A DNA stretch of 64,000 nt from Marsupella aquatica. Its lineage: Eukaryota; Plantae; Marchantiophyta. A program made the position numbers and the translations under genes. The notes below the pieces were generated by a model. That model searched no databases and was not told the origin of the DNA. It worked only from the letters and a program-made list of their open reading frames with translations. This document shows positions 1 to 64,000 of the stretch, piece after piece. Every line of letters begins with the position of its first letter. Within the stretch, counting starts at the first letter, position 1. The stretch is from the NCBI GenBank assembly GCA_973895155.1, contig OZ316892.1, positions 8,549,480 through 8,613,479 of the forward strand, in the 5' to 3' direction.

Positions 1-3000
1 CTACCTCCTCTGTTTCCTCTGTTTTTTTTTAAAGGATATTAGGAAATTGTCAAGTACCGTGCAAAAGCAGCAGTGAACTAGGATAGAACGATTTTATCAC
101 GTACACACTGTTTCATTGACCTAAAATGCATGATTGCAAAATCTTCCCAGCCTCCCAGGTAAATTGTTGATTCTTTAAATAGACACAGAGGAGTAACGTG
201 GCAGACAAAGCAAATAAGGAGATGATCTTCAGGTTGCGATGACTCGTATTCTGAGATCGATCAATACAGAACCAAACTGGAACTTTGAATGAATTTCCGT
301 TCAACCCAGATTCACATTTTGTCAGTCTGTAATCGGGTCTGTAATTTATCTAGCTGTGGAAAATCTTCCAGAGAGCGGGAACAAACATTCCGTCCCAACA
401 TATTTGATCATCTGGAGTGCTCTTTGAAAGATATTGACTCCACTGTTTCTAGAACCGGTTGATAATTTCCTTTACAACTCTGTGCGTCAACAAATCCCAT
501 CCACTGGGTAGCTTTCTACGCTTGAATCTATGTAAGCTGTTTTGTACTCATTCATCTCGCCATTTTCTTTCCCACACAGAAGTAACTCTGAATCCCAGCA
601 GTGGCCAAATTTAGGACCAAATTGACTCGAAAGTTGTGGTACTATATAATGCTTCTAAGGTTAGCACAACCTGGATTCACATGATCAGGGTCACGAGCAA
701 CGAAAGTATTTAGATTGCGAAACACCTTAGAGAAGCCGGAAAAGAAAAACTCTGCGAGAATAGATTTCTGTTGTCTGAAGAAGAATACACTTGCATACCA
801 GCACTGTCGATCTTTCTTCCCGACTATCCAATTTGGCCTGCATTTAATTTCGTCAAGGCGAAATGAGAAGTAATGGCTGCTGACCTGCCTAGCATTCAGT
901 CATGTTGCTATGGGAACAATAAGGAAATATACGATCTTGTGGGTTTGAAATCTCTCCCTGGAAAATATAAGGGGTTGTCATATCCTGCCTTCACAAATTA
1001 CTTCGGAGATTGGCAGTACTAACGTAGCGTCCAGAAAAGTAACACCTCACAAATTTGGGATCTTGTTGAATTCTAGAAGTAATGAAATTTCCGCGTCAGT
1101 TGACAGAGGGAAAACTCAACAGACGAATATATTATCGGCAGAACTTAGCGAAATACCTGGAGGTTATGGTGTTTTACAGAAACTAAGAGTTTCGGATCAA
1201 TGTCTTCTGAGTTGGATGCAGATATTCAAAGACAGTGAGCTACCTTTTATCGTAGTCCTCTCGATCCCTTGTCTAAGGATGAGTTTTGCCTTCGTTGGTT
1301 TAGTTGTTCATCACAAACTGTCAATTTTTTTGCCTAAACCATAAACTTGGGATCTTGTTCACCTAGTTTCTTCAAGCATTGATCCTTTCGACTGCCCACA
1401 AAGAAGAACCAGGGCATCCTGATCAACTTGGTGTTCTCCTTCAATTTTACATACAGCACATTAAACTGTTACTACACGTTTTACCTTCATTTGCTATATT
1501 GGCCTTTTAAATGAGTGGAAGCAAGCTGCTGTATGTTATGTTCCAGTTCCAAAGGAAACTCTTGAAATCAGAACTGAAATGCCAGGTATCAAAATTCCTG
1601 GCCTGTAACGTACTGTATCTATACAAGCCTTCTCGTTGCTTGAAGCTACCTTCACATCTTCCAAAAGGATAAGAATTGTACTCGAATTCTGATAGAGTTA
1701 GACACCCTGTTTATATGATGAGTAGAAACCTCAGAACACAAGACTTCATCCGACTAGCAATGAGTGTTTGGCTCGAGTTGAACCATGAACTTTTTATCAA
1801 AACACATTTGGCTTTCTTTCGTTGATTTTGGTTCAAGAATGTTCTCAAGTTTATCCTAATTGCAGTTAAAGAGCAAGAAAGGATCTACTCATGGTGCAGT
1901 TCAGACAGATATCTTTTCGTGCTGAGCGCTTTCCCTTTTTTCCGTGGGATTTGCTTGAAGTAGTCACGGGATACTTGAGCCCGACTACAGAAACCTGAGT
2001 GTCGTACATTGGTTGAAGAAATCGTAGAGATGGACGCAACACTTGAATTGTGATGGGTGTGAAAACTGTCACTACTGACTTCGAACCTAAGTTCATTCTT
2101 TGCTCGCTTGTAGGACAATTTCTGGGCCCTGTTTATCTCGTAAAACAAATTGGTGAGCTTGAAGGAAGATTATGTGTTTCTTTCTATCCAAAACCTTGAC
2201 TATTGGATATCTTGAAATCGTAACCTAGTGCTTTTTTACCAAAACCCTTCCTACGTAGCTGAATAAATCAATGAAGAAACTGCATATTTAAGCTTAAGTT
2301 TTCCGCTTATCCTGTTTTTGTGTTGGTTTTCAAATGACTCTGACTGTTGGAAACCTTTCAGAACAAGTCAGTCTTTCCTTTGTGGAACATGATTCAGCAG
2401 TGCATCCAATGAATGTATGCCTTGTTTACACAAGAGTTCATTGTAATCCATGCTGTTAGCCCCTGAAACTCTATATATCTAGAAACAAGTGTGGAGTCTG
2501 TAGGCGCCATAGACAGTTTTATTTTTAAAATTTTTTTCAGATAAAAGGACTGGTGGCGGACAAATGAGTTCAAAGTCTGCGGGGGCAAAGACCCTTGGGG
2601 CACAAGGAGTACCGAACCCGTACCGGTGGCTGACTCTGCAATGCTGCAGGTCAGCTTTGGAAAGTCTCCAGTCACCGTGTAAAAGCCTTGGGCCGGGAAT
2701 GGGCCACGGTCAGCCTCCTAGGAACACGCATCCCATGATCAGTATTATCGGGAAAAAATGTGGGTGCATGAGAGGGATTGAGCCCAGCTTAAATCCTATC
2801 CCAATATGCTCGACGAGCAGCATGAAGAAGTGTAGGGTAAGCCTTGATGAGCTAGCTATAGACATTCATGAGCCCGTGTCTATTTTAATGAATGATTGAT
2901 GGATTGATTGTCAACAACCGCCATGCAGGTATGAGTTTACTGGTTAAATAAATTTGGAGGGTTTTCCCTTGCTGCAACTTTTTGAACAATCGGTTCCATG

Positions 3001-6000
3001 GCTTTCCTTCATTAACAAAACTGGAGGGGTTTTCCTTGCCTGAACTTTCTCATCGGCCAGTTGCACAAATAAAAACTCTGGAGTGGGGTTTCCCTCGCCT
3101 TTATCCCCAAGGAAAACATGTACCAAAGAAAAAACCAGCCATCCTGCAATTGAGCTTGGAGACAGGACCGAGACGGTCTTCATTTATTGCAGTCCACCAG
3201 AAGTGTCACTAAGACCTTGTTGGTTTTTTTGGTTAGTGGATCTATATATGAGCTGTTGTATAACTCATTGACTGCATACATGATAAATTCCTGGATTCTC
3301 CAAGATCCAATGATTAGCATTCAAGGGTGCATATGTCAGGAGATACTAAAAACCCAGTAACCATTGGGTTTGCTTTTTGACATATCATCTTTGCTATATA
3401 CAACAACCTGAAAAAGATAACCTTTTATGCTATATTTGATAACCTTTGATGCTTTATTTGATTGATGTTACAGTAAGAAAATAGCCTACATAGTTGGAGA
3501 TGCTCTAATGGTGCTAAGATTCTGCATTATGCATGGGTGCCCTTTAAAATTGTGTGTGAAGGGTTGACCACCCATTCAATCATTTTAAGACATGCATGAA
3601 GTAAACTTTCCTCCCAAGATAGGTTCACACTTGTGTATACATACATTCAAAGATGCTTCAAGGTTTTGGAACGGTTTGCAACTCTGCATGAACAAAGGCC
3701 CTTGAAGCGTGTGACAATAATTGAGAGTCCATAGGAAAACTACTGTAGAGACCTGGGCAAAGATTATTAAATTCACTTTCTCGTCAGCACTCCCCTAGAG
3801 AAAAAATCCTTCACCCAAATTTTTGTCTGAGAATCCCAGTACATGCTGTCATTCTGTCCTTTCTCGTGTTTCTTTTCGTTTTTTCGATTTGCCTGTCCTC
3901 GTGACATAAATGAGACTAACTAACCGAAAAAACCTGAAAATTGAGGAGAAGCTATTAGAAAATAATATCAATGTAGCAGGTGAGAATATTGCGAGCTTGT
4001 AGGCACAAATCTCGGCATGGGATCCAGGTAAAGCCATTTTACACTAAAATGTTAAAAAGTTAAAGATGAGCTTGTTGTAGTCCCGGTTGTAGTGAATAAA
4101 ATATGTACAGTGTGATAAAATTTGGAGATTATAAACTCAATCAATGAAATAAATGATGTTGTTATAATGCTAAAAATTGGATTAATAAACCACTGTCTAA
4201 TGTTCTGCATAATGTTCTTACACAAAAATTTAGAAGTCCTTCACTTAAGTCAAGAAAAAAATCATATACTTATTCTCGTGTGGTGGATGACAAGACAATA
4301 ACCGAGAACCGTCCGCCTGACCCGGGAGTCCAAAACATTATTGCACCACCACCAACCAGAGAAAAATCCTGGGCCACCAGGAAGTCCTTAAGTATGTCTT
4401 AGTCAGACACCTAGACATTGCCATGTCATAGAGTGAGTTAAGAGAGTAAACCGGTCCATGATATGATAGCATACTAAGGAGGAAGAGGAGAAAACTCTTT
4501 CTGACTTTGTGATCTGACTATGAAAAATGCTTTGAGCCAACTCCAATAATTGTAGGAATCACATTCGATCCAAAATATTTTATCAATGATGTTTCCCTGG
4601 TTGTAACAAAACATTTAAAAACCTAGGAGCTACAAGGAGGGCTAAAAGAGAGTGTTGGAAACTCAAGGCAAGATAATTTTCTAGAATTTTTACTCTTTAT
4701 CAACTTAAGAGGTGGCTTAACTCTGAAATAGATGATCTACTTTGGAATAATATTGATACAAATTTGTGAAATCAAATCAGAATCACATCTGGTATTCCCA
4801 AATATACACTCAGTGAATCCCCCAGGAAATTTGGTTTAGAGCACTGCTAGTTTACAAAATGAGTCACAATGGGGACTTCACATAGGAGTTATTCAACAAG
4901 GTCCAATGGAATTCCAATCCAAACGTTTCCTACATGTAGCATTCTTAAGCATGGATGGAATCTTCAAAATCGTACGTTTTGATTCCAATAATACACCATT
5001 TAGAACAAAACTTAAAATCTAAAACTTGACTCTCACACAAAGAGCATTGTGTGAACCTATCCAAGCTTCAACGTTTGAATTGTGGTATCCCATCAGAGCT
5101 GCTCAAGGATTATATGAATGGACATCTCATCATGTGAGCTTGTGTCACAAAAAAAGCAAAAAGAAGATACTCTCGCTGCCTTGACAATAGTTGACATCCC
5201 TATGTTGACAATTAAATTGGTTCACTGTCGCTCGTTGAGCATACTCTCAAGTAAGGGGTGGGAATCTCATTTGGGCTTTATGATGGCAAAGAAGCAAAAG
5301 GAAGATCGGGAGGAAGATCTTCAAATAACACACGTAATTCTGCTGGAGCTGGACTCTGGTTTACATTTCCGTTTGATTGATCATAAGCAGAGGTTCTAGA
5401 ATACGTACCATATTGGTACCTTGTTTTGCAATTCTTAATGGCAAAAAGTTATTTTCACTTGCTTCCAGACTTTCACAGGTGGCCATTAATTAAAACTATT
5501 CCTAGCCAAAAAGTTTTCTCAGTCTAGTTTTTCCAGTGTTTGGGTGATATATACAAAAACATGTGTTGGACACTTATTGCAACTAAAGATACAACTATCT
5601 GGCCATTTAGTCGCATGTGAAGTTTTTCCGGTTATTCTGTCTGGAATTGATTTACTCCCCATTCTCCCGTTTACTTATGTGGAAGCAACCATCTTTTCCT
5701 CATATTGGGAGAGCAGTGTGAGAGCCTACTTCTCTCCCTTCCCTTGAAGGAGAAGCAGTTTTGGACATAAAATTTCTAACAACTGCATGCAAGTTGTTGA
5801 ATTTCTCTTGAATTTCTCTAGATTGAAGGAGAACCATTAAATCCCCTCTAAAGGTAGATAAAAAATTGGCTAGTTTGGGGGGGGGGGGGGGCTCTGTTTT
5901 TATCTTACTTCTGTGCCAGTCAAAGCACTTTCTATTTTGTGAGATGACAAGCCATGTCATTCTTATCCTACAGGTGACACAGAGTTCCAGGTAAGATTTA

Positions 6001-6559
6001 GAGAAATTCTGTTTTGTTACTCTAAGGTGTAAATTAATCTTTTCCAAGTATTTTGCTGTCATTAAGCCTACTTTGGGATAAGGTACTAAATCGAACCAAG
6101 CTTTTGGTAGTCGATGAAAACTTTCCACAAAAACTCCTCCAGGTAGTACTTTATGCCTAAATTCTTTACCTAAAACTCCTTCAGGTATTACAATACAAAG
6201 GAGGAGTTTTAGGGAAAGTTTTACCAAATTTAGGGATTAAAAACTCCTTCAGGTACGTATTACTTTATTTTAATGCCTAAATCTTTTTAAATACATTTTG
6301 ATTCACAACAATCATATTGACTCTGACAACAGCTTCATTTATTTTGGTGTTGTGGCAGTCAGGTTAAATGATATTTAGCCCCAACCAACTTCACACCACT
6401 GTAGATTACAATATGGGGAAATAAACAATAATCCACTAGAAAGTCAAAGTTGGACATGTTTCCCAAATAAAGATCCAGCACCCACAAATAAAACCCAATC
6501 CTAGGTGAGAATCCTACACTTTACAAAGAATAGGCTGGACACAACTTTTTGCATTTTAG

Positions 6560-7080
6560 ATAGTGGGTACGGTCAACACGCACTTACAGTAAGGCTTTCC
6601 AGTAAACTAAGGGTTGGAGATGCTCTTCGCCAAAGATTAGCCTAGACAAGAATGGCTCATGGGTTAGTTAGTGGGTACGGTCAACGCCCAGTTACACTCA
6701 GGCTTTGCAGTAAGAGGGGAGATGCTCTAAGACCAAAATTTCGCCTTGAAAAGAATGGGTGATAGACAGTATGGTACTAAGCAATCATGACTGACAAGAA
6801 TGGCGTGGCCAGAGCTAGAAAGAGTGAAAGGACCAAATGGTGGAAGACCATACATATCTCTAGACACGCCTTAAACTTCGTCTTTGACTGACTGGGGTTG
6901 GACATGCTCTTGGGGCAAAACTTGGCCTAGAAAACAATGGCTGATAGGCAGGATAGTGCTAAAGCAATCATAACTGGCATGAATGGCCTGGCCAGAGCTA
7001 GAAAGAGTGAAAGACCCAACTGGTGAAGGACCATAGATGTCTCTCGAGATCCTTTAAAGTTCGTGCCTGACTGACTGACT
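6560..7080. repeat. Compound local tandem duplication (about 110-bp unit x2 overlapping an about 185-bp unit x2)
   Basis: TAGTGGGTACGGTCAAC at ~6560 and ~6669; GGCCAGAGCTAGAAAGAGTGAAAG at ~6807 and ~6990; units contain (GTT)GGAGATGCTCT-like motifs at ~6613, ~6718, ~6897. Confidence 0.8.
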
Positions 7081-10000
7081 GACGGACGGACTTACAACTC
7101 ATGATCATCAATTCATTTGCATGCAGGGTCATTTGGTCTAGCCCAGCCCAGCTCCCAGGCCTAAAACTCCACCAATTTCCCACACACTCTTTGATCGGAT
7201 CATATATAGAGAGCAATGTAGCTGCTATAGATACAATCATAAGCTTTTGTGCTCTCCCCTTTATTGGGTGTCTGACCTCTGGGATCCCGTCTATTCGTTT
7301 GACGCGTTTTGTTCTTTAGCACTGTGGTACATTCTAAGATGTACGGTACTTTTTAGAGCATAAACAACTATTTAACTCACAAAAATGAACACTGCAGATA
7401 CTGTCCTCCACATTCAAGAGACCTAAACTCTTTTCCTGTTGCAAGGAAAAACTTTCGCATTTTGCAAACCCCCACCTATAGTATGTGACGATGGCAGCTG
7501 CTGCTTCTGTGACTTGGATGAGATCATTTGACCTTTGAAAGGGAGTTTGAACAGCTTCTCGGGACAGAAGTCAAGACACAACGTGGTCGAGGATCCCTCT
7601 GTGTCAGAGATAATCCTCATGAAACCTGATCAACAACAAAACTGATCGGATTGAACCGACACACAGACTGCAAACCTGCCAAAAGCAATCTTGAGAAAAG
7701 GTCAAGGAAGGATCCTTACTCCTTTTCACCAATGTGACCTTTCTGTCTAGATTTGAACATAATTGGGTATTTCAGGTGTAGTAATCTCTGGTCTCGAATG
7801 GACAGAATGTTGCTGCTGCTGTTGGTGTTCAAGAGATGTTGTCTAAGTACATAATTATATATATATCTCATGATCATAACAGTATTAAGTCTGAGTTGGA
7901 CCCAAAGAGATCGTAACTGGGCCACTATGGCACCATAGCTGCTATATGCATATGCTACAGTACCGAATGGATACATTTCTTCAATTGATGTTTTCGAGGC
8001 AAAAGCAAAAGAAGAGATCGTAGCATAGGTCAAGGTATATACTGTCAACTTGACGGTGAATTCAATCGATGATAGTGCTGATTGACAGTCAGAACCTACT
8101 ATGGACCGACAATCAAGCACAGAGCTGGCCTCGTGTTTGTCAAGGCTTTTCAGAAGCTGCACGAGGATTAATCTGTTCACTGGTTGGGATGGTCCTGGTT
8201 TCCAGTACAGGGTGCATATCGTAGCACATGTTGTGGTTCACTCGTGCCGGAGGACTATTGATTGCGCCTAAAGGCTCCTATTATACAAAAAGCAGATCGA
8301 TGGGCACATAGGTGAATGTGATCGGCCATCCACATGGGTCTCGACTCACCGATTTGTTTCCTCTGCTGTAGTTTGATTTTGAAAAGAGCTCAAGTCCTTT
8401 CCGGGACGGTGAGAAGAGGACAAATTGAGACCCTGACTGGAGGTATTTTACCTTAGGTTCACTTTCTGATTGAATGGAATTATGCGGAGCCCTTTAGTCC
8501 GAGTTGCTCATCGTTTTCTTGGGGTCAGCTGGAAGGAAATTTGACGTTTTATCTCATTAATATTAGATCAATGCCTGAGCCAAAGTAGACAGGACCCAAT
8601 AGGAACTTTGAATGTATTTCCATTGAACCCAGAAATTATTCATGGTTGTACTGCCTTATTCATGCTACCTCTTGTGTTGAATAGTAGAACGCCAGAATCG
8701 CCGGTCGAGAACTATATGTTCCTATGCAGTAGTAAAGAGCATCAGCATAATGAAAAAAACTAGAAAAACATGGAGTAAAAGTGGGAAGACTTGAGACGCT
8801 GGCAGGGATCTATCCAAAAGGCTCGGAGCCTCGGACTCTGCTCCAGATGATGGTGCTCGTGCACCGAAAGACTCGCGGTTGCCAGACTGATCATTCCGCA
8901 GAATGGGGCCAGGATGCAACGGAGGGAGGCCGCAAGTGCAGGGAGCAGTAACAGCAGGAAGGGGTCGATGCGTCTCATTTGGGAAGCCTACAGAAACCGT
9001 TGCTCGTTTGATTGATAGCTTGCTACTGTGCTGTAGATACTGTAGCGACAGAATGTCAACAGCAGCTCAGTACTGAACTCAGTAACTCAGAAATCGCTCT
9101 GCCCATTCTCAAAGGTAAGTATAAGTACAAGGGCTGAGTACCATGGCTGAGTACCACTACCACAGCCTTACCGGTCCAAGAGACGACAAGAATGCCGCAG
9201 TCTCGAGGATAATTATGCATCAGTGTTGACATTAATTTGACAGCGTACCTCTCGCGATGAGACGATGATGAGATGATCGGTGGTTTCAACTTTCAAACGA
9301 CAGGAGAATTTGAAATTTGAATCAATGGAAGGCTTAATAAGAAGTCGATTGTGAAGTCAGAGGGCAGAGGGATCCAAAAGTCAAAAGTCCACTTGTTATT
9401 ATAAGATTTCCTGAAAAATTCCTCAAATCGCAGTCAGATCTGGGAGTTCACACCTGAAGAGGGCTGCCGACCGGATGAAGAGGAAGAGCACGATTTTTAG
9501 GACACAAAGCCTTCAATTAAGCGCTGGTCAACCTGGAGGATTGGATGGTTGGATGGGGTGGAGCTTATTTAACCAGTCGACAAGTTGGGTTGCGGAAGAG
9601 ATTCGGCCGCATTAATCATAACCCCGATTGACAACTGTACTGGGTAAACAGCTCAGGGGAAGGCGGAGAACTGGAGAATTGATTCGTGGAGACGTCAGCG
9701 TAACAAAAGAAAGATCTCTCAAGGCTTCGGGCTGGCAGCTGTAATGCTCTGAGTTTTATAAGTTGTAGTCAAATTTCTTACGAAGCAAAAAAGAAAGAAC
9801 GATAGAGTCACAAACAATTAGTCACGATGCATAGCCGTCTCCTACTTTTCTTGACTGACGGTGTAGAACTTGTTTGTGAAATCTAACTCAGCACGGTCTC
9901 TCTTATTATGAGAGCTGCAGTTCATGGTTGTCAACTGTTGAGACACTACCGCAGCCCAGGGGAAGACTTCTCTGATCAGGGTCCACAAAGGCGTCCGACA

Positions 10001-12223
10001 AAGGCAAATATCCAGCATCTCCATCGCCACTTTCGGTCTGTTCACAAGTACTGTAGAGTTGGTACCATTACGTCAGTTGCATTCAGGATGGCTGGCTATC
10101 CTTTGTTTACTTCCCGTTTGTCTACCTGCTTACAGGGGACCCGCCAAGCTCAGTCACTGCTGGCGCTGCTCTCCTGTAGTGCTCTTGTTGTTATCTGCTG
10201 GCTTTACTCGCTTAACCAAAATTCCAATACCAAGAGTCCAATCATTCGAATTACTTCTCATTGGACTTACGGTCTGCTGCCTATCTGTCAAATGTCTGAA
10301 GTTAAGCTAACAAGATACTTCTTGTTTAGCGCTGTATGTTAGAGCAGCATCCCAACTGCAATTGGGTTACGTAGCAGCTTTCGTTCATGTTCTTCAGATC
10401 TTTCTCCTTCTCGCCTTGAATTTTTTTTCAGATACTCAGTATCATTGAAACTGAACTGGGTACAATAGAGGACACAGAAATGGCAACCAACATTCCAACC
10501 TCATTGATTGACTAACTGCTTACTTGTACGCAACCGTAAGTTTTAAGTTCATTGGATTGTCAATTCGTCACTTCCGTACTCACCCACCTTGCTTGCTTTC
10601 GAGGAACTTGACATAATTTCGCTCGCTTGCTTGCTTACTTTCTTGGAACTCCAGGACAACAAAAAAAATCAGACAAGTCTGACTGTGTCTCGTCCCATGG
10701 GACAAGATTGATGAACGAAGAAGCGCAACGTAGCGTTCGCGTACCCCATCATTCTCTATGGTATCTCACTTTCGCTGCCCGTCATTGGGCCTAGCGTGGG
10801 AATCTAGACTATGCATGCATGATCTTACTGACCACAGAACCGCCTTCCAACAGTATGTCACAGAATTCAATACTGTGCCAGCCTCTTAGACTTGAAAATT
10901 CCGCTCAATTACACTACGAGGTGAAACAGCATGTAGATAAGTGGAATACCGTGTCATCTCTCCTCTGTCAAGTTTAGCAATTCAAATATTTCTTTGAATT
11001 CCTCTCTTTTGTGGATCCGGTAGGGGATGATTGTGCTGTGCAGACTAGCCCAATCTAGACCAATCTGCGCAAGACGAGGACGGCGGCGGCCAAGTGTTCA
11101 GTCCTTTACTGTAGACTGCACTGATGGATGAGAGCTTCTGCAGGAGTGCAGGCCGGCAGGCCCTCCCCTCTGACGATAATTATGATGATGCTGGGTGAAG
11201 TCAAGTAACACAGTAGTCTGTCGTTGGTTCAATATGCACAGTGGTTCCTCAACTTCAGTTCCCATCCACCCCGATTCGAAAGACCAGGAGCATGATTACC
11301 CAAGAAAAATTAGTAGAGTAACCGAATGTAGTTGAACGAATTCCCTCCTCTCCTGCCATGAGCACTCGCAGTGATTGTGTAAGCTTGTTCCGATCGGTTA
11401 ATGGAAGCAATGTTATTTTGCAGTTTTTACCATTGCATCCCTCATAGCTGGTAGTCCACGATGTCTGTCGTCTACAGTCCACGAGTCGGTAGATCAAAAC
11501 AGAGAACTGCAAAAATTGCATTAATGTTTTCGAGCCAAAACAAAGGCAGAGTGAATGGAACTCAATGAAATCTTTCAAGGCAAAAACAAAGGCAGAGTAT
11601 CCAAATGCACTAGAACAGATAACATAGTTCATCCATTTTATCTAGCATTAACATACTCCTTTTAGGCCAACTCAGCAGAATGCACTTGAATTCACAAATT
11701 AGGTCATCGATTTATGTGTAGTGTGTACTTTGAATATCACAAAGTCATCAGAAATCTGGAGAGAAAGTTGAGCAATTCTTCAAATGCAGCTCAGCCCACT
11801 AGGCATTGGCCTACCGTGCAAGCTACCGGCGACGTTTGCGTGCAATGTGCATGTGCGTCAACGAGGAGCTTTTCCCGTCGTCACAATTATTGTCCATCAC
11901 TTTGCTTTCTTTGGGTTAACTGGCATCCTTATTATAATAAAGGAGATGTGACTGAAGAAACGAGACGCATTTTTATACTTTTCTTGGAATTGACCTATGA
12001 ATCTATGAATCGATGAGACGGCGCTCCTAAAACAGACCACAATCAAACTCCGCGTTCCCTTTAATTATGTCCATTTCCTGATTATTCACTGTGCAAATTC
12101 TGGACAGATCTCGTGAGAGAGAAGGAAGCTACACAAGCACCGCACTTTCCCTCCTCTCTCCAATGTCCTTCTTTAATCTGTCGAAAGCGCGTCGTTTCTG
12201 GGATTGTGATCGTTAGTATAGGG

Positions 12224-12470
12224 CGTGGCAAGGTTCCTGCTCACCAGCTTTACAGCAGCAGGGCGAGAAATGCGCCGACTTGTGGAGTCTAATAAGCCGA
12301 AAGACGATCGATCATGAGAGCCGTGAAAGTATTTCTGAGATTAAAATCGCCAACATGGGCGGTGGCATTGTGGCAAGGTTCCTGCTCACCAGCTTTACAG
12401 CACTAAGAGGACGAGAATCTCGCCGACTGCTGGAGGCTAAATGAGACGACCAAAGAATTCGATCATGAGC
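12224..12470. repeat. Tandem duplication, about 145-bp period
   Basis: GTGGCAAGGTTCCTGCTCACCAGCTTTACAGCA at ~12225 and ~12370, each followed by CGAGAA..CGCCGACT..TGGAG.CTAA..TCGATCATGAG. Confidence 0.8.
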
Positions 12471-14325
12471 CATGAAAGTCGAACAATGTCGGAGCATACA
12501 TTACGGCTCTAATAAGTTCAAAACCTCATCGATCTGCTGTCTATTGGATGGAATTCAAAATGATTTTTCAAGGCAAAAAAAAAGCTCATCGATCACACAA
12601 GCATCCATTATTAAGACTTCGTCGATGCTGCCAATAAGTCCGAGCAGCCCCCAAAAACCAACACGAGCTTCGGATCCCCACATCCCGGTATGAAGTTGCT
12701 TTTCATCAGTCTTTCTGTCTCCCAGCATTGCACTCGTGGCCTCGTGGGCTCGTGGCTGAGAAGAATGTTCATTCTTTTGCCCTCAACATTCAGCACACTT
12801 TGTCCTCAAGACTCATTTACTAGAATCCTTTGGGTCCCACTCCTCATTTATTGCAACAATTTGGGTCCACTCCACTCCTAGGTGTGCTACCGTATCTGTC
12901 AGCGTTTTCAACGTTTTTGTTTTTTGGGGAATGTCGGCGGGAGAAGATGCTAGGAATCTTCACTATAGGTGTTTACTTAATTATTTACTCACCCTTAGAT
13001 CTCCCTAGATTTAATGATGACCATTAGATTCAGCTAATGGGGTCTATGACCAGGTGGTAAACTGGCTAATATGATAGAAACAATATAGCATTTTCTTGCC
13101 AAAAGTGGCCAACACTTTTGGGGAGGTGGAATCTGCCATCTAAAAACTTCGCATCTAAAAATACACTGCTACCTATGTCTCTTTCCATAGGGACATCTCA
13201 AACCCATGTCACCTGATTCACCTGAACTCTACTTGTTATTTTTCTTTGGCCTTCTGGCGGTGACTTGCCTTCTTGGGGAACTTGTTCCCCCCATCTGTGG
13301 GGTTCATGCAGACTACATTATACTTTAAAATATATAAATAAATCATTGTAAAAAAAATGCCCGACCCCATTCTTGCTGAGGAGTCCATTGAAAGAGTGAG
13401 AAGTTTGTTTGGAATGAGTGTTGGGATGGGTGAACCCAGAAAACTAACGCGAGAGGGTTGTTTGTTGACTGGGGTTGAAAGACTTTAACCAAGGTGACCC
13501 CATCAACTCAATGCCATAACTGTTATGGGCTGAATGTCAATAGTGGGAACAGACACTCCACTGCCCAAAAACATTGCAGGAGCCAAAACATTACCTGGCG
13601 GGTTCATGGTCATAGTGCTGACAGCAGAGATGGCATCTCAAACCCCTCGGCTCTGGCTCTGGTCACGGTCGCGCAGAGGTTTTCCTGGTGGTGAACTTGC
13701 AAATAGGTGGTTTACCACTTGGACCTGTGACCTATGTCCAAAACTAATACTTTGGGGCTGGGAATTTTGTTGTGGCCCTTCAGGTTTGAGATGCCCTATG
13801 AGAGCATTCACCTCAGTTGCTATACAAGGGGGACGGCGGCAAATATATAAAGAGGTTCTGCTTGGAAATCCATTTTCTGACTCCCCACTGGAACTCAATA
13901 GGGTTCCACTCATGCCCCAGGCCAAGCAAAACTGGCACCCTCTGCACTATTTCTACCCTCCACTAGCACCACAGGAAGAAACAAGTCTTCCTGCCATGGG
14001 AAGTTGTTTCAGTAGGAGTGGGTGAGAAGTAATGTTGGGACTTGGATATGACAACCTACAGGAGTCAAGTTGGGCAATGTGTTTGTAGTCACAAAAACAC
14101 ACTGAAATGAGCTGTACTGTAGAATGATGGAGAAGATTGCAAGTTGGGAAGTAACTTGTCTGAGTCTCTCATTTGGAGAAGATTATGAGGTGAAAGGAAT
14201 GTGGCTGTGTTGTATGTGTTTTACTTGAGTTCGAAGGCTGGGGGGCCTCACTCCTAGGGAGGTCCCATATCACCCGCAAAGTTTCCAAGTAATAAACATC
14301 CTAACACTTAACAAAATAAAGCTCA

Positions 14326-14562
14326 GGGGGGTCACTATATGAAGGGTCATACATCACGTGCGACGGTTTGGGTCATTTATGACCCCCCTAAGTCACTTTC
14401 TAGAAAGTTGTACGGCACCAATCATGTGATGACACGTATGCATTTTGCAATTAAACAACCCTATATTTCCATAGAAGACTTAATAAGTCTTCCGCCAAAA
14501 CCATTTAAATGGCCCTATACTTCGTCGCACATGATATGCCACTTCCATGGAAGTGACCCCCC
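14326..14562. mobile_element. MITE-like element with about 40-bp imperfect terminal inverted repeats
   Basis: Left GGGGGGTCACTATATGAAGGGTCATACATCACGTGCGACG vs reverse complement of right end GGGGGTCACTTCCATGGAAGTGGCATATCATGTGCGACG; no clean TSD seen. Confidence 0.5.
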
Positions 14563-16481
14563 CCCCCCGAGAAATAAAGCAGAGTTTTAGTATTTTTGAA
14601 CCCCTAACTTTATGGTATTCTAGGAATATTCTCACATTTGGTTTTTAAAAACCCTACAATTCTTATAAGTCTCAAAATTGGATTAAAACACCTCTATATT
14701 TCTTCAACAAAACTTATAAAGTCTTCAGCACAATTTACTTTAAAAACCCTAGACTTCTTCGCGTGTGATGGGTTGGAAGAAAAGAAGTGAGGGAGCCTGG
14801 GTTCAAAGGTTGGGATGTAAAGGTCAGAACATTTGTAGACTTTGCTCTTGGACTTTTGCTTAACAAGTTGTCGAGCCTGGCTAATGACAGTTCACGCACA
14901 AAGTTTCCACACTAATACACACCAGACCATTGGTTCAGGTCGCAAACTGATCGAAGGGCCAGTTACATGCAAGACATCTCAACCTACTCACCCTGAAACA
15001 GTCAGACCCAGCCTGATGCTGACAAAGGAGTGTAGGCCACTCGAGCATGTGATTCCAATCTTAAGCAGTGAAGTTGTCACTCATGATTGTCCACTTGAGT
15101 CAGAGTACCAGGAATTTCATGGTTGGCCCATGGACTAAGGATGAAGTCAATTTTGTCCAAGTTCCGTTGTAGTTGTCTGGTTTTCCTCATGGATCTGCTG
15201 ACAGCAATCATAGATTTGAGGTGATCTGATGTGCTCTTGAGAATAACCCAGTTGGCTAAGCGACGCAGAAAATTTGAGTACACTTTTGCATTTAGTTTGC
15301 ACCAATTTGTGTTGGACAGTTCAGTCAGAACCACAACTGGCCCAGGATTCCGGGAAACCTTAAACATCCTTTTCCTTACACAATGCATTTTCCTTATACA
15401 ATACATTTTGAACGATACATTTTCCTTATAGTTCTCTTTCTTCCAAAATTAAATTTCTAGAAACACCTCCAGTAGTTCGAATTTGGGAACGGTCACATTT
15501 TGGGTGTGTTTAAACTTGTTTACTGTCATAGTTTTTAGGTTTTTCTGCAAAATAGGACAAATGTACTAAAAAGTGCCTAACAAAGTACAAAAGTGATGAT
15601 CTCATACGAGCTCCTAAAGACTACTACATTTGTCATGATTCTTTGTGTAAAGCAGTGTTAGTACCAATAATGAGACCTGTAATGATAGGTATATGTTTTT
15701 TACACATCTTTGCCATTCAAGGCTGCCACGTAAAGCTTCTTTTCCTCATATTATTCAGTACAAAAACTACAATATTTTTATATAATTTTTGAAGGACAGA
15801 CGTCTGTTTTAAGCAACTGTAGTGTTCTCTCCAGCGTATTTTTTAAGGATTTTGATTTTTCGCCAGACTGGCGATTTCTCCAAGTGTAGAGGTGGGGGAG
15901 GTGGCTACTGGGAGCGGCCGACCATAGTTTTTAGTGGCGAACCACATTAGCAAAGTGGTTCATTACTGGCGAATGATGTTAACTACAGTCACCGTAGCTG
16001 GCGAATGCAAATTGCCGACTGTAGTGGGAGATGGCAAATGAGGTTGAGTGCAGTCGGCGGACTGGCTAATGCAAGATTTGCACTGGTGTGGGAGATGGAA
16101 AAAGAGGAAGTGACAAAAGCGGCCATCGAGAAAACATCGAGAAAACAGCACCAAGAAGTGCACATTCCTTCAGAAAACTTGCAAGTGTGGGAAATGCAAA
16201 GATGACAGTTTATTGAGCAAATTGGCCTGTATAAACATTATAATCGAAATTTCAACAGGTGCTCCCGTCCTTTGTACTGTTGCTATAAATGTCTGCACTA
16301 AAGTCCGCTCAAACTACAGAGGAGAATTGAACCCCTGACTGTGTGCACACAGTCCTTCCCAAGTCCCCCTACCCCCCTAGCCTATCTAAATCTAATCCCC
16401 ACTAAGACATCCATCACAAGAAAAACATATCACATATCAGCTTCTAAATGTACTCGGCCTCGCATACACGTTTCAATCAAT

Positions 16482-18026
16482 CTAACCAACAACTCCACGC
16501 CTTTCCTCCTCCAGCCAATGTGTAATGGCATCCTGGAATGGGAAATCATCTAAAGAGAAAAACTTCTGAGTGAACATCCGCACCGTGCAATCCAAATGAC
16601 TCCCCAATCTGTTCCTAAGCTTACTCTTCACAAATGACATAGTGGAGAAAATTCGTTCATCCTCCACTGAACCTGTCACCATGACCACAGCAATTTCCGC
16701 AAGCTTAAACCACTCCCCCATCTTTGCCCGAATCAAAGGATTCGCCCCCAATCTCTTCCATAGTCGTGTCATGGGATTTTTAATGTCAGGGTTAAACTCT
16801 TGCTCTCCCATTACCTTGGCAGCATTCGCCTCCATGGTTAGCTTGAAAAAACTCTGTTCATCTCGCAGCAAGCCGTAATCGAGAATAGGATCGATGACAG
16901 CAGTACTGTCCTCACCTGATTCACCTTCACGGGAAATCGACTTTGGATCACAGAAGCTTGTCTTGATCACTTGAAGGTACCAGCCAAAATTCTCCTCTGC
17001 ATCGTCTCTTTCCCAATACTGCGGATGGACTATGCCCAGAGCGTTCAACAGGTCAACGTTAGGAAACCATGTGTCAAACAGCTTAATCAACTTTGATGCT
17101 GCTTCTTTACACTGATTCTTCACAGTATAAACAACATGGTCGAATGCATGTCGTGTAACAGGTAAGTCATGCCCAAGAATCTCATCAAACCAATGGGTCG
17201 GATAGTTGTGGTCACCAATTCGAAAGGAGAGATACTCCACGCTAGTCTCCAAATCAGTCATCCACTCATGACTAACAGTGTGTGATCGACCAGCTACAAT
17301 CTCCTGAAATGTATGAAATGCCCCTGGCCTAAAGGAGGTTGCAAATCCACGTAATAACAGTGCAATTCTGCCTGATGTACCTTTACAACACATACTAATG
17401 AAATCTTGGATCATGACATCCCTGGATTGGGCAAACACAATCAGGTCATGCACAGATTTCAGCAAAGGCAATAAACATGGCAAGGATATGAACGTCTCCA
17501 GGTCCAATAATAGCTTCGCATTGGACTTTGCAGTTGCAAGTGTGGCCCCATTTGTAGACATTTGCACAACAAGTGTCTTGTACTCACGTAACACACTCTG
17601 CAACGGTTGTAGAAGGGAAATCCATTGAGTCTTGCTGTTCCATTCAATCTTCCGGCCCTCGGTCTCCAACTCAGCAGCGAGCCGTTGAAACTCTAGTTGT
17701 CGTTTGGGGCTGTGAGCAAAATATGAATGCAGGCTGGAGACAAGGGCCTCGATCTTTTGTACAACTAGCAAGGAGTCCAATTTCTCCACATAGATGTTAG
17801 TCCTGTGAGCGCAACAATGCAAGCCAGTCATGAATGGAGCATGGTGTTTCTGTATGCGAGCCAAAACCCCTGTTCGATGCCCTTGAAAAACGACAGCTCC
17901 ATCTGCTCCAAAGCTCACTAGCTTTGAAGCTACTTCTTTCCAACCAAGATTACCACAGTCTCCAGTCAAGGACTCCACCACAACAGTAGTCAAGTTCGCA
18001 GCATCAGCGCCATTGGTCAACTTTTG
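16482..18026 (-). pseudogene. hAT transposase, C-terminal part (DGA, CxxH, RW-equivalent QW, dimerisation domain)
   Basis: Motifs SFGADGA, HCCAHR, KTQWISL, SVEDERIFS, KSKLRNRL; joins in frame to the N-terminal part as ...PFLLSLQ-KLTNGADAANLT once the insertion and one TSD copy are removed. Confidence 0.9.
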
Positions 18027-19133
18027 TGTCACCTGCTTATCAAACGATTTACACGACAAATACGTATTTACTCCTACTAAAATCGTTTGTTATCGTATGA
18101 CAGGAACGTGGAGGGACGCTATTAGGATTCTATTGCATGTAGGATGAGTATGTTTATTTTTGCTCCCGGAAATGTAATTTTTGATCAAGTCTACCGACTA
18201 GCCGCTCTGCTTTTGATCAAGTCCCATGGACTACGCCACACACACACTCCTACTGGTCGTTGGTGGAGTGCTGTCACCACCCCTCCCTACTCACATGGTT
18301 GACCAAACCGTGCAAGGATTCCTTAGATGTTTCTTGGGGAAAGAATACAATCGTGAACCAAAAAAGGTAACACCACACCAAAACTTGAGGAATCAAACCA
18401 AATCCATATATTTTGGCAAAACGTCGTAACACATTGCAAGGACAACCCGGCCTCCTGCCGTCTGCCCAACTACTGCCTCACTGGGGCAAGTGTGTAAACA
18501 TCTACCTCACTACTCTGGCTTGATTCCCCCTTCTGGCTATGAGCTATCTTCCCTAAGCAAACACTAGACTGAGTCCCGCCCCTCACTACTACGGGGCTCT
18601 CCCCCTAAATACCAAAAAACACACCAAAGTACCCTTCATGGGGCCACAACGATGGCGGCTTACCCTAGCGGCGCCACTAAACCCTTCACTAAGAAACCCC
18701 TAAACTAAAAGCATGCGGCACACACATGCTTCTAAAACCCTAAACCCTAAACTAACAATGGGGCCGATGGTGCCTTCGACGGCGCCCCAACATTACTCCG
18801 TGAACCGTGAAATTGTAAGGAACCCCACAATGGCTGAAACTAGGTGCCCTTCCACTTGCACTTCTGAGTTCACCCCTGGATAGCCCTCCTCTTTCTGATC
18901 ACGAATCACTCAACCGCTCTCGAAACGGACATCGGACGACCAAGTTATGGCCGTTTCCATATCCCGTAAACACAACTTCGTCGGGCCATAACCTGCTCAT
19001 CCTGGCTCTGTTTGAGGAGCGCCGCCCCTTGTTGGAATCAGCTTCGCGAGCTCTTTCCAACAAGCCCGTGAGTGACCCCTAAAAAAAAAATTGGAAAGTC
19101 CAGGGTCCGTACAACCACGTCCGTACGACCACT

Positions 19134-20996
19134 CTAATCCTCCTCCTCTTCGCTCACGGTGCCCTGGCTTGAGCCCCGTGAGTGGGCCTCCTCATCACTC
19201 TCCACTGGAGTGAGTGCCACTTCACTCCTCTTCTTCTTCACCCGGGTAGTCTTTGTGCTAGTGCTCCCCTGCTTCCTCAAATTGGCCAAGGCCTGCCACG
19301 CCTTAATGTACCCCTCACCAAAGGTGTCCTTCCATAGGGCCGCCTCTTCACCGGACCGCAACTCCAATGGTAAAACCTGCCCGGTGGCCATGGGAGTCCC
19401 AGGGGTGACAGATCGGGGTGGCATCCCCGGGGTCCCCGTGTTGACCTGAGCTTCTCGTAACGATTTATGTACCTCCCTGAGCTTCTTCTCTAAGCTCTTG
19501 CTCTTCTCTTGACTCTTCTTGGCTGCATCCAACAGGGGTCCATACTTCCCACTGACTTCCTTCACCACCATCTCAATGGCCCTGGAGACCAAATCCGGGG
19601 AAAGTGTGGAGCTAGGTGTGCAGGGGCTCTTCCGTTTCCCCAGACTCAAGGCCTCACTCCTCTTAGCCCTTGTCTCGAAGATCACCATTTGACCCCGTAG
19701 TGTTCCCACCTGGGCTCTTAACTCCACCACTTCTCCAGAATTCTGCTTCTCTTTGGCCAATGCCTGTTTCAATACTCCAACCTCTTCCGCTTCCTTGGCC
19801 TTGGTGGACAAGGCTCCCTTCAAGTTGGAGATCTCTACATGAGCTGCTTGGAGAAGTTTAACCTTCTCATGAATGGCCTCCTCCTTGGCCTTGATCACCT
19901 CCTTCATAGACAGGGCACTCTGCTCCAAAGTCTCTACTCTGGCGGTGGCCTGCTTGAGAGAATCTCTCAATGCGTGGACTAGCTTGAGTCCCTCATGGAC
20001 TCCCTCCCGAAAATCCCGTAACTCTGCCAGGTAGACATCAGGAATGTCGTAGACCAGGGGCTCCTCCGTATTTCCCACAAGTGATTCAAGCCACTCCATT
20101 GTGGAGTCCTCATCCTGGTTTTCTTCCTCTCTATTATCATCCCCAACCGCCGACGATGATCCCTCCGTTAGTTTTCCCAAGATGGTAGTGGCAATACTCC
20201 TGATTTCCGTGGTAAGGGATGATCCAGTGTCTTCCTGTCCCGGGGAAACAATCCACCCTTATGCTCTGGCTAGCAAAAATGACCCCATCAAATGTACAGC
20301 CCCACCTGGTTTCACACTCTCGGGATTGGCGTCCAATAGCTTCTTCAACCCATAGTACCACCATCCGTACACATGGGCTGGATAGTTCTTGATGTCCATA
20401 GCTACCACAAAATTCTCTCCATTCACCACCCCAGATTGCACGTTACCAAGGACCCGTTGATGAACCTTGGCCATAAATCCCTTGTGCTCAGCATCCTTGA
20501 CGGCGGAAAGAGGAATGGAAGTAGTGGAGGTGGGATTAATCACCCAACCGGCCACCATTGTCAACGTGAGCTCTCCCCTTATGTTCCGAGGTGTGAATGA
20601 GAATTGCTGGTTCTCCAGGAACAGAAGCTTAGCTAACTCCACATGGGGCACTACCCGCTGGAGACATTCAAAGTAGATTCCTTCCGTACGTAACTCCATC
20701 CCGGCCTCAATGTTCCAACTCTTCCCCGAAGGGATTGTAATCTCCACCTTCATGAACTCCGTGAGCCCGGTGGCTTGAAAAATATTCCTACAATCCTCCA
20801 TCACCTTGGTGGAGGTTTTGGGATAAATTCGACGAAAAACCCTCCTACTCACCGGTGTGGAACTTGCCGCCAGCCCAGTACTCATCGTAGCTTTTCTCTC
20901 TTCTCTCTCTCTTGCAATCAATGTCTCAATGTAGTCACGGTAAGCAGCCTTGTATCTCCGAACGCGTGTCGCACTAAACTCCGGTTGATCCAGCAT
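19134..20996 (-). pseudogene. Retroelement accessory-type ORF: N-terminal globular domain, long coiled coil, acidic/basic tail
   Basis: ORFs 20259-20996 and 19134-20180 share a frame and are separated by one TAA (20259-20261); read-through gives about 620 codons; the frame continues upstream through two TGA codons; the C-terminal half is E/K/A/L-rich heptad-like. Confidence 0.7.
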
Positions 20997-21352
20997 CCAT
21001 GCATCCAGAAATCAAATCCTCAATCACCAAATCCCGTCACCCGTAGCAATGTCAATCCCCTGGCCCAAAACGGCCCCCGTATCCCGATCAATCAATTACC
21101 CTCAATTCCCTCAGAAGCCACTCCGTGCTGCTGCCGCTAATGCTCGGAAGAATCATGCCAACAAGCCCCAACAATTGACCATGAGAAAGGGCTTTCAGAA
21201 TAATTGCAAAATGTGGAGAGAGCTTTCGGCAAGAGTTGAGAGAGAGCCCGAGTTTTTGCTTTCGGCAATGAGTTGGTCTTGCAAAAGAGAGGAAGTGAGA
21301 AAATAGGAAGGAAAAAAAAGGAAACCCCGTGGCTCCTTTGCTAATTTTCCCT

Positions 21353-21554
21353 CCCCGGCTGCCCCTTGCTTAGGCCCCGGCAGACCCTTTTGGGGCTCCG
21401 CCTACTCGCGGGGTGACCCTCCGTCTCGCGCCCCACGGCTCGCGGGCTCCTCCTCCCCGGCTGCCCCTCGCTTACGCCCCGGCAGACCCTTTTAGGGCTC
21501 CGCCTACTCGCGGGGTGACCCTCCATCTCGCGCCCCACGGCTCGTGGGCTCCTC
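21353..21554. repeat. GC-rich tandem duplication (about 102 bp x2) inside the solo-LTR-like insertion
   Basis: CCCCGGCTGCCCC..GCCCCGGCAGACCCTTTT.GGGCTCCGCCTACTCGCGGGGTGACCCTCC.TCTCGCGCCCCACGGCTCG repeated twice. Confidence 0.9.
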
Positions 21555-21857
21555 TGCCATATTATACCGGGGCCAAGAAAAACTTCCGGGGTCTCCAAAT
21601 ATTAATGGGTGGTATCCCCTTAAGATGCCTAATTTTCTTCTCCCACAACGACAAGACCCAAGGGAGAAAAGGGTCAATTAAAAAAATAGTTCCTCCCGGG
21701 TTCAAATAGCCCTGGCCCTCCAGAGCAACATGAACACACACCGGGATGATTAACTTAAAAAAATTTGAAAAACTATTGTGTATATTGGCTTATTTATTTA
21801 CATGCATCTTGCCAATAACACCTAATGGTGACCTTTCGAGACGGGGACCCCGTCACA

Positions 21858-22795
21858 TTTTGCAAGGACAGTAGGAAAGGGATTCGTTCCCACCCTCTCA
21901 TCACATAAACATGAATGCTTATCCATGTAGTGTTGTCAATGGCAGTTACCTCATCGGCAGATACTGAGATGTAACGAGCTCCAAAACACCACTCCCGAGT
22001 CTTCAAGCGAATGATGTGGAAAATGCTCTCTGCCATTCCCCAGCCTGAACTCATGCTCTAGTGTGTGGTCGGTGTCTTTGGAACCCTCAAATGTTGAAAC
22101 AACTTCAACATGGCTTCATAGTCAGTCATGGGACGTCCCAATGTAAGCAGACTAAAAAGAACAGAAAACTGGACTGCCTTTCTCTTCCGTTCAAGACTCA
22201 CTGCCTCTTGAATCTGTCGATGGATGGGGTCTTGTGGCAGCCGCAACAACAACTTCTCATTCTTCTCATGTTGAGTGGTACCGGAAAAATAGAAGGTGCC
22301 CTTCACATACTTCTTGCCTTGGATAACTATGGACTTCTCTGCACGCCTCCTTCCAACATGTTTCCAAAGACCATCAATCTTTGGAACATATAACTTCTCC
22401 CTCCCTTCAATCTTAGTGCAGATTGTGCACCGCACTTGGGTGACCACCCCTTCTGTGTCCACCGTAGCTGCTGTCGCCCAGGGATGAACGGCTGCCCATC
22501 CAGGCTGGAAGTGGCGCTTCATCTCGTAGCTACGCTTCCGCTTCTTGGTCACTTCTTCAGCCTTCCCATCTTCAAGAATCACAACATCGGGGTCTACACC
22601 GTCTGCCCCGCTATTGACAATCTCATTCTCAATCGGAGAATCACCTGGAGACGAAGACCCAGAGCCATGAAAGACAGGGGAGCCATTAGGATTGCAAGGC
22701 TTCAAACGATTACTCAAAAATTACTTAACCATGAGATTGTTTGGCAGCCCTGAGGCACGTGCTGCTGCCTTCAATTTTGCTTTGGTCATTGCCAT
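21858..22795 (-). pseudogene. hAT transposase, N-terminal part (zinc-finger-like W..C..C region, first catalytic D in SADEVT)
   Basis: ORFs 22058-22717 and 21794-22054 are in one frame with an upstream ATG at 22795; in-frame stops near 22721 and at 22058; motifs FQPGW..HPW, VRCTICT, ISVSADEVTAIDNTTWISIHVY; reading frame ends at PFLLSLQ at the insertion site. Confidence 0.85.
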
Positions 22796-25700
22796 GGTAT
22801 TGTACTCAACATCGAACGAGATTCTGCTGCAATGTGCAACAGACTCAATGCAGCAAGAAGATGCTGCCAACCACGCAACAGACTGTAAAAAAAAATGCAC
22901 AAGATCGAGTGCAACAACGAGATGTTGCTACGACCGAAATACAACACTGAAGAAAGAATGCTTCCAAGGATTGACAGAAGCTGAACTTCAAATGAGGACT
23001 GATCGATGACATAAAGGAAAGAAAACCCCCTCAGATATTTGTAGGCCGTCGAGTCGTCCACTACTCCACTCCATGAAAGGCTGATTGCGAAGGTAAGTTG
23101 AGCTCCCGGTTGCGCTGCTTGAAATTGAAATTCCCGCTTCATCTTGCAATCCACCATAGCTCAATCTCCCGCTCGCCCTAAACATGAGAAATTATAGCGC
23201 AGCAGCCAGGCCCAACTCGGACTGATATCAGAAGTCTAAAACCCGAACCCTCCCAAAAAAAGTCATAAAGATGACAGCACTAAAAAACACAACATTCAAC
23301 CGCCAATTCCAACTAAAAAATGAAGATATTCAGGCCAAGTTCCCTGTCGGCACGGCGAAAGGAATGCAAGGAATCAAGGCTGCGAGTGCGACAATGTGCG
23401 TTCCTGCAGGGCCGCAGCTGATCATGCCTTGATCTCGTGCTTTTCGCTAAGCACATGAGATCAGGAGGAGCATCGGTGGCGAACTGCATCTCGTCCGACG
23501 TCGGAATGGTGGCGATTCGCTTACAGAGAATCGCGAGTGGCGGCTAATGACACCGTGATTAGGGCAAAGCAAGGTGGCTAATGCAGGACTGCCACCTGCC
23601 AGATGGGTGGCGAAACCAGGATCGACGGTGGTGGATTGCTGGCAACTAGGGCCCCCAAAATGTAGTGAAATTTTGCCAAATATGGCGAAGGTTTCTGGCC
23701 GAGGTGGAATCTAGCGAAAATTTGCCGCTAAAAAGAACGCTGGTCCTCTCCCTAGGACTCTATGAACAGATTGCACTTCAATGTATTGTCATACTATCAG
23801 GTTGCTCAAGAACAAAAAGTGCCAAACCCAGAAGTATGAACACAGAGCCCAAACACCCACTTAAGGGCAGAATGCAAGGGATAAATCCAAGGAAGAGCAA
23901 ACAGCCAAATAGCCCGGGAGTCCCCTACACCAGGGAAGGAGAGAGCCCTATTGGATATAAATCTTCTCCTTATGTCCATCAGCCTCACTAGTGTGCCCAT
24001 GGATTTTGCATTGACTAGTTTACAGGCCTGCAACAGCTATCCATCATTTTTTCAGGTGGAAGAGTGGGCTGGCATAGTTTTACCCTCCCTGGACATTGAG
24101 CCTGAAGACTACCTGCACATGTGACTATGGCAAGTGTGTGAGGGAGGGCATGTTGAGCATAGAGGCATATCTGTGTTTCAATGTGCACATGTGGCACAAT
24201 TACTACGAACAGTAACTCATTTGGGCAAATTAATGAATGCCAGCACAGTCATTTTGGAGTTGCAAACAAAGACAGTTTCATCTGGAGTTTCACTTTTCAA
24301 TTGCTCACGGGATTGGTATGCAGATAGTAAGTATTGGTGCAAAGCAAAAACAGAAGGGACAGAAGGGAAATGTAGCTAATAATTTGTGATCAGAACTTAC
24401 ACTCCTGAGAGTCTATGATATAGAATGGAGCCTCTAGGCTGTAGCTATGGAAGGATGGCAGCATGTTTTGGGTGAGGCAAAAGGTGGGGAATGCGACTGC
24501 AGACTGAGTTTATCAAATTGGTAAGTGTTAGAGATTAAAATCCATTCATATAAGATGCAGAATTATGTCGTTCATGTCAATATGACTCCTTAATATGCAA
24601 ACCTTTAGGTCAATCAGGCTGATTTTTGTATTTCCAGTGCATTTCTAAGACTCCATAAGTAAAGCCACAATTTGAATTTGGAACTTCAAAAAGTTTTTTG
24701 AGTGGTTAACTTTGACATTCAATGTTCCCCTCGAGATCCAATGGAATTGGCTATATTCAGTTCATCAGAAATGGCTTGGAAATGCTAGCATTGTCAGATT
24801 TAATTAAGAACTGGGAGACCTACAAAAATCCAAAGATTGGTGTAATGAATGTGTACTACATGAGCACAAAAGAGGGTTTTTCTGTGGCACATCCAGCTTG
24901 CCAGAGTATATCCAACAAATTTGGAACATGTGGAGGTTCATATGAGCTACAGTTTCAATAAAAAGACATCAGAGACAGTTGTAGAAAGTTTCTGTAATCT
25001 ATTGTGCATTCAATAAACATCAAAATGACCCCAATTGACTTTGTGTTGCATAGTTTAAAATTGAGGCTTGGATTCCAAAAGTGCAGGTAAGTGAGGTTTT
25101 CAAAGATGAAGAGACTTTTCAACACTTGTTTCAGGGTTTCAAAGGGGGATGAAAAAGTGTCCCTGAATAATTTCAAAGAAAGGTGACTGTGCAGACTCAA
25201 CAAATACCACACATTAGAAAGCGTCCACAGGTAACTTACAAGATGATATTTGATATGAGTCTTCTTGGGCTTTTTTCACTGAAAAAGCTCGAGTGAAACA
25301 ATATCTATCAAATTTTCTTTACTACTTTAGGGGCAGGGAATTAAATGTGCATGCTCGTTCGAATGTTCTTTGCCTTATGATCCGGGTCCAAGAGCACTAT
25401 GCAGCAATGGCAAGAGCATAAATGTCAGCACTAGGCATGCATTACTCACAAAGGTTCATCATTGATGACTTGGTGAAAGGCAGCAGCCCTTGCAGTCTCC
25501 TAATTTATAAAAGTGAATTTATAAAAGCGGAGGCTGTATTTATATTCAACAAGTAAACTCACAATGTTTGGTTCTGTTAAATGGAGCACTGCCTTTAGAG
25601 AAGTTGTGCAACTAGCTTGCACGCAGAGAAACCTCTGGTTCATATTTCTGTAGTTTTTATGACTACTACAAGCACCAATGGCATATAGGTGCTTGTTAAA

Positions 25701-28700
25701 TAACTTGGCATGTATAAAAACTATAAAATGATTATAATTGGCATGTTTATTATGAATAATTTGGCATGCTTTTTTCTGGCCTTGAAAGCCGAAAGCAGGT
25801 CCATCCAACAACTGCTCTGGAGCATGCTATTTTATGTAGTCACAAGGGGACATGCTTTTGGCTTTACAATTTGCATGCTTGTTAAATGATTTGGCATGTT
25901 TGGCACACAACCCATATTAGATGCAGGAGCAGCATCTGGATCGGAGTAGAATTATCTGAGCAGGCTTCATTCTCAAGCAGTGCTCTTGAACTTGAAACCT
26001 CCTGGTTACAACTCACGCTTGGCCACTAAAGCTAACAGCTAGGCAACTCAGGTTGTTTCAAAGATATAAATAGGATTTTTTAACAAAGAGGGTTTTTGCA
26101 AGGGCTACTTTGCTTGTATTACTTTTTCATGAAATAAACTTTTTGTGATAACTAGAGGTGAAGTCTCTCAACTCAATACAAAGGAAGAGGGGAAATTTCC
26201 CAAATTACCCCAAGAGGTTGCCAAATATACCAAAATACCCCAAATTTGCAATTGTCCCACCCAATTCTCTGGAATGCAGCTGTTTCTTATCCCACTAGAG
26301 TTGGGATCTAGGCTTCTAGAGTATAGCCTCTAAATGGTCACTATGGGCCCCACCCAAATGTATGTGTATATAAAAAAGTATGTGCATGGAGACAATGATA
26401 GGGCCTCACCAAAATTCATGTGCATGGATGTATGGAGGAAAACAAATGTGCATGGAGAGAATGATGTATGTTAAAATGATTGCATGTACCATGGTTTCTA
26501 TCATCACTTCAAAGCGCACAGTGGCTCTTAGCAAAGACAAAACTGAAAGTATGGTGGACAAAAAAGATGAGGCAAAGATGAAAGGGAAACAGGGTAGAAT
26601 TATTTTTTGGGCATAGTTTTTTTTTTTCATTGATCAAGGGGGGCATGAATCAAATTCTGGGGTGTGAGTTATTGGGGGTTTTGTGATGCAGCTAAACCAT
26701 GCTTCATGTGTGTAGCAACATAATTTATAATACAAGAAAAATCTTAATTTATTTCTTACGCATTATCAATAGAAGAATGGGAAAATAACATAAAAAAATA
26801 CCACCCAAAGGTATTGGGAATTTATAATACAAGCAAAATGGGAATAGAGGCATAAATAAACTATAAGTGTTTGGTAATTTGCAGCACAATTTATTTTAAT
26901 TTTCAGCTGTTTTGGTTTCTTGACCCTTGCTCCACTAATTTTTAGCCATGAAACTTTGTATGCTAGACCTTCCTCTTGATGGAGAAATCTCTCAAGTGGG
27001 GTTTTTCTTTTTGTCTATTGATACATAATTATTCTTATTACACTAGGGAATACATTTTGTCAAAACTTTATTGTACTCATCTCTATTCACATTCAAAGAA
27101 CAAGTAGTAAAGGCTAGTAGGTAGTAAAAATTGATAGCTTGATCTGTTGTTTTGCAATCAATGTACATGTGGCTTCATAGTACAAAACACTGGAGATTAT
27201 ACACTGTTGCAAGTAAACAGAGAGCCACTGCCCCTGTGAGAAACAAGGGAGACCTGAGAAACAAGGGAGACCTTGTCATAAGGGAGACATTGCAAGAATA
27301 TTTTAGTTTGTAAACTTAGAACTTTAAGAATATTTAGGAAAGTTTGGTAACCTGCAACGATAAGTTTGTAATTTCGTGAAGAAAGAATAGACAGGAAGAT
27401 TGAATAAGTTATAAGAACGAGACTTTAGTTCCCAACAAGTGAATACAGAATGACCCGTCAATATGAAGTTGTTTGAAGAAAACTCTACACAATGTCTGGA
27501 CTCAGAACCCTCGTGTGGAAGAGGGCGTAACTGAAGATGGAGCCTGTACAAGTGGAAAGTGATGATTGGTTGTGAGTCTCTAAAAATGGGGCTGTGCCTT
27601 GAACATCCTCACCTTGATCATTTTTCTTCAAAGGAGGGACACCCTTGAATGAGTTAAGAAGTAGATATTTGAGGGGCATAACCATACAGGGGCTTTGTTA
27701 ATGTGCCCCATAGGAGGCATCATCAGTGGGCACAGTGAATTCATAGTGGGGCTTTTTCACTGGCACTGTGAATCTTTTTGAAGGAAGGCAAGGTGACACG
27801 GGAGTCGTAAGTATACTAGATGTCTCATTGCTATAAAAACTTATGCTAAGTGTCCAATCTTCTTGATAACAGGGAGAATCATTAAATACATGTGATTAAA
27901 TCAGAATTATGACATTATTCATCATGAAAGTGGGTTCTATATCCATTTGAGATTCAAATTGTCAGTATCAAAATTTATATCTAATGGACAACATTTTTGG
28001 ATATTGATCTCCATTTGCATAGATATACATACATGTTTAATGTCAATGCGGTTGTATGTCTAATATTTTAAGCGAACCTTATTGATGGGATGTCATAGAA
28101 ACACATCAAACAGATGTAAGAATTTGCACTAATCTACTTTAAATTCAACAAACATCCCGACAAACATCAGAATGACCCAAATAATTTTGAGATGTTTGGG
28201 TTTGTTACATCATTTAAAATGATCTGTTTGGGTCTCTCTGAGCTACTTGTCAACCACTACCCATGTGGGTTTGTTTTTCTACATTTGCCATATCAGTTTA
28301 CCATATCATTTGCAAATTGATAGGCCAAATTCAAAAAATCTCCAAAAGTTCAACGAATGGCTACATCAGAGGGTAGAACTTAAAATTAACCTGGCTTATC
28401 GAATGTGAAAAGACTGAATTACAATTAACAGTAGTGAACGCTTATCAAAATTCCAAATGACCTCCGGTTATCAATAACCTTTTTCTAAAAAGAAAAATTA
28501 GCCTAGGCCAAGACAGAAGGAAGAAAATAAAACTAATCCACTGCTTTATTAAAAAAAAGCTCCAGAAGTTTGGTAAGTTCCAACGGCCAATGCCAGCAGA
28601 AGTGCGAGCTATGCAGTCGTACCCCTCCGGACACATTAACTCCTTCTTAACTTGCTAGCCAACCACAGTATCCTTCTTCGTAACCCGGGTCACCCATACA

Positions 28701-31700
28701 TGATAACATGAACCCCTGTGTGGGGCCGGCACTCAGCAGGGAACGCCCATACCAACGGCACATCCGACGGCATAACCGGCGTCAACAACCTTAACTAACA
28801 GACCTTCAGGTAAAGCAGAGTTTAGCCTCTTTACCAGCCTCTCATGAATGTCACTGTTCTCATCGTGACCGTCAAATAAAACAATGGACGTGATAGATTA
28901 TTCTATCTGTTGTTCCCAAGTTTCTGAAAACAACATCATAGACTTATCAGTGTTCATGCGCCTGAATTTGAAATTTGAATTACAGCCGAACGAATACCGG
29001 TAATGAGATTATTTCCGTGCTACTCCGCAGATATCGGTGTTGAACGTGCTCAGGATTGCTGCTAAAAAGCAGTTAATATGTAAATACAGGAGTCTCCGTT
29101 TCTGTCTTTCTGAGGCGTCCCTCCAGCTGGCTGTGTGAGGATCGGGGGGTCCGGTGGAACCGTGGAAGCTTGAAGACCCACGCATGGCATGGCGTATGCA
29201 TGCATGCACTGCTCATGAGGTACCCGGCTCTTGGGGTGCCTGCATTATTATCGTGATGATGGCCCACATTGGTACTGTATATAGTATCTAAGCGAGAGGC
29301 TCCCATCCTGCTAACATGCACGAGTTTTTCTTTTCCTTTTGTTCATTTGCTTTGTCCTTTAGGCTGGGCCTGAAAAGCATGCATGAGGATGGCCTTTCGA
29401 GGAGTGGGGGCCCTTATGAATTATTTTCACCACAGCAAACTAGAGGGCCCCTTCTTGCTCTAGAACATAGACTCGGAATCAAATATCTTTTGAAACTCAA
29501 TTTGATAAATATAAATCCCTTGAATGAAGGTGCAAAAGTTTGAAAATGTTTGGACCACCTCTAGCTCTGGAGGCAGTCTTAAATTTTATACAAATAAGCA
29601 CCAGTTGGTATCAAGGAAAGACACCAATGGGCCCCAAGTTCTTGTAAATCCGAGTGCAGCCCGGTACACTCATATGGGGTCCGAATTTAATCCTAGAGTG
29701 AAAAAAATAGATGCCATACCTGAATGGGCCCCAATTCTTGTCAAGCGACCTGTAGCTCTTTCCATTGATTAAACTGTCCACATTTGATCTAAGCCAATAT
29801 AAGTAAAGGTAAACTCCTAAAGTCTGGTAAAGTCACCCAAAGTTTCCTTTTTCTTTTTTGGTTCTTCTTGTCCTTTAGGAGCTGGGCTGGGGGTCTGGAA
29901 AACATGCGTGCGTTTATTGAGTTCCATAGCAAAACGTAGCATAGCATAGCGTCATTTTCATTGCTGGGTCCAGCGGACCGGCGGAGTATGACCGTCGGTA
30001 CGGGGCGGCGGGAACGTCTTTCCTTGTCCTACGGTACAAAGAGAAAAGGAGCCCAGTGGAAAAGATACCTACGGAAGTGCAACGAAAAAGCTGCCATTTC
30101 CTACAGCGGAAGAGTTGATCCACTACTGCAGTACATCACAAAGTGCTACTATGGTACCTATGGTTGAGAGTGAGTTCTGCGCCACTAGTGTACTTTCGTT
30201 TCTTGCATGGTTCCATTTTCCTGTTTGTGTGGACCTCAGAAGGGCATTTTGGTCTCGTTTATCTTTCTCTCTTCATGTCTTTTGGAACTATGCTGTAAAG
30301 CATGGCCAAATTATTGGTCCACTTTCCTGCATGGCATTACTTGGTTGTTTGTTTGCTTTTTGTTTGGTGGGTACCACTCAACCCCTCATGAACAAGCCAC
30401 GCATGCATGGATTAATGTGTTCTACTCGGGAGCTTCAGGCCTCCCAGAGTCCCAGTCCACCTCTTCAGGACCCTTTGATGCAATTTACTCCAGTCCGAAG
30501 TTTTACCGTGCTTTCCAGGTTTTAGTTCTTTTGCTTTAGTTGGAGGCCCTCAGGCTCTTTAGGACAATCTTGCATGTGGACGGTCCTGAAAAACTTAGAT
30601 AACTTGCAGAGTGAAACTTCCTCTCCTGAGACAGTCCTCACAACAGTAATCAAGGACTTTGAAGGGCAAAATCAGGAAACTTACCGGCCCTTCCCCATCC
30701 CAACCTCTCATGTTTGAATCCAACAGAATCCACTTTTCACTGGAAGAGTTCAGCTAAATCGTCCTGCACAATCAAGCAACAGGATACGACAGAGAGACTA
30801 TGTGACTGCTCCAACAGATTACATGTCTTTGTGCTAGTAGATTATGTGGAGATTTTCTGAGGACCTCGCACATGTTTTTCCTTGGTTTTCATCTTGGTTT
30901 TGTGTCTCCGAGGGGATCTAGTCTCCCAATTAAGGGCTTTTTGTTCATTGGCAGTAGGAGATGTATAATGCATGATTTAAACGTCAGCCTTTGGCTGGGT
31001 TGCTTCCACATTGCCATTCTCACTATGCTAGGCTCGACTTCCACAGTGCAAAGGGATATTCTGCTATTTGGCAGTTGACGCTTGGATAGGTCACACCATG
31101 CAACTCGAATAACCCAAAAACTTCCCAGACCGAAAGTGTGATGATTTTACAAAGAACAGACATTGTGACAGTGATCCACATCCAGGTTATGGGTGGTCTA
31201 TCTGAGTTATGGTTTGTCTGAGCTAATATTTCCATATATTTGAAAATAAATTATTAATCTCTTCAATTTTATGGGAAACACAAATATTGGTATCCTCTAT
31301 TGTGCATGGCTACGTGGATAGTATTGGTTCTTTCTTTATTGTTTGGTAGGCACCCACTCACACCATAATAAACCAACCACTTTAGCTAGCAATTGGCAAG
31401 GGACTTCCACAATTCCATGATACGCAGTACTAATGACACCGTGACGTACACCTATTTCAAACATTAGGAATCTTGACTTGCATGAGATCCCAACTTGGGG
31501 TTTTCCCATTTGTCTCCCACTTTATTGGATCTTTTGCCTTTATTGGATCCTCTATTCTAGCATGGCCCTTTTGTTCTTTGGCAGTTTGATCTGACACTTA
31601 AATATTTATGAGCCAATACCCGTGCACGAGAAGGGCTCTCTGTCCTAAGATTCCCATGCTAGTCTTATTCGTCACAAGTGAATATCTCAAACATTTGATG

Positions 31701-33644
31701 CAAGAAAAATTACTCCTTATATATACTTCATACCAGGGAGTAGGTCATGAATGGTAGCCTCAACAGCTAATTATAGGGTAGATTTAAGAGAATGTTGCAT
31801 ATCTTTAATGTTTGGTGGGCACCCACCAACACCATAGTGAACCAACCACCACAACACGGTTAAAACTTCGCAGTTAGCTGGGGCATTTCCACTTTTGCAG
31901 GATACCATGCCAAAGGAGATTGTGGTGTGTCGTTATTTGAGAAGTCTTGCTAATTTTTTTGAAGGGAATTAAAAGCCCGATTATTTTCGAATTATAAATC
32001 TTTCAGTAAGCCATTATATGATAATTGGAAAAATGGTTTTTTTTTTTGCATGTAAGCAGGGACAGAACCCATAATGCATAGAGAAGGGTATGAAGTCCTC
32101 TACTTATGAATCTGTGGCCCTTCACACATACGTTACATGGTGTTTTATTTATTTATTTTTCCTCCAAATATTTTGGTAGAATTTATAAATAAATTACTCT
32201 CCAGAAGCCCCACGGATGAGGGGAAACATAAGCATACCCACACTACATAAACGTGCACAAAACCCCGACCAAGAGGCCGTAAGGAAATTCTTTTATGACT
32301 CTGTTGTACGATGGCCTTCCTGCTGTACACTCAATATATTGATAGACCTAGATTGAGAAATATATGAAATCACACAAAAAGGGAAGCCTCAGTTACAATG
32401 TTTGAACCCAATAGTTATCAAACTCAAGGCAGCTACGACACACCCATGCCTCTCTGGGAGTGTTGTTATTTCTATGTATTTGACTACTCTGTTTGGACGT
32501 GTAATATATTGGGATGTCTTCGAACCTCTGGTTGAATGGTCAAACGAAAATAACTAGTGTATCATAACGCAGTAAAAGTCAAATGAATGCATGTCCAATA
32601 CATATATATTTCCAAAATCAACCGTTATATATTGTTCAGTGTTTCAGACTGCAGATGAAAATCCCACGTGCCCAAAGTTATCTGTAGTGTGGTGTCGTTG
32701 GCATGCTGCTCAACACCGCCTTAAGTACATATTGTGAATCGCTCGAATGCACGTGGATTTACTCCTTCAATTTGTATTCCAATGATACAATTTGAAAGAA
32801 GTAGGAGAGTCCCTCAAGACTACACTAGCCATTGTTGGAGTTCCTAATCGTCTAGAAAGACTTTGATCAGTCTCGTTTACTCTACAGTGTTATTTTGTTG
32901 TTCGGTAGAGGTGTAAGGGAGAGTGTACGCCGTGCTTTGATTGTGGGCAGACGTGTAATTGTGTAAGGAATAATGTAAGGAGCAGTTGACTTTGTACCAT
33001 AGCAGAACTTAATGATTGTCAAACAAATTTTACCATAATTGGGTCAGACTCACCCAACTGAAAGGGTTGAGTCATGCCACCAACCAGGGTGGCACCCTAC
33101 CCACCAGCTCGTTTTGATCCGCTAAGTTTTGCTAAAATCTGACCAGGCTTTGGCCTTAGTGACCCATATAAAGTTTATTCTTCAAAACCATTCCCTGCAG
33201 TCCCACTTCATTGTGTGCCTTGCCATCATTCAGCCACATGACCACTCGTCCAACTTGCTTGAATCCGTCTTAACTAACTAAATCTTCTTACATGATGTCT
33301 TCTCGTTCACATCCAGTTCTCATTTGCACCCTTATTTACAGAAACTCTTTCTAGTCAGAAACAGACCCTGGGTGGAGAGAGATTGTCACCCCTCTCCAAG
33401 GGATGGTTTGATGAGATTGTCAACCCTCCTTAGGGAAGCCATGGGAGGCGCATGGTTTACAAGCAATGAGCAACCTTAAGTGAAGCAATGGTAACGTTCA
33501 CCCCAGTGAGTAATATGGGTGGCCCAGGTGATCTGGTTCCTTTCGTCTGTTTTAGGGTCTTTTATATTGCGATGAAGAATCCATTTAGAGTAACATAAAT
33601 TTGGGCTCTGTTTTTGACGTTATCATTACAGCCAATTTATCTTC

Positions 33645-34200
33645 TTTTTTTTAATAATACTTTACCTACAGAGCGGGAGCAACTCCAGTACACCAACAAA
33701 TGGCAAGCCCCCAACCACGTAACACGCCCGCATCAACCACAACAAGACACATCCTGAGAGCCCCATTTCTGGAGAAACAGAACGGCACACCAAAACAAAA
33801 TCACCAAACTCCAACACCCACTGACCCACTTTGGCACCTACGATCTGCTCTACCGTGGGCATTTCGTCCGCCATCATACGTATCCAACAACCAATGACTG
33901 ACATGGAGTACGATACCATCTGGACCGCAAGATACAGGTACACGACTGCGGCTCCCATCAGAGACCGTATCGTTACCACTCACGGCCACAACGTCCCCCG
34001 GAGCCCTGGCCCCTGTCCTCCGAGACTCCGACTCTCGGAGCGACCTTCAGAGGCTAAATAACGGAGTGAGCCCCAAACGAAAGAAAAGGAAATGAAACGC
34101 TCAAAAGAAAGGAATGATTCGCAGCACCCGTGCACTGGCAGGATCTTCAGCTGCTGGACCTGTCCTGTCCAGGAGTAATAGGTACAGCCCGGCGTTTATT
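33645..34200 (-). mobile_element. Possible retroposon (LINE/SINE-like) 3' fragment
   Basis: Abrupt GC-richer block whose minus strand ends in GT-rich sequence followed by an A-tract at ~33645-33652; no RT motif or TSD found. Confidence 0.25.
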
Positions 34201-35869
34201 CCAATAATGAATTTTGGAGGTAGCCTCCATGACGACTGCCAGTAAGTTTACGCAGGGAGGACTGTTGACTGAAGCGAACCATCTCCCATGGAGGACTGGC
34301 ACAACTCTTCGGTCAGTTATAGTGGAGAGTTGCTCCCAGATTTAAGTTCAATTTTGGCTATTCTTTTCATTTTATTAAAGTCAAAAACTTAAACCAGGAT
34401 GGACCACCATGCTGGACACAGTGCTCCCATGGACGCTCCCATGGACCACAATTTGATGGTCCATGAGATTTTGGGGCCCATAACTTGATGACTATGAGTA
34501 CTAATATATATATATTTTAATTTTTCACCTGCAAGGCAACTGGAGATAGAGGAGACATAAGCGAATACAAACCCAAATTCATATTGACATAGTGAGAATT
34601 AATCCAATGGAATTTACCCTTCTACAACCTGTGATGAAAAACTCAAACCAACATGGCTAACAATTTACCTTCACTTTGATGGAGTGTAGCTTACTTACTC
34701 CTCTAGCATATCTCTAAAAGTATAAAGAAAATTGAGTTCATGTATATCAATAGATTAGAATTAAAACCCAAATTTTGTGAAATATGGTCCATTGGGTTTC
34801 AAAGACCAACCTTGAGCTCGGTCTGGTGGCTTTATTAGGTTTAATGTTTTTGCCCCGGCTGCTTGTGGCTGCGCTCCCTTGCCTTGTTCGTGTTTCTCGC
34901 TCTGCGTGGGTGATTTTTCCCCCCTGGCTTGCTGTAAAGACTTTATTTAAAAGAAAAAAAACAAACCTTGGGGTCCATGGGGGATTCAAATTCAATTAAA
35001 GTATCCAGCAAATATTTAGAGGTAACGATAAAGAAAACGCTGGTACAGTCCCTTTCCCTTGTTTGGCAGCGGGTACAGCTGCTCAGTGCACCCATCCAGA
35101 ACGGAAGAGATCTAGTGTCGTTTAGCCGTGGTGACCATGCAGCGACCGTGGTACCGGTCCTCACGTTAGCTCGAATGGCAACTTACTGTACAGTACGTTC
35201 GTGATCCATTCGCTGACCACACTAGGAACTGCAAAGGACAGCGGTACTGCAGTGGGTCGTTATGGTACTAGCAGGATAGTTCGTTACCATTTTCATCTAC
35301 GGCTGAATTGGCACACAAAGGTCACCCACTGGATTTGGGGATTATCCCCTCTGAAAAGGCAATTTTAATGAAAGAAAGTGATCACATCTTTTCAAAATGT
35401 GGGTTGTCTTCCGAAGCAAAAAGCATCTGAGCAGATTTTTCAAAAGGTTTCGTTTGCAGTACATGTGGGTCGTGCTGTCTTACCTGGACATTTGGTCAAT
35501 ATGGAAGTTTAAATCATCCAGCCCGTCGACTATATATTTTTGGTAGGAAAATAAATTAAATGAAGAAATGGGAAGGGTTTTAGTTTACCGGTCAATGTGG
35601 CTTTAGTTCCTTTGCATTAGTGGGGGACTCTCATACTTTTGGGGGCTTTGGTTTTTCTTGGAATTGTTTTCTTGTTTACTCCCCTTCATTGAGTCTCCTG
35701 CCTTTGGCATCCCGTCTCTGGGTTTGATGAAAAATAGGGGAGGGAGGGGGCGGCAGACTTGTCCATGGTGAGCAAGTGCTGACCCTGATTTGTCTCAACT
35801 ATAAGAGCCATTGATAAAATCTTGCCTCAAATTCAAGCATTTGTCCCTATTTGTTCTGGAGTTTCTTCA

Positions 35870-36770
35870 AAATTGGAACTTCTTGACCGTCCTACAATCC
35901 CGGCATCCACTTCTTCATACTTAGGTTTGGCTCGATTTGTTCGTTTTATGTCTTTAAGAACTCAGGAATACAAAAAAGCTGGGATTTGTTACGAGCAGAA
36001 GAGAATCCAACTCGGAAAAGACTGAAGCCCAAGCATGAGTGTTTCCATTCCTCAAAATAGAATCAACGCTCTTCTACTGCCGCCAGGTGGCTTATATATG
36101 GAGGACACTGGATAAGTGGTGAGAGCATATGTCACTGTGTAGGTCCTTATTCGTTCTGAATTTCCGTCTAACTTGGAAAAGCTTGATCATTCTACAATCA
36201 ATCGCCGCATCACTTCTACATAGTTAGAAATTTGAGATTTTTCAGTCATTTTGTTCTTTTTCTTTCTTTAACTCAGAAATACAGAAAAAAAATAGTGGGA
36301 TTTGTTACGAGTAGAGGAGAATCCAACTCGGAAGGCTAAGGCCCAAGCATGAGAGTTTCCATACCCCAAAATAGAATCAAAGCTCTTCTACTTCCGCCAG
36401 GTGCCTTAATCTGGAGGCCACTAGATAAATAGTGAGAAAGTGAGTCCTTGTGTAGGGCCATATTTATCCTGGATTTTTTTGCTAAATTGGAAAAGCTTGA
36501 CCAACCTACAATCAATCGCTGCATTACTTCTACACCATACATAGAAATCTGACATTTTTTAGTCAATTTGTTCTTTTTATTTCTTTAACTCAGACATACA
36601 AAAACAATAGTGGGATTTGTTACGAGTAGAGGAGAATCGAAAACGGCTGAACCCCAAGCAGGAGTGTCACCTTTCAACAAAAATAGAATAAAAGCTCGTC
36701 TACTTCCGCGAGGTGCATTATATGTGGAGGACACTGGATAAGTAGTGAGAAAGTAAGTCCTTGTAGAGGT
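35870..36770. repeat. Tandem repeat, about 318-bp unit, about 2.8 copies
   Basis: GGGATTTGTTACGAG at ~35981, ~36297, ~36611, each followed by CCCAAGCA..AAAATAGAAT..CTACT.CCGC.AGGTG. Confidence 0.9.
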
Positions 36771-38199
36771 CAGCCCAATGGCAAATCGAATATCGCGAAT
36801 CGAGTTGGTGGAATCTTAGGGGGAAATGCACGTTGGGCCAATCCATGTGGAAATGTACATTCGGTGCAGCATCCCAGAAGTGAATCTTTGAATAGAGCAT
36901 TTTGCAATTTTAACAAGGATAAGGAATCACTGAGAAGCCTGGTGTCAAATCTCACTTGTATTAAAGAGATTCTCAGTTTTTCAGTGTAAGTTTATTTCAA
37001 AAGACAAAAGATATCCCCGGTCTGTTTCCTCCGTCAAAATAAGAAACAGACATTCTCAGTTGTTTGGGACCTTATGATCACTTAATACACTATCTTGGAC
37101 GGGAAGATCACACTCAATCTAATTGACTTCTGGTACCTTTCGCAGTTTTGTAATAGATCGTCCAAGCTCTCACATGCCCAAAGGTCAAGATGGCCCTTGA
37201 GGAAATTGGGTGATATTGACCTACTGACTCATAAAAAAAATCAGATTGGTTGGGTTTGGCCGCTCCATGGTGCCACTGAAAGTCGTTCTCTAACAAGCGT
37301 CCCTTGCTGGCGGCACTCTAGGGGCAGGGTGGGGGCATGTTACAACCACAGCTACACCAGATCACGGGCTATCGGGCAGGGCAAGTTACTGCTGTTTAGA
37401 GGGTTGGTTGGTTTGGTTGGTAGTTGCAGTTCTAGGCTCGATGGCTTGGCTGCTTTTGGAGCTCAGCCAACTTGGCGGAGATTTGGCAGAGAGGAGTGGT
37501 TACAGCCTGGTTACAGCCAACTTGGCATGTCTGTTCCTGCTTTTCATCAAGTTGGGTTACTTGACGAAGTAATAATAAGCCAGCTTTTAGAAAACTGCTC
37601 TGGAGGCGCAGCCAATGCGCTATTGTATGGGAGGTCGCTCAACTTGGGGGGATGGGGAGGGGGGGGGAAGCTCGGTAGCGGGTGGGCGACCACAGCCCAG
37701 TTCGTGGTGAAACGTTGGTGGGGCAGTCAAATGCGGTACAAGTAGACTATTCCTACTAGAGGGTGAGGTTGCTCAACCTGTTGGTTGGTTTCGTTTCATT
37801 TGAAACCATATCCAGATGTGAAGGTTTATTTTATTGTATTTTTTTTGTATTTTACGTGACAGGGGTAATGTGCAACATGAATGCGAAGGCACCTGCAGTG
37901 ACAAAGAGTTCAGCCAATCATTATTTTGACTTGGTTTAGCTTTACTTACCAGGCAATTTTAAGAAATGGATTTTATTTTAGTTTCAAATGCACCCTATTA
38001 TAATAATTAAACCCTACTAACAGAAGCGAGCCTGCCCCAAAAAGAACAATGGCTAAAGGAGCCCTTAATTACCCAGTAGGCAAGTATCTACAATACAGGG
38101 AGTAAAATTTGGAGCTATCTTTGAGATTATGGCTCTCCCGTATTAGAGGCAACTGAAACCTGCTGGTTATGGTGCCAAGCAGTAGCACCTCAACTTGGC

Positions 38200-38600
38200 A
38201 TTTATTTGGGAATTGAAACAGCCACGCAACTGGCAGAAGCTTCGCTTGATGGCTAACCCACAGCCATGAACACAGGAGACAAAGTAGCTCTAGATGGCAT
38301 ACCTATTTTGGCTGTGGCCACTCTGGGGTGCTTTAAAGGTGTCTATACATTATTGTATTAGAGAGCCTCAATTTTGATTTCCCCCTTATTTTTTTCAACT
38401 CCCTTATTGGAGGGCTATCTCTCCATTTCGACTCCCTTCAATGGACAGTATTCAACTTGGCTTGATGGGTATTGTCTTGGTGTTTGCGCACAGCCATGAC
38501 CACAGGTGCCAAAGTAGGTTACATGCCCATGCATATTGGGTGCTTTAGAGGAGTCTCAATCCATTAGTCTTAGAGAGCCTCATAGAGTCCCCCTATTCTA
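38200..38600. repeat. Diverged tandem duplication, about 230-bp period
   Basis: CACAGCCATGA.CACAGG..CAAAGTAG at ~38258 and ~38489; GGGTGCTTTA.AGG..TTAGAGAGCCTCA twice. Confidence 0.7.
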
Positions 38601-41271
38601 TATGGATGTCATAGACCCATTATTGTTGTCTTTTGAGTGCAGTTCAAATCTATGCCAGCCTATCCCATGGGTGATGATACATTGCCACATTGGTGAAACT
38701 TTTCCAATGAAATAGGACAAAAGTACACTAGGGGTTGCAAAACCAGTGCTGATGCTCTTACTGCCAGTAACCCCTCCAGAATCACGTGTACATATTCTCC
38801 AAACAACTTTTTAAGTACTTTGCTACTAAAGTTATTCTGATTGATAATATCATCACAATTGTTGTGTATTTACAAATATGTCATGGTTTTGAATATGGAT
38901 AACAAGTTCACCAAGAGGAACAATATAGAAAAACCGTGTATTATTTGTAACAATAAAAAACCAAGGGGAACCACATAGAAAAACCATGGCTTATTTGTAA
39001 CAATAAAAATAATGGAGGTATTGTAAAATAGGAACATCCTTAGCGGCAATGTAGGCAATGTAGTTGAAAGCTGCTTCTTCCAAATTTGTTCGCAGCCTGC
39101 TCACTTTGGCATCAGTGAAAAAACCGCTCAGCCGTTTACCGCATAGAAACCCAAAAACCCAAACTGCCGTGGGAAACGGCTGAACGTCGGTCCGTTTGAG
39201 GACGAGGGAGGGGGGGGGCACTAAATGTTTGTTTGGCTTTGCCTTGACAAATTGGACCGCTCGTCCATTTCGTTCGCTTCTTTCTTGCAACGACTTCGAT
39301 ATGCGTTTTGCCGTCCAACAGGATTACGTTGTGCGTTTCAGTAGTAAAAAACATTTTCGTTTCTGACTGATAAATGCGCTTGGACGGAGGTGATGCTGGA
39401 GCCCACCTCAGGATTCGTGCTCCTACAATTTCGGTCGTTGGGAATTGTAGGCTCCGGAGTTGTGAGGCCATGGAGATCGAGATCGAGGGGTTCCGCTCTA
39501 CGCGGGGTGGGTGCTGAACTGGACTGCGGGCATAATCAAGACGTTTGGAGAGTCAACACGGATGAAGGTTTTGACCCGACCAACGGACCAAGGCAGGCTT
39601 GGTCTGGGATGCAGAGAAGAATGATCGGAGACTGATGAGAGAGTTGAATCACCGAATTCCAATGACTGATTGAGAGTGATTGCCGGTTTGATTGATGGGA
39701 ATTAACTACTAGAGTAGACCGGAGGACGAGAGTGGACTGGGGCCAGAGAATTGGATAGTCGATTGATTTGATTATGATTGTTCATTTACCGGTACACTGT
39801 GAAACGGTAAGTGAGAGGGATCAATCCGATTTTGATTGCGGTGGGGAGCGGAGGAGAAGGTGGGGCTTTTGGATTCTGGATGGAGAGTGCGGGAATTGAG
39901 AAGAGGAGCGGAATGACCTTTCTGGACTGACACCTGTCGAGAATCGTTTTTGCATACGCATGCCTGCTGTTGATGCTTCATTTTTCTTGCTGAAGCAGCA
40001 CAATTTTGGGGGTTTGCTTTTTAGCAAAATTACTGCTGGCTGCCTAGCGTTTGGTGTGCCGGGATCGAGGGGAAAGGGAGAGGACGGGAGTGAAAAAGTT
40101 GGCCTGCCTCGTTGTCTTAACGCTCTCGGATGAGCTGTACCAGTACCAGAATCTACCCTTCTTTTTCGCCATCTATTTCTCTCTCGCCTTGATGCCCACC
40201 TGGTGACCTGGGTGGGTAGTGGGAACTCTAGCCCTCCACCTTGCCTGCCTGCTTGCATAATACTGTAGGAGGAGGACAGGCGGGGGAGAGGTGCAAGCAG
40301 TAAAACAGGAGATGAGTAGGAGTACTCGACAAACGTACTGTAGGTTGTGAGAAGTTCAAGTGTTGGGTGCTGCAACAGCACCACTGAAGAAGTGGAAGCC
40401 AGAACGCGAGCTTGAGGCTGAGAGGTCTCCTTCCTTCCCCCCTTCTTCCCCTCTTTTGCCGCTCCCTCCTCCTCTCTCTCTCTCCCTCTACTCTCACTCC
40501 CCTTGTGCGTCCGACTCTGGCACCATTTCTCGCCTTTGTCTCCCCCTCCCTCCCTCCCTCCCTCCCTCCCCAAACAAATTTCTGAATCTCTCGGGATTCA
40601 AATCACCTGCTCCTGGTCCTGCTGGCTTTCCTGGTTTCTCCTTCGAGTTTCCCGTTTTCTCTCGTTTCTTATTCTGCACTATTGAGGACACACGGTCCTC
40701 ATCTCATTGTAATTATCCCCATTACTCCTTCCTCTCATTTTACTTGTGCGCGGTATGCTCCAACGACGAGTGTGCGGTGTACGTGCAGGCTGAAACTCAG
40801 ATTGCAATTTCTTGAATCCCGTTTGTAGATTGGCGTTGAGCACTGCTGTGGTTCGTTTTCCCATTCGGCTCGATTGGGTGTGTGGAACAATCATCGCAAT
40901 CCAATTTCTTAAGAAAATGGCGCTGGGAGAGAGCGCCCCGGCGGAGTAGGTGTCCGGGAGCATTACAGATTTCTTCTCAATTGAAACATTTCGGATATAA
41001 GTTCGGATTGCGCTGGATTTCTCTCAGGATTGGAAGTGGGCAATTGGTACTGTTGGCCAGGTGGTGAAGAAGAGTAACGAACACACGTTGCCGAATTCGG
41101 TTCACTAGTGAGACCTACAGATGGAACGCCAAGGGGTCCCTTGAACTGAGGTTTTTCGAAGGAGGAGCCTAGCCAGGGAATGATCACAGAGATAGACAGA
41201 CTCGGTACCGGTGGTACTCCTGATTCATCCTTTCGGCCAACTTTACTGGTGCGATTCGCTGCGTTAAGAAA

Positions 41272-44200
41272 ATGGACGATTCTTCAAGTTCGACCGGTTC
41301 CTATTCCGTGGACATGGATTCGTTATCGCCTTGGGGTGGTCAGGTATGGTAGCGATCCCCGAATCCCTTACAAATATTTCCGTCATCATCCTTAACGAGA
41401 GGGCGGAACGAAATCATCGGGTGCAAATGAGTTTGTCGTTGGGGCAGTGGAGAGGTGTTTCGCCACAGGTTGTTAAATGTGTAGTGCAGGTTTCGGGGCC
41501 TTGCAAAGTAATGCACATAGGAATTATACATGAAATGATCATTAGCTGACGTTACCACACATGACGCTCACAGTGATCACCATCTCCGCGGGTACTTCCC
41601 TAGTGAGGCTATTTACAATGATCTCCTCGAGAGCAAACGTGTGAAAACGCATACGCTGACCAATTAATGGGGACGAGAGAAGCATTCCAATTAGCTGCGG
41701 TGATGCATGCAAAGTAGCGAGGACTGTTGTCATACTGATTTCATTACGAAAGTGGTGGAAGCTTCGTGTCCTTTTCTCATCGTGTCCCTTGGATAGTATA
41801 CGCGGTGAAGCTTTCCAGTTGAAATAGACCACCACGAAGGGACGAGTATGCTGCTTCTAGAGGAATATCCATCGCTGCTCGTATGCTTTCATGCTCCATT
41901 GTCCAATTGGATGCTAGCAACTTCGCTCGTTGCCCTGTGTGGGCTCCTCTAGCGCCCTGCCGTTACTTTTCGCTGATGCCACGTCCAGGCATGGCAAGCA
42001 CTGCTCTTCACTTGGTAGCAACGCACCATCTGGAAAGTTATTTTGTCACTCACCAGTTTATATCTTCACCAGTTGCGAACATCTCTCGCTTGGGTTTGAG
42101 AAAGTTTGCCCTTCGTGACTTTTCGTTCCGGGCTGCCCAAGCGTCTGAAATCGGATTTTTAGCTGCCAATTTCATGCCATGCCAACATTACAGTGCCAGC
42201 GGAAGAGGGTTCACTTTTTTGATTGTTTCCAGTTTTGTCAAACCATCCGTAGAAAGAGTGTGGTCAAGGCATTTGGAGCCTGTAGGTCGCCTGCCCTAAT
42301 TTAGTCGTATTGGCGCTCATGCACGCTATCATTCTACCTGCAACCATTCGGAGGAGGTTGAATGATCTCCTGGACCCCACCGTTGAATAAGTAAAGGGAC
42401 GCATTGCGGCTCGTCGTTCATCCCTATGGCCTCTAAGCTCTACGTATACAAGCTTGCATCGATGGCTTTCATGGCCTCTCCTGGGCGGATTTGAAGAGTG
42501 CTGAGAGGGTGTTCTTGGCAAGATTTTGTGTGTAGACATATCTAAAATTCTGCGGCATACCTACAGTTCGCCACGTCCCGATTGTCGTCCTGGCTGAAGT
42601 GTAACATGCCGTTGAAAGTTCAGATGTTGGATTTTGATTTCATTCTTCATTACTGTCTTGGAAATTTTTGAGGTCTGTGCACACCAAGGCAAGCCAAGTC
42701 GGAATCTGATGGGCTTATTTTCTCTCTATCATGATTGTCCAGGAACACATGGTTCCAACAAATTTCGGCCCCATCTCGGTGCAAATTTATGGCGACCAGG
42801 GGAAGCCTGCTCTCATCACATACCCTGACGTGGGCCTAAACAGTGAGTACGACCTTCCTACGGCATTCTCACATGGATTAATTGGAATCCGCATGAAACG
42901 ACAGGAGTTCAATTACTTGATCTAATTTCAAGGCGGCTGATGTGGTCGTTAAACTATCGTCTTTGGCTTGCTGACCTTGCGTCGTTTTCCGTCCCTATCT
43001 GTGATCCAGGCGCGACGTGCTTCCAAGGCTTCTTCTCCTGCCCCGAGGCTTCATCACTGCTGCTCCACAATTTCTGCATATATCACGTTGATCCGCCTGG
43101 CCACGAGGTCCGTTGGAACTGTGAAATGGTCGTACCAGAGCTTTTAGAATCAGTGGCACGCATTAGAATTGTCCCGCAGCTCTCGGGCACAGTTGACAAC
43201 TTTCGGCATGATGCACCTGAACGCATTTTACATGTTTATCCTCATATGCCTCCTCATTTTATGCCCCGAGGTGGTGGGTCCTCGTTTGGTATGACTGTTA
43301 GTCTGGGCACCTACCTCCTCCGGAGGTAAGGGTTCAAGAGGAAGTTCCTGGAGTCCATTTGGGGACTGACATTGGATACCTGTGGGGCATTCCTTTTTGC
43401 AGCATGGAGCGAGTCAAATACCGGACGAGCAGCCAGTTCCTTGCGTGGACGATCTAGCAGACCAAGTGGCCGAGATCTTGGATTACTTCGGATTGCACGA
43501 AGTAATTGGATTGGGCGTGACGGCGGGTGCTTATGTTCTCACTCACCTTGCGGTTCGTCTCTTCACATTTACCCTCAAGTGAAATAATAATCCGAGCGAA
43601 TTGAGTTGACTCGGCACAATCAAACGCTTTAAACTCTTCCCTGGACTAGTAGCTAGAAGCAGATGTTTCCTCATCACCAACTGAAAGACTGTAGTATGCC
43701 ATTATTTACAAAATATGAGCTCATCCAATGTCAGCCTACGGTCCCAAAGGCCTAGCCTTGAGCTAACTCATTTAAGCCAAGGCATCGCTTGAAATTCTTG
43801 AGTTGGCCATTTTGGGATGGGCTCTTTCTTCCGCTGCCCGTCATCTTATGATTTGGAGTGGACAAACCTTTTTTTTCCTTCCCAAGTCTGGGCTGTCAAA
43901 TTCTGGGCACTATTTATTTCCCTTCGGACACGATGGGCTATCAAAATAATCTGTCGCTCTGGACCTCGTTTGCATATTTTCGTGATTTCCACTTCCGAAT
44001 CCCGGCCTCCCTCTGTGCGAGTGTGTTCGAGTGCGCTGCTTAGTTAGCTGGCAAACCAGCGGTTGTGACTAGGAAGTGATGGGAACCCATCACCAGTACT
44101 TTCTTGGAGAGCAACTGGCATTGTGCACGTGAAGGAAACGTAAGTAGAGGCTCTGCATGGTCTCAGAATGAGTAAGGCTGTGAGATTGAGCTGTGAGTGA

Positions 44201-47200
44201 GTTAGTAGGACACGGCCAAGAACATACTTACTGATCTTCTGCGTTGGTGGCCCATCTGGATGTGTGTCGTACAGCTGAAGTACAGAGAGCGTGTACTTGG
44301 ACTGATTCTTGTCTCGCCCATCTGTCAAGCTCCAAGCTGGTCGGAATGGATCTACAATAAGGCTCTCATCAATCTGATGTACTACTGGGGCATGACCAAC
44401 ATTGTAAAAGAGGCTTTCCTACAGCGCTATTTCGGACCGGTACCACACTCTCCTCACCACGCTCACAATACAACTGACTAGGACAGTGACATGTCTCTTC
44501 GAAGACACGATTCTGATTTGCAAAATGTTGGCGTGAAGAATGATGAACGTCTGATTTTGACAAGTTAGAAAGTTGGTCGTGCACGTTCATGGCGAGCGTT
44601 CTTTCTGATTGAGGGCGTACTTCCTTCTGTTGGGGCCGAATTGTGTGCACAGGAGACACGATTGTCGAGTCTCATGGGGTCGTACAGGAGGATTTTAGAT
44701 GAGGGGCAGCCCCACAACATCATGCGCTTCATGCAGACGATCCACCAACGGAAGGACTTGACACCCGGGCTGAGGAAGCTCAAATGCAGGACTCTGATCA
44801 TCGTTGGAGAGCAGTCGCCGTTCCATTCCGAAGCCCACCACACCAGCAACGCGATGGACCGCCGCTACAACGCCTTAATTGAGGTGAGTGCGTCATCGTT
44901 GGCATCCCTCGACTGACCTCTCATCATCACTCATCGGACGCTCTTGTCATTCTCTGGTCGCTTTGCTTCACTTCCCTTTCACTAAATCTTTCTGTGAACT
45001 GTCCTCTCCTCCTGTGTGCCCCATAATGCCACATGACCGCTCCACCTTTCTCTGAAATTGGAACGGGTTATTAGTTCTCTGCTTTTCCGTGCGGCGTGGC
45101 GACCAACATGAGCACCTTATTAGGTCCCTCTAAACCACCACCTGAGAGCTAGAGTTGCTCCAACTACCTGAACCAGGAAAAAGTTGTTCTCCACTAAGTT
45201 TCATGAAGAGCGTCCACAGTCCACGCTAAGTTGACCGCTGGTATGGTACGTAGAGAGTCTCCAAGTCTCTAAGTTGGACTGCTCTAAGATCCTAGTAGGT
45301 GGAGATGCTCTATGTCTCTGAGTTGGACTGCTCTAAGATAGTTCCTAGTAGGTAGAGACGCTTTAAGTCTCTAAGTTGGACTGCTATAAGATAGTTCCTA
45401 GTAGGTAGAGATGCTCTAAGTGTCAAAGTTGGACTGCTCTAAGGTGACAGTTCCGTGAAGGGTCTCCTATTAACTTGGACTTCTCTAAGATAGTCCAGGG
45501 AGGGGTCTCCTATCAGCTTCGACTGCTGTAAAGCAGTGTAGGCAGGTGCCTGTAGCCTAGAAGTTGGACTGCTGTAGTAGTTGGTGCCTCTGAGTCTCTT
45601 AGTTGGACTGCTCCTAGATAAAACTGCTGAAGAGTCTAAACTTGGGGACAGCTCTAAGACGGACACTAAGGAGTTTAAACAGTTTGGGACGGCTCTCAGA
45701 TCCACTTCTGAAGCATGTCTGAACCTGGGTTATGAGCGCCTGATGAGGCTTTAAAGTTGGGTTGCTCAACAAGATAGTCTTCAGAGGGTTTTAAATTAGG
45801 ATTGATTCCTTATCTACAGTGCCTGATTGTCACAGTCATGCCCACGCATGATCGGGTGTGAGTCTCCTACAGAGTTGGGTTCGCTCACCGACGAGTTTAC
45901 ACCTCCGTTTCTAAAGACTTCTTTCACATCCTGTGCCTGACGGAACATGAACGAGGACTCTACTATAGTGGACTGCCGTAGTGATGAATGAATTGGCCCT
46001 TTGTTGTTGTTCTTGTCTTGGGACCCTGCGATCAATCGGACATGCACGAGGGGTCTCGACAAGCAACTGTAGATCGGCTGAGTTGTCTCTCTTTCTGTGG
46101 GCCATGCCAATAAAAGGGCCAGCAAACAATTCTTGTATAGCATCCCGCTATGGCGTGCTTGCTTACCTTTTTTTTACCTTTCGCTCCATTATTCTCGCTC
46201 AGCGTGGCCCACCACGGAAGGGAGATTGTGAATTATTGGACGTCATGACGTTCATGGCGTGCGAAGGTTTGTGGTGTGTCACCCCATCCTGACGTCAAGC
46301 TTTCAGCGAGTAGTAGATTGGAGCCCAACCGGGTGATCAAGCACAATTAAGTATCAGGCATTCCGTGGTACTTTTTTGTTCCCTGTGCTTGCCTCTTCTG
46401 TCCACAACTTTTCCTTCTACTGTCGTAGATGGCCTATAGTATTCGCGACTTTGGGAATCTCTTGGAAAAGAGAAAGAAGAGCCTACCGAGTTGCCAATTG
46501 TTGAGAGGCTCCCAGGAGTTCTCGACGCTCTGACGTGGAACTGAGGGCACGGACTTAGACCGGAGAGTGCAGCTAGCCCACGGTAGTAGACAGTTCTCTA
46601 GTGTCTGACATAGCAATGCTATGGAGATGACCTGTATCCCAATTCTGCTTTTGGAGGGTGATGTACCCTTTAATTGCTTTCCAGACTGGACTGCATGGAG
46701 TCCTGTAGACGCAACGGATTCCCGGGTGACCCGACGTCCTCAGCATACCTTCTGTGAAGATTAGATGGGTTTTTTTCAAATCTAATAGTTATGCTTTCTT
46801 TTAAGCGCGGATTGACTTCTGGAGGAGTAGGAGTGGAAGACCCACTAATTGAGTTCACTTATTCAATCGCAGTGCTTATGTCCACTTGCGATTTCGTGTA
46901 GTTTCTCTTAATATACAAGAGGAAACATCATCATTATTTAGGTGGATATCTCGCACATGGGGACAAAACCCGACCGATTCTGTCTATGTATGAACATATT
47001 TTTGGTGGGAAAGTCAATCCACTTTTTGACATGATTGTTCGTAGTCGGAAAGTCAACTGGGCTGGAGGTAGAAAATTTTAGCAGTTTTAAGTAATTATTT
47101 TTGTGAAGTAAAGCACAAAGGCTTGACCTTATGTGCATTTCCTTTTTTTGTGCAGGTTCAAGCATGCGGATCGCTGGTGACAGAGGAGCAACCGCACTCC

Positions 47201-47392
47201 ATGCTGGTACCGATCGAGTACTTTCTGATGGGATACGGATTCTTCAGGCCTCCGCAACTCACTAGCCACTCTACTCCTACTAGCCCTCTAAGCCCCCCAT
47301 GTATCTCATCCGAATTATTATCTCCGGAAAGCCTCGGCCTAAAACTTAAACCCATAAAAACCCGTATAGCCATGGCGGAAGAGTGTTGCTGA
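41272..47392 (+). CDS. NDL: NDR family / N-MYC downregulated-like (pollen-specific SF21-like) protein, 350 aa, 7 exons
   Basis: Exons 41272-41343, 42743-42842, 43010-43107, 43403-43552, 44275-44439, 44653-44883, 47156-47392, all GT-AG and phase-consistent; motifs [63 protein letters not shown]. Confidence 0.96.
45227..45780. repeat. Intronic minisatellite, about 45-55-bp unit, roughly 10-12 degenerate copies
   Basis: Core AAGTTGGACTGCTCTAAG recurs at ~45271, 45321, 45373, 45427, 45562, 45601; the best copies add CCTAGTAGGT.GAGATGCTCT. Confidence 0.85.
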
Positions 47393-49845
47393 CTTCGTTG
47401 GGAATAGTCCATAGAGTAAGAGAGACGAAAGAGATTTTGAGAGTATAAGAAGTTTTTCGGAGGCTGGGATTTGCTGTGATTGATACATCTAATCACTCAT
47501 GGAACTTACCCCCCTCCATGCCCGCTTCTTCGTAACAAAGCCCTCAAGTTGATGTGTGCAGTCCTGACACTAGTGTATCTCCGCTGATCAGAACTGCCCA
47601 CATCAGTGCTTGAGATCTGTAGATGAGAGGAAAAACGCTCCTTGTTCTTCCACGTCGAAGGCCAAGCGGGTACTAGTAGTAAATGTGTAGATTGTTATTC
47701 TTGGTGGAGAAATGCACACCATTTGATACTGCAAAAGATATCCAAGACCAACTAGCGAAAGGAAAGAATCCTGTGACACATTGCAAAATAAAAGGAACCT
47801 GTACATTATTTACCATTACTCCTCCCAGATATGCAGCAGCTTAGTGTCTCAACTCTTAGCTTAGTGCCTCTGGGTTGTGTAGAAAGAAAGAGAACAAGGC
47901 GAGGCCGACTGAGACAACCTGGTCGCACCTTCAATGTCAGTGGCTACTATTCTGCTTTGGATCCTCGTCCTTCTTGCAGCCCTCCGACCGTGGAGTTGCA
48001 TGAGGTCGACTGTCATCAATACACGTGCAATAAAGGATCTGTATTATACTCTTATTGCCATCTTTGCGTCACCAATTCCTGTTGCATCATACTTGAATTG
48101 AATTTGGACCATCAATCATCCTCTCTGACCTCCAATTGTCATTTCTTTAGATAGGAGATTAGAGAGGATTAGAGAGGATGTCTGAACGTGTTGCACACTG
48201 AAGCATCTGCGGACATGTCGCATAAAATTCGTAAGACAGAATGCCGTTCAAGTTTGTAGGTAGCCGATGTTGTAGTAACCAAATTGAACTTCCAATTTTG
48301 CTAATCCTCTCGATGTTAACTTGAATTTCCGGACGAGCAACCTCGACATGTCCGTGGATTTCAATATTCAATTAAGACGTGCCGTTAAATACTACAGGTA
48401 GCCTACGTTTGCAGCGATGAAAGTGAGCTTCCATTTCCTGTAGCCCTTCAAATTCATGCCCTAATTGCATGTTGACGTTCATCCAAACATGGTGGCGAAT
48501 GTTGGGGGGCATGAAACCGGAAGTACAGAATTTAGGTTGAATCCAATCGAAGAGAATGGAGAGATATGTGCTTAAATGCCTGAACGTTCTATGTTAGTTT
48601 GATTAGTGCCACGAGTCACGTGAACATTTCACCCATGCCAGCTCAAAATTAACGTCGATCGGTCTGTCCCCTGCTGCCACCTTACTGACCTACAGATCTC
48701 ATCTGCTCGGCAGTTTCTTGACTCTCCATGGAATTGGAGTAGCTACGAAGACTACAAAGGGAAACTCTCTGCGATGTCTGCTGAAATTTTGCCTTCATTT
48801 TGAGATAGTGTTTCAAATCGGTTCATGGTTTGGAAGTTCATATCATATGTTTTTTAGGAGTTTCTTTGATCATCTCGGCCTTGACCCTTTTCTCCATTGT
48901 GGTTTGTACTTAGTTGACAAACATCCAACAGAAAAAGTATCGTAACTATCTCTAAACCTTCAATAAGGTTTCATGACAAATATCCAATTGAACAGAGAAG
49001 TATCACAACTATCCTTAAGGTCTTAACAAATTGCCAAAGATACTCTTCCTGTCCTTGTAGATAAGACTTAGTGTGGATCTCGGATGTGCGTTTCTATGAA
49101 CAGTTCTATTTAAAAGTCATCACACCACTTCAACCATCAGATGCTTTTTATAATTGGTTGAGAGGCCCAAAGTGACCACACGACTTCTAGACTGTTTGAA
49201 TGTGTGCTTGAATTAAGACCATCCATACCAGTTGCACCCTCCTCCCACCTTTTTTTATTTGTACTTAGCAGTGCAATTATCTGGAGTAATACTGGGGCAG
49301 ATATGTGAAGGCCCTGGGCCGATCTTTCCACCTACCAAAAATAAGATAAATCTGAGTCATGCTCCAAACACCCTACAGCCCTTTTACAAGGGCAATGTCC
49401 CCTGAAAAAACCCTCTGGCAGACCTGCCTTCAGGCTTTATCCAGGACGATGCCCTCATGAGCGAGGTTTACTATACACATTAAAGAGACAGTCAAGGCAA
49501 AAGCCAAGTATGTAATCATGACGACGCAGGCTATCATCGTCAACTAATAGGTAAGATCTACATCCTTCTAACGGCAATGAAATCGACATTACTCTCTTAA
49601 CCGAGCATCTCTCATTCAGTCAGAAAATGTGGAGCTGGAAATATCGCTGACGAAGCAAGGTCCCAACAATTTCAGCCAGCCAACCGGTGGTCCATTCACA
49701 AACGCTGACTGATCATAAAAATTGAAAGTCGTGGCTTTTTAAATTTATGGGACAGGATAAAACTCCAAAGAATGACTGAACGGAGCAGCCTATAGAATGG
49801 ACCGTAACAAAGCGATTACGGACTAGAACCAGAGCAAAAAGTGGC

Positions 49846-52800
49846 TCATCCATTCTCTGTCCACACAAAAGCTAGTAATACAAGAGCAAACAAGCCGGTC
49901 AGAACGGAAGCAGCATAGATCCATTCGGTCAATTTCAGCCGTGAGCTCGCTTGCCCGGTCTTCTCAACTTCGCTCAAAATCTTGCGAATTTTCTCCATGT
50001 CGCCGTCCTTGGCAGCTTTAACGAACGCATCTTCGTTCTTCATCATTAGCTTGCTCTTCAGGAATTTCACCTCGTCTCGTCTTGACCACAAGAAGCTAGT
50101 CAGTCTCCACAGCAGTATGCCCATGTATATTCCAGCCACCACATCCACACTGTAATGGTGGCGTTCTCTTATCTCCCTTTGGGCAGAATGGAGAACCAGC
50201 AACCACACTAACCCAGCGGTCCACCCTGGGTATGCTTCCTGCAAACAATGTGCATTTTACTCCCACATGATTGCCATAAACACAAAAGGCTAATCTTGGG
50301 AAGCCAGGGCTGGAAATACACCTCCATATATGCACTCCGTTATATGTGTAGCAGAACATAGCGATTAAAAAGCAAGAACATTATACTAATCATACTGAAA
50401 CAATACGGACCTTATGAGTCTCCTGCAAAAATTAACGAAAACAAACCTCAAAAAACCTAGGCTGTTGACTAAAACCATGCACATTTTCCAGTTAATAGTG
50501 AGATAGATGGGACAACGCACCGTCCATGCCATGGCAGTGAGAACAGAGACCAAGATGTGTCCACTGAAAATTAAATCATTGCAACCGCCTCCAGCTCGTT
50601 TCAGCGTAGAAAACCAGGACTCCCCTTGAAATTCGGGGAAGTTCTCGGGATCCGGAGGCCTCAGGAGATTAACCAAGAACTGCATGCTGCCCCAGTTGGG
50701 TACGTACTCGGCTGGGTACTCTGCTGCGGAAGCTGCAATGGCGACAATGGCACCATTGGTAATGTAGCCATAAGATGTATATCTCTTGCTTTGACCAAGG
50801 AGAGACATAAGCGCACAATGAAATTACTGCTGTCCATGTCACCTATTCAATGTTATAACCTATGTAGCAGGATACAGTTTGCTTCACCATTTCTACCCCC
50901 ACAAAAAAGGACTCACAGGCATTTCATATGCATTGGCTAGTTTCACTAAGCATAGACAAGAGGTGAGACTCGGAAAAGTTTGATTGAAAAAGTTACATTG
51001 TTACTCATCTTACCAATAAGTTCATCATTTCGTAAAAGCTTCCGAACCATCTCCGGATTGCTTGCATAAGGAATGTAATACTTTTGGGCCCAGGGGTGAG
51101 GATGACTTGCAGTTCGGAAACGGCCATGAGCGCACCAAGGCCGCGCTGATGGAATGATTGTAGGGACGAAGGTCATCACACGTAGAAGCCGACCAATCCC
51201 CATGGCAAACATGTATCGTGCTCCGAGACCCATGCCTGGAGCTTTCACACAGTCGTAAAGTACAGAGAAGGGCAGGAAAAGGAACAGTATCAAATAGTGG
51301 TGAAGACCAATCAAGGGAGCACGAAGAACGGTCACCATCCATGGAGGAAGCTGTTCATTCAGGTAAAGAAACAGCCATTGCCCAGTGTCAGGGAGGGGTG
51401 CTGAAGCCCTGCACAATACGATGGCATGAAACCATGTAAGGCTGTTGCAGTAGATAAATCACAAATACGACCCACCAGAACCAAGCTCTTCAGCAGACAT
51501 AAGTCTTTGCAAACACAAACTGTTCAAGTGATCAAACCAAGCATATATACGACGGCAGGACTCAAAATTTACTGATGCAAATTATCCATATCAGAGGCCG
51601 CATAAGCCACCTATAGGAACATACAAAATAGATACGCTCAAGACCTTAGGCACCATCATTCTCAGACGTCATTTGAATAGGTGAACCTTCCGATCGAGCG
51701 GGGATACTTAGGGGTAGAAAAACCACGATGGACCAGGCAGAGATGCATACACACAGATACTTGTAGTTCTGTAACAACATTTCTAATTCAGACATTGGTG
51801 ACATGAAAGCAACCGGCTTAAAAGAAGCTTAGGGCATTATACAAATGTCCTCTGAAGGAAGGACATAAAAATGCCCTTTGAAGGAATGCTCAATTCGAGA
51901 GCCGGCATGAGTGAAGAGGAAATAGCTGTCGTTATCTACTTTAAGATTCGAGCATCGTGGCAGAGTAAGACTACCACTGGAGGACTTCACAAGTTTCTGC
52001 ACGCAATGTATGAGATTCCAAGTACACTAGCAGATTAGAGAACTGTCTTTTAACCGACTAATTACAAACAGGGCCACTAAAACATGTAAGAAATTCTATG
52101 TCCAGGACAGTTACGAACAGCCGATACACCATGAAGCGAACGAGCGTGACTTATCCTATGTATTATACTTAACCAACCCGCCCTCGACAATTCAGCAGAC
52201 ATCACACAAATCTCTGGGAACAGTACCATGAATTTGACCTCTAGCAGACAAATGAAGCCACAATAACAGGACCCCAAAACGACAATTGACCGGCTGCTAC
52301 GTGCAATTTGGATGCAAAGCCAGAAAACGATGAACGAACTGAATGTCACTTCCACATGGACCCAATCCGGCCATGACACCAGAAATTTTGTGTAGGTTTC
52401 CAATTTCAGCGTCGCTGACAAGGAGGCGAAAGAAAAAACGGAATATTATAGAATAAGCCGCTTGCTCACTAAACGCAGTATTCAAGCTATACTCCTAATA
52501 AATTCAGAACCTGCACGAAGATTGACCTCCAAAATTTGTTACTCTCCTACAAACCTGAGGAGTTACTTTATCTTTAGTCCGACCGATTAATCGTAGAAAC
52601 TGAGGGGATGATTCAAGAGAGTCAGTGAATGAGTTTTTGGATTGAATGATTGATGTCGGAAGGAAGGAAGACGACAGTACACGGGGTGGAGTACAGAGCC
52701 ACAATTGGAAATTCTACATCTGCGAGAGAGAATGTAAGAATCAATTTGAAAGATTTACAATCTCCAATTCGAAACAGATACGATTTGAATTGAGGTGATT

Positions 52801-53173
52801 CGAATCGAAATAGATTGAACGGGGACAGGAAAACGCAGACAAGGATTCCAAGAATAGATGAGTCGTACCAATGCCAATCCAGACCCAGTACAGTGGTGAC
52901 AAACTGCACGGAGATGGCCTCCAAGATAAGAGCGCTGAGCATGAACAGCAAACTGCCCACAAAAACTCCCACACATCTCAGCTCCTTCTTCCAGTGGGGA
53001 TAGAAGGGCGCCCGAGAAGCCAACGCTACAGCCAGAAATCCCCACAGCCATGGCTGCAGCCTACGATGCAAATCCGGCTTCAGTTCTCGTAAGTAGTCCA
53101 CTGTGATGTACGCCACTGCTGCGACCCCCACCGCCTTTGGCATCGGCGTCCATCCCATTCCCCACCTGCCCAT
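49846..53173 (-). CDS. PLM: Sphingomyelin-synthase-like membrane protein (PHLOEM UNLOADING MODULATOR family, PAP2_C domain), 434 aa, 4 exons
   Basis: Exons 53173-52869, 51408-51014, 50732-50521, 50238-49846, phase-consistent GT-AG; motifs PLPDTGQW, IPSARPWC, GGGCNDLIFSGH, RERHHYSVDV. Confidence 0.93.
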
Positions 53174-55036
53174 CTCTTCCCTTCTCCCAACCAACCAACC
53201 AACACAATATTGGAATGCAATCTATCCTCTCCTCATCAGATTTGTGGATTCGTCATAGCAGAATCCTTCTTCTGCTCCGCCCAGACATCAAACAGCCAGC
53301 CCCTTACTGACTCCTCTCCAGGTTGTTGAGAGAGCTCAATTCCATCTCTCCAATTTCATCGTTTCACGTCAATCTCTCCAAGTCGTGGACATATCTCGTC
53401 ATTTCCAGCGAACAAGGATCAACCTGACAACAAGACTATTGCCTCTCCTGTTTCTCGTTTTCTCCTTCCAATGGCAACCTGTGTGCATCTCTGGATGTGC
53501 CATAGCGCTGCTGCTGTCCCTATTGGCTGACATTTCTGTTGCCATGGCTCAATTGGCCGGCTGTGGGATTCCAACTCCATCCACTCATCCCGTCGTTCTC
53601 TATGCCTGACCAAAATTCCAGGAAAGTCTATGCGCCTCAGAATCTGTGTCAAAATTTGTTGTTGAAGGCAGCGCAATCGGCACACGCCTGTGCTGCAATG
53701 GGTACGAGACCCTTCCTCCTCCCATCTTCTACTTCTGACTCGAGCAAAACCACCCTTCTCTTGTCCATTTCAAACTCTACCGGGTAGAATAGAGTTTCCT
53801 CCATGCTTACTCTCGCTCATCCATTCATTTTCCCACCTTTTAGATCCCCTTCAAGCCGGCCTCCGTCTCTCCACTGACAAATCTTAGTTGTTTTTTCTCC
53901 TCGTGCTTCCATGCTATTCCTGAAATTCTCTTCTTCCCGTGGTCCTTTCATCAGATTCGTCTGATTCTGGTTTCCTGCCTCTTCTAGTATAGACTTCGCC
54001 AGCATGCGGGGGGCAGCAACCCTTTCTTCCGTGCTGACTGAGACAGCTATTATAAAAAGCTTGCAGTCTCGTGATCAAGCCAATGGATGAATGGAAAGTA
54101 CATTAACGAAAGTACTGTACCGTGTACTTTTCCCCGCCTCATCATTCACTCACTGAACTCACGCATTCCTTACTAAAAGCATCATTATTCAATTCTTTTC
54201 TCACACGGCTTCTGCGGTTCTGCCCCCTTTCTCTCTAGCCATCCATTAATTAAAAGCTGCGCTGTACCAAACTTCCAACATGCAACGACAAATTCCGATC
54301 TTCGCTGACATAACAACTCCAATCACATGAGGGAAGCAGGAAGCTCAGTTTTGGAAAAGACAGAACTGACGACCGTCCCCCAGTTCCAAATGGATCGAAC
54401 TACCCAGCCAATTTTCCGTCGGGCCGAACAATTCACCTGCTCCCAACAAAACCCACGACTCGGATTTTGGATCCAATGTCTTCGTCGATCCGATTTTGGC
54501 ATGATTTACAGGAGTCTTTGGCGTTATTTTCGTCAGCGAACGGATGAGGCGAAGAATTCTGTTGACTGGAATAGAAGAGAGGCAGACAAGTACTGACGGA
54601 TCGGTGTTTAGCAATGTCAGTTGGCTCCGTGGCAAAGTTAGCATCTCCGATTCGTCGGTGTTTATCAGTCTGTCGTCTGTCCTCGGCTCTCATCCATTGG
54701 CGTCTTGAAAGATGACAAGTGGGATTATTTTGTCGGTACTGTAGGAAATCTCGCATTAGATTGGTCGGCATTATCACAAACTCGTGCACCTGGCATTACG
54801 ATCTTGTTAACTAGGGTCATCCTAATGAACTACGGTTAGCTGTGTCAAGTTGGGAAGTCAGTTTAGGGTTAATTAATGAAAATTAGAATCATTTGTAATT
54901 ACTTTTATTTCGGTCATTACTGGCCCTTGAGATTTACAGTTGAACAGGTAGTAGCAATCGACCCCGGTTTGAGCTGTCGGACAACTTGTCATTTGTCGCC
55001 CGAAAATGACCCTATTTGTCGCATATTCCTTCTTAT

Positions 55037-55206
55037 GCCCCGGTCCGGCCCCGGCCCGGCCCGGCCAGGCCCAATCCCTTCCCGGCGCGGCCCATTCCCT
55101 CCCCGACTAATCCCGGCCCCTTCCATTCCCGGCTCGGTCCGGCACCCGACTCGGCCCGGTCCCTTCCCGGCCCGGCCCCGCATCCCGCCCGGCCTCACAA
55201 ACACTA
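55037..55206 (-). repeat. C-rich (CCCGG) array ending in a hAT-like terminus, inverted relative to the following array
   Basis: Reverse complement reads TAGTGTTTGTGAGGCCGGGCGGGATGCGGGGCCGGG..., homologous to the start of the G-rich array at 55208. Confidence 0.75.
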
Positions 55207-55207
55207 G

Positions 55208-55790
55208 GTGAGGGCGGGCCGAGTGCGGGGCCGGGCGGGATGCGGGACCGGGCCGGGAAGGGGCCGGGCCGGGCCGGGACGGGGCAGGGCCGGGAATGGA
55301 AGGGGCCGGGCCGGGAAGGGGCCGGGCCGGGAATGGAAGGGCAGGACCGGGAATGGGCCGGGAATGGAAGGGCAGGGAATGGAATGGGCCGGGAGTGGAA
55401 TGGGCAGGGCCGGGAATGGCAGGGCCGGGAATGGGAGGGCCGGGAAGGGGCAGGGCCGGGCCGGGAATGGGAGGGGCCGGGCCGGGAAGGGGCAGGGCCG
55501 GGCCGGGAAGAGACCGGGCCGGGAACGAGAAGGGACCGGGCCGGGAACGGGATGCGGGGCCGGGCCGGGAAGGGACAGGGCCGGGAATGGAAGGGGCCTG
55601 GCCGGGAAGGGACAGGGCCGGGAATGGAAGAGGCAGGGCCGGGAATGGTAGGGGCCGGGAATGGGAGGGGCAGGGCCGGGGAGGGGAAGGGACCGGGCCG
55701 GGAAGGGGAAGGGACCGGGCGGGATGTGGGGCCGGGCCGGGCCGGGGGAAGAGACCGGGCCGGGACCGGGGCGGGGAGTTCGGTCCGGGG
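55208..55790 (+). repeat. G-rich subterminal repeat array (GGGCC/GGGAA units)
   Basis: Dozens of GGGCCGGGAA(TGG/GGG) units; typical of hAT subterminal transposase-binding arrays. Confidence 0.9.
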
Positions 55791-56015
55791 CGATTTTCCC
55801 GTTAACTTTAAGGGCCGGGGCAAGTTTTAGGGCCGGCTATCGTTAGGGTTAGTGAAATAGAGGTTCCTCTAACATAGGATGAATGCCCCATAGGCCATTA
55901 CTCAACACTTGTATAAAAAGGGTCATCACATGTTCATTTATTCATTCTTTGAAACTTGTATTCCAATGGAAGCTCATAGGTCTAAAGGAGGGAGCAAGAA
56001 TGACTTTTGTACGCG

Positions 56016-56385
56016 CATGTTTGGAGCTTCGGCTCGGCGTGTGGCATTTCGTGCAGAAATTTTCAAATCTCCCTTAACAATTTAATGATATTTGTGAGTT
56101 TTGTGATACAATTATAACGATAGAAGTATTCATGTACGCATGTTTGGAGCTTCGGCTCGATGTGTGATATTTTGCATGGTTATCGTAATTCGTCGAAAAT
56201 GTTTTCACTCAATTAGCAAATTACCGTTAAATTATAGATAGCACATACGTCGGATAGGAAAGTGAATGACTTAAAACAAAAGTAAACATTTGTGCTCATG
56301 CTTGGAGTTTAGACTCGGCATGGGATATTTCACTAATGTTTTATCTTCCTGTTTCCAAGTCGTTACTTTCAAAACAAAAATAAAA
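56016..56385 (+). repeat. Left arm of long diverged inverted repeat, with three CATGYTTGGAGCTTCGGCTCGGC motifs
   Basis: Motif at ~56016, ~56139, ~56297; colinear similarity to the reverse complement of 63660-64000. Confidence 0.85.
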
Positions 56386-56451
56386 CTATTTTTTGGTTGA
56401 GTGAAGGCATTTCACACTTATTTGTGAGTTAGTACTTCATTGTTTTCGACC

Positions 56452-59331
56452 ATGTCTTCAGATGAAGATGAGTCAGGTGACTTATCAGCCCATTCAACTC
56501 CTGTTAGACAAGGTCAAAATCCGGCGCGAGAACGTAGTGCAAAATTTTCCCCGGTATGGAAATATTTTGATCGATGTGACTCTCCGTCAAGCTGTCATGA
56601 CATCAATCGTATGTATCGAAAATGCCGGTTTTGCAAAAAATATACTACGTTCCATGCAACACGAGCAAGGGCACATTTGATGGGAAATATATACAAAGGG
56701 GATGCACCACCTTGCCTAGGACTCTATGATGTCATCGAATTGGATGACATCAATAGAATGTACAATGTGATCAAAGTGGAATCTTCTATTAGGTACAAAC
56801 GAAGCGATGGAAGTCATATACTATTGTCTGCCAGAGGTCGAAGATCGTTTATCCAAACGACAAATTCGCAAGCTTCAACTCGAGGCTCCAATCATGTTGA
56901 CGTGGAGGAGAATCCAAACATGAGTAATGCGGCTAGGGCATCAAGTCTTTCAAACCCTATTATAGATGCTTATCAAATTCCAAATAGATCATATTTGGAT
57001 AAGCTGTGGGCAAAAGCTTTTTACTCAAGTGGTATTCCGTTCAATGTCTCAGAGAATCCATTATTTCGAGAAGCAGTTGCAGAGATTTCTAAAGGAATTG
57101 TTAATGGGTATTCTCTTCCTAGTATGCGAAACCTCCGATTCAAATTGTTGGAGGAGGTCAAAGTTGATGTTGCAAAAGACATGACAAAAACCATGAAGGA
57201 GGCCAAACCTTTTGGATATACCCTTTCATCAGATGGATGGGAAAATATCCGAAGAGAACCCTTGATGAATGTCATGTTGTTGACTTGTAGAGGAGATATT
57301 TTCTTGGATAGTTGGAATGCTGCACAAGCTGATAAGAAAGATGGAAGATACCTTGGAGAGATGTGGCTGAAATATATAGACAAAATTGGCGCGGATCACA
57401 TCATACAAATTGTAACCGACGGTGCACCCGCTAATCGAGTTGGAGGTGAAGATATAGTGATGCAAAAATATCCGCATGTTACTTGGAGCTGGTGCGCTAC
57501 CCACATGTTTAATTTGTTACTAGAAGACATGTGTGGCCATAAGAAAATTGTGGTAGATGAAAGTGGACGGAATACATTCAAATTCATTTTCAAACGTTTG
57601 AGGTGGATAGTAAAAGCAGTTTCATCATCCCAAAAACTCTCCGCAATTTTTGTTCAAAAATCTGTCTACAGAAAACTGTTGAATTCAAATGCAACAAGAT
57701 TTGCGACCAATTTCTTAATGGCGCAAAGAGCATTGGAGCTAAGAGGTCCCTTGCAAGAAATGGTCATTGATGACAAATGGCATCTTTATCGTGATAGGCT
57801 TCCAGGTCACTCAAGGTCGGACGGGCACATGACGAGAGCAAAGGCAGACGAACTGAAGCAATGGATTCAACAAGATGCATTTTGGGCTCAAGTGAGTTCT
57901 ACAGTAACTTTTTTCACACCATTGGTGAAGATGCTACGTGAATTTGATGGGGACTCGCCGCAGTCAGCTTGGTTGTATTGGAGCTTGAAAAAGGGGATTG
58001 CTGATCTGGAGGCGAGCATGGAAGAATGTTCCTTAGTAATTGAGTACCTGAAACCAAGGATAAGGAAAGTGTATATGGATCGAAGGAAATCGCTTACTAA
58101 CGATTTCATGCTAGCTGCAGCATATTTGAATCCTCATTATTTCTTTGATGAAGACGAAGATGTGGGCGGAGATGCTGAGCTATGTAGAGGCTTCAATGAT
58201 TATGTTGCGAGATACGCAGAACACAGTGTGAAGCCAGGGATCAACCATGATCGTGATGTCACTAAACTTATTTTTGACATCCAAAAGCAAGCATTTGAGG
58301 CTCAAAAGAAATTGCCAAACACATCTGTTGGCATAAGAGGAGCCCAAGCAAATATTGAAAATTTCAGTCCGGGAGAGTGGTGGCATGCATATGGAGCTGA
58401 TTACAAGGATCTAAGGATCATAGCTAGGAAAATCACTCACCAACAAATGTGCGCATCATCATGCGAATGGAATTGGAGTTCGTATGGATTTATACATTCA
58501 AAAATTCGTAACAGGTTGACCAATGATCGGGCAAAAGATTTAGTCTTTGTATTCACGAATACGCGAGTGGAAAAAGGACTTACAAAGGTCCGAAACCCCC
58601 AAACGTTCATCTACAAACGTTATGATGAAAGAAGAGCAAGAAATGATGTACCTAGATCATCCCCCACTGAAGCCTTCCAGAACGAGGAGCATGATGCAAG
58701 AAGTGGGGGTCAGGGGGAGGAAGATGTCGATGATTTTGATACAATTGATGACGCCGATGAGGCGTTGCAAGGATTGTCATTGCAATGTGATAGTGAGGTA
58801 TTGACTCGTATTCCACCGGATACTGAGGATAGTAATGCGGGTGAATGGGAGGATGATACTGATTACTTGATGTTTCCTACGATTGACGAGTCTCAAGTCC
58901 AAGATGATGAGGAGTACTCATTGCATACAGGCTTTGATATGCATTCCCAACCAAACCCATGTTTCACTTTTCCAGGATTGAATGTCCATCGTGATCACCT
59001 AGCAAGTACTTCATATGCATTTCAACAAGGAAGTGACATACCAGAGCATCATTTGGAGGGAACTACTTCTGCCTTTTATGCACAACATGATCAATTACAA
59101 CGCCGAACACTACATAATGACGCACAGTGGGGACAAACAGTTACTCCAACAGTCAATGTCACGAACCCATACCCATCATACACGCATGCTCGTGTCGTTC
59201 AACAATCTCATGACAATGACGATTCGCATAATCGTTACCCATTTCCATGGGCCAATCGACATCATGAATTTGATGGACTCATGCAACGAAATCAGAACAA
59301 TATGACGAGGGATTACTCCTCACAGCCTTGA
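56452..59331 (+). CDS. hAT transposase (BED zinc finger, DUF659-type core, hAT dimerisation domain), uninterrupted ORF
   Basis: SPVWKYF..CRFCKK..RARAHL (BED); LSSDGW, IVTDGA, WCATH, ATRFATNF, AAAYLNP, EWWHAYG, SSCEWNWS, IHSKIRNRL; first ATG at 56452. Confidence 0.95.
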   Translation: MSSDEDESGDLSAHSTPVRQGQNPARERSAKFSPVWKYFDRCDSPSSCHDINRMYRKCRFCKKYTTFHATRARAHLMGNIYKGDAPPCLGLYDVIELDDINRMYNVIKVESSIRYKRSDGSHILLSARGRRSFIQTTNSQASTRGSNHVDVEENPNMSNAARASSLSNPIIDAYQIPNRSYLDKLWAKAFYSSGIPFNVSENPLFREAVAEISKGIVNGYSLPSMRNLRFKLLEEVKVDVAKDMTKTMKEAKPFGYTLSSDGWENIRREPLMNVMLLTCRGDIFLDSWNAAQADKKDGRYLGEMWLKYIDKIGADHIIQIVTDGAPANRVGGEDIVMQKYPHVTWSWCATHMFNLLLEDMCGHKKIVVDESGRNTFKFIFKRLRWIVKAVSSSQKLSAIFVQKSVYRKLLNSNATRFATNFLMAQRALELRGPLQEMVIDDKWHLYRDRLPGHSRSDGHMTRAKADELKQWIQQDAFWAQVSSTVTFFTPLVKMLREFDGDSPQSAWLYWSLKKGIADLEASMEECSLVIEYLKPRIRKVYMDRRKSLTNDFMLAAAYLNPHYFFDEDEDVGGDAELCRGFNDYVARYAEHSVKPGINHDRDVTKLIFDIQKQAFEAQKKLPNTSVGIRGAQANIENFSPGEWWHAYGADYKDLRIIARKITHQQMCASSCEWNWSSYGFIHSKIRNRLTNDRAKDLVFVFTNTRVEKGLTKVRNPQTFIYKRYDERRARNDVPRSSPTEAFQNEEHDARSGGQGEEDVDDFDTIDDADEALQGLSLQCDSEVLTRIPPDTEDSNAGEWEDDTDYLMFPTIDESQVQDDEEYSLHTGFDMHSQPNPCFTFPGLNVHRDHLASTSYAFQQGSDIPEHHLEGTTSAFYAQHDQLQRRTLHNDAQWGQTVTPTVNVTNPYPSYTHARVVQQSHDNDDSHNRYPFPWANRHHEFDGLMQRNQNNMTRDYSSQP

Positions 59332-59784
59332 TATGTTTTGTGATTACTACAAGATGATATATGTCAATTGTAATTTTTGAAGTATAATACATATTTTTTT
59401 CCCACTTTCAATGGCTTTGGTGCTTGGTTTTACTCTTGCTTGTGATTGTATCGTCGATTACAATTTTAGAGTGTTCTATATTTGAACGTATTTTTTTGAA
59501 ATAATCACCATATTATAGCAACAATCGCTGAATTCATATCTCCACGCAAAAGATTCACTGAGTGTAAAAATGAAGTAAAAATGTTTTCAACTTTCAAGGA
59601 CATGCCCATGAAAATCTCTGTGGTGCAGCCGGTACTATATATGAATAATATGATCTAATATCTAGAAACTATCCTATGCGGCCGATACTATAGAAAATGT
59701 GTATAGTACAACTAGGTAAGCGTACACTACACGATCAAAAATATATGAATATGCAAATAGCAAATATTTTGGTATCTTCCTCTC

Positions 59785-61652
59785 TCAATGCATGGTCATT
59801 TTCGCTTTCACTTCTGCTTGTTGCTGACGTCGCCGATGACGACGAATAGATCGTTGCATGTTTTGCTCGTTGGTAGTTGGTTGATTGGACTGAGCATACT
59901 CTTTCCATTCATTGAAACGACCACTGAATAACAACTTGTCAAAGTCACCATCTGACAGATTGTACTCATTGATTGTAAAGTTTTCAATGGGTGTGGAATC
60001 TATTTCCGTCATCGCCACACCGTCCTGAGTCATCTCTTCATCGTCTTGTTGTGTCTCCATTGGTGGGATTTGATTCAACAATCCTCGTTGCTCATACTCC
60101 CGTTCATGAAATGGTTTCCTACACCAATATTTTCGACTCTTCTTCATCCACCTGAATAAGCAAGCATGATGCCATAAATGTCCACAAGTTCCCAGAATGG
60201 AAACTGATTCTGGGCCCCATGGATATAAACACCAAGGACACCTTGCACCCTTTTGTCGAACAAATTCAGCCATACTTTCATCTTTCTTCCATTTATCAAA
60301 ATACTCCTCGACTGCTACCGAATCGACCTCCACATCAGGAAAAAGGTTAGATTCTAATGTAGGATCAATCATTTGAAAATTCATAAAATTGACATTGTTC
60401 AATTTTGATTTTCCTTTGCTCGATTCATTGTCCATATCAGAATTGTTCATTTGGTCTATCTCTTCTTGGAGATTTGTGATGATGAGCTTTTGTGATGCAA
60501 CTTCATCCTTCAGATTCTTTATGACTCTATTTTCTTGAAGTTGCGCTTGTTCATTGGATTGCCTTTCATTTTTGGCAACTTGACTTCGAAGCCTCTCAAT
60601 TTCTTCCATCTTGTCAAACAATTGGGCCTTGTATCGGTACATGTCTTGGACCTCACAATTGGTACCCGATGAAATAGACATCTTCTCTAGTGATTTCATC
60701 TTCAAATCACTCTCTTTTAGTTTTGACGCGTAGTAGTCAATGCTACCAGCGTCACAAAGTTCGAGACGGTAATTGACGCGAAGAATTTTCTCAATAAAAT
60801 CACCAATCTCACATCCCAACCCCTTGCAGACACTTTGCATGCAAGGAGTTCCCTTGTTGGCATCCAAAACACCCGTGTTGTTTGTTGGTAAGGTGCTACT
60901 TGGACCAATAAAAACGTTTGTTGTTGTCGTAGTGCTTTTTCCTTCTTTGATACAAGCGGCACTGCTTTCAGATTTTGTAAAGAACTGTGGGATTGCAGTC
61001 ATTTTTTGGCTCTCATTTGTATGCACCTTGTGCACTTCATCTATTTTTCGCTTGGAGCCTTTGTTGGTAGTCACAGGCATTTTATTCCTGTCACTTGTGG
61101 TGGAAAAGACTTTCAAGTGAACATTATGCACAAACTTGCCTTCGTCTGTCTCCCATCGGTAATCCACTTTCCACCTCAGGATGAATTCAACAATCAATAG
61201 TCGGATAAAAGGAGTATATATTGAACTCGTTTTCCCTTGTGCTTTTCTTGGAGCAAATTCCCTGTAACGTTGTGCCCAGTGCTGCTTCACCTCTTCATGT
61301 GTCACCTTCGACATAGTAAACTTATCTTGCAACCAAGACTTTGTGCCCCACATTTCCTCATCGCGAAAAATCATTTTGGCAAATTTTTGAAAAGCCTCCC
61401 TAGGCATCAATATTTCCAATTCTTTGGCGTTGATTGGCCATTCCATGTGAGGAGGTTTCACATCGGGTGTGAGGATATTCCATTGCACATTGGGTTTGGA
61501 CTCCTCCTTCGTCTGAGTTGCTGGAAGTTGTGGACGTCATGAAAACTGTAATTTTCGTGGTCCAAGTAAGACCCTTGACCATCTTGCATTTTAGGATCAT
61601 ATACACGATTGGCCTCATCATCCTCATCTGAACTCAAGTTCCATTTTCCCAT
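59785..61652 (-). CDS. Coiled-coil + RING-H2-like protein (transposon cargo); 5' end frameshifted or spliced
   Basis: ORF 59785-61488 has a coiled-coil stretch and CPWC..CGHLWHHAC..W..KYWC; a plausible acidic N-terminus (MGKWNLSSDEDDE) starts at 61652 in another frame. Confidence 0.75.
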
Positions 61653-61813
61653 CCTTGCAAGGTTTACAATAAAAACAAATATTTAGCATTCATTGCAACA
61701 TTCACCAAAAATAAAAAGTTTTATGAGATGATATAAAAATTTCAATTTATACCACATGATGAACATGTGATTGTTCATGTGGTAATTGAGAGAAGATAAT
61801 GGTGAAAACTAAT

Positions 61814-63474
61814 TTAATCTCTCAAATAAACACTATTTTGTGTCAACAATCTACACTCTTGAAATGTGCGAACCATCCTCAAACTCCAATGGGCACAATC
61901 CATTCTTTTGGTAGGATCAGTGGCCATCATGTCACGAATGATATTCTCTAATTTTGGACCATACACTCTAGTATTCCAACCCGCCATCAAAAATCGTGTG
62001 CTTGGCCCCATTCCATCCCAGTTTTCTGTGAGTAAAGTCTCGAACAAATTGCCTAGAGCATAGATATCAGTTGCTTCACTATACTCTGCTGGGTCAGGTC
62101 CAACAAGCTCTGGTGCCAATTGAGGGTATTGTCTTTGATAGGCAATAACTTTCTCACTTGGGGTGGACCACATTCGATTCTCTGGTAATGTACATTGTGT
62201 TTTGTGCTTGGATAACCCAAAATCACAAATTCCTACATACACTCTGATAGCAACATCATCCTCGTGATCAAAGTGAAGTAAGACATTTCCAAAATGAAGA
62301 TCACAATGTAGTCGATCGTGCTTGTGGAGAAACTGTAAGGTCTCCAACAAAGCCAAAGCAATCCCCAAGCGATGCTCCAAAAATATTTTCTTCTCGGATA
62401 TGAATCTCACATCAACCTGCACATTCCCTTGTGACTTCCCCTTGCTTTTACCCCATTTTCCACACTTATCCATGAAGCTTCCCAAGTCACCTCCATTGTA
62501 AAAATCATAGATAAGTTTGGGTGGAAATTCGATGGTCATTGCCAAGGCCCCAATAACTCCCTTATGATTCAAACCCCCCATTAGCACTTCTTGTAACGCA
62601 TCTTTTATCCTCTTGTGCCGATCTCCATCTTTGAATCTTTTTGCCACTAGCTTCACATTTCGAGGAATGAGTGGGCAATCCAAGATATGGCACAAGAACA
62701 CCTGCCCTTGGCTGCCACTCCCAATGCGATGTAAATTCTTCACTTGTTCCATCCTCAAAAAGTGAATACTCCTTACTGCTGGAACAACACGTGATGGTCT
62801 TGTACCTCTTTGGTGCCCTTCAACACCAAGTTCCCCAAATTGCACGACCTTATTTGCATATTTGACATTACTTTCTGTTCTGGCCATTCCTAACTCATTG
62901 CTCCATTTTAGACACAATTCTCTTTTGTGTCTATGGAGGGCAGGATTTCCAAGGAATATGGACTCAGCCCCCCCAAATTGGCTACCAACTTGTCCCACAG
63001 GTTCACAGCCAAGTTCAGTGCCAATTGCTCAACAAATCCTTGAGGCTTCTCAGCCTCGCGTTGAAATTGCTGAATCTGTTCTCGTGTCATGTCCTCTTCC
63101 TTCTCTACGGTTTGGCGCATGCAACGCACCATGTCATTTTGAAAGTTTTTGTATCCCTGTTCTCCATGTAAGGTATACTTCCTTTCAAACCTATCATGCT
63201 CATACTATTCCGGTTGGGTGTAGGGATATACTATATCCTTCCAAATGGCCAATAACACATTTTGTCGATGGTTGATGTCGATGGTTGTTTGAGCAGCCCC
63301 TCCTCTTTGTTTTCGCTTCCCTGCTATTTTGGCTTTTCTACTAAACCCTAAGATTTTGTGCGCATTCCTCAAGGCATTCAGGGCATTCGCATCTGGTTCC
63401 AATCCATTGCTCAGCATGGTACTCATCACCTCCATCAACTGCCTATATTCTACACCTACATCCGGGTTGGCCAT
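61814..63474 (-). pseudogene. Atypical protein kinase (transposon cargo); kinase domain ORF intact at 61814-62998, N-terminal extension carries one stop and one frameshift
   Basis: GSGSQGQV, VAKRF, alphaC E (LQEV), HCDLHFGN, DFG, APE, TDIYALG, PTKR; upstream ORFs 63205-63495 and 62908-63132 share a frame, separated by TAG at 63205-63207; frame switch fits the C7 run at 62968-62974. Confidence 0.8.
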
Positions 63475-63659
63475 GTTCCCGCGACACCAGAACAAAGAGT
63501 ATCAAAAGGAGTAGAAACTTACGATGCGTATTGGCTAGGAGGCGAGGTACTGATGCGGTGTGTACAACCAAGCTGCAATAGGAACTCCTGGAAAATCATG
63601 CGTGGTACACCTTGTCACGGGAGGGTCACGGGATAGTCACGAGATATATTTGTTTTTTT

Positions 63660-64000
63660 TCATTCATTATTATTATTGTGAATGTAACAACTGCAAAGGG
63701 GAAAGATAACTCTTGTGAAATACCCCACGCCGAGCCGAGGCTCCAAGCATGGGCACAAATGATATCCTATCCTTTCAGTTATTAACATTCCTGCTTCAAA
63801 TCTATGTGATAACTATAGTTTAGATACCATTTGTGAGGGAAGTGAAATCGTTCACGAGGAGTCGTAATATCCATGCAAAATATCACATGCCGAGCCGAAG
63901 CTCCAGGCAAGCGTACATGAATGTCTCTATCCTCGCAAACTTTCCACTAATTCCACAAATGACACTAAACTGTTAAGGCGATATTAGATTTTCCCATACG
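63660..64000 (-). repeat. Right arm of long diverged inverted repeat (truncated by window end)
   Basis: GCCGAGCCGAGGCTCCAAGCATG (~63729) and GCCGAGCCGAAGCTCCAGGCAAGCGTACATGAAT (~63889) mirror 56297 and 56128-56160; spacers also align by eye. Confidence 0.85.

What the first reader, a model, noticed from the sequence alone, without database searches (positions are those of the whole stretch)
55207..64000. hAT transposon carrying a kinase + RING-ligase cargo module in a MuDR-like convergent layout
Seen: a G-rich subterminal array, an uninterrupted hAT transposase on +, then two apparently intronless minus-strand genes (coiled-coil/RING-H2 and a protein kinase) pointing toward it, all between long inverted repeats. 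Established: autonomous hATs normally encode only a transposase and have short TIRs, whereas convergent accessory genes driven from the opposite terminus are known from MuDR (mudrB), and accessory anti-silencing genes from VANDAL (VANC). Inference: this is a hAT family with its own phosphorylation/ubiquitination module, which could regulate the transposase or counter host silencing. I know of no described element with this architecture, but cannot search.
Basis: partly seen in the sequence, partly recalled or inferred. Interest (0 to 1): 0.88.

Follow-up and report, generated by a model that had tools for sequence, protein, structure and literature searches.

The report
Transposon carrying kinase and RING genes
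A repeated DNA unit in a moss- or liverwort-like plant holds a cut-and-paste (hAT) transposase facing a protein kinase gene and a RING-finger gene, and is likely one jumping gene whose two extra genes would help it tamper with the host's silencing; this copy's two extra genes are broken.

Summary
The layout is real: an open hAT transposase frame (56452-59331, +) faces a coiled-coil/RING gene (61652-59785) and a kinase gene (63474-61814), with a 71%-identical inverted arm in front of each side. In two public DNA runs, transposase, both spacers and kinase stand at a flat 14-17x and 7-10x the depth of the neighbouring host gene, so the three genes are one repeated unit; a third run gives 2.3x against 0.7x. 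The kinase is under purifying selection (dN/dS about 0.11); the only named relatives of kinase and RING are liverwort proteins. Corrections: in this copy both cargo genes are broken (a frameshift each, plus a stop and a lost zinc ligand), and the arms are internal, not MuDR-type TIRs. Termini and target duplication could not be tested. A distant relative keeps the arm and the kinase but is followed by a Dada-like transposase gene. Transposons with accessory genes, including a kinase opposite the transposase (IS3EU) and TET or histone genes in hATs, are published; a kinase-plus-RING hAT in plants was not found in ten literature searches. Function is inferred only. New variant of a known kind.

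The parts
54812..55014 (.). High-copy AT-rich piece bounded by a 9-bp inverted pair that begins TAGGG; possibly a small separate hAT-type MITE; no matching 8-bp flanks
   Evidence: depth rises in bin 54807-55207; membership in the element not settled
55039..55199 (.). C-rich array, mirror image of the G-rich array; may be the right end of a neighbouring copy or part of this left end
   Evidence: (I3-I24)
55207..55790 (+). G-rich array of GGGCCGGG-type units, likely subterminal repeats of the left end
   Evidence: high depth
56014..56383 (+). Left arm: three copies of a 36-nt motif (56014, 56137, 56295; spacing 123 and 158) in front of the transposase
   Evidence: (D7)
56452..59331 (+). hAT transposase, 959 aa, open; D261, D323, C348xxH351, E672 present; Trp673 where relatives and the read majority have Arg
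59785..61652 (-). Coiled-coil/RING-H2-like gene of about 620 codons; in this copy a frameshift near 61527 and 7 of 8 zinc ligands
   Evidence: (table 4)
61814..63474 (-). Protein kinase gene of about 550 codons (helical N-terminal part plus kinase domain with all catalytic motifs); in this copy a stop at 63205-63207 and a frameshift near 62967
   Evidence: (table 4)
63517..63522 (-). Splice-donor-like site 48 nt before the kinase ATG, at the same distance in relative L002
   Evidence: use inferred
63667..63988 (-). Right arm, 71% identical to the left arm, motif copies at 63753 and 63913 (spacing 160); a third copy is predicted just beyond the window, near 64036

Best explanation
This is a decaying copy of a repeated three-gene unit that is likely a single DUF659-type hAT DNA transposon of a bryophyte, whose kinase and RING genes are selected accessory genes predicted to act together in the nucleus on a host silencing protein. 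Shown: the three genes, their convergent layout, the mirrored arms, equal multi-copy depth in two runs, purifying selection on the kinase, and the breaks in this copy. Inferred: (1) the element ends about 0.9-1.3 kb beyond the window and moves by cut and paste; (2) each arm is a promoter (and may bind transposase): the left arm drives the transposase, the right arm drives the kinase from the unspliced transcript and the RING gene from a transcript in which the whole kinase frame is spliced out; (3) the kinase phosphorylates and the RING protein ubiquitinates a host chromatin or silencing factor, which loosens repression of the element. I put about 0.8 on one transposon, 0.5 on the shared spliced transcript and 0.35-0.4 on the anti-silencing target.
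For: Depth against the host gene next door, from contigs chosen out tables 3 and 8: X1 transposase 14x, transposase-RING spacer 16x, RING-kinase spacer 17x, kinase 17x; X4 8x, 10x, 8x, 7x. One X3 contig of 3130 nt spans 61255-63999 with 22 differences and 2 gaps and runs about 380 nt past the window (table 8). The kinase frameshift is absent from contigs in X1 (842 of 989 depth), X3 and X4, the RING frameshift from contigs in X3 and X4 (table 4). Full-length open relatives exist: kinases of 540-553 aa, RING proteins of 624-643 aa with all eight ligands, transposases 55-67% identical. Kinase dN 0.31 against dS 2.9 (window vs L001); synonymous sites saturated against L002. In L001 a RING-like N-terminus begins 182 nt after the kinase stop (161 nt here; 0 of 1000 shuffles reach the score). 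A kinase and a RING relative both list a longest contig of 5391 nt (same contig likely, not shown). The non-coding arm is conserved in L002, whose kinase is only 54% identical (local scores 104-115 against shuffle maxima 36-38; motif spacing 123/164). A donor-like site lies 48 nt before the kinase ATG in 2 of 2 loci with upstream DNA, and an AG lies 1-2 nt before the next gene's ATG in the window and L002. Basic KRK patches are conserved in both cargo proteins (read as nuclear signals from general knowledge).
Against: Run X3: transposase 2.3x, but RING, kinase and spacers 0.7x, so some transposase copies there lack the cargo or assemble apart. None of the 32 contig pieces shown (of 3797) bridges transposase and RING; that link rests on the window and on flat depth. 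X1 has no cover in bin 63228-63628 (57% of that run was read). In L002 the 3.6 kb after the kinase hold a DUF6729 gene and no RING or hAT match. No TIR pair or 8-bp duplication was identified at the left boundary. Whether other copies lack the kinase stop and keep the seventh RING ligand was not seen. The RING spacing is atypical (C-x-C for the last pair) and scores under the Pfam cut-off. No call bears on the substrate.
Confidence: 0.65

Rival explanations
1. One transposon, but the kinase and RING act on the element's own transposase: phosphorylation marks it and the RING protein degrades it, which times or limits transposition.
For: Kinase plus E3 is the usual phosphodegron pair (general knowledge); the transposase has a long, poorly conserved acidic tail that could be a target; the genes are co-amplified in X1 and X4.
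Against: The same kinase family sits before an unrelated DUF6729/Dada-like gene in L002, which fits a target outside one transposase better.
Confidence: 0.15
2. The arm-kinase-RING block is a separate non-autonomous element or cassette that inserted next to or into a plain hAT and was amplified with it only in some lineages.
Against: Depth is flat across both spacers in X1 and X4; the arm before the kinase mirrors the arm before the transposase; self-comparison at E<=1e-4 found no repeat pair around the block.
Confidence: 0.1
3. The three genes are the left part of a larger composite or giant repeat that continues to the right, with further genes or a second transposase, and the hAT is only one component.
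For: The right end was not seen; L002 shows another transposase-like gene in a related context; the left boundary is itself composite.
Against: The right arm mirrors the left arm in register up to the window edge, as expected if the end is about 1 kb away.
Confidence: 0.07
4. The kinase and RING are passively captured host genes (Pack-type cargo) that do nothing for the element.
For: Both are broken in this copy; fungal hATs carry captured histone H3 copies, mostly inactivated (PMC6710886).
Against: dN/dS about 0.11; open full-length frames in relatives at 40-70% identity; no ordinary host parent among 15 kinase and 5 RING hits, whose only species name is Calypogeia fissa, and a sharp score drop to generic kinases in the profile search.
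Confidence: 0.03

Closest known systems
TET+ hAT7 and TET+ IS3EU DNA transposons of rust fungi (Kojima 2025, PMC12730594; passages and section 4.1 read)
   Same: Autonomous DNA transposons with intact accessory genes; IS3EU carries a kinase in the opposite orientation to the transposase with a third gene between them; accessory genes move between superfamilies.
   Different: There the kinase is an alpha-kinase and the middle gene a TET/JBP dioxygenase, in fungi; here a typical eukaryotic-type protein kinase and a coiled-coil/RING gene, in a plant hAT.
DUF659-type hAT carrying histone H3 in Pseudocercospora fijiensis (PMC6710886; passages read)
   Same: DUF659 hAT of about 9.5 kb carrying intronless extra genes in many copies.
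   Different: That cargo is a recognisable host gene, inactivated by RIP in that species; here the cargo has no recognisable parent and is under purifying selection; 20-bp TIRs and 8-bp duplications were shown there, not here.
Maize MuDR (mudrA/mudrB) (PMC6446971; passages read; convergent layout recalled)
   Same: Second gene besides the transposase; long inverted sequences that carry promoters in front of each gene.
   Different: MULE transposase and terminal long TIRs there; hAT transposase and internal arms only 71% alike here; two cargo genes, both enzyme-like.
VANDAL/VANC anti-silencing system of Arabidopsis (PMC10398659; abstract read)
   Same: Element-encoded accessory protein and repeated motifs in non-coding parts of the element.
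   Different: VANC is a sequence-specific DNA-binding factor whose target repeats diverge fast; the motif here is conserved over long distances, no VANC-like domain was found, and anti-silencing is untested.

Membership tests
hAT superfamily | DDE transposase with CxxH motif, DUF659 core and C-terminal dimerisation domain | tested here: met
hAT superfamily | N-terminal BED finger | tested here: inconclusive
   zf-BED E 0.043, under the cut-off; Cys pair and His conserved in the alignment
hAT superfamily | Short terminal inverted repeats | not testable with these tools
   right end outside the window, no genome held; left boundary ambiguous
hAT superfamily | 8-bp target site duplication | not testable with these tools
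   right flank unavailable; candidate left junctions give no matching 8-mers
hAT superfamily | Subterminal repeats | tested here: met
   G-rich array and 36-nt motif arms; that transposase binds them is not shown
Mobile multi-copy element | Many copies that include all three genes | tested here: met
   flat 14-17x (X1) and 7-10x (X4); not matched in X3
Mobile multi-copy element | Dispersed copies with different flanks | not tested
   no result obtained on flanks; host-level depth left of 54807 only shows a boundary
MuDR/MULE | MULE-type transposase | tested here: not met
   Pfam gives hAT families only
MuDR/MULE | Long inverted repeats at the termini | tested here: not met
   arms are internal and 71% identical
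VANDAL/VANC-type anti-silencing | Accessory protein binds element motifs and removes silent marks | not testable with these tools
   no functional data; RING protein N-terminal part has no usable match
Eukaryotic protein kinase (catalytically complete) | Gly loop, VAK lysine, helix-C Glu, HxD..N loop, DFG, APE, subdomain IX Asp | tested here: met
   loop reads HCDLHxxN; nearest solved structures are Roco4 and other TKL/Tyr kinases at E 4e-9 or weaker
RING-H2 (C3H2C3) | Eight zinc ligands | tested here: inconclusive
   7 of 8 in this copy; 8 of 8 in P0016, P0071, P0018 and P0239, with the last pair spaced C-x-C; Pfam score under cut-off
Dada transposase (gene after the kinase in L002) | N-terminal four-Cys finger, D-D-E with DxxH after the second D | tested here: inconclusive
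   DUF6729 E 2e-11; motifs in that order by eye against the description in PMC3706591; no profile test, model unusable

The most novel reading that the evidence does not exclude
Bryophyte DNA transposons share an undescribed, transposon-only family of nuclear kinases, delivered with a conserved ~400-nt promoter arm as a portable module between superfamilies (hAT here, Dada-like in L002), and in this hAT paired with a RING ligase made from the same promoter by splicing out the kinase: a transposon-encoded phosphodegron system that destroys a host silencing protein.
Probability: 0.22. Interest if true: 0.87.

Novelty: new variant of a known kind. Interest (0 to 1): 0.62.

Why it matters
Plant hATs are taught as one-gene elements, and the known plant anti-silencing genes (VANC) are DNA-binding factors of MULEs. 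A hAT that keeps its own kinase and ubiquitin ligase under selection would add post-translational enzymes to the tools that plant transposons use against or on their host. It is testable: copy number differs several-fold between two samples of one species label (X3 and X4), intact copies appear to exist, and liverworts are haploid and transformable (general knowledge). It also flags a family of liverwort 'unnamed protein' kinases as transposon genes rather than host signalling genes.

Tried and rejected
No whole genome was held. No RNA holder was listed; this says nothing on expression. Viral contigs gave no relative of the kinase, RING, transposase or motif; prokaryote genomes none of the kinase. 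The metagenome scan confirmed 3 of 91 candidate stretches; L003 is a distant 25% match and was not used. Rfam: no match in 54000-64000, L001 or L002. Structure models were poor (RING protein pLDDT 48; L002 gene piece pLDDT 40); the fold search gave nothing at E<=0.001; the Atlas gave generic kinases and no usable hit for the RING N-terminal part, so a fungal or viral origin of the kinase is not supported or excluded. The 54812-55039 piece is not the mirror of the DNA inside the G array (score 26, shuffle maximum 34). The 314-bp tandem repeat at 35935-36764 shares a short word with the motif but does not align above shuffles. The spacers after the kinase are not alike between window, L001 and L002. 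Calypogeia accession numbers did not show kinase and RING as neighbours. The first dN/dS run for L001 was misaligned by an internal stop and was redone. The kinase tree has many open forks and unnamed rows and was not used for origin or co-evolution.
Full report
Observation. The window holds an open 959-aa frame at 56452-59331 (+) with DUF659, the hAT dimerisation domain and a weak BED finger; the catalytic D261, D323, E672 and the CxxH motif are present. Facing it are a coiled-coil/RING-like frame and a kinase frame on the minus strand, 453 nt from stop to stop and 161 nt between kinase stop and RING ATG. A G-rich array fills 55207-55790. An inverted repeat links 56063-56383 with 63667-63988 at 71% identity, E 6e-35; it is built on a 36-nt motif present three times on the left (spacing 123, 158) and twice on the right before the window ends (spacing 160), and nowhere else in the 64 kb at a comparable score.

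Relatives show that both cargo genes are longer than the open frames and are broken in this copy: the kinase starts at 63474 and has a stop at 63205-63207 and a frameshift near 62967; the RING gene starts at 61652, has a frameshift near 61527, and has Tyr for the seventh zinc ligand. The transposase has Trp673 next to the catalytic Glu where all 11 aligned relatives have Arg and where reads of X1, X3 and X4 give Arg. Of the 40 variant rows shown (of 570), 26 have A or T in the window against G or C in the reads and 5 the reverse (counted table 3), which fits decay of a methylated copy; over all variant places the two directions are balanced (table 1). The arms are internal, not terminal. A C-rich mirror array lies directly left of the G array, and a further high-copy piece with a 9-bp inverted pair lies at 54812-55014, so the true left end is open between about 54812 and 55207.

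Host. The only species name among close relatives of kinase and RING is the leafy liverwort Calypogeia fissa (4 of 15 kinase hits, 1 of 5 RING hits); the rest are unnamed metagenome proteins. The neighbour on the left is an intron-rich gene with a PAP2_C domain. A bryophyte, likely a liverwort, is inferred.

One repeated unit. Four public runs were laid on 52000-64000 (4 of 6 listed). The host gene is matched with 0-3 differences in X1, X3 and X4, at depth 33-48, 50-60 and 72-94. Using contig depths picked from tables 3 and 8 (some spacer values are sums of two contigs), the ratios to the host gene are, for transposase, first spacer, second spacer and kinase: X1 14, 16, 17, 17; X4 8, 10, 8, 7; X3 2.3, 0.7, 0.7, 0.7. 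The tool warns that summed depth is no copy number, so I read only the flatness and the order of magnitude. X1 and X4 support one unit; X3 goes against strict coupling. One X3 contig spans the RING 5' part, spacer, kinase and right arm, differs from the window at 22 places and runs about 380 nt beyond it. Contigs in X1, X3 and X4 lack the kinase frameshift, and in X3 and X4 the RING frameshift (table 4). No piece shown (32 of 3797) bridges transposase and RING, and X1 has a hole at 63228-63628. X5 holds only more distant relatives. Termini, target duplication and flanks of other copies remain untested.

Selection and relatives. Over about 376 codons the kinase has dN 0.31 and dS 2.9 against L001 (which itself carries stops), and saturated synonymous sites against L002. 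Open full-length relatives exist for all three genes. The profile search finds 17 proteins at E<=1e-30 and 62 at E<=1e-10, then generic kinases; a second tier of unnamed kinases shares the odd NGG and H-x-D-L-x-x-x-N words. In L002 the kinase is 54% identical, the whole arm is conserved in front of it with motif spacing 123 and 164, but the next gene is a DUF6729 protein with a four-Cys finger and D, D, DxxH, E motifs in the order described for Dada transposases; no RING or hAT match lies in the 3.6 kb downstream. Either the kinase and arm travel with other transposon classes, or a Dada-like element inserted into a relative of this hAT; L002 cannot tell these apart.

How it likely works. Shown steps are the anatomy, co-amplification and selection. 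Inferred: the arms are promoters, as in MuDR TIRs (PMC6446971), and may also be transposase-binding arrays. A donor-like site lies exactly 48 nt before the kinase ATG in the window and in L002, too close for an ordinary plant intron (general knowledge; rough chance 0.05 per locus), and an AG lies just before the next gene's ATG in both; this suggests one promoter giving the kinase unspliced and the downstream gene spliced. Both cargo proteins keep basic patches that look like nuclear signals. A kinase with an E3 ligase suggests phosphorylation-dependent degradation; because the kinase also occurs beside an unrelated transposase-like gene, a host target such as a silencing factor is a little more likely than the transposase itself. 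No call tests the substrate.

Comparison with what is known. Kojima 2025 (PMC12730594; passages and section 4.1; supplements not seen) describes hAT7 elements with a TET gene, IS3EU elements with an alpha-kinase opposite the transposase and a TET gene between, and transfer of accessory genes between superfamilies. PMC6710886 (passages) describes 9.5-kb DUF659 hATs with histone H3. VANDAL/VANC was read as abstract (PMC10398659), MULE extra genes as passages (PMC6446971), Dada as passages (PMC3706591). Word look-ups in two reviews found no 'hAT' or 'kinase' (PMC6431247; PMC13317346). Ten library searches (listings only, apart from the papers named) showed no plant hAT with a kinase and a RING gene; Repbase and subscription journals were not searchable. 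Unchecked notes of this scan report dead kinase-bearing hATs in two other genomes (e1-7363996, e1-7226310); these are leads, not support.

Verdict. It is a new variant of accessory-gene DNA transposons. Interest 0.62.

Noticed in passing
window 16482-18089 and 22058-22720 (-), with 19134-21011 (-) between: Two frames that look by eye like the halves of a second, different hAT-type transposase, split by a GC-richer insert holding a coiled-coil frame and a 250-aa frame; no Pfam hit for the halves.
   Followed up: partly
window 35935-36764: 314-bp tandem repeat, 2.6 copies, sharing a short word with the arm motif but not aligning above shuffles.
   Followed up: partly
window 54812-55014: High-copy AT-rich piece between a 9-bp inverted pair starting TAGGG, about 1.6 kb upstream of the host PAP2_C gene; possible MITE without a matching duplication.
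   Followed up: partly
window 49846-53221 (-): Intron-rich host gene with a PAP2_C domain, single-copy by depth; the element sits in its upstream region.
   Followed up: partly
L002 2527-5521 (+): DUF6729 gene in two frames, likely split by an intron, with Dada-like motif order, directly after the kinase.
   Followed up: partly
proteins P0090, P0095, P0098, P0105, P0109, P0112, P0118, P0122, P0123: Several more distant, unnamed kinase groups from metagenome contigs share the odd motifs of this kinase and have their own N-terminal parts; their gene neighbourhoods were not available.
   Followed up: partly
runs X3 and X4 on window 55800-64000: Two samples under one species label differ several-fold in depth ratio for the element (about 2x against 8x for the transposase), a hint of recent amplification or polymorphism.
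   Followed up: no
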